A stretch of DNA of 50,576 bases from a virus (taxonomy: Duplodnaviria > Caudoviricetes). The stretch lies in IMG/VR virus record IMGVR_UViG_3300037424_002766, positions 1 to 50,576 of that record, one strand, 5' to 3'. Positions 1 to 50,576 of the stretch are shown piece after piece (the stretch's first letter is position 1; each line of letters begins with the position of its first letter). A program made the translations under genes and the position numbers. The notes beneath the pieces are model-generated. The model was given only the letters and a program-made list of their open reading frames with translations. It had not been told where the DNA came from and searched no databases.

Positions 1-493
1 CCATTGTATAAGAAATCTTTAATCCAGATTTTGCGGCAGCCACAGAAAAACTCTTATACATAGGTTCTGCAAAATCATTTCTACCCCTTACAGGAATTAT
101 CGCACTAACGTCAAATAAATCCATAGCATCATGTACTACAGACACATTATTCTCAAGAACTTTATTGTAGTCAACAGCTCTGCTATCAATAAGTTCAAGT
201 ATTGACTTTGACTCAAATTCATTTTTTGTATTCATATTCAAATATTCTTCTTTGCTTATTTTTTTCTGAGGATAAATTGCTCCATGAGTTATTACTTTAT
301 TGTTTGGCGCTGACTTAACCCCGTTCTCAATTACCGTTATCTTTCCAATTTTCTGAAAATGATTTACTTGAGGAGTTCTTGCTGAATCCCCAAATATCTC
401 TTCTCCAGGCTTTATTGTTACCCTAATGGTTTTACCATCTTTGATATAAAAAATAGAGATAGCAGATTTCGATATGTTTTTAATTTTAAGCAT
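1..493 (-). CDS. Partial glycosyltransferase (GT-A fold) with an N-terminal small 'KIKN...PGE' domain; runs off the window start
   Basis: Not in the ORF track. My translation from ATG 493 gives MLKIKNISKSAISIFYIKDGKTIRVTIKPGEEIFGD...DLFDVSAIIPVRGRNDFAEP, open to the window edge. SAIIPVRGR is a typical first strand of a GT-A domain. The start overlaps the stop of the upstream GT2. Confidence 0.7.
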   Translation of the reverse strand, partial: MLKIKNISKSAISIFYIKDGKTIRVTIKPGEEIFGDSARTPQVNHFQKIGKITVIENGVKSAPNNKVITHGAIYPQKKISKEEYLNMNTKNEFESKSILELIDSRAVDYNKVLENNVSVVHDAMDLFDVSAIIPVRGRNDFAEPMYKSFSVAAAKSGLKISYTM

Positions 494-1235
494 TATAATC
501 TGAAATTCTTTTCAAAGGTTTTTTATTAGAAACCTCTTTGTGAACATCCCATTGCAACTTCTGGTCTACTTTGTCATCGCTAATTGGATTATCTCTGTTG
601 TAAATATAAAGTATCGTATCATTAAATAATGTCTTCTCATGACCAGCCATTTCCATTATTGGAAACATGATTGCTGTATCGTAAGAGCTCTTATAAAAAT
701 CTCCACCACCATCTTTAAGTCCAGAAAAATCTGGGTCCTGCTTCTCCATTGCCTGGTAGAGTCCAGCTCTAAAAGTTCTAAGGTGAGATACTCTAAACGG
801 GGCTTTTCTAACGTTTGCAAATTCCTCTGCAGAATATGCACTTGCAAATCCTCGTCTTCCATCTGTCCAACTTGCCTGCCCATACATAATCCAACAATTC
901 TGGGTTTGATATTGCTCATTAACATATTGAAGAACTTTTTTGTTCGGGAACCAATCATCTCCGTCAAGAATAACAACAATATCTTCTGGGTCACAGTGGT
1001 TCATAATAGCGTTATGAAGATTCTCAAGAGCTGTCTTGCGAACTTCGTTTCTAATAACGACAACTCTTTCATCATCTTTTGGAAGTTTATCATAACTACC
1101 ATCAGTTGACATATCATCAACATAGATAATCTTGTAGTTATCATAATTCTGGGATATTGCACTCGACACGCACTGTTCCAAGAAAGGACCTGGATTGTAG
1201 AATGGAGTTATTATTGTGATTCTATTACTCATCAT
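486..1235 (-). CDS. Glycosyltransferase family 2
   Basis: ITIITPFYN, IIYVDDMSTDGS, DxD-type motif ILDGDD. Confidence 0.9.
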   Translation of the reverse strand: MMSNRITIITPFYNPGPFLEQCVSSAISQNYDNYKIIYVDDMSTDGSYDKLPKDDERVVVIRNEVRKTALENLHNAIMNHCDPEDIVVILDGDDWFPNKKVLQYVNEQYQTQNCWIMYGQASWTDGRRGFASAYSAEEFANVRKAPFRVSHLRTFRAGLYQAMEKQDPDFSGLKDGGGDFYKSSYDTAIMFPIMEMAGHEKTLFNDTILYIYNRDNPISDDKVDQKLQWDVHKEVSNKKPLKRISDYNA

Positions 1236-1854
1236 CTTCCTCTTCTTCAGTTATTTCTATTAAAAGCTTCTCCATATTGGCTATGGAAGTTTTTGTAGAC
1301 GCATCTATTCCATTAACTGGATAGACGCATTCAACTCTTGTGTCACTGCCTCTAACAGGAATAAAATATCTTATTAAATTATCTTCGTTAAATTTCTTTT
1401 TAACGTTATCAATAAATTTTTCAACATCTTCATAATCAAGATTACCGATTGCGATATAAGCAGCAAGAATTGGTTGTTGATTTTCTGTTAAAATATTCTT
1501 ATCCTTGAGTATTAAGTATCTAAGAAATTGTTTTTCCCTTTCTGATTCTGTCAACAAATCTTTATAATTGAGAGTTAATTCTGAACCTGGAATAGGAAGT
1601 TCTCCTTTGAACTTTCCTCTAATTCTCCCAAGGGTCTCCTTGCATAGAGCTACAAAATATTGACCAACCCAGAAGTCTCTAAAGTGTTTTGTTCTCTCAA
1701 TATCGTTTGATTCGTTGAGCATGTTGTATACTTCCTTAGCATTTTCAAACAAATCTTGCATTTGTTCATAATTTATCTCAATATCCACAATTGGTGCTCC
1801 AAGTTGAGATTTAGCTCTTTTAAAAAGAGGGTTTACATAATTAATATTATTCAT
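1225..1854 (-). CDS. Chimeric protein: neck (gp13-like) helical core fused to a portal clip-like segment
   Basis: LGAPIVDIE and IRGKFKGELPIPGSELTLN match the neck gene at 20928. YIAIGNLDYEDVEKFI and YFIPVR match the portal at 32371. Confidence 0.8.
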   Translation of the reverse strand: MNNINYVNPLFKRAKSQLGAPIVDIEINYEQMQDLFENAKEVYNMLNESNDIERTKHFRDFWVGQYFVALCKETLGRIRGKFKGELPIPGSELTLNYKDLLTESEREKQFLRYLILKDKNILTENQQPILAAYIAIGNLDYEDVEKFIDNVKKKFNEDNLIRYFIPVRGSDTRVECVYPVNGIDASTKTSIANMEKLLIEITEEEEDDE

Positions 1855-2704
1855 TTTCTTCTTGTTTTTTAAGTTCTACACCAAGGTTTAAATCCTGATG
1901 ACATCCGTTTACTTTAGAAAAGTCTATCTCTTCTAAATTTATAAAACTCCCATCCAGGAGTTGATTATTCATCTCAAGTCTCATTAATCTGGCACGACTC
2001 TCTCTAAGAGCGATTGTCATCTCGTTATCAAGAGATTCTTGAAGCCTTCCTATTGGAACACCGACAAGTGCGCTGTGTTTATATGACACCATCTTGTTTC
2101 TTGGGAACATTTCAGCGAAGTCAAAAAGAGCCATCTCAAGCTCTTCAACTCCAGTGAACTTAGATTTCTTCACAAGCTTATAGATGTCTGTTCTCCTGAA
2201 GATATGACCATCCATTGCGAATGGGTATCCGAAATCAAGATAGTGAAGGCTCCAATCCCACTTCATAATATCACCACTATACTCCATGTCATGCAACACA
2301 TTGTTTGTTCCAAGTGTATAGCAATTGGTTGTGTTCTCTCCAAGTCTTAAGGAGAAGCAGGCTACATCATCATCCAACTCCAACTGATTGGTAATTTCCT
2401 CAAGTTTAACGCCCCTATATATAATGTCATCATCAAGGAAGAAACAAGAGTATTGTCCATCGGTATTTAATAACCTTAGGACTTGTTCCTTAAAATCTGA
2501 CTCAGCGAAAAAAAAGTTCACACCATTAAACTTTGGATTGTGAACTAATTTACCATACCCCTTATCAAACTCTTCACTTGTGTGACTAACAATCACATTT
2601 AGGTCGAAGACATCTGAAGCATTCTTATTTACGCTATCAAGAAATAACTTAAGTTGTGCAGGTCTGTCTTGGCTAAATACTATTGCATTAATCTTCTGAC
2701 TCAT
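1847..2704 (-). CDS. Putative glycosyltransferase (GT-A-like)
   Basis: N-terminal IVFSQDRPAQL, acidic FFLDDDII motif, position within the GT cluster. Confidence 0.65.
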   Translation of the reverse strand: MSQKINAIVFSQDRPAQLKLFLDSVNKNASDVFDLNVIVSHTSEEFDKGYGKLVHNPKFNGVNFFFAESDFKEQVLRLLNTDGQYSCFFLDDDIIYRGVKLEEITNQLELDDDVACFSLRLGENTTNCYTLGTNNVLHDMEYSGDIMKWDWSLHYLDFGYPFAMDGHIFRRTDIYKLVKKSKFTGVEELEMALFDFAEMFPRNKMVSYKHSALVGVPIGRLQESLDNEMTIALRESRARLMRLEMNNQLLDGSFINLEEIDFSKVNGCHQDLNLGVELKKQEENE

Positions 2705-3041
2705 CCGCTTTAGATTCTGTGTTTTTTTCGATAACAGACATAATCTCAGCCTTTTGTCTTAATCCCACGAATTTATCCACTTGCTCTCCATCTCGGAAGA
2801 CAATTACTGTAGGAATTCCTCTCACTCCAAATTCAGCAGATAAAGATGCATTATCACCGTTATCAACATTTATTTTAAGAACTGTAACATCCTCAACCTC
2901 TTCTGTAATGTCTTCTAAGATAGGTCCAAGCATCTTGCATGGCCCACACCATTCTGCCCAAAAATCTACAAGAACTAATCCTGTTTCAGATTCTATAATT
3001 TGTTGGAATTCATCTTTGTTTGCGTTTATTAACTTTCCCAT
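2688..3041 (-). CDS. trxA: Thioredoxin
   Basis: VDFWAEWCGPCK active site; GVRGIPT cis-Pro loop. Confidence 0.95.
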   Translation of the reverse strand: MGKLINANKDEFQQIIESETGLVLVDFWAEWCGPCKMLGPILEDITEEVEDVTVLKINVDNGDNASLSAEFGVRGIPTVIVFRDGEQVDKFVGLRQKAEIMSVIEKNTESKADESED

Positions 3042-3153
3042 GTGTAAAATTTTAAAAAATTATTGGTTTCTACATTTTCTCTCTATTTATATGAAAGCAA
3101 ATGCTTTTGGATGAAAAATAAATAATTGGATTGAGAAAATCAATTTTTTTGAA

Positions 3154-3160
3154 TATTTAT
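3154..3160 (+). promoter_or_regulatory. Putative phage late promoter motif TATTTAT
   Basis: 17 nt before ATG 3178; one of about 23 strand-oriented copies. Confidence 0.65.
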
Positions 3161-3177
3161 TAGAAAAACGAGTAAAG

Positions 3178-3549
3178 ATGAATAAATCAAAGGTTAGCCC
3201 AAACGCTATTAAAGAAGCTATTCTTAAGGAAGGTCTTAGAATCAAGAGAAAAGAAGAGCTTTATGAAGAGGTTAAAAGAATCGAAAAAGAGCTTCAATCA
3301 CTTAATGAAGCAAGCTTAGGTATGGCTGGGTCTTTCGGTTTTGTAGGAGATATGTCTGACAACCATAAGCATGGTTTTGTTGATGATAAATTTCAAAACA
3401 TCTCAAACATCGCAAGATTAGAAGCAGAATTTGCTGAGAGCGATAAAAAAGAAGCAATCAATGAAGACATCATTGATGAGAATGCTAAACTTAAAGCTGA
3501 AATTGAAGACCTTAAGAAGAAGCTTTCTAAATCAGGAAATAACAAATAA
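3178..3549 (+). CDS. Hypothetical coiled-coil protein, putative internal head protein
   Basis: Late motif upstream; IKEAILKEG...ELQSLNE motif shared with 3576 and 13592. Confidence 0.6.
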   Translation: MNKSKVSPNAIKEAILKEGLRIKRKEELYEEVKRIEKELQSLNEASLGMAGSFGFVGDMSDNHKHGFVDDKFQNISNIARLEAEFAESDKKEAINEDIIDENAKLKAEIEDLKKKLSKSGNNK

Positions 3550-3575
3550 TCATAAAACAGAAAACACTAATAGTC

Positions 3576-4334
3576 ATGAAAAAAGACAACAAATTTCAAA
3601 TAACTAAAGCCGAGCTACAACAAATCATCAAAGAAGAGTATGCATCTATGGCAAAAGACGCTTCAAGAGCTGAGGAAATCAAAGCAAGACTTGAGGCTAT
3701 TAACGAAGAGTTAGAAACTCTTCCAGAAACTCTTTCTGAAGTAGAAGCAGGTGGCCTTAAGGGTGTTAAATCTACTGGATGGACTGGAGCAGGAGAGGCA
3801 GATAAGAAGTATGATGAAAAATTCGAAAAAATCGGAAGTCACTTGAAAGAGGATGAAGAAATCGAAGGAGAAATGGAGCTTGGTGGAGAAGAAGAAGCTC
3901 CAGAAATGGGATACTTCGAGATGAAGTTTGCTGAACTTGGTAGAGAACTTGATGGGAAAATGTCAGGAGAAACTGAAGAATTTGGTGAAGAAGAAACTGA
4001 AGAAACTGAAGAAAGCGAAGACGACATGGGATTAAATGTTGATGTCGAGGAAGTTGACGAGATGGTTGCCGAAGGAATTCAAGAAGGTGAAACTATTGAA
4101 GTAGATGGTGACGAAGAGGAAGCACTTAACGAAGACCTTGCTGAGCCAATTGAAGGTGAAACTCCAGCTCAAGATTCTGAAGCAAGATTCAACGACTACA
4201 TGGAAAAAGACAAGCATGTTAAAGAGGGTGTTCAAAGAGGAACAACTTTACTTAGCGAAGGAAAAACTCCAGCTCAAAAAAGCGCTCTTGATAGAGAACT
4301 TGAAAGAATGAAGGCGCTTGCTAAATTAAGATAA
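3576..4334 (+). CDS. Acidic protein, putative prohead core/internal head protein
   Basis: ELQQIIKEE N-terminal motif; C-terminal ELERMKALAKLR resembles the scaffold end EVARMKQLAGIR; several [LI]xE sites. Confidence 0.6.
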   Translation: MKKDNKFQITKAELQQIIKEEYASMAKDASRAEEIKARLEAINEELETLPETLSEVEAGGLKGVKSTGWTGAGEADKKYDEKFEKIGSHLKEDEEIEGEMELGGEEEAPEMGYFEMKFAELGRELDGKMSGETEEFGEEETEETEESEDDMGLNVDVEEVDEMVAEGIQEGETIEVDGDEEEALNEDLAEPIEGETPAQDSEARFNDYMEKDKHVKEGVQRGTTLLSEGKTPAQKSALDRELERMKALAKLR

Positions 4335-4348
4335 AACATACATTCTTC

Positions 4349-5008
4349 ATGAATGATAAGGAAAAAATAATTAGAGACCTAATTAAAAAAGAGAGCCTGA
4401 GAATTATAAAAGAATCTCAGGCTTCTTTTTTAAAAGACGTATCTGCTGAGGTTAAGCATTCTATGGAGGATGTTAACGATGTTATTGGGCTTTTTGAGAA
4501 AAAACTCGATAAACTTAACAACGAAGAAAAATCCGCCCTTAGCAAAGAAGACTATTCTGAATTAAAAAGAATTAAGTCTGAGCAAATGGATGCTTTATCA
4601 AAGGTAATTAATGGATACAACACTAAGGTTAAGTTGCTCAACCAGCAGAAGACAGATTTGCATAGCCAAATTGTTGATATTTCTGCTAAGGGTGCCAACG
4701 TGTTCAATAACCAAAACATGACTGAATTCGAAAACGATAACTTCAAGAAAGGGTGGGTTCTTAGAATTGAAACGCAAAGGTTTAAACTTGATTTAGTTAA
4801 ACAGGTCGAGGATGGAAACAATTATAGAATTGTTGACACAAATATACCTGGCTTAGAATCAGGTGACTTAGCTGCGCTTCCAAATCTTAGTATTGGAGGA
4901 AGTGGTAAGGTTAAAATCTACAGAAAAATTAATGATAGATACGAAGAGATTGTTGATGGAGGGATGGAACTTCAGAACATCCAGAAAATGGTAAAAAATC
5001 CTCAGTAA
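4349..5008 (+). CDS. Hypothetical protein
   Basis: 219 aa ORF in the same operon; IRDLIKKES motif followed by coiled coil. Confidence 0.7.
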   Translation: MNDKEKIIRDLIKKESLRIIKESQASFLKDVSAEVKHSMEDVNDVIGLFEKKLDKLNNEEKSALSKEDYSELKRIKSEQMDALSKVINGYNTKVKLLNQQKTDLHSQIVDISAKGANVFNNQNMTEFENDNFKKGWVLRIETQRFKLDLVKQVEDGNNYRIVDTNIPGLESGDLAALPNLSIGGSGKVKIYRKINDRYEEIVDGGMELQNIQKMVKNPQ

Positions 5009-5021
5009 AATTATTACAAAC

Positions 5022-5059
5022 AAAAAAGCTCGACTAAAAATAAAAATCGAGCTTTTTTT
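5022..5059. terminator. Bidirectional intrinsic terminator
   Basis: AAAAAAGCTCGA-loop-TCGAGCTTTTTTT between convergent genes. Confidence 0.75.
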
Positions 5060-5076
5060 GTTTATGGCTGAGCCAA

Positions 5077-5238
5077 TTATTTTAAGAGTTTTCTTCCATC
5101 ATCAATTTTGATGTCCCCTTCTCTTTCGACAATATCATTCTTAAGACTTATCTTTCTGTCAACTTTTTTTGCTGGAGTCTTGATGTCTTCAGGCTTAATC
5201 AAGCCTTTGTCGATTGGTTTGTTGTTTTCTTCGTTCAT
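5077..5238 (-). CDS. Small hypothetical protein (53 aa), paralog of 5243..5452
   Basis: Start moved to ATG 5238, just after the upstream stop; shares DKGL and DGR motifs with its neighbour. Confidence 0.65.
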   Translation of the reverse strand: MNEENNKPIDKGLIKPEDIKTPAKKVDRKISLKNDIVEREGDIKIDDGRKLLK

Positions 5239-5242
5239 GGCC

Positions 5243-5452
5243 TTATTTGTTTTCGTTAAAGATTTCTCTACCATCATTAGTAAGTAGCCTACCTTCATTC
5301 TTTGACAAAAGGCCGTTGTTACTCTTAGATTGTTCAATTTTTTGAGCTTTCTTCTGAGCGTTTTCCCTTAACTGCTCTGGAGTTAGTAACCCCTTATCAG
5401 TTTTTTTGTTAGAATTATCAGGCATTTCTGGTTGAAAATAACTTATGTTCAT
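5243..5452 (-). CDS. Small hypothetical protein (69 aa)
   Basis: Late motif at 5467-5473 on the minus strand; paralogous to the downstream ORF. Confidence 0.65.
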   Translation of the reverse strand: MNISYFQPEMPDNSNKKTDKGLLTPEQLRENAQKKAQKIEQSKSNNGLLSKNEGRLLTNDGREIFNENK

Positions 5453-5500
5453 AATTGTAATTTTCTATAAATAGTAGAAAAAATAAAAATTTACCCCTAC

Positions 5501-6289
5501 CTACGTGTTTTTTATGGTGCCAGGCATCCTATCTTCATCTTCAAATTTCTCAAATCTATCAATAATATCAATGAGTATTTGTTCACGAACAATGTCGTTT
5601 CTTTCAAACTTGAAGTTGTCGCAACCATCTACTGGACTAATTATCTCTATGAAAGTATCGACAGCAACATACTTCTTGTTAATGTCATTCTGTCTGGTAT
5701 CTCCCATGAAGACAATTTTACTGTTTCTACCAAGACGGGTCACAATACTTTTAAGGGCCTTTATGTCAAAATTTTGGAACTCATCAATTATGATGTAAGA
5801 ATCTTTAAGGGAGCGACCTCTAAGGAATTGTGCTGGCTTAAATTCTATCAACTTCTCATCCCAAAGATGCTTAAAATCCTTTGGAGTTAGAAATTCCTCA
5901 AAAGAATCAATAAAAGATTCTGCGTACACAGCCATCTTTTCCTCAATTGTTCCTGGTAATGCTCCAGGGTCTTTTGTTCCAGATAAAACTTCCGTTGGTT
6001 TTGAGAGAATTATTTTTTTACACTTACCTGCAAGAAGTGCTTGTATTGCTGCATAGCAGGCTATAAATGTCTTAGATGTTCCTGGAGGTCCAGTTACTGT
6101 AATGATTTTGTTCTTGTCGAGAATGGCCATCAATTTTCTTTGTTTAGACGTAAGCTCAAAATCAAGCCCCCTTATCTTAACAAACTCATTCACTGTTTTA
6201 ATTGAGTTTTTGTATTCCGCAATTTCTTCTAATTCATGTTTTGGAATCTTCTTACTCTCCCTTCTTGGGATATTTCTATTTTTCGCCAT
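5501..6289 (-). CDS. phoH: PhoH-like ATPase
   Basis: Walker A variant GPPGTSKT, FLRGRSL, IIIDEFQN, TRLGRNSKIVFMGDTRQND. Confidence 0.92.
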   Translation of the reverse strand: MAKNRNIPRRESKKIPKHELEEIAEYKNSIKTVNEFVKIRGLDFELTSKQRKLMAILDKNKIITVTGPPGTSKTFIACYAAIQALLAGKCKKIILSKPTEVLSGTKDPGALPGTIEEKMAVYAESFIDSFEEFLTPKDFKHLWDEKLIEFKPAQFLRGRSLKDSYIIIDEFQNFDIKALKSIVTRLGRNSKIVFMGDTRQNDINKKYVAVDTFIEIISPVDGCDNFKFERNDIVREQILIDIIDRFEKFEDEDRMPGTIKNT

Positions 6290-6391
6290 ACATAAGTATA
6301 AGTTGTATATTAATAAATAAGCAATTTTTTAGGGAAAGCAAAGGGTTATTGATTTAATAAAAAACTTAATATTTATATAAAAAAGCGTGTT

Positions 6392-7513
6392 ATGTCAAAA
6401 CAAATCAACATTGAAGAACTAAAAGCATTGATTGCGAACGGAATAAGACAGGAAAACCTTCACGAGGCACTTCCTGAAGATGCTGTTGAAAGGATTAAAG
6501 ATAAAATCCTGGCTCTTAAGAAAAGGGAGGCTGCAAAAGAAATTCCAGGAGTAGTTTCAGAACTTGATACTCCAGCTTTCCCAAATGTGGGGGATGATGC
6601 TGTTTTTCCTGATGAGAGTCAAATAATCGCTTCTCCAGACCAACCAGTAAATTCAACTGGTGATACTGAATCTTTCTTTGTTGACCCTGGTTCTGCAGCA
6701 ACAGAGGAACCGTCTGTTCCAACAATGGGTTATACTCCAGAGTTGCCAGAGATGCTTAAAAAAGCTGAGCCAAGTGAGTTATTCGTATTCCAATACAATG
6801 ACATTGGAGAAAGTGGAGAAAATCTTAGTTTTAAACCAATGAGACTCATGGATGACCCAGATGTGAAAAAATCAATGAATGACTTGTGGATTGAACAGGG
6901 GAAGACGAGAGCGAAGGTTTATGTTGCCAAGTTTGAAGAAATAGGGGAGATTAATTTTAACTACGCCAATGGTACAAGTAGTTTCACAGAAAAGAGTGCA
7001 GTGCCAGATTATGCTGGGGGGCCAGGTTACAAAGAAAATCCTTATGCAGCACCTTCTATGCCACAAATTGATGAGCCAACTAAGAATGAGCTTGAAACTT
7101 ATATAAAGAGCTCCGTTGACCTTGAAAAGGTAGTTCACGACATTGTAATGGATATTGTTAAAGACTCTTTGCTTACAAACACAGAAAGAGCTGTAAACGA
7201 AGATATTGATTCTCCAGAAGGAGAGAGAGGTGGTTACGGAACCAGAGAAGACCAATTGGTTAAACCTATGGAAGAATCTGTTGAACATGGTGATGAAGAA
7301 ATAGAGTTCAATATAACAATGGTAGAAATTGTAGAAGGCAATAATTTCCAAAAAGTTGAACTTCCTAAAGAGCTTAACGAAAAAATTAACTCTGGAGATA
7401 AATCAATGCTCATCAGAGAAAATAATGAAATTCAAGAATGGAAATGTGGTGATGAGATTTACTACACTCCTATAGAAAGGATTTCAAAAACCAGAGGTTA
7501 CATAAAATCGTAA
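6392..7513 (+). CDS. Acidic hypothetical protein, putative head-associated
   Basis: Late motif 6370-6376; INIEELKALI N-terminal motif; LHE/VNE/LNE sites. Confidence 0.65.
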   Translation: MSKQINIEELKALIANGIRQENLHEALPEDAVERIKDKILALKKREAAKEIPGVVSELDTPAFPNVGDDAVFPDESQIIASPDQPVNSTGDTESFFVDPGSAATEEPSVPTMGYTPELPEMLKKAEPSELFVFQYNDIGESGENLSFKPMRLMDDPDVKKSMNDLWIEQGKTRAKVYVAKFEEIGEINFNYANGTSSFTEKSAVPDYAGGPGYKENPYAAPSMPQIDEPTKNELETYIKSSVDLEKVVHDIVMDIVKDSLLTNTERAVNEDIDSPEGERGGYGTREDQLVKPMEESVEHGDEEIEFNITMVEIVEGNNFQKVELPKELNEKINSGDKSMLIRENNEIQEWKCGDEIYYTPIERISKTRGYIKS

Positions 7514-7563
7514 TTCACTTTACTTTATTGAGCCTAATAATTACATTTAAAAAAACACTTATC

Positions 7564-7836
7564 ATGAATACTTGGAAAATTAAAAACATCACTCAGTCGC
7601 CAGTGAAAATATCTATTGCTCTTGGTGGAGCTCAGAATCCTGGGCTTATATTAAATCCTGGAGAAATAGTTCTTTCTATTGACAGACTTACTGCTCCACT
7701 TGATGCTCAAGAGAGAAGGGGTGTGGTTGAAGTTGATAGAAGTTTTGATAACTCGGAATTAAATCTACCGCTTGGCAAATCTATGATGGACATCGCTGAT
7801 GCTGTTAAGAACGTTGAAGGTTACTCCAACAAATAA
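7564..7836 (+). CDS. Small 'KIKN...PGE' domain protein, paralog of 23902..24225
   Basis: ATG 7564 preferred over TTG 7528; WKIKNITQSPV...LNPGEIV. Confidence 0.7.
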   Translation: MNTWKIKNITQSPVKISIALGGAQNPGLILNPGEIVLSIDRLTAPLDAQERRGVVEVDRSFDNSELNLPLGKSMMDIADAVKNVEGYSNK

Positions 7837-7862
7837 AAATCTTAACAAACTGAAACTAAGTG

Positions 7863-7893
7863 AAAGAGGGCAAAAAATTGCTCTCTTTTTTTT
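7863..7893 (+). terminator. Intrinsic terminator
   Basis: AAAGAGGGCAA-AAAA-TTGCTCTCTTT followed by a T run. Confidence 0.75.
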
Positions 7894-7955
7894 GTTTTTT
7901 GATATTAAGTGTTGATTTTGGATATTTCAAATTCTATATTTCTAAAAATAGAATT

Positions 7956-8261
7956 ATGATAGACGACAGAGAATTACCTTCTTTTCATGGACAATTAATT
8001 GGGAAGGTTATTGAATATTGGGGCACGCAGGTCCTTTTCGAGCAGAATGATTCTGTTATTAGAGAAAAGTTATCTAAAATACTAAAATCAAAAATAAACA
8101 TAGAAACCAAAGTAAATTGGGACATGAGTCCAGGATTAATTGACAAAGGAATGGCAGTTGGAGATATTTCATATCTTGATGAAAATGGAATTGCCAGAGT
8201 CATGACATTCACTATAACAGCCACAGAAGCAAAGGCAAGAGAGTATGAAGAAAAAAATTAA
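7956..8261 (+). CDS. Stand-alone tail-sheath C-terminal-domain-like protein (101 aa)
   Basis: ATG 7956, since the track start lies in the terminator. VLFEQND..IR, SPGLIDK..VGDI and TFTITATEA align with the sheath C-terminus. Confidence 0.7.
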   Translation: MIDDRELPSFHGQLIGKVIEYWGTQVLFEQNDSVIREKLSKILKSKINIETKVNWDMSPGLIDKGMAVGDISYLDENGIARVMTFTITATEAKAREYEEKN

Positions 8262-9567
8262 ATTATTAATTATTCCAAGTGATACACAAGGTGTTGGTCA
8301 CTTTAGGTCAATCTGGCCTGCACAGGCAATAGAAAAACATTTTGGAGATGAAGTTGAGGTTGAAATTAATCATCAACCAAACATCAATAACATTGCTTAT
8401 TTTCAAAGCTTTGATATAATTCACTTTCACAGACACATTGGTCCATATGAAGGCTCCGCAGAATTGTTCCCTAAAATAAAGGAAAGCGGAACTGTACTAA
8501 TTATGGATATTGATGACTTCTGGGAGCCACCTTCAACTCACCCTCTTTATGAAATAGTGAAGAGAGATGGATTAAGTGAAAAAATACTTGGTAACATTAA
8601 GCTTGCTGATTATGTGACTACAACTACAGAAGTGTTTGCTGACTACATTAGAAAGTATAATCCAAATGTCAAGATAATACCTAATGCCCTTAACATGGAG
8701 CATCAAATGTGGACTTCTGAAGTAACCGAGAATGTTTCTAATAAATGTAGAATTTCTTGGATTGGTGGTTCTTCTCATCTTCATGACCTTGAGCTTATGA
8801 GACCAGGATTACAACAATTATGGTCAAACAATGACCTAAGAGACAAATTCCAGATTATAATGTGCGGATTTGATACCAGGGGGACGATTACAGAGATGCT
8901 TCCAAATGGTGAGAGAAGAACAAGGAACATTCAGCCTCATGAGACTGTATGGTGTAAATTCGAGGAGATTTTTACAGGTGGATATAAAGACCAAGCGAAT
9001 GACCCAGAATATTACAAGTGGCTCAATAAAATTCAAAAAGCAAAGTCAAGTGATTATAAGGATGACCAATACTTGAAGAATTATGTAAGAAGATGGACTC
9101 TTCCTCTCACTCAATATGGGAAACACTATGACTACACAGACGTATGTCTTGCTCCGTTAATTGATACCTTTGAGGATAGAATAATTCATCAGAAACCAGG
9201 TGGAGGGCAATCAGTTCAGATTCAGAAAAAGAGACACGTATTTAATGAAGTAAAATCAGAGCTGAAAATTATTGAAGCTGGTATGAAAAAGAAGGTATTG
9301 ATTGCTCAGGATTTCGGAATCTATTCTAAGCTTATCGAAGATGGTAAGACTGGGCTTCTTGTTAAGAATGATAAGAAGGATTGGTACAAACACATGAAAA
9401 GAGTTATTGAGGACCCAGCATACAGACAGGAGTTGGCCGAAAATCTTCATGAGTATGTGAAGGATAGATATGAGATTACAAACGTCACAGCTGATAGAGT
9501 TGAGATTTACAAGAGTATCTTAAAAGAACAAAAACAAAACAGCAAAGAACTTGCTGAAGCAAAATAA
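8245..9567 (+). CDS. Glycosyltransferase, GT-B fold (GT4-like)
   Basis: GVGHFRSIWP, MDIDDFW, KIIPNAL, WIGGSSHLHDL, LAPL...FNEVKSELKIIEAG, IEDGKTGLLV. Confidence 0.88.
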   Translation: MKKKIKLLIIPSDTQGVGHFRSIWPAQAIEKHFGDEVEVEINHQPNINNIAYFQSFDIIHFHRHIGPYEGSAELFPKIKESGTVLIMDIDDFWEPPSTHPLYEIVKRDGLSEKILGNIKLADYVTTTTEVFADYIRKYNPNVKIIPNALNMEHQMWTSEVTENVSNKCRISWIGGSSHLHDLELMRPGLQQLWSNNDLRDKFQIIMCGFDTRGTITEMLPNGERRTRNIQPHETVWCKFEEIFTGGYKDQANDPEYYKWLNKIQKAKSSDYKDDQYLKNYVRRWTLPLTQYGKHYDYTDVCLAPLIDTFEDRIIHQKPGGGQSVQIQKKRHVFNEVKSELKIIEAGMKKKVLIAQDFGIYSKLIEDGKTGLLVKNDKKDWYKHMKRVIEDPAYRQELAENLHEYVKDRYEITNVTADRVEIYKSILKEQKQNSKELAEAK

Positions 9568-9600
9568 AAAAAGGAACTCAATTGAGTTCCTTTTCTTTTT
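9566..9600. terminator. Bidirectional intrinsic terminator
   Basis: AAAAGGAACTCA-AT-TGAGTTCCTTTT between convergent genes. Confidence 0.75.
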
Positions 9601-9617
9601 CATTCTGGAGAGAATGA

Positions 9618-11942
9618 TTACAACTTAATAGTTGCTTGTTTATCGACAACGGTACAAGAAATATCTTGACCATCAAGTGAAAGTGTCAATTCATTATCCT
9701 CTCTGCTTGCGAATTCTTGGAACCAAGATTTTCCAACGATTGTTAAGAACTTAGCTTTCGCAATCTCAGTCATTAACTGAGTTTTAGTTCCTCTGAAAGA
9801 ATCAGATTTACTGTAAATCCATTCTTCAATCATCTTGTTCTTGGCATCATCTGTAAGACCGCTAAGAGTTTCTTCGAACGCTCTAAATTCCTTCATTGCT
9901 GGAGCAATAAGCAATTCTTTACCTGAAAGAGAACTTTCATCAAGACCTGCTTGGAATTTTTTCTCAAGAGCATCAAAATCTTTCTTAGTTGGAGCTGTAG
10001 ATAAACCTTTGATTTTCACCTCAAGAGTGTTAACCTCGATTTCTTCGTTCATTTTCTCAACTGTACTTGGTGGGTTAAATCCATAGTCTCTAAGACCAAG
10101 AGATTTCAACCATTCCGTAGCCTCAGCTCCATAAAGGTCAAGGAACCCTTTGCTCGCACCATCAAACAATCTCTTCTTGTACTGATTGAACACGTAGTTC
10201 GCAGCTTGCAGTTTGATTAACTCGTGAGATTTTTTGAACAAAGCCTCTGCAGAAAGTGACTTAACCATTTGTCTGTTAATAACAGGCAATTTAGAAAAGT
10301 TAAGAACCATAATTTTACCAGACTCCCAAGTTTCACCTTCAAGAAGTCCATTGGCTTGTAAAGTATCAAATGTTTCTTTATTCAAGCTCACTGGCAGCTC
10401 ATAAGTGTGAATCACACCATCCTTAATGACTGTGTAGTTTCTGAAAATGTGAGTATCAAACTTAGGTCCTAAGCCAAATTCATTATCAGGAAGCTCTACA
10501 TATCCTTTGTACATTACCTGCACAGAAAGATTAGCTCTTGTCTCATTCCATGTAAGGTTTGAGATTGGACTTGAAGGCATTTCTTCGTTATACTGGAACT
10601 TCAATGTTTCAGTTGTGTTCTCACCTACTTCTTGCAACTTAACTTGAAGTGCTGAGATGTCACCAGCCTCAGTAAGTCTCTTGATTTCATCTTTGTCATC
10701 TTGAGTCATATCTGATTTCTTAGCAACCGCTTTTCCCCCAGTTCTCTTGTAACCAAAAGACTCGTGTCTTGGATACCAGACATTCTCATCACTTGACATT
10801 AATGTTTCAAGCATGTCCATAACACAGAAAGCATCTTCAGCTGGCTCAAGGTCTGGGTTGTATCCCTCAGTGTATCTTTGAGATTCATTGTTCATTGCAT
10901 TAATAAACTTAGCCTCAAGCTCATTGATTTTTTGAGTACCGAAAGTATTTGCTTTCTCAGTAATTAAATAAGCATCACCAATAAGCTTCAATATTTCAGA
11001 CACCATGTTGTAGTCGCTACTTCTTGAGTATGCAAAAGCGGCCCCATAAAGTCCAGCAAAAATACTATCAGAAGTATCACCTCTAAGTGTTGCATCAGAA
11101 ATGAAGTTTTCATCACCAATGCAAGTTGCACTTGGAGTTGTCTCAGTAAAGTAAAATAAATTCACTTCACCTTCAACGCTTACGAAAATTTCATTGTCTT
11201 CATTTGGAAGATATGTGATGATGTCACCATCAACAATATTGAACACGATTCCACCATGTGGTGCGTGGTCAAGCTTGATATACCTTCTCTTAACGCTCTG
11301 ACCGTTATTGAACGCTTTCTCTACGTAAGGCTCATATTCGTCAAAGTTTTTGCTGAATGTATGAACTCCACCAACAGCTGTCGCCATTTCATTAAGAAGC
11401 TTTTTGTTGCAATACCAACCATATTCTACGATTGTTGCGCTTGCAAGCTCTTCTTTAACGCCTTCGATTGCGCTGATAATCTCCTTGGTTGACCAACAGT
11501 TATCATAACCATCTGTTAAGAAGAACATTGTGTGAAGCATATCTTTATTCCTTCCTTGGACTCTTTTGATTACTTCCTTAAGTTCAACAAGTGGTTCTTT
11601 AAACGCAGTCAATCCAACTGTGGTTAAATACTTGTCGATAAGGTCTTTGACCTTGTTTAGGCTGATAGCGCTATTTACGTGGTAATCCTCAAGAAGGACT
11701 CCGTACTGACCTCTACCTGAAAACCAGATGATTGTTACCGAATCATTAGGTTTAAGCATTGTAGAAATTTTGTTGTACAGGTCTTTTCGGATTTGAGAAA
11801 GTTCTCCCCACATAGAACCAGAGCAGTCAATGATAAACGTGTGGTGTGCAGCAACTTCTACAGTCTTCGTTTCAGAAGTTTCAGGCTTAACAACCTGATT
11901 GTAGAAAAATTTACCGTTTCCAGCATTCAAATACTTTGACAT
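9618..11942 (-). CDS. von Willebrand factor A (vWA) domain protein
   Basis: MIDAS motif IIDCSGSM and FFLTDG; long C-terminal region of unknown function. Confidence 0.82.
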   Translation of the reverse strand: MSKYLNAGNGKFFYNQVVKPETSETKTVEVAAHHTFIIDCSGSMWGELSQIRKDLYNKISTMLKPNDSVTIIWFSGRGQYGVLLEDYHVNSAISLNKVKDLIDKYLTTVGLTAFKEPLVELKEVIKRVQGRNKDMLHTMFFLTDGYDNCWSTKEIISAIEGVKEELASATIVEYGWYCNKKLLNEMATAVGGVHTFSKNFDEYEPYVEKAFNNGQSVKRRYIKLDHAPHGGIVFNIVDGDIITYLPNEDNEIFVSVEGEVNLFYFTETTPSATCIGDENFISDATLRGDTSDSIFAGLYGAAFAYSRSSDYNMVSEILKLIGDAYLITEKANTFGTQKINELEAKFINAMNNESQRYTEGYNPDLEPAEDAFCVMDMLETLMSSDENVWYPRHESFGYKRTGGKAVAKKSDMTQDDKDEIKRLTEAGDISALQVKLQEVGENTTETLKFQYNEEMPSSPISNLTWNETRANLSVQVMYKGYVELPDNEFGLGPKFDTHIFRNYTVIKDGVIHTYELPVSLNKETFDTLQANGLLEGETWESGKIMVLNFSKLPVINRQMVKSLSAEALFKKSHELIKLQAANYVFNQYKKRLFDGASKGFLDLYGAEATEWLKSLGLRDYGFNPPSTVEKMNEEIEVNTLEVKIKGLSTAPTKKDFDALEKKFQAGLDESSLSGKELLIAPAMKEFRAFEETLSGLTDDAKNKMIEEWIYSKSDSFRGTKTQLMTEIAKAKFLTIVGKSWFQEFASREDNELTLSLDGQDISCTVVDKQATIKL

Positions 11943-11983
11943 AATTCTTGTACTTTTTTAGATTTAAAAAAATTTGTTGAAGG

Positions 11984-12014
11984 CGAAGGTATATAAAAAA
12001 ACGAATTAACCAAA
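11984..12014 (-). promoter_or_regulatory. Bacteroidota-type housekeeping promoter
   Basis: Minus strand TTTG-N19-TACCTTCG upstream of the vWA gene. Confidence 0.6.
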
Positions 12015-12072
12015 AAAAATTCTTGATTAATTGTCTTTTTTAATGTATTTATTAATAAACGACCTGTAAAAT

Positions 12073-12894
12073 ATGGAAAATATTAGCTATAACTTTGGAG
12101 CAATACGAGATAGCATAGCCAAGCTATCTTCAATAGAACTTATCAAAGAGAATAAAAGTAGTACTCTTGATAGTTTTATTAAGAAGACAAATGCAAGTCC
12201 CAACTTGAAGAAACAGCAATTAATCTACAAAAACATCCAGGAATGTAAACCATTTGCTAAAGAAAGATTAGCTGAAAGATTCTTAAACCAAAATCTTAAT
12301 ATGTTCAGAAATGCCAATTGGCAAGAAATACTAAGAGAAAACATGAGCTTAAGAAAAGAGCTTCTTGGTAATCCAGATGAGAGTCATGTTGAGGCCAAGG
12401 CAAATGGAGAAATTTTCGAATCTATAAATACCTTGATTGAATCTGTTAGTAACCCTGGATTCTCTGATTTTGAAAGAGAAGGTATTGCTTACGACATGGT
12501 ATTAGAATTCCTTACAAGAGAAGTTGAGGAAACAGAACAATCTTTAGAGGTAGATGATTCCCCAGCTCTTAAGGAGGCTTGGAAATTCGTCACCAAACTG
12601 GCAGTGAATAACTTTAACCAAAGATATGAACACCTTAATGAGTCTGAAAAAGAAGTTCTATCAGTACTTACATCTGGAATCAGTGATAAAGAAGAATACC
12701 TTAAGGACATCAAAAATGAAAACCTTGAGCTAATCAACTCTCTTCTTGAAAATGAGAACACAGAAAAGGTAAATCACGAAATATTGATGGAATTCAAAGG
12801 TAAAGTTGAGAGAATTGAAAAGGTTTCTCCAAATGAAATTGATGACTACATCCTTGAATGCATTGACCTAAGGGAAACTCTTAATGAGTTGTAA
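12073..12894 (+). CDS. Hypothetical helical protein (late)
   Basis: 273 aa; late motif 12046-12052. Confidence 0.7.
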   Translation: MENISYNFGAIRDSIAKLSSIELIKENKSSTLDSFIKKTNASPNLKKQQLIYKNIQECKPFAKERLAERFLNQNLNMFRNANWQEILRENMSLRKELLGNPDESHVEAKANGEIFESINTLIESVSNPGFSDFEREGIAYDMVLEFLTREVEETEQSLEVDDSPALKEAWKFVTKLAVNNFNQRYEHLNESEKEVLSVLTSGISDKEEYLKDIKNENLELINSLLENENTEKVNHEILMEFKGKVERIEKVSPNEIDDYILECIDLRETLNEL

Positions 12895-12929
12895 TAGGTT
12901 CTATACTGATAAATTTTAAATTACGCAAG

Positions 12930-12958
12930 AAAAAGTGAGATTATTTCTCACTTTTTTT
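12930..12958 (+). terminator. Intrinsic terminator
   Basis: AAAAAGTGAGA-TTATT-TCTCACTTTTTTT. Confidence 0.7.
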
Positions 12959-13008
12959 GTTTTAGCAATTTTCTTTGCCTATATTTCATTATTAATGAAA
13001 CACAAAGT

Positions 13009-13521
13009 ATGGAAGTTAAAGCAAAAAGAACTGCGAGGGAGATTAGGGTTGAGGATAGTCTTATCAACAATAAAAATATCAATGTAAAGATTGGGACAGT
13101 TGAAAATAGAGATGCCCCAGAGACTGTATACATATTTATTAGCTTCTGGGCTAAACCAGTAGAAAGCATGTCCGATGAGCATCAAGATGTATTAAAGGAT
13201 ATTTTGAACACTAACTTGAGTAGCATCTACAAACAAGACCTAAGAACTTATTTAAAGGATAATCAATACTTTACAAACGAGAAAGAAAACATCTATATTA
13301 AGAGTATTCCAGAGAACATTAACTACAATAATAAGAGAAATTTTATTTCTCTGGAATTATACTTACATACATTAAATGTTAAATCGGATAACAAATTACC
13401 GTTGAGTAACAAAAAAAACACAGAAATCTTCAATGAGGCGGTAAAAATCGCAAACATTGTTGGAGATTCTTCTTTACTATCAGATGGCGATGAATTTGAG
13501 ATATTTAAGAAATCCATGTAA
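13009..13521 (+). CDS. Hypothetical protein
   Basis: 170 aa; preceded by TTTG-N20-TATATTTC (12956-12987), a host-type promoter variant. Confidence 0.7.
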   Translation: MEVKAKRTAREIRVEDSLINNKNINVKIGTVENRDAPETVYIFISFWAKPVESMSDEHQDVLKDILNTNLSSIYKQDLRTYLKDNQYFTNEKENIYIKSIPENINYNNKRNFISLELYLHTLNVKSDNKLPLSNKKNTEIFNEAVKIANIVGDSSLLSDGDEFEIFKKSM

Positions 13522-13542
13522 TATCATATTGTTTATTTTTTT

Positions 13543-13569
13543 AGACCTCCGCAAGGGGGTCTTTTTTTT
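13543..13569 (+). terminator. Intrinsic terminator
   Basis: AGACCTCC-GCAA-GGGGGTCT followed by a T run. Confidence 0.8.
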
Positions 13570-13591
13570 GCTATTTATTATAAAATGAGCA

Positions 13592-14584
13592 ATGGAAAAA
13601 CAAATGTCTGAAAAAGAACTTAGAGACTTCATAAGAGAAAGTCTGTCAGAAACATCACTAAGTAGCGAGTTAGACTCAGAGGACCAATCTCAAAATGATA
13701 TTGATTTCGCAGATAGTCTTGCTGTTGATGGTGATAGCTATGAAAACGATATTAACTATGGACTTGATAACCCAGAAGCAATAGGTTCGCCAATGAATTA
13801 TGATACAGCTGAAGATAAAGCGGCTCTCAGGCAAGGTGGGGATGAATCTTATAACGATGAATTCTCAGACCTAAACGGCTACACAGAATTTGGAAGTGAC
13901 TATCAACTGAACCCAGAAGATATGCCATCTATTGCTCCTCAATACTTTAATGAAAATATGGAACTTACACAAGATGAGCTTGAAAAATTAATCAAGGAAG
14001 GGGTTGAAAGATTTCATAAGCAAACTCTAATCGAAAACAGACTTAACCAGATTAACCAAGAACTAAATGCCCTTAGTAATCCAGAGGCTTGGGAAGATGC
14101 TCGTCAAGAAGCTCAGGCTCAACTTAGAAAGAAAAATATTGCTTGGACAAATCTTACTCAAAAAGAAAGATTGGTTTCTGAGAACAAATATTCAAAGAAA
14201 GCAAGTGACTTTATTGGAAAAGAAATCAGTCACCTAATACACGACAAAGACTATGAGCATGACAGAGCTGTTGCGGCTGCAATTAACATAGCAAAAGATA
14301 AGGGATATAAAATTCCTGAACCAACAAATGAAGAAGCTCCTTCAGCTGGACTCAGTAAAAAAGAGAAATCTAATATAGTGAAGAAAGCGAAGGCAGGAAA
14401 AGACATTGGAAAACCAGGCAAAGGTTTTGATGCAGTTGTAGCTAATGCTAAAAAATCTGGAGTCAAAGACCCAGAGGCGGTTGCTGCTGCAGCGATGTGG
14501 AAAAGTATCAAGAGAGAAACTGTCAATGAAATAATGAGTAGAGCCAATAATTTAATGGCTGAAGCTAACAAAAAATTGAATTGA
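13592..14584 (+). CDS. Putative internal head protein: acidic N-half, basic Lys/Ala-rich C-terminal modules
   Basis: ELRDFIRES and ELEKLIKEG motifs; basic modules DRAVAAAINIAK and KAKAGKDIGKPGKGF; late motif 13572-13578; directly upstream of the protease. Confidence 0.6.
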   Translation: MEKQMSEKELRDFIRESLSETSLSSELDSEDQSQNDIDFADSLAVDGDSYENDINYGLDNPEAIGSPMNYDTAEDKAALRQGGDESYNDEFSDLNGYTEFGSDYQLNPEDMPSIAPQYFNENMELTQDELEKLIKEGVERFHKQTLIENRLNQINQELNALSNPEAWEDARQEAQAQLRKKNIAWTNLTQKERLVSENKYSKKASDFIGKEISHLIHDKDYEHDRAVAAAINIAKDKGYKIPEPTNEEAPSAGLSKKEKSNIVKKAKAGKDIGKPGKGFDAVVANAKKSGVKDPEAVAAAAMWKSIKRETVNEIMSRANNLMAEANKKLN

Positions 14585-14695
14585 GATAAGTAATCAATAC
14601 TTTCTAAAATTAGAAAAACCCTATTATCAAGCTTTTTTATTAAACCTACCGAAATTTCGAAAAAATCGAATATTTATAGTTAAACGACACAACAA

Positions 14696-15364
14696 ATGAT
14701 AACTAACAACGAAAAGTATATTATTTCAGAGTTCTATGAATTTAAGTGCCCAAAGGAACTTATAATAGAATCTGAGAAAACTGGTAAGCCGCTTATCATG
14801 ACAGGTATCTTACAAAAAGCTGACCAGCTTAACAGAAATGGTAGGGTATACCCAGAGCATATCTTAAGAAGAGAAGTTGAGAAGTATATGGAGCTTGTTG
14901 AAAATCATACAGCAGGTGGTGAACTTGACCACCCAGATAGCGCTGTAGTATCTCTTGCAAATGTATCACATAGAGTAACTGAAATGTGGTGGCAAGGTAA
15001 AGACCTTTATGGTAAAGTTCTTATCGCTGAAGAGACTCCTGCAGGTCAAATTCTTAAAGGTCTTCTTAAAGCTGGATTCATGCTTGGTATTTCATCAAGA
15101 GGGGTTGGTTCTGTAAAAAGTAAAAACGACCAGGATATTGTACAAGAAGATTTTGAATTAATAGCATTTGACTTTGTGTCATCTCCATCTACTCCAGGAG
15201 CCTACTTGTTTAAAGAAGGTAAAGGTCATAGAGTATTGGGGGCAGGAATGATTCCATTATCACAATCTACAGGGGTATTAACTACAGAGGGGGTTCAAGA
15301 AAAATTGTCTCACTACCAGAAAATGCACCAATTAGCTAATAGTGATTTTTGGAAAAATAAGTAA
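14696..15364 (+). CDS. gp21: Prohead core protease (T4 gp21-like)
   Basis: NRNGRVYP, GELDHP (His), GISSRGVGS (Ser), DFVSSPSTPGA. Confidence 0.93.
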   Translation: MITNNEKYIISEFYEFKCPKELIIESEKTGKPLIMTGILQKADQLNRNGRVYPEHILRREVEKYMELVENHTAGGELDHPDSAVVSLANVSHRVTEMWWQGKDLYGKVLIAEETPAGQILKGLLKAGFMLGISSRGVGSVKSKNDQDIVQEDFELIAFDFVSSPSTPGAYLFKEGKGHRVLGAGMIPLSQSTGVLTTEGVQEKLSHYQKMHQLANSDFWKNK

Positions 15365-15440
15365 AAAAATTATTCAGATTTAGGTTTTATAAAATTTACG
15401 AATATTTATTAGAAAATCAACAGTCATTAAATTAACAGAT

Positions 15441-16757
15441 ATGAGCGACAAGAAGATTAATAAATCAACACTTAAGGAAGCTAAGGAGCAGTTTGAAGAG
15501 ATTCAAAAGTTCGCAATCGAAGAGGCTACAAAAGGTCTTAAGGAGGATGTTAGCAAAAAAGTTATTGAGCTCATGAATGCTTCATTAGAAGATGAAACTC
15601 TTAATGAAGAAGTAACTATTCAGGCTGGAGAAACTACAATTGAAATTGATGATGACGGAACGGTTAAAATCAATCCAGAAGGCCAAGATACAGAACATGT
15701 ATTTTCATCTGAAGAAAACGAAGATGATGAAGATGGCGATGAAGGTGAAATTGAAGTTTCTGATGAAGATGATGAAATTGAAATTGATAACTCAGAAATA
15801 GAAGAAATGAATTTAGAAGAAATGAACTTCGAAGAGCAAGACGCTATGGCTGCTCCAGCTCCAGAAGTTGCACCTGCACCAGAAGCTATGCCAGCTGAAC
15901 CAGCAATGGAAGAGCCAGTAGCAGAAGAAGCTCCAGCTGAAGAAATGGCAAACCCATTCCAAGCTCTTATGGACAAGATGGACCAAATGATGAGCATGAT
16001 GGGTGGTAACGCTGCTGAAGGAAGCGATGAAATCGACATAATTGACGATACTGAAGCTGCTCCAGCACCAGAGGCTGCACCAGCTCCAGCGCCAGTTGCT
16101 GAAGAAATCACATTTGAAGTCGTTAACAACGAAATGGAAGTTCCAGAGATGGAAGATGAAGTTCTTGAAATCGTTGAACCAGATGACGACACTATGGAAG
16201 AGGTTAAAATGATGGGAGCATCTCATACTGTTCAAAGAAGTACTGGTGACAGTGCTGGACCTGCAAAGGCAAAAGAGGACAGAGCGAGATATGCCATGAG
16301 AGAAAATAAAGAAAATAAAGCTCAATATGAGGCTAAATTAGCCGAGCTCATTAAGGAAAACGAAAGTTTAAAATCGGAGAAAGAAGAATTAGAACAAGAA
16401 CTTATCAAGTTTGAGAACGGATTCATCAAGCTCCAAGAAAATTTTGGTCAAATGCAAGACTACAACGCTAAGTTGGTTATGGCTTATAAAGTAGCTATGT
16501 CAGGTGGTCTTACAACAGATGAGAAAGTTCAGATTTCTGAGCAGTTCGACAAGTGCGATACTGTAGAAGATGCTGAAAAACTTTACAAGTCTATTGTAAA
16601 CGAACACAAAATCAAGGTTAATAAAAACCCTGAGAAAAGCATAAAATCTACTTCTATTAAGTCTACTCCAGCTAAGAGTGTATCACAACCACTATACGAA
16701 AGTAAAGAGGTTGCGAGAATGAAGCAACTTGCTGGAATCAGAAAAAATGAATTATAA
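15441..16757 (+). CDS. Prohead scaffolding protein (T4 gp22 position)
   Basis: Very acidic, Pro/Ala linkers, C-terminal coiled coil; lies between protease and capsid. Confidence 0.8.
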   Translation: MSDKKINKSTLKEAKEQFEEIQKFAIEEATKGLKEDVSKKVIELMNASLEDETLNEEVTIQAGETTIEIDDDGTVKINPEGQDTEHVFSSEENEDDEDGDEGEIEVSDEDDEIEIDNSEIEEMNLEEMNFEEQDAMAAPAPEVAPAPEAMPAEPAMEEPVAEEAPAEEMANPFQALMDKMDQMMSMMGGNAAEGSDEIDIIDDTEAAPAPEAAPAPAPVAEEITFEVVNNEMEVPEMEDEVLEIVEPDDDTMEEVKMMGASHTVQRSTGDSAGPAKAKEDRARYAMRENKENKAQYEAKLAELIKENESLKSEKEELEQELIKFENGFIKLQENFGQMQDYNAKLVMAYKVAMSGGLTTDEKVQISEQFDKCDTVEDAEKLYKSIVNEHKIKVNKNPEKSIKSTSIKSTPAKSVSQPLYESKEVARMKQLAGIRKNEL

Positions 16758-16813
16758 AAATATGTTTTTCGCAAAAAAAAGTAAATAAAATTAGAAAATA
16801 CTTTTTTTAGACA

Positions 16814-16820
16814 TATTTAT
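16814..16820 (+). promoter_or_regulatory. Putative late promoter motif TATTTAT of the capsid gene
   Basis: 26 nt before ATG 16847. Confidence 0.65.
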
Positions 16821-16846
16821 TGTTAAACAAATTAAAACTTTTAAAA

Positions 16847-18523
16847 ATGAGCGAATTATTGAACAGTGGTAAAGTTGGACTTACAGTCTTCAAAAACTTG
16901 GCTGAGCAAAGAAAAGCAATCGTTGATAGCTGGTCTGATTCTGGACTTCTTGACGAAGGTTACGACATGAGCGGAAACCCAATCAGAATGAAAGGTATCA
17001 AAGCTGCTAACGTAGCACAGCTTCTTGAGAATCAAGCTGCTGCAATGTTGAACGAGGTAACTCTTGATTCATCTGCAGGAAGATTCGATACAGTAGCATT
17101 CCCAATCGTGAGAAGAGTATTCTCAAGATTACTTGCTAACGAGATTGTATCTGTACAGCCTTTGGCATTACCATCAGGACTTTTATTCTACATGGACGCA
17201 AGAGTTTCTTACAACGGTAGCGATACCCACTTCGAAGCAACACCTCCAGGAATAACAAACGGAACAGGAACCAGAGACATCGTGGCTCCTCAAAACACAG
17301 CTAACGGACAAGCAGGTCCTAATTTTGCTGACACAACTGCTTACGAGCGTTTCTACAACAACCAAGGATTTGACATGTCTTTCGGAACAGGTTTCACAGC
17401 AATGGGAACTACTTCTGCATCGGCTGCAACTGCATGGGTTGGTGGTCTTAACAACATGGTGTTCGCACTTGGTGTTGGATTCGATACATCTAAGCAACAA
17501 TCATCAGCTACTTTGAGATTCTCAGCTGTAACTGACATCTACTACTCATCTACTACAGGAAACCAATTATTGGTTGCAGCAGGAGGGAACATTCCTTTCT
17601 TCTCATCTGTACAAACTTGGGCACAAGACCAGTTCAACGATGGATACGCAAGAGTAATTCTTGACCTTAGACCAGCTGGTGTATATGGTACAGACTTCGA
17701 TGCAAGCATGCTTAACGATGGTACAAACTTCGGTGCAGCTTACTCAATCGCAGCAGTTCCTACATACGAAATCTTCAATGACCTTGAAGCTAAGTCAGAA
17801 ATGGCTGAACTTACAATCAGATTCTCATCTGTAACTGTAAACACTGTAACAAGAAAACTTAGAGCACACTGGACTCCAGAACTTGCTCAAGACCTTGAAG
17901 CATACCACTCAATTGATGCTGAGGCTGAGCTTACTGCTCTTCTTTCTGAGCACGTTGCAGCGGAAATTGATAGAGAAATCATCATCGACCTTATCAACGG
18001 AGCACCGTTCAGAGCAAGATGGGATTACAAAGGACTTTCATCTAATGCGAACTTCTTCGGAACTCAAAAAGACTGGAACCAAACTCTTATCACAAGAATT
18101 AACGAGCTTTCAGCTCAAATTCACAAAGCAACCCTTAGAGGTGGTGCAAACTGGATTGTATGTTCTGCAGAAGCAGGAGCAATCTTCGATGACTTGGAAT
18201 ACTTCCACGTTGATGGTAGCGCAGCTCCAGAAAGCGAAAAGTACAACCTTGGAGTTGAAAAAATCGGTAACTTAGGTTCAAGATACGTAGTATACAAAGA
18301 CCCTTATTTACCAGCGAATATCGTTCTTCTTGGACACAAAGGTAACACTTTCCTTGAAGCTGGATATATCTACGCTCCATACATCCCTCTTCAGTTGACA
18401 CAAACCATCACTGACCCTAACGATTTCACTCCAAGAAAAGGAATCATGACTCGTTACGCTAAGAAAATGGTTAACAACAGATTCTACGGAGTTGTATACA
18501 TTGATAACATTAACAAGTACTAA
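16847..18523 (+). CDS. gp23: Major capsid protein (T4 gp23-like)
   Basis: LLENQ, FPIVRRV..VSVQP, TRKLRAHWTPELAQDLEAYH, EIDREII, YAPYIPL, GIMTRYA; ATG 16847; likely maturation site MLNE. Confidence 0.97.
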   Translation: MSELLNSGKVGLTVFKNLAEQRKAIVDSWSDSGLLDEGYDMSGNPIRMKGIKAANVAQLLENQAAAMLNEVTLDSSAGRFDTVAFPIVRRVFSRLLANEIVSVQPLALPSGLLFYMDARVSYNGSDTHFEATPPGITNGTGTRDIVAPQNTANGQAGPNFADTTAYERFYNNQGFDMSFGTGFTAMGTTSASAATAWVGGLNNMVFALGVGFDTSKQQSSATLRFSAVTDIYYSSTTGNQLLVAAGGNIPFFSSVQTWAQDQFNDGYARVILDLRPAGVYGTDFDASMLNDGTNFGAAYSIAAVPTYEIFNDLEAKSEMAELTIRFSSVTVNTVTRKLRAHWTPELAQDLEAYHSIDAEAELTALLSEHVAAEIDREIIIDLINGAPFRARWDYKGLSSNANFFGTQKDWNQTLITRINELSAQIHKATLRGGANWIVCSAEAGAIFDDLEYFHVDGSAAPESEKYNLGVEKIGNLGSRYVVYKDPYLPANIVLLGHKGNTFLEAGYIYAPYIPLQLTQTITDPNDFTPRKGIMTRYAKKMVNNRFYGVVYIDNINKY

Positions 18524-18560
18524 TCCGAAAGGAACAGGAAAGTTTAATAATCATAAACTA

Positions 18561-18595
18561 AAAAAGGAGGAATTCGAAAGAGTTCCTCTTTTTTT
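18561..18595. terminator. Bidirectional intrinsic terminator after the capsid gene
   Basis: GGAGGAATTC-GAAA-GAGTTCCTCT flanked by A and T runs. Confidence 0.85.
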
Positions 18596-18600
18596 GTCCA

Positions 18601-18834
18601 TTATTTTCTGTTATTTGTGTCTAAATAAAGTTGATTTAGCTCTTCCAGAGTAGCATTTGGGTCAAGAGCTTTTTCTATGAGAGGCCAATTTTCCATTGCC
18701 CTGTCCGCTTCTCTTTTGATTAATTCCTCAAGTTTATCATTATCTTCTTGTATAAATTGAGCCAAATTATACAGAGGACTCAAGAGATTTCTCAACCTCT
18801 CACACCTTCTTTGTTCTACGTTTAAATCATCCAT
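18601..18834 (-). CDS. Small helical protein, weakly HisKA/DHp-like
   Basis: 77 aa; ERLRNLLSPL..LAQFI and LIKREADR. Confidence 0.55.
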   Translation of the reverse strand: MDDLNVEQRRCERLRNLLSPLYNLAQFIQEDNDKLEELIKREADRAMENWPLIEKALDPNATLEELNQLYLDTNNRK

Positions 18835-18863
18835 AAAAGTTATACGTATAAGAAATAATTATG

Positions 18864-19289
18864 TTACTTATCAAATGCGCTTAATATTCGGTCAAGGTCT
18901 TCTGGCAACAAACCACTATGAGGGTCGGTTCGGACGCAAAAATTTTTTAACAATGGGTCCTCAAGCTCTAAATTATCATCAATTATTACAAATTCTTCGA
19001 CCTGAGAATGCTTCAGAAAATTTTTGATTCCATCTTCCTTAGGAATATCACGCTCTATAGCACTTATTATGGATTCCTCAAGCACACCTCTTTGGTAAAG
19101 CAAATCTCTAACTACTTGAAAATCAAAGTTATCCTTCCATGAAGAAATAATAACCACCTTGGCTCCAGTGCGCCTTAAGGCTTCGTTTAAAACTGCTATA
19201 CAGTAAATGTCTGTAGAATTATCATGAAATACACCTGTAGAATTACAGTCATTTAATACTCCATCTATGTCCAAAAAAAACACTCTCAC
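18864..19289 (-). CDS. HAD-superfamily hydrolase (Swiss-Army-knife RNA-repair HAD type)
   Basis: FLDIDGVLN, IISSWK, FVIIDD, TDPHSGL; GTG 19289 overlaps the upstream TGA (GTGA). Confidence 0.85.
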   Translation of the reverse strand: MRVFFLDIDGVLNDCNSTGVFHDNSTDIYCIAVLNEALRRTGAKVVIISSWKDNFDFQVVRDLLYQRGVLEESIISAIERDIPKEDGIKNFLKHSQVEEFVIIDDNLELEDPLLKNFCVRTDPHSGLLPEDLDRILSAFDK

Positions 19290-19888
19290 CGTTGATATAA
19301 TTCGTAAAAACGATTTAAGAAAAGTTCTTCTGCTTCTTCTGGAGAAATTTTTGGAATTGTACAATTGGCGAGTTTTTCGCTACGCAAAAATTTTCGAGCC
19401 TCTCTTAATGACATCTCTTTCTCAATTGATTTGTTATAAATCTCTTCCTTCGTAATTATAAGTTCACCAATTTCTCTTACAAGAACATGATTATCAACAT
19501 CATGTACACGTTGTGAAAATGGATATTCAAGTCCAAATTTTTCAAAAACAATTTTCTGAATTTTATCTTCCTCAAGTCTATAACTCTCAAGTTCTGGTCT
19601 ATGTTTAATAGGTCGAACAAGGTCATTTACAAATGCTTCTGATGCATCATGAAGAAGAAAAGCTAACTTTTCTTCTCTGGTTCCTTCTTCCAAGGAACAA
19701 AGATATGAATGGAGTGCGACTGAATAATGAAATAAACAGTGACCTCCATATCGACAAAGATTAGAAAGTGCATGAGCAATGTCTTCTATGTCGATGTCCT
19801 CCAGTTTTAAGTTAAAAATATCAACTTCCCTACCAGAGTAAAGAGTCATTGTCATTGGTGCGATGATACTCTTTTTTTGTAGTTCCAT
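19286..19888 (-). CDS. HD-domain phosphohydrolase (YfdR/YfbR-like 5'-deoxynucleotidase)
   Basis: DIAHALSNLCRYGGH, YSVALHS, LLHDASEA. Confidence 0.88.
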   Translation of the reverse strand: MELQKKSIIAPMTMTLYSGREVDIFNLKLEDIDIEDIAHALSNLCRYGGHCLFHYSVALHSYLCSLEEGTREEKLAFLLHDASEAFVNDLVRPIKHRPELESYRLEEDKIQKIVFEKFGLEYPFSQRVHDVDNHVLVREIGELIITKEEIYNKSIEKEMSLREARKFLRSEKLANCTIPKISPEEAEELFLNRFYELYQR

Positions 19889-19913
19889 AACTATAAAAGT
19901 CTTGGTTAAGCTA

Positions 19914-19944
19914 CAAAAATAACAATTTTTACAATTACTTCAAA
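19914..19944 (-). promoter_or_regulatory. Bacteroidota-type housekeeping promoter
   Basis: Minus strand TTTG-N19-TATTTTTG, an exact consensus match, upstream of the HD-HAD operon. Confidence 0.7.
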
Positions 19945-20546
19945 ATTTTTCTCAATTCTGACCTAACAACGGACCTAATTTCATTCAAAGATTTATGAGT
20001 TTGATAGTATCTCATAGCCTCTGGTTTAAATGTTTCAATCTCATCAGTATTAGGCGCTAAACCCATTCTAATTACATTATTAATATATTTTATTTGACCT
20101 TTAGAATCAAGGTATGTGAGCTCTTCTGCTGTGAGTGTTGTTGGTGTTGAGAATCTAAGCTTTTCCTCAACATAATATTTTCTAACATCATCATTACTGA
20201 GATGATTAAATTCGTCAGAGGTCATTTGAAGACCAGAAGAAATTGTGCTTCCTATATATTCTTTCTGAAGGTCTGGGGTAAGTTTAGCAATATTAATACC
20301 CTGTAGATACCTATTACCCCAAATATAGATTCTTTTTTCATTATCAGACATGCTATTAAATTCATAATCTTCAAGCCAATCAGAAGTTTTTACACGATTA
20401 AAAAAATACTTCTCTCTATTGTCTGGAATAAGATATTCCATTTCTTTTTCATTAAGCATAGTATTTTTGATAACAAGGTCATTTACAAACGCAATTTTTT
20501 CACTCGTTGTCATGTCATCAAATCTATTTCTATCGAAATTTATCAT
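19935..20546 (-). CDS. Helical repeat protein (about 25-aa units) with C-terminal LNEIRSVVRSEL motif
   Basis: ATG 20546; late motif 20567-20573 (minus strand); seven degenerate repeats. Confidence 0.65.
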   Translation of the reverse strand: MINFDRNRFDDMTTSEKIAFVNDLVIKNTMLNEKEMEYLIPDNREKYFFNRVKTSDWLEDYEFNSMSDNEKRIYIWGNRYLQGINIAKLTPDLQKEYIGSTISSGLQMTSDEFNHLSNDDVRKYYVEEKLRFSTPTTLTAEELTYLDSKGQIKYINNVIRMGLAPNTDEIETFKPEAMRYYQTHKSLNEIRSVVRSELRKILK

Positions 20547-20628
20547 AAAAAGCAAAGTTTCTCCCTATAAATAGTTCAAACAAATATGAATCAAGTTTTC
20601 TCTACCTATTTATAAGAAAATTATAACT

Positions 20629-20916
20629 ATGGCTTTTCACAATGTAAACTGGACTGCAGTAAATCTGCCAGTAGGAACCTATGAAACAGGTGACCTTGGT
20701 GATGGTTTATCAGCGTCAACTGTACACCAAATATTTTGCGTAACTGGTGGTGCAATAACTATAACAGCTAAGGGTGGTGGAACTTTTTCATGGACTGCTA
20801 CAGCTGGACAAAAAGTAGATGTTGTTACAGCAAGATGTGTGGTTGCTTCTGGAGAATTTGTAGGATTCAAAGCTTCATACCAACCATCATACGGTCAATC
20901 ATTAAGAGGTTACTAA
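20629..20916 (+). CDS. Small beta-rich putative virion protein
   Basis: G/T/A-rich 95 aa; late motif 20607-20613; upstream of the neck gene. Confidence 0.65.
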   Translation: MAFHNVNWTAVNLPVGTYETGDLGDGLSASTVHQIFCVTGGAITITAKGGGTFSWTATAGQKVDVVTARCVVASGEFVGFKASYQPSYGQSLRGY

Positions 20917-20927
20917 ATTAATAAACA

Positions 20928-22115
20928 ATGAGTGTTTTTTGCGCTGAAGGATGTCTTACAGGAATGACTGTAACAGAGAAAACTCAAATCTTTCGTAGGA
21001 TTAGGAGGAAACTCGGTGCGCCCGTAATGGGAGTTGAACTACTTGATGAACAGATAGAAGAATGTATCTGTGAAGCAATCGAGGAATACTCAGGATATAT
21101 CAACGACTGGGTTTTAAGAAACAGACTTGGAGAGATGCTTGGACTTCCTTCTGAAGTTGATTTTACTTTAAAATATGTTTCTAATTCTCTTTATTTTGAG
21201 AACTCATTTGCAACACAAATTGGAGAACAAATAGGACTTGGAGCTAATGGAACCAGGGAAGTTAAAACTACTTCAATTGCTTTGACTGCTGGAACTCAGG
21301 ATTATACAATACCAGAGGGTAGAGAGGTTCTCGACATCCTTTGGTATACCCCTTCATTTATCAATCTTTTTGGTCTTGACCCTTTCGGTAATAGCAATAT
21401 TGCATTTTCCGAATTTGGCGCTTCATTTGCGGGACATTCTCTTTATCACGTAATGCCTGTATTTGACACAATCATGACTGCTCAAGCTGCTGAACTTAGA
21501 AATAGAGTTAGGGGTTCTGAGTATCATTACATGATTAGGCCAGGAGCTGATGGAACCAAGACACTTAAGCTATTTCCAGTTCCAAGAAATGGAGCAAATA
21601 GTGTTGCTGGACCAAGTTTAGGTATTGGTGGTGGAGCTGGTACTCCAGGAACAGTATTCTATACCTACAGAGATAGAGCAGGATACTACGGAAACCCTAA
21701 TTTCAGCGGAAATACAGCAAATCCAGGATGGACTGCAAGCACATCAACTGAACAAGGAAATGGGCTTGTATCAGGACCTGGTGATGCTCAACTTAATTAT
21801 ATCAATTGGAATCAACTCAACTCAGTTGCACAAACTTGGGTTAAAAAATATGCTCAAGCACTTGCAAAAGAATTGCTTGGCATCGGTATTAGAGGAAAAT
21901 TTAATGGACAACTTCCAATTCCAGGAGCCGAATTAACACTGAATAAAGATGACCTCATCAGTACTGGTAGAGAAGACCAGCAGAGGTTGCTTGACAAACT
22001 TGAGAAAGACCTTGAAGAACTTTCTTATGATAGGATTATGGAAAAACGTGTAGCTGTTCAAGAATCTGTAAACAAAACGCTTTCCTATGTTCCTATGAAA
22101 ATATGGATTTACTAA
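20928..22115 (+). CDS. Neck/head-tail adaptor protein (T4 gp13-like)
   Basis: RRKLGAPVMGVEL.DEQ N-terminus, WVKKYAQALAKE and IPG..LTLN C-terminus; position before gp14/gp15-like genes. Confidence 0.85.
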   Translation: MSVFCAEGCLTGMTVTEKTQIFRRIRRKLGAPVMGVELLDEQIEECICEAIEEYSGYINDWVLRNRLGEMLGLPSEVDFTLKYVSNSLYFENSFATQIGEQIGLGANGTREVKTTSIALTAGTQDYTIPEGREVLDILWYTPSFINLFGLDPFGNSNIAFSEFGASFAGHSLYHVMPVFDTIMTAQAAELRNRVRGSEYHYMIRPGADGTKTLKLFPVPRNGANSVAGPSLGIGGGAGTPGTVFYTYRDRAGYYGNPNFSGNTANPGWTASTSTEQGNGLVSGPGDAQLNYINWNQLNSVAQTWVKKYAQALAKELLGIGIRGKFNGQLPIPGAELTLNKDDLISTGREDQQRLLDKLEKDLEELSYDRIMEKRVAVQESVNKTLSYVPMKIWIY

Positions 22116-22125
22116 TCACGACAAT

Positions 22126-22149
22126 ATGTCGCAATAAATGTCGCAATAA
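22126..22149 (+). repeat. Perfect 12-bp tandem duplication ATGTCGCAATAA (two Met-Ser-Gln-stop minigenes)
   Basis: ATGTCGCAATAA ATGTCGCAATAA ATG: in frame with and abutting the next start. Confidence 0.9.
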
Positions 22150-22722
22150 ATGGCTGATTTAAACGAAATAGGAAGGCAACCAGAGGAATTCAGTGATGAT
22201 GAGAGAAAGCCTGATGGAATTGACTTATTCTTTGGAGACAAAGAGCGAGCCTTCTTTAGCTCTGCGGGTAGAGAAATTTCTGAGAACATTCTCAAGGAAT
22301 CGTTTATGCTTTATAGAATGGACCTTAAGAGAACAGAAACTCACTCACTATACGGACAAGCTAAGTCATACCAAAAAGCCTGGAAGCCTGAAGTTAAGAT
22401 ACTTGGAAGAATTAATGTAGAAACTGTGGAGCCAGAATACATGGCTGACGGTGGTCTTATCAAAAAAGGTTTCGGTAAACTTACAGCCCATATCTACATG
22501 GAACAACTTGAGGAACTTGACCTTGCAGAATATAAGCAAAATCAACTTGTAGTTTACGACATCAACAACGGTGACTTCATTGGATATAAAGATGAGTATT
22601 ATACCATAATCAACAATGGATACGCTCAAATTTCAAATGAATTTTCATGGGGTGGCGATAGAAGATTTTACATCACTGTTACTGCTATTGAGGTTGATGA
22701 AGATGTCTTCAAGGCAAGGTAA
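22150..22722 (+). CDS. Neck/head closure protein (T4 gp14 position)
   Basis: Follows gp13-like gene; TETHSLYGQA and GDFI motifs; expected size. Confidence 0.65.
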   Translation: MADLNEIGRQPEEFSDDERKPDGIDLFFGDKERAFFSSAGREISENILKESFMLYRMDLKRTETHSLYGQAKSYQKAWKPEVKILGRINVETVEPEYMADGGLIKKGFGKLTAHIYMEQLEELDLAEYKQNQLVVYDINNGDFIGYKDEYYTIINNGYAQISNEFSWGGDRRFYITVTAIEVDEDVFKAR

Positions 22723-22739
22723 GCTCAAAATTCTAAATT

Positions 22740-23065
22740 TACAAAACTCCAGAGTTTCTTAAGTTAATATTAACTTCACTAAATCCTTTTACCAGACTTA
22801 GAGAAAACTCCAAAATTGAAACGCCCCCCCTATAGTCCCCCCTCTTTGAAAATTAATTTTCTAAAAGGTGCTGTGTGAGAGATTGCCAATGAATAATTTA
22901 TTGGACTTACATCTGCAGGGACAGCTAATCAGATAAATCTGACGGACTATAGGGAGTGCGCTTATTTGTGTTTTAACGAGTCTGGTAAATTACCATGCCC
23001 AGTGTAAAATCTCTGCATCAGAAAGCAACGCCCCCAAAAATAAAACTGGTATGCAGAGCAAAAGC
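22740..23065 (-). ncRNA. Predicted structured non-coding RNA or RNA-primed origin element (family unknown)
   Basis: 397-bp ORF-free gap with nested helices of 11 and 18 bp, G.U pairs that work only on the minus strand, and a minus-strand promoter just upstream. Confidence 0.55.
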
Positions 23066-23070
23066 CAAGG

Positions 23071-23103
23071 CAAATGTAATAAATAAAAACAGTGGTTTCC
23101 AAA
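23071..23103 (-). promoter_or_regulatory. Bacteroidota-type promoter firing into the non-coding gap
   Basis: Minus strand TTTG-N21-TACATTTG. Confidence 0.6.
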
Positions 23104-23134
23104 TTTATTCTAACTATTTATGAAAAAAGGGAAC

Positions 23135-23851
23135 ATGGCGGTTAATGACAATATAGGAAAGATGCTCGATGGTGATTTTGAAAATTTCAATTACCTACCA
23201 CAAAAGCTTATGCTTGAGGACCTTGACCAAGGAATAAAAGATTATATTGATAGTCTTGAAATTAGTATGGTTAATGAAAATGGTATCCTTTCTAAAGTTC
23301 CACTTATTTGGCTTGCTCAAGAACTTTGGGCTGAGAGAAAGATGAACTGGAAAGAAATGAGAAATGAGCTTGGCGAGGAAATTACACGTCCATTCATGAC
23401 AATTTATAGAAATTCAGCAGTTCCAGGAACATCACCACTCAAGAGGACAATCCCTAAGAAGATGAGGTTTAGGTTCGTTAAGGTTCCAACTTTTGACGGA
23501 ACACTTAAGGGATATGACCTTTATAAAATACCACAACCAGTATATGTCGATACAAATTACACATTAAGTTTGTTCACTCACTACATGGTTGACATCAATG
23601 TTTTCTATGAAATGATACTTGCTGAGGGGTACTCAGATGGTCAAGGATATATGAAAATTAATGGGCATAATATCTCTTCGAAATTGAACGGTGACCCAAG
23701 TGAGAATAACAAGACAGATATAACTCAGGAGAAGATTTATAGAATAGATATTCCACTGCTTGTGCAGGGTAAAATTGTTGACCCCACTAAGTTTGAGAAA
23801 GTAAATACCATTACAAAGGTGTTAATTAAAATTTCAGAGAAAAGAAGATAA
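23135..23851 (+). CDS. Tail terminator/completion protein (T4 gp15-like)
   Basis: KVPLIW...ERK, ITRPFMTI, PQPVYVD; between gp14-like gene and sheath. ATG 23135 chosen because ATG 23120 overlaps the late motif. Confidence 0.65.
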   Translation: MAVNDNIGKMLDGDFENFNYLPQKLMLEDLDQGIKDYIDSLEISMVNENGILSKVPLIWLAQELWAERKMNWKEMRNELGEEITRPFMTIYRNSAVPGTSPLKRTIPKKMRFRFVKVPTFDGTLKGYDLYKIPQPVYVDTNYTLSLFTHYMVDINVFYEMILAEGYSDGQGYMKINGHNISSKLNGDPSENNKTDITQEKIYRIDIPLLVQGKIVDPTKFEKVNTITKVLIKISEKRR

Positions 23852-23901
23852 TTGGATAATGTTTTATCTTTTTTCTTCTATTTATAATAAAGTTTGAATA
23901 C

Positions 23902-24225
23902 ATGAAAATTAAGAACAAGAAAAACTCGGCAAACTACGTGAATTTTAAGGACAACGGAATTCCTAAAAAAATCATCATTGCCGCTGGTGTTACAGCCAAT
24001 ATTCCAGCTCTTACTAAAGTGTCACAAATTACTAACTACGGAGATTTCAAGAGAGGATTTTTTGAAATTGTAGATGAGGCACCAGTTAACACTGTTGTTG
24101 TTGCAACTGAAAAGAAGGCAGAGACTACAAAGAAAAAATCAACTTCTACCAAGAAGAAAAAAGACGAAGATTCTCTTGAGAAGGTAGAAAAAGAAGTAAA
24201 AAATTATACCGATAACGAGGAATAA
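23902..24225 (+). CDS. Small 'KIKN' domain protein with Lys-rich tail
   Basis: Late motif 23879-23885; paralogous to 7564; directly upstream of the sheath. Confidence 0.7.
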   Translation: MKIKNKKNSANYVNFKDNGIPKKIIIAAGVTANIPALTKVSQITNYGDFKRGFFEIVDEAPVNTVVVATEKKAETTKKKSTSTKKKKDEDSLEKVEKEVKNYTDNEE

Positions 24226-24263
24226 TAAATAGAAAGTAACTAACAAAAATTAATAATAGCGAT

Positions 24264-26942
24264 ATGGCAACAATATTTGTTTCACCTGGTGTCTTTACAA
24301 GAGAGCAAGATTTCACAATCTTCGCATCAAGAATAGGTATTACAAGGTTGGGAGTTGTAGGTAAAACCCTTAAAGGGCCAGCCTTCGAACCAATTAAAAT
24401 AAGAACTACAGATGACTATTTGCTTAGATTTGGGGGAACTGACCCTGATTTTCCACTACCATACGTGGCTAATTCATTCTTAGCACAGTCAAACGAATTA
24501 AGTGTTACCAGAGTTCTTGGTAGCAACGGTTTCACGAATTCACCAGCATGGTTGATAATCGCTGATATTTCTGATACATACTCAGGAACAACAACATTTA
24601 GTGGACTTACATTCACTCAAACTGGAGCAGCAGCAGTAACTACTTATAACTTCTCATCTATCACAACCTCTATGACTAATGATACAGTGAGTGCTTATAC
24701 AGTTGGTAATGATGTAGTAATTAACTATAGTGGTTCTGTACTTTCAAGTGAAGTAAATACAGCTCTTGCTGCAGATTCAAACTACGTTGCCCTTGGAATT
24801 ATAACTACTGATGACACTACTACAACTCTTGGAGATGGAACATGGTCACTTTCAGTAGCAGACCTTGAGCCAAACGGTCCAAAATCTGGTTCTACACTTG
24901 CAGTTATCAGAAGTAAGAGAAACCAAGTTTCAGGAAATTTCTATTTTGACCAAGAAAGTGACATTACTATTGGGGCAGTTACAACTACACTTGGGAGCTT
25001 TGCTCTTAGTGGAACTACTGGTCCTCTTACAGCACAAACAAACAGTGGATTCACTGTATCACTTGACGAAACCAGAGAAGATTACATTGTAAGAATTCTT
25101 GGTAAGAGTCCAGAAGTGGTTGACGGAACTCCAAATCTTTATGTTGAGAGAATTTACCCTCACTTCATTAGACAAGCAGCTTCTGTTGGTGATATTGAAA
25201 ATATTAACCCAGAACTTGTTTACACAAACGAAGCTTCATATACTGACTTTGCCAATGCTTACACCAATGCGATTACTCCATGGGTTGTATCAAGAGTGAT
25301 TGGTGGAGATGTTAAAAACATATTTAGAGTTCAAACTATCTCTGATGGTGATGCATCTAACGTAGAGGTTAAGATTTCGATTGCAAATATCGACATCAAT
25401 AACTACACTTTCGATGTAATCGTAAGAAGATTTGAAGATACAGATGCTACCGCATCATCTACGGCACTTGAAAGATGGTCTAACCTTTCTCTTAGAGAAG
25501 AAGACTCAAACTTCATTGCAAAGGTAATCGGTACTACTGATGAAGAGTATCCAAGAAAGTCAAGCTTCATTACTGTTGACATGGCACCTGGTTTCCCAAG
25601 AAATACAGTACCTGCTGGATTTAGAGGATATAGCTTGAGAGAATCTGGAATTTCTGGTTCTACTTCAGCTGACATCTACTACAAGACAGGATACCTTTCT
25701 GGTGATTCAGTATTCAAAACATTCCTTGGAATTTCTGAACTTGGATATACAAACTTCACTACAAATGAAGTTTCTACCAAGAATGCAGTTAAGAGTGTTG
25801 AGACTGACCTATTCGCTTATGAAGGCGGTGTGTCTTCTGACAAGGTTACAATCAAAGGATTCCACCTTGAGAACACAGCAAATGCTAATGAGTTCGTTAG
25901 TGGAAGCATTAACTCACTTACAGGATATACAAATGACGCTCAAACCCTTATTGACAGAAACAAATTGAAATTCACTTTGGTTCCTGCAGGTGGATTTGAC
26001 GGATGGGATAAATACCAAACTTACGCAGAGCTTTATGAAGAGTTTACTGATGCTTACTTGAACAATGTAAATTCATTCAAGGCAGCTCTTGATGAAATCT
26101 CTAACCCAGAGGTAGTGGACATTAACGTTCTTGCTACTCCAGGTGTTGACTTCAGCAACAACTCAACAATTGTTAAGTATGCTCTTGACATCGTAGAAGA
26201 TAGAACCGACATCATTTATGTGATGGATGCTCCAAGACTTACTTCAGGTTCTGTAAAAGGAACTCCAGAGGAAGTTGTATCAAGACTTGAGGCTACTGGT
26301 ATCGACAGCAGTTACGCTGCTACTTACTGGCCATGGATTCAAATTGAAGACCCTAACTCAGGTAAGTATACTTATCAAGCGCCTACAATGCTTGCAGTTC
26401 AAACTTATGCACTTACAGATAATGTAGCTGCTCCATGGTTTGCCCCTGCTGGTCTTAACAGAGGTCTTGCTGGTCCACAAGTTGTTAGAGCTGACATCAG
26501 ATTGAACAATAACGATAGAGATACACTTTACCAAGGTAGAGTTAACCCAATCGCAACATTTGTACAACAAGGAGTTGTTATCTGGGGACAAAAAACCCTT
26601 CAACAAAGACAATCTGCTCTTGATAGAATTAACATCAGAAGATTGTTACTTCAAGTTAGAAGATTAGTGTCTGCTGCATCTCTTACATTGTTGTTCGAGC
26701 AAAACGACCAAACATTGAGAGACCAATTCCTTGCTAAGGTTGAACCAATTCTTCTTCAGATTCAAAATCAAAGAGGACTTACAGCGTTCAAAGTAGTTAT
26801 GGATGACTCTAACAACACTCCAGATACAATCGACAGAAATGTGTTGGTTGGTAAGATTCAACTTCAGCCTACAAGAACAGCTGAGTTCATTGACCTTACT
26901 TTCCAAGTATTGCCTACTGGAGCACGATTTGAAGATTTTTAA
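24264..26942 (+). CDS. gp18: Contractile tail sheath protein (T4 gp18-like)
   Basis: VSPGVFTREQD, PWFAPAGLNRG, RVNPI, WGQKTLQ, DRINIRRL, FEQND. Confidence 0.96.
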   Translation: MATIFVSPGVFTREQDFTIFASRIGITRLGVVGKTLKGPAFEPIKIRTTDDYLLRFGGTDPDFPLPYVANSFLAQSNELSVTRVLGSNGFTNSPAWLIIADISDTYSGTTTFSGLTFTQTGAAAVTTYNFSSITTSMTNDTVSAYTVGNDVVINYSGSVLSSEVNTALAADSNYVALGIITTDDTTTTLGDGTWSLSVADLEPNGPKSGSTLAVIRSKRNQVSGNFYFDQESDITIGAVTTTLGSFALSGTTGPLTAQTNSGFTVSLDETREDYIVRILGKSPEVVDGTPNLYVERIYPHFIRQAASVGDIENINPELVYTNEASYTDFANAYTNAITPWVVSRVIGGDVKNIFRVQTISDGDASNVEVKISIANIDINNYTFDVIVRRFEDTDATASSTALERWSNLSLREEDSNFIAKVIGTTDEEYPRKSSFITVDMAPGFPRNTVPAGFRGYSLRESGISGSTSADIYYKTGYLSGDSVFKTFLGISELGYTNFTTNEVSTKNAVKSVETDLFAYEGGVSSDKVTIKGFHLENTANANEFVSGSINSLTGYTNDAQTLIDRNKLKFTLVPAGGFDGWDKYQTYAELYEEFTDAYLNNVNSFKAALDEISNPEVVDINVLATPGVDFSNNSTIVKYALDIVEDRTDIIYVMDAPRLTSGSVKGTPEEVVSRLEATGIDSSYAATYWPWIQIEDPNSGKYTYQAPTMLAVQTYALTDNVAAPWFAPAGLNRGLAGPQVVRADIRLNNNDRDTLYQGRVNPIATFVQQGVVIWGQKTLQQRQSALDRINIRRLLLQVRRLVSAASLTLLFEQNDQTLRDQFLAKVEPILLQIQNQRGLTAFKVVMDDSNNTPDTIDRNVLVGKIQLQPTRTAEFIDLTFQVLPTGARFEDF

Positions 26943-26968
26943 ATTATTGATATAAGATATTTTCAAAT

Positions 26969-26998
26969 AAAAAAGCGATTCGAAATAATCGCTTTTTT
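26969..26998 (+). terminator. Intrinsic terminator after the sheath gene
   Basis: AAAAAAGCGATT-loop-AATCGCTTTTTT. Confidence 0.75.
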
Positions 26999-27117
26999 AT
27001 TTTATTTTTGTAGAATCAATGAATTTGTGGATTATTTATAAAAAACAAATTCATGGAATTGTACAATACAAATCAAGTAGGAATAAATTGTCATTTTCAT
27101 ACAATAAAATAAAATTT

Positions 27118-27243
27118 ATGAGAAAAATTTTTGAAGCAATAATCACAATTGGATTAATATTCTTGATTAGTTCTTGTGCCAGCAGAGCTCATTGTGATGC
27201 TTACAGTGCATACGAAAAAGATTCCACAGAAGTGGTTGGATAG
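27118..27243 (+). CDS. Small lipoprotein (41 aa)
   Basis: MRK + hydrophobic stretch + lipobox ISSC, then ASRAHCDAY; ATG 27118. Confidence 0.7.
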   Translation: MRKIFEAIITIGLIFLISSCASRAHCDAYSAYEKDSTEVVG

Positions 27244-27279
27244 TAATTTACTTCAGACTTAAACCAAGTTTGATGTAAA

Positions 27280-27317
27280 CAAAAAGAGTCGCCTAAACAG
27301 GGTGACTCTTGTTTTTT
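27280..27317 (+). terminator. Intrinsic terminator
   Basis: AAGAGTCGCCT-loop-GGGTGACTCTT followed by GTTTTTT. Confidence 0.7.
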
Positions 27318-27330
27318 GTATATTTGTATT

Positions 27331-27720
27331 ATGATTAGGGTAATTCATAAGAAAGATGCGGATAAGCATGAAAAAGTTGTTTATATTGGCCGTGGCTCTG
27401 CTCTTGGAAATCCTTACACGAGTATTAAAGGCCGTGATACCATGGCCAAATTCGTTGTAGATTCCAGGAGCGAAAGTATTGATAGTTTCAGAAAATACCT
27501 ACTTGAGTGCATAGAACAAAAAGAAGAAAAAATATGTAACTTGCTGAATCAAATATATTTATTGGCAATGGAAGGTGAAGTGTGTCTATCGTGCTACTGT
27601 AAACCAAAGTCTTGTCATGGAGATGTAATCAAAGAAATTATTGAAGAGAAGATAAAAGAAAAGTCCCAACCAGATTCGGAAGGGACTCAACTTAATATTT
27701 TTGGTGAAGACCTTAATTAG
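27331..27720 (+). CDS. DUF4326-family protein
   Basis: VYIGRGS..GNPY and LSCYCKPKSCHGDVI; ATG 27331 lies 4 nt after TATATTTG (possibly leaderless). Confidence 0.85.
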   Translation: MIRVIHKKDADKHEKVVYIGRGSALGNPYTSIKGRDTMAKFVVDSRSESIDSFRKYLLECIEQKEEKICNLLNQIYLLAMEGEVCLSCYCKPKSCHGDVIKEIIEEKIKEKSQPDSEGTQLNIFGEDLN

Positions 27721-28076
27721 TAAGGATTAACATCTTTTGGTATTTCTATTTGAATCTGCCCATTCTGCGGAACAGACATCTTATTTCCATCCGCATATAA
27801 TAATTGAAATTCTCCAAGGAATCTACCAGATTCATTTGTATCTCCAGCTTCCCAGTTATATTGTATAGTTCCGCCAGTGTAAGAAACAATCTGTGCTGTC
27901 TTAGCAAAAATCTTATAGTCTCCGCAATTGCTGGCCATTGTAAATGTAACTCCAGTAACTCCAGATAAAATATAAGGTTGCTTTCCTCCAAGACACCCTC
28001 TATCTATTAAGCAGATTTGAAGAGCTGGAAGTGTATCATTTCTCTTTATGATGAATTCGTTTTTATTTGTTGGCAT
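27717..28076 (-). CDS. BppU-N-like/Ig-like virion protein
   Basis: FIIKRNDTLP, GTIQYNW..GDT...G.F.GEF; downstream of the tail tube. Confidence 0.65.
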   Translation of the reverse strand: MPTNKNEFIIKRNDTLPALQICLIDRGCLGGKQPYILSGVTGVTFTMASNCGDYKIFAKTAQIVSYTGGTIQYNWEAGDTNESGRFLGEFQLLYADGNKMSVPQNGQIQIEIPKDVNPY

Positions 28077-28082
28077 GATGTG

Positions 28083-28472
28083 TTAGTTGTAGGTTCCTAT
28101 AATTTCATATTCTATTGGTGTCAAAGGACTAATTTCATAATCGAGTTGATTTGCAATGTTAAATGGTTTAATCCTGAATCTTGTAATCAATTTTTTGTCA
28201 ACAGGCGCAATAGGCGTATATTGAACATAGAACACAAGGTCATAAGTTACATCTGAAGAATATAGTGTTGGATTTAGGTCCGCATAAAAAATACCAGTTT
28301 CTTCTTCTGTAAGTGGAATTCCAGACTCAATCAAAGTAGTTGAGTTTGTTCCACCAGTGCCAGCCACGTATGACTCAGCACGAACAGATGTAGGTGTTAT
28401 AAGAGTATAAGAATCTGAAGCGTCAGCTGTTGACACACAGTAAAATTTTCTATATAACCTTAGTATACCCAT
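28083..28472 (-). CDS. Putative virion protein
   Basis: ATG 28472; beta-rich, TGIFYADL; tube operon. Confidence 0.6.
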   Translation of the reverse strand: MGILRLYRKFYCVSTADASDSYTLITPTSVRAESYVAGTGGTNSTTLIESGIPLTEEETGIFYADLNPTLYSSDVTYDLVFYVQYTPIAPVDKKLITRFRIKPFNIANQLDYEISPLTPIEYEIIGTYN

Positions 28473-28544
28473 CTTAAAAAACAAACCTTGAACGCTAAAC
28501 AATAGCACCCAAGGTTTGCGTTAATATTGTAAAAATATAAATTC

Positions 28545-29033
28545 TTATGCAGCAAGCAGACATCTGTCTGGTTGGATAGTGATGTTCACCATAGCAAGGT
28601 CATCTGCACTGTAGTCATAATCATCAAATGATGCACTTGTGATTTGACATCCAATTAGAGTCCATTTTTCTACTTCAACACCAGTTGGGTCAAGAGCCTT
28701 GAGAACAAGATTCTTCTTATATCCAATAGCATATCCCATTCTACCAGTAGCTGACTCGAAATGAAGTCTAACCCATTCCATAATCTTCTGTGTAGTAGAA
28801 GGTCCGATAACATCAATAAATGTGATGTCGATTGTTTGCCATATTGAACGACCAGCAACCCAAGTTGATGTATTCATATATGGAATCTCTGTAGAACCGA
28901 TTTCAAGTGATGGCTTTCCAGAAGTCTGTACCAAGAATGACTCGATACCAAGCTCTGTTGGAAATTCCAACACAAATCTATTCTTTCTTTTTGGTTCCTG
29001 TTCAATAGGAACAGGTCTAAACATGTCAGCCAT
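28545..29033 (-). CDS. gp19: Tail tube protein (T4 gp19-like)
   Basis: EPKRKNRF, IPYMN..TWVAGR..WQTI, IMEWV, GYKKN, LDPTGVEVEKWTL.G. Confidence 0.92.
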   Translation of the reverse strand: MADMFRPVPIEQEPKRKNRFVLEFPTELGIESFLVQTSGKPSLEIGSTEIPYMNTSTWVAGRSIWQTIDITFIDVIGPSTTQKIMEWVRLHFESATGRMGYAIGYKKNLVLKALDPTGVEVEKWTLIGCQITSASFDDYDYSADDLAMVNITIQPDRCLLAA

Positions 29034-29259
29034 AATAGTAATTTGTTAGTTGTTTTGTTTATTAATAAATAAGTAGAAAAAAATTTTTTTAATTTTCTTA
29101 TTGGCTAAAGAATAATAAGAAGAATTATCACCTTAAATTCAAGAAAAATGTTTCTAACAAACGAGTTAAGTGCTTTTATTTTAAATAAAATTGGTTATAT
29201 TTTGTATAGTGAGGTTATAAGATTAATGATTTTTAAAAAACCTTTAAACATAAAAGTAT

Positions 29260-30189
29260 ATGGAGGGTAAAAGGATAAAAAAAAGAGCTTTATGTATTTC
29301 GGGGGGAGGTAGTAAAGGCGCTTGGGCTGGTGGCGTAATTCAACACTTAGTTGATGACCAAAACAAAGACTACGACATATATGTAGGAACTTCTACGGGT
29401 AGTTTGTTGGCACCGCTTACATCTATTCGTGAGATAAGTATTCTTAAGGAGGCTTATACGAGCATCACATCTGAAGATATTTTTTCTGTAAATCCATTTG
29501 ACGAAAAAGGGGAGATTAGAAAATGGAACGCACTTAAGAGGGTTATTACTCTTAAGAATACTCTTGGGGAAACAGAAAATCTAAGAGAGCTCATTAAGAA
29601 TAATTTCAAGGAGAAGCATTTTGAAAAGCTTTATAAATCAGACAAGGAAGTTATTGCTGTGGTTTCAAACCTTACAGATAAGAGGCCAGAGTTCAAGTCA
29701 TCAAATGATAATAAATATGAGGACTTTGTGGATTGGCTTTGGGCATCGTGTAATGCACCGATAGTTACAAGTATTGTTGAGAAAGATGGAAATCAATATG
29801 CTGATGGAGCAATCTATGAGCACATACCAGTTCAGGTCGCTATAGAGAATGGTGCTACGGAAATTGATGTTATAGTTCTTTCTCCAGAGGGATTTGGCGT
29901 TGTAAAGAGAGGTAGAATTGAAAATCTCCTTCAATATTTTTTTAGACTTATGGATATTATGCAAAGAAAAATTGCAAAGGACAACATCGACCTAACTAAA
30001 CTAAATTCTCATGGTAGAGAGATTGAAATAAATATTTATTATACTCCATATAAGCTTACGGAGAATTCTCTTGTATTCAATAAAGAAGAAATGGTTAGAT
30101 GGTGGAATGAAGGTTATATTAATGCTAAGTCTGGAAATGTGAAGAAATATAAAATTACGAGGTCAAATGTCTTTAAAGAGATAGAATAA
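29260..30189 (+). CDS. Patatin-like phospholipase
   Basis: ISGGGSKG oxyanion loop, GTSTG nucleophile, YADGA catalytic Asp. Confidence 0.92.
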   Translation: MEGKRIKKRALCISGGGSKGAWAGGVIQHLVDDQNKDYDIYVGTSTGSLLAPLTSIREISILKEAYTSITSEDIFSVNPFDEKGEIRKWNALKRVITLKNTLGETENLRELIKNNFKEKHFEKLYKSDKEVIAVVSNLTDKRPEFKSSNDNKYEDFVDWLWASCNAPIVTSIVEKDGNQYADGAIYEHIPVQVAIENGATEIDVIVLSPEGFGVVKRGRIENLLQYFFRLMDIMQRKIAKDNIDLTKLNSHGREIEINIYYTPYKLTENSLVFNKEEMVRWWNEGYINAKSGNVKKYKITRSNVFKEIE

Positions 30190-30220
30190 TAATTTAATTC
30201 TATTTATAGAAAATATTATT

Positions 30221-30529
30221 ATGATAATTGGAACTGGACAAACTGTATATGAGTTGATAATATCAACTAATCAAAGTAATATTCCTGTTACTGGAGCGAC
30301 ATTTGATGTGGTTATGTATAGGGATGGTTTTGAATATACAGGTGTTACAGTAAGTATTGCACTTGCAGACCCATCAAGAGGTATATTTACAGCAGAGTGG
30401 TCAGCATCTACAACAGGATATTATCAAATGTATGCAAAAAACAACTCTACTTCTGCGATATTTATATCTAATAATGTTATTGTCAAGTCAGATAGTGAAC
30501 TTGGAACAAACGTATATATAGGCCTATAA
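30221..30529 (+). CDS. Small Ig-like putative virion protein
   Basis: Late motif 30201-30207; PVTGAT, GIFTAEW, GYYQ strand pattern. Confidence 0.6.
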   Translation: MIIGTGQTVYELIISTNQSNIPVTGATFDVVMYRDGFEYTGVTVSIALADPSRGIFTAEWSASTTGYYQMYAKNNSTSAIFISNNVIVKSDSELGTNVYIGL

Positions 30530-30575
30530 TTCACGAAATGCATTTTTTACCCCTATTTATGTAAAAACGATAGGT

Positions 30576-32321
30576 ATGGTAGATAAAAAAATGTTGGAGT
30601 ACATGAGATGTGCAAAAGACCCTGTGTATTATATGAATACATATGGACATGTCTTTAATGCAAAATTAAAAATGGTTACTCCCATGACTTGTTTTGAATA
30701 TCAGAACAAGTGTCTAAGAAAATTCCACAAATTCCAGAATAGTATAATACTTAAGTCGAGACAGACAGGTCTCTCAGTTGTTACTGCTGGTTACGTTGCC
30801 TGGAGGCTTATGTTCCGATATGATGAGAAGATACTTATCATTGCCAATGATGGCGCTGGGGCAATTCGATTCCTTGAGACTGTTAAGCAATTTATTGAAC
30901 ACACTCCAGCTTGGCTTAAGCCAGATGAGATTGACCAAAACAATACAAAGAAAATATCTTTCTCAAATAATTCATACGCAGAAGCTAAGGCATCAAGTCC
31001 AAATGCTGGTCGTGGAGACTCACTTACAATGTTGGTTCTCGATGAGACCGCCTTTATCAAGGATGATGAGGCAATTTGGATGGGTGCAGGTATGGCACTT
31101 TCTCAGACTGGTGGTAAGTGTATAATGATTTCAACACCGAATGGTACTGGTAACTTATATTACAAGACATGGGTGGATGCTGTCAATAATGAAAATGACT
31201 TTGAGGGAACAATGGTTCACTGGACTGAAAACCCAAATAGTATTGAGGGGCTTGAGTGGAAAATAGACCCAACTGGAGAGAGAGTTGCGTGGAGTCCATG
31301 GTATGAGGCTCAATGTAAGAGGCTCAATTGGGATAGTGTTAAGATTGCGCAGGAACTTGACCTTTCATTTGAAGGTTCGAAGAGGCTTGCGGTTGACCCA
31401 CAACTTGTTACCAAGTATCATGCAAGAGTTATGGATGACCACAAGGCGGAGGGTTACATGAGATTTAACTACTTGGAAAAAGAAAATCCAGTAGAATTTG
31501 CGAAGATTATTGGTGATGTCACTAATATGACAATATTCAAACAACCAGAGGAAGGAAGGCAGTATATAATTGGGGCCGATGTCGCCAGGGGTGATGGACA
31601 GGATTACTCGACTATACAAGTTCTTGATGTAGATACTCTTGAACAAGTTGCTGAGTTTAGAGAAAAAATTTCACCAGACCTATTTCCATTTGTAATTAAT
31701 CATGTAGCCAGAATGTACAATATGGCTTATGTTGTAATTGAAGCTAACTCGTTTGGTCTTGGTGTTTGCTTTGACATCAGAGATAAATTTAAGTATCCAA
31801 GAAACAGGTTGTATTTTTCTAAAAATATAAAAGATATTCACGTTAGACATCACAAGTATAAAGTAAATGAAGGAACTGAAATTCCAGGATTCCAGACTTC
31901 AAGAAAAAACAGAGTACTTCTTGTTAAGGCTATTATTGAGCACATGAGAGAGAATTCATTAATTCTTCACTCAAAGAGACTTATGGCGGAGTTCCAAACA
32001 TTTGTTATGAATGGTGACAAACCAGAGCATGAGCCAGGATTTAACGATGACCTTATCCTCGCACTTGGTCTTGCACTATACATTCGAGATACTGAATTTG
32101 AAAATGTCACATCCAGCACAGAGATGTATAAGAGTATGCTTAATGCAATGATGCTAAATACCAATTCAACTGTAGGGAAGGTGCCAGACCTAAATTCAAA
32201 TAAAAGAGTTGATATTCCTAAGGGAGGAGGTGGATTGTACATCTTTAATGGAAATAACAATATCAATATAGGTGGTGGAAATCTTGAGGACCCAGATGAT
32301 ACCAGTTGGCTTTTGGGATAA
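30576..32321 (+). CDS. terL: Terminase large subunit (T4 gp17-like)
   Basis: CAKDPVYY, Walker A LKSRQTGLS, Walker B LVLDE, ISTPNG, nuclease GADVARG and NDDL. Confidence 0.96.
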   Translation: MVDKKMLEYMRCAKDPVYYMNTYGHVFNAKLKMVTPMTCFEYQNKCLRKFHKFQNSIILKSRQTGLSVVTAGYVAWRLMFRYDEKILIIANDGAGAIRFLETVKQFIEHTPAWLKPDEIDQNNTKKISFSNNSYAEAKASSPNAGRGDSLTMLVLDETAFIKDDEAIWMGAGMALSQTGGKCIMISTPNGTGNLYYKTWVDAVNNENDFEGTMVHWTENPNSIEGLEWKIDPTGERVAWSPWYEAQCKRLNWDSVKIAQELDLSFEGSKRLAVDPQLVTKYHARVMDDHKAEGYMRFNYLEKENPVEFAKIIGDVTNMTIFKQPEEGRQYIIGADVARGDGQDYSTIQVLDVDTLEQVAEFREKISPDLFPFVINHVARMYNMAYVVIEANSFGLGVCFDIRDKFKYPRNRLYFSKNIKDIHVRHHKYKVNEGTEIPGFQTSRKNRVLLVKAIIEHMRENSLILHSKRLMAEFQTFVMNGDKPEHEPGFNDDLILALGLALYIRDTEFENVTSSTEMYKSMLNAMMLNTNSTVGKVPDLNSNKRVDIPKGGGGLYIFNGNNNINIGGGNLEDPDDTSWLLG

Positions 32322-32370
32322 CTATTTAATTTAGAAAGTCAAATACATATATTTATAAAAATGCATATAA

Positions 32371-34407
32371 ATGGCAGCAGAGGACAAAAATAATTTAAGC
32401 ATATTCAGTGGTGTTAATAGTGCCATAAATAAAAATAAGCGTAGGACACCACAGGTACAAAACCCAGGGGTTGTGCAAAATGTTGGTGATGGATTGCGTC
32501 AGCGTCAAGGTAATAATATTGAGCACGTACAACAGCAGTTTTTAGACTGGCAAGTTAACAAGATTGCTCATGACCTTTATACAAGAACAATCTACTACGA
32601 TACTGATAGGGTTAATGCCTATCAAGATTTTAGAGCGATGGATATGTCTCCAGAAATTGCGGCAGCTCTCAATATAATGAGAGATGAATGTATTACAAGG
32701 GGTGAAAAAGGAAAAATACTTGATATTTTCTCAGAGAACTCAAGAGTTAAAACTATTCTTGAAGACCTTTTTTACAATAGACTTGACATTGATTTTGCGC
32801 TTAAATTATGGATTAGAGACTTATTGAAATATGGAGATTTCTTTTTGCAACTTCACATAGATAAAGATGAGGGTATCTATGGAGTTATGGCTCTTCCTTC
32901 TGAAGAAATTCATAGAGAAGAAGGGTTTGAGGGAAGAACTGATGATGTTCGATTTAGGTGGGAGTCAACTGGCGATTATTTTGAGGATTGGCAAGTTGCT
33001 CATTTCAGACTTCTTGAGGACACAAGAAAACTTCCTTATGGACGTTCTATTCTTGACCCAGCAAGAAAGCTTTGGAAACAACTGCAGTTGGCAGAAGATT
33101 CAATGCTTGTATATCGTATCACAAGAGCTCCAGAGAGAAGAGTATTTTATATTGATGTAGGTAATCTTGAGCACGCAGACGTTGCTCAATTTATACAGCA
33201 ATTTCAAATTCAGCTTAAGAAGCAGCCGATAGTTGACCAAAGAACTGGTAATATCAACTTGAAGTATAATCCAATGAATGTAACTGAGGATTATTTTATT
33301 CCCATGAGAGCTGATAGGTCATCAAGAATTGAGACACTTCCAGGTGCTTCAAATCTTGGGGATATTCAAGATATTGAGTACTTACAAAACAAATTATTTG
33401 CATCACTTCAAGTTCCTAAGAATTACTTGAACTATGGAGAGTCATTGCCAGGAGGTTCAACACTCTCTCAACAAGACCTTAGATTTGCTCGTACAATTAA
33501 CACGATTCAGCAAGCTGTACTTGCTGAGTTAAAGAGAATCGCTAATATCCACCTTTATTTTAATGGATTTAAGGATGAGATAGATAACTTTACACTTACT
33601 CTAAACAATCCGTCTACTCAACAAGAATTGTTGAAATTAGAGACAATGAAGGCGAGGCTTGAGGTGTTTAAGGAAATGTTCTCGGCTGAGGCAACATCTC
33701 CAGTATCTTATGTTTGGGCAATGGAAAATATTCTTGGATTCTCAAAGAATGAAATTAAACTTATTCTTAAACAGAAGAAGGTTGAGAAAAAAATATTTGC
33801 TGAGATTGATAGCGCTGTTGAAATGTACAAGAAAATTGGCCTTTTCAGAGACCTTGATGACAAGTATGAGATTGAAGGTGCAGAAGAAATGATGAAGGCA
33901 CAACAAGCGGGTGAATCTGGTGGAGAATCTGGTGGAGAATCTGGCGGAGGCGGAGGCTTTGGTGGAGGATTTGGTGGAGCAGAAGAGCTTGACCTTGGAG
34001 ATGAAACTGGTGGAGCAGAGGCAGGGGCAGAGGCAGGAGCTGAATCGGCCCCTGAAGAAGCAGCTCCTATAGCTGAATCTAAATTTAGAAATGCTCAAAA
34101 AATATCTGACAACTATGTTGATAGAATGTTGAATGAGTTGCTTGGAGCAGATGAATCTAAGAACAAGTCAAGTGTTGAGGACAATGCTTTAATCAAGAGA
34201 AGTAATTCCATGAAAATGGAATCTCAAAGGTTGATTAATAGCATGAATAACGGTCTTGCAAAAAGAGGTGTCAAGCAAATGATGCAAGAAGAAATTATAC
34301 ATGTACCAAGTTCAAATCCTCTCGTTGATGGTTCTGAGAAACTCACTAAAGATAGTGACCAATTGGCAAATGAAATTGAAAAATTCTTGAGAAATAGGAG
34401 AAAGTAA
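32371..34407 (+). CDS. gp20: Portal protein (T4 gp20-like)
   Basis: YRITRAPERRVFYIDVGNL, EDYFIP.R, IETLPG.SNL, DIEYLQNKLF.SL.VP; G/E/A low-complexity C-terminal linker. Confidence 0.96.
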   Translation: MAAEDKNNLSIFSGVNSAINKNKRRTPQVQNPGVVQNVGDGLRQRQGNNIEHVQQQFLDWQVNKIAHDLYTRTIYYDTDRVNAYQDFRAMDMSPEIAAALNIMRDECITRGEKGKILDIFSENSRVKTILEDLFYNRLDIDFALKLWIRDLLKYGDFFLQLHIDKDEGIYGVMALPSEEIHREEGFEGRTDDVRFRWESTGDYFEDWQVAHFRLLEDTRKLPYGRSILDPARKLWKQLQLAEDSMLVYRITRAPERRVFYIDVGNLEHADVAQFIQQFQIQLKKQPIVDQRTGNINLKYNPMNVTEDYFIPMRADRSSRIETLPGASNLGDIQDIEYLQNKLFASLQVPKNYLNYGESLPGGSTLSQQDLRFARTINTIQQAVLAELKRIANIHLYFNGFKDEIDNFTLTLNNPSTQQELLKLETMKARLEVFKEMFSAEATSPVSYVWAMENILGFSKNEIKLILKQKKVEKKIFAEIDSAVEMYKKIGLFRDLDDKYEIEGAEEMMKAQQAGESGGESGGESGGGGGFGGGFGGAEELDLGDETGGAEAGAEAGAESAPEEAAPIAESKFRNAQKISDNYVDRMLNELLGADESKNKSSVEDNALIKRSNSMKMESQRLINSMNNGLAKRGVKQMMQEEIIHVPSSNPLVDGSEKLTKDSDQLANEIEKFLRNRRK

Positions 34408-34408
34408 T

Positions 34409-34663
34409 ATGATTGATAGAGGCTATTATGAAGGATGGAATGTCAATGACCACTATGAGATTAAGCAGGAGGTTCTTGCCCTTCTCGATGAGCTTCAGGA
34501 ATTTGACAGTAGGATAAGAAAGTTTCTTGGCCCTAACAAAATTAAGACTGCTGGCACAGATGCCAGGAGGAGTTGTAGGTTAATGGAAAAATCTTTGGAG
34601 CAAATCAAGAAGAAAATTCAGATGACTAAGCAAGATTATGAAGCTGATTATGAAAATGATTAG
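34409..34663 (+). CDS. Histone H1-like (Hc1-type) small protein
   Basis: KFLG.NKIKTAGTDARRS resembles the Hc1-type core GNKAAGTRARK. Confidence 0.6.
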   Translation: MIDRGYYEGWNVNDHYEIKQEVLALLDELQEFDSRIRKFLGPNKIKTAGTDARRSCRLMEKSLEQIKKKIQMTKQDYEADYEND

Positions 34664-34670
34664 TTTTTAA

Positions 34671-34702
34671 TTTGCATTTACTTATGTTTTGATATATATT
34701 TG
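34671..34702 (+). promoter_or_regulatory. Bacteroidota-type housekeeping promoter of dnaE
   Basis: TTTG (34671) - N20 - TATATTTG (34695), an exact consensus match. Confidence 0.75.
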
Positions 34703-34761
34703 CAGTTAATTGACAATGGGAGCTTCCAATCTTCCAATTTGAGACAACTAACTGGAGAAAA

Positions 34762-37700
34762 ATGTATATAGTATTTGACACCGAGACAACGGGCAAGGCG
34801 AAGAGCTTTAGCGCACCCATAACCGACTTCAACAACTGGCCAAGAATGGTTCAGATTGCCTGGAAGGTTTTCGATAAGAACGGGGTGGAAACAGATTCAC
34901 AGAATCTAATCATTAAACCACAGGGATTCATAATCCCAGATGACGCAGCTGCAATTCATAGAATTACAACTGAGATAGCCAAGGAGAGGGGAATTTCACT
35001 AAGAACTGCTCTCGAAAAATTTGGAGAAGCGGTAAGAAATAATAAGTATTTAATTGCACACAATATTACCTTTGACGAGAATGTTGTAGGGTGTGAGCTC
35101 TTAAGAGAGGGGATGCATAATTACATTCCTGATATTGAGCATATCGACACGATGAAGCGTACAACAGAGTACGTTGCCATACCAAATATTAGGGGTAGAA
35201 GTGGATTTAAGTATCCAACCATGACCGAACTTCACGAGAAGTTGTTTGGTAGAGGTTTTGAAGATGCCCATGATGCACTTGCGGATGTTACTGCGCTTGC
35301 TAAGTGTTTCTTTAAACTCCAGGAGATTGGAGTACTTGGCTTCAAGGAGAGTGATGAGGAGATTTCAGTAGATTCACTTGTAGAATTTGCAGAGGAAAAA
35401 ACCTTACAAGAATCAACACCAGCAAACTCAATACCACTGGTTCCGCTTGGACTTCACACCTTTCACTCAATACTTGAAGGTGCAGGCTCTGTTGATGAAT
35501 ACATAAAGAAGGCGCAATCACTTGGTCACACTTCTTTGGCGATAACTGACAATGCCACTTTATCTGGAACATTTGAATTTTATAACAAGTGTAAAGCAAA
35601 GGGTATTAAGCCAGTTTTTGGAATAGAAATTCTTTTAAACGATAACATAGGTCTTTTTCAAGAGAAGAATCTTGAAGGAGATAATTTTAAGGTAAAAATA
35701 TTTATCAAAGACAAGAGAGGTTATAGCAACCTTAATCACTTGCTTTATTTAGCAAATACAGAGGGGCTTTATAATAAAGAGGGGAGAATAACTACAGATT
35801 GGCTTTTAAAAAATAAAGAAGGACTTGTGGTATCTACTTCTGGTCTTGATAGTAAGCTTGCCAGTATGGTACTTAGAGGCAAGGAGAATGATGCTGAAAA
35901 TTATGTAAACATGCTCCGAACGGAATTTGGGGAAGACCTCATAATAGAACTAAAGTTTAGCAAGTTTCCAAACCAAAAGCAATACAACAATTTTTTGTTA
36001 AAAATGATGAGGAAATATAATATCATGCCAGTTCTGAGTAATGATACTTATTATCCAAATCAGGATGATTCTATACTCCAAGATATTGTAACTTCAATTA
36101 AGCAACATAGACCAATGGCATATTGCTCTCTTAAAGAGAATAGAGAGTTATGGTATTTTGGGAGTGAGGATTTCAAAAAGATGAATGCTAAATATGAGTT
36201 CAAATATCCAGATGCATTTCTTGAGCTGTGCATGAATAATACTTTGAAGGTTGCTGAGAAGTGTAATTTTAGTTTTGAGACTGGTGTTGAGAAATATCCA
36301 AGATATGAACCAACAGAGGAAGTTATAAAATATTTTGGCACAGATAAGCCTGATGAGATTATCAAGAAACTTGCGTTCGCCAAGTTGAAGCAAAAAATTA
36401 AGAAATATCAAGAGAATAAAATCATTGATATGACTGAGGAAAAAATTAAGGAGTATGTTGACCGACTTAATTATGAGCTTAGTGTAATTGAATCAAAGAA
36501 GATGCTTGATTATTTTCTTGTAAACTGGGAAATAATTAATTTCTATAGAAAACAAGGATATGATATTGGTCCAGCCCGTGGTTCTGCTGCAGGTTCATTA
36601 TTATCATGGTGCCTTGACATCACCAAGATTGACCCAATAAGATTTAATTTATATTTTGAGCGTTTTCTTAATCCAGAGAGAAACAGTCCACCAGATATTG
36701 ATATTGATTTTATGACTGGAACCGATGATGTTACAAACAAATTTCTTATTGATAAATATGGTAAGGAGCGTGTGATGTCTGTTGGTACTTTTGGAACATT
36801 CTCGGAGAAAAATACAATTAAAGACGTTGTTCGTGCATACCAAGGTAAGGAGGCAACGGGGTTTGGCTCTGATGTATTTGCCGTTACTGATGAGATGCCA
36901 GATTTCCTTAAGTATAACGACACACTTAAACATTGGTTTGAGGTGTGGCCAGATAAGCCAGAATGTAGCCCAAGGGTTAGAAATTGGATTCGTGACCCTA
37001 AGAACAAAGAAATGATTGAAGTTGCGTTAAAGCTTCAGGGAAACATCAGAGGAATTGGTCAGCATGCCGCTGGTGTGGTAATTACTCCAGATGTATCTTG
37101 GAACTATGTTCCGACAAATATAATCGCATCAAACGAAAATATTGTAACAGCATTCCAAGAGGCAGATAAATCTGGCAAAGACCTTAGTGCTCTCGGCATT
37201 CTAAAATTAGACCGACTTAAGTTGGAGACCCTTAATGTAATTAAGGAAACAATTGAAATCGTTAAGAAAAATAAAGGAATTGATATATCTGATAAAGTTG
37301 ACTATGTTAACCTTGAAGATGAAAATTTATTCATCGAACTTCGACTTGGACTTAATCATGGTATATTTCAGTTTGAAAGCCATGGGATGAATAATCTTAT
37401 TAGAGGAATGCAAGTTGAGAAGTTTGAAGAGCTTGTTGCATGCAATGCACTATACCGACCAGGACCGATGGGGATTGGTGCTCACGAAGAGTTTATCATG
37501 AATAAATTTAATCCAGAAAAGATTAAATTGGCCCACCCAGCTCTTGAATCTATTCTTAAGGAGACAAATGGGGTACTTGTATTCCAAGAGCAACTTATGT
37601 TCATCGCTGATAAGATTGGTGGAATGGGTCTTGGTAAGGGAGATAATCTTAGGCGCTACATGGATAAGGCGAGTAAGATTATTGCAAGACACTCTGCTGG

Positions 37701-38862
37701 AGAGAGGCTGACTGAAGATGAACTGAACAATAGCAATTGGAAAGGCTTCCAACAATATTGGAACATGTTCCTTGAAGGTGCAGCTGCTCAAGGTTATGAT
37801 ACTGGTGAGGTTGATAAAATTAAGGATTGGGTAATCCAGTATCTTGGATATTCATTTAATAAATCTCACTCACTTTCGTATTCATATCTTGCGATGCAGA
37901 CGCTTTACTTGAAGCACTATTATCCTACCGAGTTTTACACAGCACTATTGAATCACCCAAAGTCTGGAACCAAGGAGAAGCAGCAGCAGTGGATTGCATC
38001 AGCAATTGCATCAGCAATGTCAAAAGGAATAGTTATCAAGAGACCGTCAAGAAAGTCGGGTTGGGAATGGACAATGACTGATGACCATGAAATATCTATG
38101 GGGTTCTCAGGAATTAATGGATTGGGTCCAGTTGCTTATGAAGAAATGATTCATCTCATATCAGAAATTCCAGTGAAGGATGGAAATCCAAAAACTCTCG
38201 AAACTGTTAATATGAGCACATTCATGAGGTTGCCATTCAGTAAGTTTAATAAAGGTGCTTTTACAGCTTGTCTTAAGGCAGGTGTGTTTGATGATTGGAG
38301 TGATTCAAGAGAGCAATTGCTTGCTCTTAAGCAGAAGAAGAAAAAGAAAGTGGCGGCTAACCAGGGTGTGTTGTTTGATATGAATGACGCTGCTTTTGAT
38401 ATACCAGTTCAAAAGGAGGAGAATAAATATCCACCAACCTCTGAGGCATTAAAGAGGTCTGATTTCATTGATGTATGTAACTTTGACCTTGAAAAGATTA
38501 AATACATACTTGACATTAAGGGTAATGTGAATAAGAGGGCAAAGAGAGATAAGCCAGTGGAGACTGTGATTAATTTCGATGATAATGATTACTACATTTT
38601 CGTTGTAGAAACATTCAGGTTAGTTCAAGGAAAGACTGGGAAAGAATATCTGACGATGAAAGTTGGTGATGGAATTAGTCACACCACACTTAGGGCTTTT
38701 GAGCCAACGGTTCAAGACTTATTACCTATATTATGTGCAAATGGAATTTATGTTGCCGAATTTGTTAAGAATGAGAAGGGTTACATCAATTTTAAGAGAG
38801 GGACCAGAATAGTGAGGGTTGACAAAACACAAGAAGAGTTGAAAAATGAAGCTAACAATTGA
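34762..38862 (+). CDS. dnaE: DNA polymerase III alpha subunit with N-terminal DEDDh 3'-5' exonuclease and PHP domain
   Basis: FDTETTG, AHNITFD, AHDALADV (exonuclease); LHTFHS..AITD (PHP); GPARGSAAGS, FERFLNPER, PDIDID, HAAGVV, ALYRPGP, YSFNKSH. Confidence 0.96.
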   Translation: MYIVFDTETTGKAKSFSAPITDFNNWPRMVQIAWKVFDKNGVETDSQNLIIKPQGFIIPDDAAAIHRITTEIAKERGISLRTALEKFGEAVRNNKYLIAHNITFDENVVGCELLREGMHNYIPDIEHIDTMKRTTEYVAIPNIRGRSGFKYPTMTELHEKLFGRGFEDAHDALADVTALAKCFFKLQEIGVLGFKESDEEISVDSLVEFAEEKTLQESTPANSIPLVPLGLHTFHSILEGAGSVDEYIKKAQSLGHTSLAITDNATLSGTFEFYNKCKAKGIKPVFGIEILLNDNIGLFQEKNLEGDNFKVKIFIKDKRGYSNLNHLLYLANTEGLYNKEGRITTDWLLKNKEGLVVSTSGLDSKLASMVLRGKENDAENYVNMLRTEFGEDLIIELKFSKFPNQKQYNNFLLKMMRKYNIMPVLSNDTYYPNQDDSILQDIVTSIKQHRPMAYCSLKENRELWYFGSEDFKKMNAKYEFKYPDAFLELCMNNTLKVAEKCNFSFETGVEKYPRYEPTEEVIKYFGTDKPDEIIKKLAFAKLKQKIKKYQENKIIDMTEEKIKEYVDRLNYELSVIESKKMLDYFLVNWEIINFYRKQGYDIGPARGSAAGSLLSWCLDITKIDPIRFNLYFERFLNPERNSPPDIDIDFMTGTDDVTNKFLIDKYGKERVMSVGTFGTFSEKNTIKDVVRAYQGKEATGFGSDVFAVTDEMPDFLKYNDTLKHWFEVWPDKPECSPRVRNWIRDPKNKEMIEVALKLQGNIRGIGQHAAGVVITPDVSWNYVPTNIIASNENIVTAFQEADKSGKDLSALGILKLDRLKLETLNVIKETIEIVKKNKGIDISDKVDYVNLEDENLFIELRLGLNHGIFQFESHGMNNLIRGMQVEKFEELVACNALYRPGPMGIGAHEEFIMNKFNPEKIKLAHPALESILKETNGVLVFQEQLMFIADKIGGMGLGKGDNLRRYMDKASKIIARHSAGERLTEDELNNSNWKGFQQYWNMFLEGAAAQGYDTGEVDKIKDWVIQYLGYSFNKSHSLSYSYLAMQTLYLKHYYPTEFYTALLNHPKSGTKEKQQQWIASAIASAMSKGIVIKRPSRKSGWEWTMTDDHEISMGFSGINGLGPVAYEEMIHLISEIPVKDGNPKTLETVNMSTFMRLPFSKFNKGAFTACLKAGVFDDWSDSREQLLALKQKKKKKVAANQGVLFDMNDAAFDIPVQKEENKYPPTSEALKRSDFIDVCNFDLEKIKYILDIKGNVNKRAKRDKPVETVINFDDNDYYIFVVETFRLVQGKTGKEYLTMKVGDGISHTTLRAFEPTVQDLLPILCANGIYVAEFVKNEKGYINFKRGTRIVRVDKTQEELKNEANN

Positions 38863-39277
38863 ATTAGTTCCGAGTACAGCTTGGTATAGCAATGTACGTT
38901 CCAATGTTACTCCTGCAGAGTGGGATGTTCTTAGAAAGGAATGTTACAAAAAGGCTGGATATAAATGTGAGGTATGTGGTGGAAAAGGTCCCAATCATCC
39001 AGTTGAGTGTCATGAAATTTGGGAATATGATGATGGGGATTGTACGCAAACTCTTGGTGGTCTAATAGCCCTTTGCCCAGATTGCCATTCTACAAAACAT
39101 TTTGGATTTGCAAGAGTTTCTGGGAAAGAAAAAGAAGCTAAGTTACATCTAATGAAAGTTAATGATTTAACAGAAGAACAGGCGGATAAATATATTGAAG
39201 AGGTTTTTATGATTTGGGAAGAAAGAAGTAAATATGATTGGACCCTTGATATATCATTTTTAAACAAGGATGAATAG
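38846..39277 (+). CDS. HNH endonuclease
   Basis: CEVCG, ECHE.W, ALCPDCH..KH; overlaps the dnaE stop. Confidence 0.85.
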   Translation: MKLTIELVPSTAWYSNVRSNVTPAEWDVLRKECYKKAGYKCEVCGGKGPNHPVECHEIWEYDDGDCTQTLGGLIALCPDCHSTKHFGFARVSGKEKEAKLHLMKVNDLTEEQADKYIEEVFMIWEERSKYDWTLDISFLNKDE

Positions 39278-39300
39278 CTGTAGTTTAAAATAAACTACAG
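39278..39300. repeat. Perfect inverted repeat (10-bp arms, 3-nt spacer)
   Basis: CTGTAGTTTA-AAA-TAAACTACAG with no U-tail. Confidence 0.8.
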
Positions 39301-39336
39301 TAAAACATATTTTTTATTACTATTTATAAATAAAAA

Positions 39337-39939
39337 ATGGAAAATAGAAAATGTAGAACTTGTGATGAAATAAAAGGCTTAGATAATTATCATAAACATA
39401 ATGGCACATATAGGCTGGATTGTAAAGTATGCTTCAGGATGGCTGAGAAAGATAGAAGACTTAGTAGGATTAGTAAAGTGGATATTGAGCATGCAAATAA
39501 GATTTTAGAACACAGAAAAAAAATAGAAGAAAGAGGCGATTGCCCACATAACCATCAATGGTGCTATGGTTGTAATAATTATAAAAAAGAGAAAGATTTT
39601 TCTCCATATAGTTTAAAAAATCATGGAAAATGTAAAGATTGTAGTGGAAAACATGATATTGAAAGGGCAAGGATTTTTAAAAAAAGAGCAATAGAGCACT
39701 TAGGGGGCAAATGTGTTGAATGTGGGTTTGTAGGTCATTATGCAAGTTTTGAATTTCATCACGAAAACCCAGAAGAAAAAGAAATGAATTGGAATAAAAT
39801 GAGAAAAAAATCTTGGATTAATTTATTGCCTGAATTAAACAAATGTATTTTACTATGCTCAAATTGCCATGGAGTAGTGCATTGTAAATTAAATGATGAT
39901 GGTACTGTGAATGAAAAATATGTACCGTCAAATAGATAA
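39337..39939 (+). CDS. HNH endonuclease with N-terminal Cys motifs (putative homing endonuclease)
   Basis: Four CxxC pairs, then GGKCVECG, FEFHH, KCILLCSNCH; own late motif at 39321-39327. Confidence 0.82.
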   Translation: MENRKCRTCDEIKGLDNYHKHNGTYRLDCKVCFRMAEKDRRLSRISKVDIEHANKILEHRKKIEERGDCPHNHQWCYGCNNYKKEKDFSPYSLKNHGKCKDCSGKHDIERARIFKKRAIEHLGGKCVECGFVGHYASFEFHHENPEEKEMNWNKMRKKSWINLLPELNKCILLCSNCHGVVHCKLNDDGTVNEKYVPSNR

Positions 39940-39944
39940 ATAAT

Positions 39945-40346
39945 ATGAGTAAAGAAGAAAAAAGTTTTCACTTTGTTTATGTGACAGAGGAAGACGCAAG
40001 AAGAGAGTTAGAAGAAAAAATAGCTAACCTCACAGAAGATAAAAAATCTGACTTTAAATTTAAGGGAGAGTATTTTTATGAAATTGGTTCAGGCCACGAT
40101 TTTATTCACGGTTGGTTTTTTAATTATGTAACTAAAAGCGGAATACAAGGTACTAATTATAAAAATTATTGGGTAATTGGTGATGCTGAATATAAACTTA
40201 AGGATGATGTTTTTATAGAGATTCCAAAAGTTGAAACCAAGCCAATAGACTGGTCAGAATTTACATTTCCAATAGTTAAGGGTGTTAAAGCAAAAACAAT
40301 GAGTGAAGACTTATTACCAGTTCAGCCAAAAATAAAGGGGGAATGA
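39945..40346 (+). CDS. Hypothetical protein ending in a major-capsid (Gol-region)-like peptide
   Basis: FPIVKGVKAKTMSEDLLPVQP aligns without gaps to capsid FPIVRRVFSRLLANEIVSVQP. Confidence 0.65.
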   Translation: MSKEEKSFHFVYVTEEDARRELEEKIANLTEDKKSDFKFKGEYFYEIGSGHDFIHGWFFNYVTKSGIQGTNYKNYWVIGDAEYKLKDDVFIEIPKVETKPIDWSEFTFPIVKGVKAKTMSEDLLPVQPKIKGE

Positions 40347-40837
40347 ACATATACACAGACGGAGCTTGTAAAGAAAATTTAAGGGATAACGGTGTTGGTT
40401 GTGGTACTGGAGGCTGGGCTTTTGTAATCCTTGACCAGGAAGATGGTAAGGATATGGAAATTGTGATTTCCGATTCAGGGTTTAAAAGTGGAACTACAAA
40501 CCAGGAGATGGAGATAGTCGCTGTGGCTAAAGCTTTTGAAGCACTTAGGAATAGTAACTACGTAGTTAGTAGTGAGATTATCTTGTATTCAGACAGCGCT
40601 TATGTAATTAATTGTTTTAAAGATAGGTGGTATGAAAAGTGGCAATCAAATGGTTGGTTGAATAATAAGAAAAAACCAGTTGAAAATCGTGAATCTTGGG
40701 AGCGAGCTATAGAATCAATAGAAGGATTTAGCGTGGTTTTTCACCACGTCAATAGAAATACAGCTAAATATATTACAATGGTTGATGGAATGGCTAAGAG
40801 GGCTTCTAAGAAAGAAACCAACCAAGCACAGTTATAG
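40343..40837 (+). CDS. rnhA: Ribonuclease HI
   Basis: IYTDGAC, TTNQEME, YSDSAY, W..NGW...KKPVEN..W, VD.MA. Confidence 0.93.
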   Translation: MNIYTDGACKENLRDNGVGCGTGGWAFVILDQEDGKDMEIVISDSGFKSGTTNQEMEIVAVAKAFEALRNSNYVVSSEIILYSDSAYVINCFKDRWYEKWQSNGWLNNKKKPVENRESWERAIESIEGFSVVFHHVNRNTAKYITMVDGMAKRASKKETNQAQL

Positions 40838-41210
40838 CAGTACTAAATAAAGCGACCAAGATTGCGACAACAGTTTTTGTTTTTGCTTTAAAAGTTTTTA
40901 AGTCATCAATCTCCACTCTATCTTTTGCCTTTTCTTCTTTGATAGATTTGATTAATTCCTCAAGTCTATCAATTTCCTCACTTGAAGCTTTGATGTCTTG
41001 AAGGGCTTTTTTCATTTCCCTCAAGTCTTCTGGGTTTACAACGCTCTCTACATTTTCTTTCCAAGTCTTGATGTCATTAAGTGCGAATTTCATTCCAGCA
41101 ATTCTTGTCATCTCAAGATTTGTATTGTGTAGTTCGCTTGCCAATTTATCAATTTTCCCCTCCATTTTTTGGAGTTGTTGTAGTATGATGTTGTTGTCTT
41201 GAGTTGCCAT
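40806..41210 (-). CDS. Coiled-coil protein with a C-terminal transmembrane helix
   Basis: Heptad pattern, then VVAILVALFSTAITVLGWFLS; overlaps the rnhA 3' end by 32 nt. Confidence 0.7.
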   Translation of the reverse strand: MATQDNNIILQQLQKMEGKIDKLASELHNTNLEMTRIAGMKFALNDIKTWKENVESVVNPEDLREMKKALQDIKASSEEIDRLEELIKSIKEEKAKDRVEIDDLKTFKAKTKTVVAILVALFSTAITVLGWFLS

Positions 41211-41211
41211 A

Positions 41212-41382
41212 TTACTTCTTTATTTCTTGAGTAAGAGTATTCATGAAATTTACCTTGTTGTTTATTGTATTTCTTGCGCTTTGTAACTTGCTGATTAGGT
41301 CAGTCATTTTCTTGTTGTATTTCACTAATTCTTTGATTACAGCTCTTGAATTCTCATCAAAATTCGTCAAGATATTTTCCAT
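41212..41382 (-). CDS. Small coiled-coil protein (56 aa)
   Basis: ATG 41382; the track's upstream extension is a shadow of 41503..42318; stop lies 1 nt before the next start. Confidence 0.6.
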   Translation of the reverse strand: MENILTNFDENSRAVIKELVKYNKKMTDLISKLQSARNTINNKVNFMNTLTQEIKK

Positions 41383-41502
41383 GTTTAAGATAGATTTATG
41401 TAAGGTTGTCTCTTTATTGTATATATTCAATTTTTTTGCAAAAAACAGACCTTTTATTAAATAAAAGCCTTTTTCTTTTATATTTATTAAAAAGAAATTT
41501 AC

Positions 41503-42318
41503 ATGAGCACAAAAAAACAATTGATAGAACAATCGCTTAATAAGATGAAAATTCTTGTTGAGAGTAGGATTAATGAGGCTCCAACCCCAGGTGCAGTAGG
41601 CGCTACACCAGCTCCAGCCCCAGGCACACAAGCTCCAGCTGTGGACCCTCAGAGAGACCAAAAAATAGCACAAAATATTGATGTTACTATGGACCAGGCT
41701 ATGCAGACTATGGTTAGTAAGTTGCCTGGACTTCTCTCTAATTTTGCAAAATCCTCTGGAGATAAGGATGGTGTGATTGATGCACCTGGTGTTTACGATA
41801 ATAATACTCAATCTGCTGGACAATCAGCGGCAGGTAAGGCTCCTGCCCAGGCAGCTCCAGGACAAACAATACAAGAGGGAAAAATTAATGAAATTACATT
41901 TGATGAAGGAAAGTTTATGGAATGTATGGATGAGGAGTTGAGTGAAGGGGGTTTGCTTGGTCTTATAGCATCTGCTCCTGCTATACTTAAGTATGGTGGT
42001 AAAGCTGCCTCTTGGACTGGGGAGAAGATGAATTCTGCTTGGCTTAAGAAATGGGGGAATAAGACAGCTAAGGCTGGAGAAAAACTTCACCACAAATATA
42101 TTGCAGTAATTGAGAAGGCGTTGAAACCTTTTATGCCAAATGCTACTCCAGAACAACTACACAAGGCTGCTGATGGTATTTTCATGACTGGTGTTGCTAT
42201 TTTGTTTGCAGGAAGTCTTGCTCACCCTGGAATGCTAACAGGTGTCAAGGGGGCAGAGCTTGGAGAAAAAGGTCTTGCTGTTTTACAGAAGGTAATGCCA
42301 ACAGTAGGATTTGCATAA
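41503..42318 (+). CDS. Hypothetical late protein with hydrophobic/amphipathic C-terminal helices
   Basis: Late motif 41481-41487; INE/IQE/LSE sites precede GGLLGLIASAPAIL and GIFMTGVAILFAGSL. Confidence 0.7.
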   Translation: MSTKKQLIEQSLNKMKILVESRINEAPTPGAVGATPAPAPGTQAPAVDPQRDQKIAQNIDVTMDQAMQTMVSKLPGLLSNFAKSSGDKDGVIDAPGVYDNNTQSAGQSAAGKAPAQAAPGQTIQEGKINEITFDEGKFMECMDEELSEGGLLGLIASAPAILKYGGKAASWTGEKMNSAWLKKWGNKTAKAGEKLHHKYIAVIEKALKPFMPNATPEQLHKAADGIFMTGVAILFAGSLAHPGMLTGVKGAELGEKGLAVLQKVMPTVGFA

Positions 42319-42319
42319 T

Positions 42320-42784
42320 ATGGCTAAGAAAAGCTCATATAGCAAGTTGGTTAGGAAGGCTATGTCAAAAGCAAAGATTGGCGCAAACCCAGGTGTAGCA
42401 AAGTTGAGAAAGAAGAAAAAAATTCAGAAGATGGCTAATAAAATGTCAAAAAAGATGACAGAGCCAGAGCGAATATTTGCTGATATGATGGATGAATTGG
42501 AGATTCCTTATGAAACTCAAAAGATTATTGATAACAAAATTTATGACTTCTACATACCTTCCAAGAATATGATAATCGAGATAGATGGAGATTATTTTCA
42601 CGGAAATCCACTTATTTATGAATCGAAAAACTTAAATAAGATGCAATTAAGAAATCAGAGAAATGACACATTCAAAGATATTTTAGCAAAGGGTAGGGGT
42701 TTTGATTTAGAGAGAGTCTGGGAATATGACCTCAAGAACAATTATAAGGAACAAAAAAACAGATTTAAAAAACTATTGAAATAA
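42320..42784 (+). CDS. DUF559/Vsr-like PD-(D/E)xK endonuclease
   Basis: MTEPERIF, YDFYIP, IIEIDGDYFHG, RVWE; Lys-rich N-terminus. Confidence 0.85.
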   Translation: MAKKSSYSKLVRKAMSKAKIGANPGVAKLRKKKKIQKMANKMSKKMTEPERIFADMMDELEIPYETQKIIDNKIYDFYIPSKNMIIEIDGDYFHGNPLIYESKNLNKMQLRNQRNDTFKDILAKGRGFDLERVWEYDLKNNYKEQKNRFKKLLK

Positions 42785-43152
42785 TGGATAAGTCACTTAG
42801 GCGAATAATCAGAGAAGAGCTGTATAGAGTTATGCAAGAAATTGGAGAAGACCCTATGCAACTTAATAAGGAAATCGTTAAATCTAACGAGGAGCAGGTC
42901 AAAGACCTTGAGGCTGAGCTTAAGTTCAGACAAAATGATATGAGAGTATCTGGTCTTGAGCCAGAGGAGAAGAAAGCAAGGATTGCCATTATGAACACTG
43001 TTAAAGATAGGCTTGATATTGCTAAGAAAGAGCTTGAATTAGCTAAACAATCGGAGATTGGAATAGTGCAGATGCAGCAAAACCAATCTCAATCTGCTGA
43101 GATGTCTCAAACACAAAATGTATCTCAATCTCAGGTTCAGGCTCAAACATAA
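42784..43152 (+). CDS. Hypothetical coiled-coil protein with LRRIIREE motif and Gln-rich tail
   Basis: 122 aa; start overlaps the upstream stop. Confidence 0.7.
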   Translation: MDKSLRRIIREELYRVMQEIGEDPMQLNKEIVKSNEEQVKDLEAELKFRQNDMRVSGLEPEEKKARIAIMNTVKDRLDIAKKELELAKQSEIGIVQMQQNQSQSAEMSQTQNVSQSQVQAQT

Positions 43153-43233
43153 GGAAAACAAAAAAATATTTTCTATTTAGTTTAACTTTTTTATTGCTTA
43201 TTATTTATGAGAAATCATAAAAGCAATAATATT

Positions 43234-44151
43234 ATGGACAACACAATTGTATTAGGCGGTGGAGCATCAAAAAGCGGAAACACCAATTCTAATAATTATA
43301 ATCCTAATCAGGAAAACGAATCGCCTGTAACTGAGAGAATTGAAAGAACTGCTCAGGACATAGCAAAAGAGCACAACATTCCAGAACAATACCTTGAGAC
43401 AGAGTTCCAGGTTCCAACTGAAACCGTTGAGTTACCTTCTAAAGGCGTGTTCTACCCAAATAATAAATCTACTGTAACACTAAAATATCTTACTGCAGAA
43501 GAAGATGACATTCTTTATTCTCCAGACCTTATTAAGTCTGGTAAAGTTTTAGATGTTCTTCTTGATAAGGCGGTAATGGATAAAGACCTTAGACCAGACG
43601 ACATGCTTTCTGGAGACAGAAATTTTCTTCTCATAGAAATGAGAAAAACAGGGCTTGGAGCGGACTACATTCCAGGGGAAATATCTTGTCCATCTTGTGG
43701 TCAAATTCATACTCCAGTAATCGACCTTGAGAGACTTAACTCTAAAGTTCTTGAAATTATGCCAGACTCATCAGGAGAATACGATGTTCAATTACCTATC
43801 ATTAAGGCTAACATTAAGTTTAGACTTCTTACTGGTAAGGATGAAAAGAGATTGTCTAAAGCTGCTGAAGTAAAAGGAAATAGTGGTGGTGGAATCAAAG
43901 TTGCAAAGCTTGTTACCGAGAAGTACGTGATGCAAATTATGGAAGTTAACGGTAATAGAGATAAACTTCACATTAAAAAATTCATTAGCATTATGCCGAT
44001 GAAAGATTCAGCTTTCTTCAGAGAATATCTGAGAAGAGTTGAGCCAGGATTGGACCTTTCTTATGATTTCGAATGTCCAAATTGTGCTCACATTGATAAC
44101 AGGGATATTCCTGTTACACCTAAATTGTTCTATCCAGACTTAGATAATTAA
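43234..44151 (+). CDS. T4 gp26-like baseplate hub/tail assembly chaperone, copy 1
   Basis: VELPSKG.FY, KYLTAEEDDIL, GDRN, two CxxC motifs, FRLLTGKDE, EPGLDL. Confidence 0.8.
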   Translation: MDNTIVLGGGASKSGNTNSNNYNPNQENESPVTERIERTAQDIAKEHNIPEQYLETEFQVPTETVELPSKGVFYPNNKSTVTLKYLTAEEDDILYSPDLIKSGKVLDVLLDKAVMDKDLRPDDMLSGDRNFLLIEMRKTGLGADYIPGEISCPSCGQIHTPVIDLERLNSKVLEIMPDSSGEYDVQLPIIKANIKFRLLTGKDEKRLSKAAEVKGNSGGGIKVAKLVTEKYVMQIMEVNGNRDKLHIKKFISIMPMKDSAFFREYLRRVEPGLDLSYDFECPNCAHIDNRDIPVTPKLFYPDLDN

Positions 44152-44152
44152 T

Positions 44153-45205
44153 ATGTCAGAAAATCATCAAGAAGATAGTACAATTAAGTCTATTGATGAT
44201 TTGAAAAGGGAGTTGTCAGAATCTGTAGATGAGCTAAGTAAAAAGTTTAGTGAAAATACAGAAGAGGTGAAGAGGCTTTCGGCCCTCATCCAACAAGAAA
44301 AGAAGGATAAGCACATAGAGAGGCCTTTTGAGATGTTATTTATACCCTCAAGAGGCCTTTTTTATCCAAGTAAAGAGAACTACCTGCTTCTAAATCAACT
44401 GACTTACGTTGAGGAAAACTTACTCACCAGTGAATTCCTTGTGGAATCTGGTAAGGCTATGGAGTTTGTTCTCAAGAATATTCTTGTGGAACAAAATGTC
44501 AGACCAGAGCAGTTACTTACTGGTGATGTTCAGGCTATTAGCTTATTTCTTCGTTCATTTGCGTATGGAGATAATCTTGATATAGAATTTGATTGTCATT
44601 CATGTGGATACAAGGAAGAGGTTCCGATTAGACTTTCATCATTTCAGATGAAGGATGTTGTTGTGGCTCCAGAGAATGGGTTAATTCCAATGCTATTGGA
44701 TGAACTCATATTCATGTTCAAACCTCTCACATATTTTGAAGACCTTGGTATGACAAGGGCTAAAGTTAGTGCTTTGGAGAGAATTATCTACATGACTCAA
44801 TCAATTAATGGATGTGAGGACAAGATGATTATATCTCAAGTTCTTAGAAAGATGAAGTTACCAGAGATAAGAAGAATCAAAAAATTTCTTCAGAAAGCAA
44901 TTCCAGGTGTTGATGCCAATGTGCATCATGTTTGTTCATCTTGCGGAAAAACTAATACTTATAATTTTGGAGGAGCTCATAGCTTTCTCGCATTTCCACC
45001 TTCTTTCAGGGAAAATGTTCATGAAGAATGTTTCCTTGTTGCTTATTATGGAAAGGGCGTTGACCATGAGAGCGTAAAGAGAATGCCAGTAACCGAGAGG
45101 AGATGGCTTTTGAATAGAATAAATGAAGAGCTTACCAAGAAAAAGGAGGCTGAAGAAAAAGCGCATAGGGCCGCAAAAGCAAAGTCAAAAGGTAAGGGTA
45201 GATAA
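44153..45205 (+). CDS. gp26-like paralog fused to a gp51/T-like C-terminal domain
   Basis: IPSRG.FYP, LTYVEEN.L, GDV, two CxxC motifs, IPGVD, then the extension ..RMPVTERRWLL.. Confidence 0.75.
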   Translation: MSENHQEDSTIKSIDDLKRELSESVDELSKKFSENTEEVKRLSALIQQEKKDKHIERPFEMLFIPSRGLFYPSKENYLLLNQLTYVEENLLTSEFLVESGKAMEFVLKNILVEQNVRPEQLLTGDVQAISLFLRSFAYGDNLDIEFDCHSCGYKEEVPIRLSSFQMKDVVVAPENGLIPMLLDELIFMFKPLTYFEDLGMTRAKVSALERIIYMTQSINGCEDKMIISQVLRKMKLPEIRRIKKFLQKAIPGVDANVHHVCSSCGKTNTYNFGGAHSFLAFPPSFRENVHEECFLVAYYGKGVDHESVKRMPVTERRWLLNRINEELTKKKEAEEKAHRAAKAKSKGKGR

Positions 45206-45252
45206 GGGATTATTTAAAAAAATGACCTATTTATTAGAAAACTATCTTTGTA

Positions 45253-46773
45253 ATGAATAACCAGTCTAAAAAACTTCAGGATTTAAGAGAGAGCAACAAT
45301 GCCGTATTCCAGGAAATATTTGGATTTGGCAAGAAAGAGTCGAAGGTTGGTGATAGAGGTAACTTGAACATCAGTGGCTTGATGTATGAAGATGACGTTG
45401 TAAAAATAAATCCTGATTGGTCCGTAGAATTTAAGGCTACTGGTAGTGTTGTTGGAAAACCACTCCCAGGATATGCTGCGTTCACAAATCAAGATTGGAG
45501 TAGTGAAGGACTAAAGTGGCTTGTAAATTCTGATTTTGTTGCTGAGAGCATGCAGATTAAGAATGGGAAAGTTGATAGATTTATTGGTGGAAAATGGTAT
45601 GCTGGAACTTTTAAGGGAAGAGCGTTTATTAAGGGCCAATTTGGAGTTAAAAATGGAAACAAAGCATATTTTAGTGGTGGAAAATTCATAGATAGCACAT
45701 GGCTTCCAAGTCCCCACTATTTCCTTGATGGAACAACGAATGAATCTGAAACAATTCTTGGATTCAGAAATATACAAACTATGAATCAAAACAGGTTCAA
45801 GTTTAATATCATTGCCGTAGTTACAGGTAGAAGAATAATTATGGAGATGGAGGATGGAGTGATACATGAAGTTGCTGTTATTAAGAGATTGGATGAGTCA
45901 AATTCGAGCTTTAATTATAGAGTTAAGAATGGTCATAGTGGAGAAGTTTTCACACTTCCGTTAAGGTGGTCAGCAATCAGAGGAAATAACGAGGGTGAGT
46001 TTATACAACTCACAACACTTAGTAATGATAGGGTTCCAGCTTTATTTACAAATACATTCGGACTTCAATTTAACTCTCCTATAGCAAGAGTTATGATTAC
46101 TGATGATACTGAGTATGGTCAGAAGAATGTTGAGAAAAAAGGTGAAGCTCCAGAGGAAACTCCTGCTGATTTATCTAAAAAACAAGTAAGTTTTGAACTT
46201 TCTAACATACCTTTCCTTGGAATTGATAAAATACCAAGAAGGGGTGGCTCAGAAACAAGTTTATATTTCAATTTTCCAACTCCTAATATTAAAAACGAAT
46301 ACAATAACATTATTGGTTTATTAAAGCAAGGGTGGGTTAGTGCGTATGTAAAACAACTTAAGTCAGCACTTGATAATGGAATTATTAAGGGCGCTCCAAT
46401 TAATTATAATTTCCTTGGAGCTCTAATTGGTAAGGATTCTGGTGCAGATGTCAAAACTCTTGATAAAGACACAATCAATGCTCTTAATGGCATCGAAAGT
46501 TTTTTAAAGAGCTTTGTTGATATAATGGTTAGAAGAGTTAGAAAAACTGGTGCCGAGAAAGGCGTTTATGATATTGAAGATACCATTGGAAAACAGATGA
46601 TTAAAGATAAGCTTAGGGCTATTCTTGGCGTTGAAGGTAATACTCAAGAGCCTGCTCAAAAATCTGCTCAAAAACCAGGTTCTGCACCATTTCCTAAAGC
46701 TAAAATAGCTGAATCTACGGGAGTTAGAAATATGGTCCAAGATATTTTATCAAAAAATTTGAAACATATTTAA
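45253..46773 (+). CDS. Hypothetical late protein with short (F/W)xxGx repeats
   Basis: Late motif 45228-45234; FIGGKWYAGTFKGRAFIKGQF..FSGGKFIDSTW. Confidence 0.7.
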   Translation: MNNQSKKLQDLRESNNAVFQEIFGFGKKESKVGDRGNLNISGLMYEDDVVKINPDWSVEFKATGSVVGKPLPGYAAFTNQDWSSEGLKWLVNSDFVAESMQIKNGKVDRFIGGKWYAGTFKGRAFIKGQFGVKNGNKAYFSGGKFIDSTWLPSPHYFLDGTTNESETILGFRNIQTMNQNRFKFNIIAVVTGRRIIMEMEDGVIHEVAVIKRLDESNSSFNYRVKNGHSGEVFTLPLRWSAIRGNNEGEFIQLTTLSNDRVPALFTNTFGLQFNSPIARVMITDDTEYGQKNVEKKGEAPEETPADLSKKQVSFELSNIPFLGIDKIPRRGGSETSLYFNFPTPNIKNEYNNIIGLLKQGWVSAYVKQLKSALDNGIIKGAPINYNFLGALIGKDSGADVKTLDKDTINALNGIESFLKSFVDIMVRRVRKTGAEKGVYDIEDTIGKQMIKDKLRAILGVEGNTQEPAQKSAQKPGSAPFPKAKIAESTGVRNMVQDILSKNLKHI

Positions 46774-46814
46774 TTTTATTGCGTATAATAAGATAGAACC
46801 AATAATTAAATATT

Positions 46815-47291
46815 ATGACTATCATCAAAAAAATACTTTCATTACTGTACATGTGGTACTGGATGATTCCAATTAGACTTGGAGCCCTTGCTTTTATTGT
46901 ATACTTCGTCTTGATGTATGTTATTTATGGAAGTCTTCAACCAACTGAGATTAAAGGTTTTCTTGAGTCTAATGGTTTGAATATGTTCACTGGATTTTTT
47001 CTTCCTTTTGGAATTCCAACATTCTTGTCTTTAGGGGCTATGTTCGGAATGGCAGGTCCAGCTAATGCACCAAGCCCAACAGCACTTGAAAAGGCAATTC
47101 AATACAGAAACGGTCAGATGTCTGTTTCCAGCGATAAAAAAGCTGCTGAAATTTTCGAAAAGACAGCTCACTTGGATGTAATGCAAGCTAACATTAATGT
47201 TCCAATTATGAGTTCTGCAGTTAGAGGTTTCGATGCAAAATATGGAGCCTCAAGTCCAACGAAAGTTTATAACGACATAATGAACAAATAA
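46815..47291 (+). CDS. Membrane protein
   Basis: Two to three hydrophobic N-terminal segments. Confidence 0.7.
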   Translation: MTIIKKILSLLYMWYWMIPIRLGALAFIVYFVLMYVIYGSLQPTEIKGFLESNGLNMFTGFFLPFGIPTFLSLGAMFGMAGPANAPSPTALEKAIQYRNGQMSVSSDKKAAEIFEKTAHLDVMQANINVPIMSSAVRGFDAKYGASSPTKVYNDIMNK

Positions 47292-47297
47292 TTAAAG

Positions 47298-47329
47298 AAA
47301 GCCATTCTAAATTTAGAATGGCTTTTTTT
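47298..47329 (+). terminator. Intrinsic terminator
   Basis: AAAGCCATTCTAA-AT-TTAGAATGGCTTTTTTT. Confidence 0.75.
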
Positions 47330-47361
47330 CTTTATATTACCACATCAATTTTATTATATTG

Positions 47362-47386
47362 AACCAGGCGATAGCTTGGTTTTTTT
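47362..47386 (+). terminator. Second terminator-like hairpin
   Basis: AACCAGGC-GATA-GCTTGGTT followed by a T run. Confidence 0.55.
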
Positions 47387-47416
47387 GTTTTCGTCTATTT
47401 ATAGAAAAATTGAATT

Positions 47417-50400
47417 GTGGCAGAAAATTTTGATGATAACATTAAAAAGGCAAAAGCCTACCAAGATGCACTGGAAGCTGTAAACAAAAGAATTAGTGCT
47501 CAAGAGAATGCAGTCAAAGGTTTGGCTGATATTACTGGCGTTGCATTTGCTGGTTTCATACAACAAATAGAGAAGTCAAATGAGCAGAGAAGGGCTGAGG
47601 TTAAGTTAATTAATGATGCCAAGAAATCAATTCAAGAACAATCAAAAGAAATAGGAAATTTAGTTGACAAGACTTATGGTATTAGTGATGCTTTAAAGAA
47701 ATCTGTTGACCAAACATCCATCTTCAAAAAAACCATCAAAGACCTTCGTTTTGATGGTGTTGCTAAAGATTTGAATAGCATTGCTGATGTAGAGGATAAG
47801 ATGAACAAGTTGATTACCGAACACGGAAAAGATGTGGCTGACCAGCTTGACGATTTCAAAGAACTTAAGAAACTTAAGGAAGAATATAATAAGAACGAAA
47901 AAGATGCAATGAAGCTCACCAAGGATAACTTGGATGATTTCTTGGATAAGAATACAGATTTAGTTGAGTTACTTGGTGAATTGCCAATTAACTTAAATGA
48001 TGCATCAGAGGTTCAAAAAGCGCTTAATGACCTATTAGCTGGAGAGAAGCAGATGGTTGATTCTATTATAACATCTGAAATAAAGAACATAGACCTAAAA
48101 GAGCAATTACTTAGTCTTGATGACAGAAGAATAGAATCACAGACAAACTTGAATAAATTGGTTCAAGAGCAGTCTAATCAGATGACAAATCAGATTTCAA
48201 TCTCCAAGACTCTTTGGAGCATGGTTGAAAAGAACTCTGGAAATGCCTTGAAGTCTATTTGGGATGGAATGAACAAAAATAATCAAGCGTTCAAGGATGC
48301 TCAGAAAAACTTTGGACTTATGTTCGAAGGTAAGTACGACCAGATGGCCGCTCTTACAAGTAAGGCTGCTGAATTTAACATGTCAGTGGGTGATACTATG
48401 GAGATGATGGGTCAACTTGGAGATGAGCTTGCAACAACTGATACACAATATCTTGCATCTGCTACCGAACACTTTGTGGCAATACAAAAGGCAACTGGTA
48501 TTTCTTCTGGAGAAATAACAACAATTGCTGGGGAGATGATGCGTGCTGGAAAATCCGCAGAAGATGTAGAAACATTCATGGAAGGCTCAAACAAGATGGC
48601 TAAACTATTTGGAGTAAATTCTAAGAAGATTCTTCAAGGGGTTGCCAGAAACATCGACAACATGCGTCAGATGGGATTTGTTGGAGGCGAAGAGTCGTTG
48701 ACAAGAATGGTTGCGACTGCTGAGAGACTTAAAATGAATGTTGATGAAATATTCGATGTCGCCAAGAGAGCGAGAACAATTGAGGGAGCAATGGACATGG
48801 CCTCTGAACTTCAGCTTGCAGGTGGTTCATTTGCGGCAATTAATCCAATGGACTTATTGTCTGCAGCTCGTAAGGGCCCAGAAGAGCTGCAAAAGATATT
48901 GACTCAGATGGGTGGCGATATTGGTACATGGAATAAAGAAACGGGAGAGTTTCAATTTGACCCAGTAGATGTTGACCGTCTTCAGATTGTTGCCGATGCG
49001 ACTGGACAATCTTTGGATTCGATTCAGAAGATGATTCAAAGTAATGCAGAGGATGCGAGAAAGAATGAGTTTATGCCAGACCTACAGCTTGGAGAAGTTA
49101 TGGGGCCAGATGGCAAACCTCTTGACCAAGATATGATGAACAACATGCTTAAGGATAGTGTTGATGTTAATGGAAATATTATCGAAGGAAGTATGCTTGA
49201 TAAGGCTGGTATTAAAGATATTAAAGACCTTACTGCTGAACAGGCTCAAGGAATTATTCAAGATGATATGAATAAGCAAGCGAGTCTTGAGGAGCAGGCT
49301 AAGCAGAATCAGTCATTCCAAGATAGTATAACAGCGTTTAAAGATGCTGTTATGAACTTGTTTGTAGTGTTCCAACCAGTTCTTGATGTTCTTACATCAT
49401 TTATTCAGACATTAAATGGTATGCCAGGTCCAGTGAAGGCACTTGTAGCTGGTCTTATTGCTTTTGTTGCGATAGCTCCTAAGTTGGGAATGGCAATGCA
49501 GGGTCTCAAAGGGTTTGGGAGTATGCTTGGAAAAGCAAAGGGTTTATTAGGAATGGGGAAAAAAGGTGCTGATATAGCTACAAATAGCGCAACAGTTCCA
49601 GGGGCAAATTCATCAGACCCAACATCTAAAGCAAAAGGTCAAGGAGGTGGCTTGAAAGGGCTGGCTCAAGGGTTGAAAGCTATGGGTGGAAAAGGTGTTA
49701 TTAAAGGAATTGCTAATACAGCCCTTGCTGGACCAGCCCTTGCTCTATTGTTGTTAGGAATGCCAACAGTTCTTCTTATGGCTGCTGTTGGTGCGCTGGC
49801 CCCTCTTGTAATAGCTGGTTTTAACGCTCTTGCTCAAGGTATTTCAGCGATGGGGAATGCTAAAGGTCTTATTAAAGGGGCTATTGCAATGGTCCTAATT
49901 GGAGCATCGCTTATACCATTTGCTTTTGCGCTTTCATTAATGACAGAAGTTAATTGGGAAGGTGTTCTTGCTGGATTGGTTATGTTACTTGCTGCGGTGG
50001 GTATTGTGGCTCTTCTTGGGATTATTATGACATCTGGAGTTGGAGCGGTTGCTATATTGCTTGGGGCTGCTGCTATGCTTATAATTTCAGCGGCATTCCT
50101 TGTATTTGCAATTGCACTCCAACAATTGGTCCCAGCTGCGGAAGGTTTATCTCAGGTCGGATTTGGTTGGATGATTGACCTTGGTCTTGCCATGGCTCTA
50201 TCAGGTCCTCTTTTACTTCTTGGTGGTATAATGCTTGGAATGGCGGCTCCATTTATATTGATTGGAGCAATGGCTCTTTGGCCTATTGCGGATGTAGCTG
50301 AAAGGCTTGGTTCAGTTGATTGGGATAGTTTTAAACAGATGGGCCCAGCTCTTATGAGTGTGTTACCAGCTCTTATGGCCTTCTCTGCTGGGGCTCTTGT

Positions 50401-50576
50401 TGGAGGGCTTATGAGTGGAATTGGAAGTCTTCTTGGTGGAGGTGGTCCTCTTGATACCCTTGAGACACTTGCAGGAATTGCGATAGAAGCAGCAGACCCA
50501 CTTATGATAATGGCAGATGCTATTGATGGTCTTGCTGATGGTATTGATAAACTTACTTCTGCGGCTGCCAATATGG
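47417..50576 (+). CDS. Tape measure protein, 5' partial (>1050 aa)
   Basis: Missed by the track because there is no stop in the window. GTG start 14 nt after late motif 47396-47402; MAENFDDNIKKAKAYQDAL..., helical, TIEGAMDMASELQLAGG, then long Ala/Gly/Leu amphipathic repeats; downstream of the chaperone genes. Confidence 0.88.
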   Translation, partial: MAENFDDNIKKAKAYQDALEAVNKRISAQENAVKGLADITGVAFAGFIQQIEKSNEQRRAEVKLINDAKKSIQEQSKEIGNLVDKTYGISDALKKSVDQTSIFKKTIKDLRFDGVAKDLNSIADVEDKMNKLITEHGKDVADQLDDFKELKKLKEEYNKNEKDAMKLTKDNLDDFLDKNTDLVELLGELPINLNDASEVQKALNDLLAGEKQMVDSIITSEIKNIDLKEQLLSLDDRRIESQTNLNKLVQEQSNQMTNQISISKTLWSMVEKNSGNALKSIWDGMNKNNQAFKDAQKNFGLMFEGKYDQMAALTSKAAEFNMSVGDTMEMMGQLGDELATTDTQYLASATEHFVAIQKATGISSGEITTIAGEMMRAGKSAEDVETFMEGSNKMAKLFGVNSKKILQGVARNIDNMRQMGFVGGEESLTRMVATAERLKMNVDEIFDVAKRARTIEGAMDMASELQLAGGSFAAINPMDLLSAARKGPEELQKILTQMGGDIGTWNKETGEFQFDPVDVDRLQIVADATGQSLDSIQKMIQSNAEDARKNEFMPDLQLGEVMGPDGKPLDQDMMNNMLKDSVDVNGNIIEGSMLDKAGIKDIKDLTAEQAQGIIQDDMNKQASLEEQAKQNQSFQDSITAFKDAVMNLFVVFQPVLDVLTSFIQTLNGMPGPVKALVAGLIAFVAIAPKLGMAMQGLKGFGSMLGKAKGLLGMGKKGADIATNSATVPGANSSDPTSKAKGQGGGLKGLAQGLKAMGGKGVIKGIANTALAGPALALLLLGMPTVLLMAAVGALAPLVIAGFNALAQGISAMGNAKGLIKGAIAMVLIGASLIPFAFALSLMTEVNWEGVLAGLVMLLAAVGIVALLGIIMTSGVGAVAILLGAAAMLIISAAFLVFAIALQQLVPAAEGLSQVGFGWMIDLGLAMALSGPLLLLGGIMLGMAAPFILIGAMALWPIADVAERLGSVDWDSFKQMGPALMSVLPALMAFSAGALVGGLMSGIGSLLGGGGPLDTLETLAGIAIEAADPLMIMADAIDGLADGIDKLTSAAANM

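Follow-up and report, generated by a model that had tools for sequence, protein, structure and literature searches.

The accessible text of two reports on phage T4 describes the head-tail adaptor gp13 as a four-helix bundle, domain I (residues 3–51 and 239–300), with two gp14-binding loops, accompanied by a swing domain, a fibritin domain and a C-terminal arm (PMC12929629, PMC12929587). On the same accounts, the arm inserts between clip helices of the portal, and the swing domain touches clip helix 295–309 and hairpin 311–325 (PMC12929629, PMC12929587). The clip itself is assigned to residues 279–358 of the T4 portal, with a three-stranded sheet shared between adjacent subunits, in the available part of the portal study (PMC4493910).

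We analyzed a 50.6-kb stretch of a T4-like phage, about 18% complete according to CheckV (henceforth the window), that contains capsid, neck, tail, terminase and portal genes. Among these are an intact gp13-type neck adaptor of 395 residues in the virion module (20928..22115, plus strand; phrog_211; T4 gp13) and an intact T4-type portal (32371..34407, plus strand; PF07230, E 6e-78; alignment to T4 gp20). Alongside both, the phage keeps a small extra gene (1225..1854, minus strand) for a 209-residue protein in which a gp13-type adaptor core is followed by a hairpin-less portal clip and a C-terminal helix. The start and stop of this reading frame overlap both adjoining genes. When compared with the 52 open reading frames of the window by BLASTP, the fusion matched only two at E < 0.09, namely gp13 (E 2e-13, with a second N-terminal stretch at E 0.001) and the portal (E 0.001). 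Because defining features of each parent family fail, the protein is a member of neither. Its AlphaFold model (pLDDT 75) has T4 gp13 as the top structural match (9lu4_D, Z 8.6, rmsd 2.9, 86 residues aligned), the sole chain with Z > 8 among 48,161. Foldseek with the full model against the PDB gave nothing at E 0.001, and a local copy of Pfam named no family for P0001.

We sought the same fusion in related genomes, as had been proposed, and found it: a profile search with the fusion family gave 246 proteins, and from the 120 listed we aligned 67 complete or near-complete members of the same layout (counted at 90% clustering), leaving out two that are cut within the clip. Fusion, intact gp13 and portal occur together in two IMG/VR records, as they do in the window, and none of 50,697 cultured phage records covers 80% of the fusion protein. 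An assembly artefact is ruled out by these 67 homologues with the same junction, which come from several independent collections, and by the conserved gene order. Contigs from sequencing runs were also placed on the region, and none spans the fusion gene; no RNA run was among those listed for it. One contig of run X1 joins back 582 bases at the edge of the covered stretch (window 400–981; side 33 letters), which is likely due to the edge or to a repeat. Nine fusions (P0045, P0046, P0050, P0054, P0056, P0059, P0061, P0064 and P0075) end in a further domain of about 60 residues, whose strand pattern is SH3/Tudor-like in our own reading; ProQ_C was matched at E 0.005 in one of them, with Atlas below 0.9. 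Atlas searches in general returned leads below 0.9 or nothing.

Purifying selection acts on the fusion, although its sequence drifts apart far faster than those of the true gp13 and portal. Its identity to the homologues in two related genomes (G001 and G002) is 47% and 35%, compared with 86% and 89% for gp13 and 82% and 90% for the portal in the same genome pairs, and it is the least conserved well-covered gene in six of seven genome comparisons. A pseudogene is ruled out by dN/dS values below 1 in all 12 least saturated pairs (0.21–0.57, the higher values lying near saturation). The six least saturated pairs give 0.21–0.33, pairs near saturation reach at most 0.57, and the flanking glycosyltransferase (GT) genes show 0.06–0.27. 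The clip helix is the least conserved part (mean consensus share 0.38), and the strand and core positions are the most conserved (0.67–0.82), a pattern that we read as a retained fold with a surface probably free to vary.

To assign the N-terminal half, HHalign of the fusion family was run against 79 full-length gp13 sequences. Residues 7–46 (1717..1836, minus strand) correspond to the first two helices of gp13 domain I and include an LGAP loop at the position of T4 gp14-binding loop 17–31 (P 97.0; T4 gp13 10–46). Residues 57–115 (1510..1686, minus strand) correspond to the last two helices and include the adaptor loop, T4 266–279 (P 99.7; T4 gp13 237–295). The earlier note had correctly reported the gp13 middle as missing: about 240 residues (approximately 58–298), which in T4 form the swing and fibritin-binding domains, are replaced by a short variable linker of ten residues, 47–56 (1687..1716, minus strand). 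Accordingly, the span from A39 to W62 measures 24–27 residues in 67/67 fusions versus about 250 in gp13. Swing domain II, domain III and the arm at the C terminus that binds the portal are all missing, and the deleted parts coincide with known T4 domain borders. The gp13 alignment stops at fusion residue 115, from where the clip continues the chain. Against the PDB, the fusion-family profile finds T4 gp13 only (E 3e-10). Both the sequence profile and the model contain the complete four-helix domain I, and the two gp14-binding loops (T4 17–31 and 266–279) are present by sequence; the adaptor loop has 17–19 residues in 62 of the 67 fusions and is shortened in five, and R79 is invariant in the family. 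In a tree, the fusion cores group apart from the gp13 of their own clade (98/90 branch; 89 columns, bootstrap unsettled); the full-length gp13 rows of this tree were fetched with a motif favouring other clades. A recent duplication of the phage's own gp13 is not backed by this short tree.

For the C-terminal half, HHalign against 40 portals aligned fusion residues 107–179 with portal residues 242–325 (P 96.5, E 9e-10). Residues 107–115 alone align with the end of the first portal stem helix, and the C-terminal helix matches the portal stem with low confidence. The clip-derived segment, residues 129–179 (1318..1470, minus strand), is a strand-helix-strand-strand unit with its hairpin deleted and with the family motif EC(I/V)(Y/N)P. 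It is followed by a C-terminal helix, residues 185–207 (1234..1302, minus strand), that is common to free clip proteins and is predicted to complete a compact domain. The portal-clip match claimed for the C-terminal part of the fusion stands in that a clip is present, but it covers only about residues 129–179 without the hairpin, and the last 25 residues are a helix. The wing, the crown and the two stem helices of the portal are not present. A hidden Markov model of residues 126–180 ranked the window portal first after the family members among 3,357 open reading frames (E 5e-8). The clip span is 28–30 residues in 67/67 fusions versus 46 in 40/40 portals, that is, 16–18 residues shorter, and the gap maps to residues 312–329 of T4 gp20 in the alignment (hairpin 311–325). 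Within the intact window portal, the clip lies at about 33142–33345 (plus strand), and the hairpin absent from the fusion corresponds to about 33226–33279. The clip-tip GN(L/M) motif is represented by G137 in 47 and N138 in 56 of the 67 fusions, and R/K173 occurs in all 67. Portal_T4 is matched by 1/67 fusions, and no portal was found at E 10 when the clip halves were compared with PDB sequences. Together, the three profile matches confirm the chimeric anatomy of gp13 ends and portal clip that the earlier note had described; its alignments and coordinates were right, and a recount of the two printed stretches agrees with its 27 identities in 41 positions with gp13. As to the portals themselves, one open frame of 1,107 residues (G002:C1, about 54,800–58,100; L089, L191) probably contains an intein, and several others span 2.8–2.9 kb.

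When modelled alone, the clip domain forms a compact strand-helix-strand-strand-helix unit (pLDDT 78) with strands paired within one chain; as this is a monomer model, the strands may yet be swapped between chains. AlphaFold monomers often close swapped sheets, and the closed clip may be a modelling effect. With this reservation, the fusion clip is predicted to close on itself, helped by the extra helix, rather than to exchange strands with an adjacent chain. Its Foldseek matches among viral models are largely T4-type portals at about 17 Å rmsd, a deviation that would be expected of a closed form, and VIA-align of the domain gave no portal among the 50 rows listed, a negative without bearing on the assignment. 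The best solved-fold matches are tautomerase/MIF-like (Z 5.2). These matches, together with the presence of C176 in 66/67 fusions and the conservation of Y178 and P179, all three absent from portals, and of EC-x-(Y/N)-P in 55/59 free clips, would suit a small domain exapted for some unrelated function, such as thiol- or metal-based activity of the EC motif beside the thioredoxin of the operon, with portal ancestry being incidental. We consider this explanation unlikely, as Z 5.2 is within chance for that search and as it leaves unexplained why the fused partner is the adaptor core, the clip's own virion neighbour.

With the swing domain, the arm and the clip hairpin lost, the elements through which gp13 and the portal touch in T4 are gone from the fusion. 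This qualifies the proposal that one polypeptide mimics both sides of the interface: parts of both partners are present, but the T4 contact elements (the gp13 C-terminal arm, and the swing domain on the hairpin) are missing, and the two halves also occur alone.

A search with the clip half gave 779 clusters at 50% identity, the lower ranks of which may include portals. Among the best 150 of these 779, nine have the gp13 core and 141 do not; of the latter, 126 are at most 135 residues long (median 95), and the order clip first, core second was not found among the same 150. Free clips are thus far commoner than the fusion. The 57 clip loci in IMG/VR comprise 48 distinct open reading frames, 45 of them below 150 residues, and two contigs carry two clip copies each. 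A profile built from free clips only ranks fusions first and portals next among 7,387 open reading frames and reaches T4 gp20 284–310 weakly (E 0.63); the clip is closest to the lineage's own portals. The family phrog_213 is matched by 4/111 free clips. At one locus (L243:4001–4255) an 84-residue free clip occupies the slot of the fusion, with the same GT genes on either side and the same gene order as in the window, and no trace of the gp13 core was found there. Core-only gp13 paralogues of 112–118 residues, lacking arm and clip, also exist (L004:9989–10336, P0085 and P0086), and the one at L004 stands before a gene whose distant homologues come after a free clip in nine other loci. Because a free clip fills that slot at L243, the constant, basic unit is the clip, and since both halves occur alone, the fusion is one arrangement of two free modules. 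The clip-domain tree (seven changes, one forced) is too short to order fusion and loss. Further architectures include a tandem double clip of 154 residues (P0258), a clip inside a 374-residue protein of a different kind (L256:3428–4552), and a gp13 core behind an N-terminal segment that we read as similar to a ribbon-helix-helix DNA-binding domain (P0115 and P0130; RepB-RCR_reg E 0.08).

These observations also bear on the idea that twelve copies form an adaptor ring with its own clip, an alternative neck that would bind gp14 and cap headless tails or necks. Domain I, the ring-maker in T4, is complete, and the fusion point lies where the last helix of gp13 meets the clip. Nevertheless, such a ring is very improbable given the fast divergence of the protein, the majority of clip-only proteins in the family, the loss of the hairpin and the closed form in which the clip is modelled.

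The operon starts with a thioredoxin gene (2688..3041, minus strand; PF00085, E 1e-29), followed by a gene for a 285-residue protein that is GT-like by a DDD motif in our own reading and has no Pfam match (1847..2704, minus strand), by the fusion, and by a GT2 glycosyltransferase gene (486..1235, minus strand; PF00535, E 1e-19). Across 13 loci, the fusion comes after the same GT-like gene in 11/11 with upstream DNA and after the thioredoxin in 9/9; the same GT2 gene follows directly in 10/13 and behind an inserted cassette in two. Endonuclease genes, which we take from their motif to be GIY-YIG-like, are inserted in the GT operon beside the fusion at L095:5699–6744, L098:1655–2296 and L100:1925–2560. 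Elsewhere in the window, a 774-residue protein (9618–11942, minus strand), 73–92% conserved in relatives, contains a motif FIIDCSGSM that is presumably vWA-like. No trimmed paralogues of the two genes after gp13 were found in four records, each 18–24% complete.

This gene order invites the explanation that virions are glycosylated by the adjoining GTs, which the fusion would recruit to the neck or the portal vertex. In its favour, the window and every locus with flanks show the fusion enclosed by two GT-type genes whose ends overlap with its start and stop, and in a second lineage a free clip (nine loci) or the core-only protein at L004 stands 5' of a related GT operon. On the other hand, a common gene order may simply be inherited and need not reflect a functional link, the sequence is without a GT-binding feature, and the linkage that holds for fusion loci with flanks extends to only 18 of 57 clip-bearing viral loci, with no GT-like gene within 4 kb in the other 39 (blastp with ten GT-like queries; some may be missed). 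GT recruitment, which the earlier note had listed among three possible functions, is weakened by this count, and we judge it improbable.

As to host and timing, a Shine–Dalgarno-like word precedes 1/42 ATG starts versus 48/389 internal ATGs, and half of the window starts have A at –3. In the accessible part of a published survey this start-site pattern fits Bacteroidota (PMC6847099). The nearest cultured portals belong to a Microcystis phage and to Flavobacterium phages and reach only about 40% identity, and we lean toward a Bacteroidota host without counting this as a result. The word TATTTAT, which on the opposite strand reads as TATAAATA, the late promoter of T4, occurs on the sense strand 10–32 nt before 18 window starts, many of them of virion genes (for example at 14671, 16814, 20607, 30554 and 32350 on the plus strand, and at 6313 and 29065 on the minus strand), and is a candidate late promoter of this lineage. 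The fusion operon has a copy at 77 nt only, conserved in eight relatives.

In the available part of a recent preprint, the portal is reported to be sensed by the bacterial STAND sensors Avs4 and Avs11, and the portal adaptor by Avs12; what Avs sensors bind are conserved cores, with extensions being ignored, and their targets appear to be monomers (bioRxiv 10.64898/2026.01.04.697583). The complex of Avs11 with the portal could not be modelled in that work (bioRxiv 10.64898/2026.01.04.697583). The reading we favour, although we hold it at somewhat less than an even chance, is that the fusion is a soluble, non-virion fold mimic that sequesters the host's sensors for portal and adaptor. The product would be a look-alike of adaptor core and portal clip, probably monomeric, staying outside the virion and expressed ahead of or alongside the true gp13 and portal. 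It would bind, without triggering them, STAND/Avs-type receptors that recognise portal and adaptor monomers by shape. The joining of the adaptor core to the clip, which would place two baits on a single chain, may have happened once in this clade, and the core may have been lost again at least once.

We favour the decoy because the fold is kept, the surface appears free, the assembly contacts are removed, the design is modular and widespread, and sensors for both parts have been reported. Specifically, the parts that tether the T4 proteins to the particle (swing and fibritin domains, C-terminal arm and clip hairpin 311–325) are all deleted, and the low conservation on the clip helix would be easier to reconcile with a partner that reads shape than with the conserved proteins of the phage itself. 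The fast divergence at dN/dS of 0.21–0.33 counts for the decoy, as do the compact model of the clip domain and the behaviour of the halves as mobile modules, with 779 clip clusters, core-only proteins, duplicate clips and varied neighbourhoods. Traits of anti-defence decoys that the fusion displays, namely small size, fast evolution and resemblance to a known trigger, are suggestive only. Against the decoy, a stripped core could just as well activate a fold sensor instead of blocking it; the operon is stable (same upstream gene in 11/11 loci), unlike many anti-defence genes; and the gp14-binding loops are well conserved, which suggests that a contact with neck proteins has been kept. Avs4 is also said to contact the portal stem and wing besides the clip, and, with no model of Avs11 on the portal in the preprint, a clip alone may not suffice for binding. 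More broadly, large T4-like phages may have built a class of immune decoys from their own virion cores, comprising a self-closed clip in hundreds of families, a bare core and the two-in-one fusion, which would blind two different bacterial fold sensors at once; we regard this wider claim as possible and hold it with less confidence than the decoy itself.

The conserved loops fit better with an assembly chaperone or brake, in which the closed clip, as a single-chain copy of the inter-helix groove, would hold gp13 or gp14 arms (or the terminase) until the head is full. The fused core would dock sideways on gp13 or on gp14, and the protein would guard against misassembly as host Hfq does for T4. 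In T4, as described in the accessible part of one report, the arm of gp13 enters between two clip helices, as does that of gp14 in misassembled particles, an error that Hfq prevents (PMC12929587). In the model of the fusion one sheet carries two helices, the family has largely retained the clip-tip GN(L/M) motif as well as the gp14-binding loops, and a TerL homologue lies within 4 kb in three free-clip loci. However, a partner of proteins conserved at 82–90% should not drift to 35–47%, and the core groups apart from the gp13 of its own clade (98/90 branch, short alignment). The gene also lies outside the head-neck module, in an operon without TATTTAT at the usual 10–32 nt (nearest copy at 77 nt), the adaptor loop is shortened in 5/67 fusions, and the core is absent at L243. 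We therefore rate this explanation as rather doubtful. Among the three functions of the earlier note, the decoy fits best, and the packaging or neck-joining regulator remains a close rival.

The portal and the adaptor are among the conserved phage parts sensed by bacterial STAND receptors, and phage evasion of such fold-reading sensors is largely open. Widespread, unannotated clip mimics of about 90 residues, some fused to an adaptor core, are small and easily expressed candidates for existing Avs toxicity assays. If the fusion is instead an assembly factor, it would be a head-neck chaperone of a new type, made from the interface that it guards. Either way, some hundreds of "hypothetical" phage protein clusters receive a structural label.

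The moraphages are large aquatic phages with core GTs, and the single "neck" passage in the available text about them is a gene-list entry (PMC12619734). A search of the literature, with most subscription journals outside its reach, found no published description of the fusion or of free clips; both parents, gp13 and the portal clip, are known, and the fusion and the free-clip family are apparently undescribed. The phage anti-defence protein DSAD1 reportedly occupies the sensor site of DSR2, and the likeness to our fusion would lie in the proposed mode of action only: there is no sequence link, and the bait in the fusion is recognizably taken out of the virion proteins that are sensed. Small single-domain adaptors (SPP1 gp15, HK97 gp6 and P22 gp4) share the bare helical bundle and, according to the accessible part of one T4 report, have the same fold as T4 domain I (PMC12929629). 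Unlike the fusion, which is a second copy with a clip in that place, they are working adaptors that keep their portal-binding tail. With T4 gp13 (Ad2; phrog_211; PF26809; PDB 9lu4, 9mkb) the fusion shares the four-helix domain I and both gp14-binding loops; it differs in lacking the swing domain, the fibritin domain and the C-terminal arm, and in being an extra copy outside the neck module that evolves much faster. With the clip of the T4 gp20-type portal (PF07230; PDB 3ja7, 6uzc; residues 279–358) it shares the strand-helix-strand-strand order and the Y-x-x-x-G-N and Y-F-I-P...R-I-E motifs, whereas its hairpin is deleted, the wing, crown and full stem are missing, the EC-x-(Y/N)-P motif and a helix are added, and the domain is predicted to be closed rather than strand-swapped.
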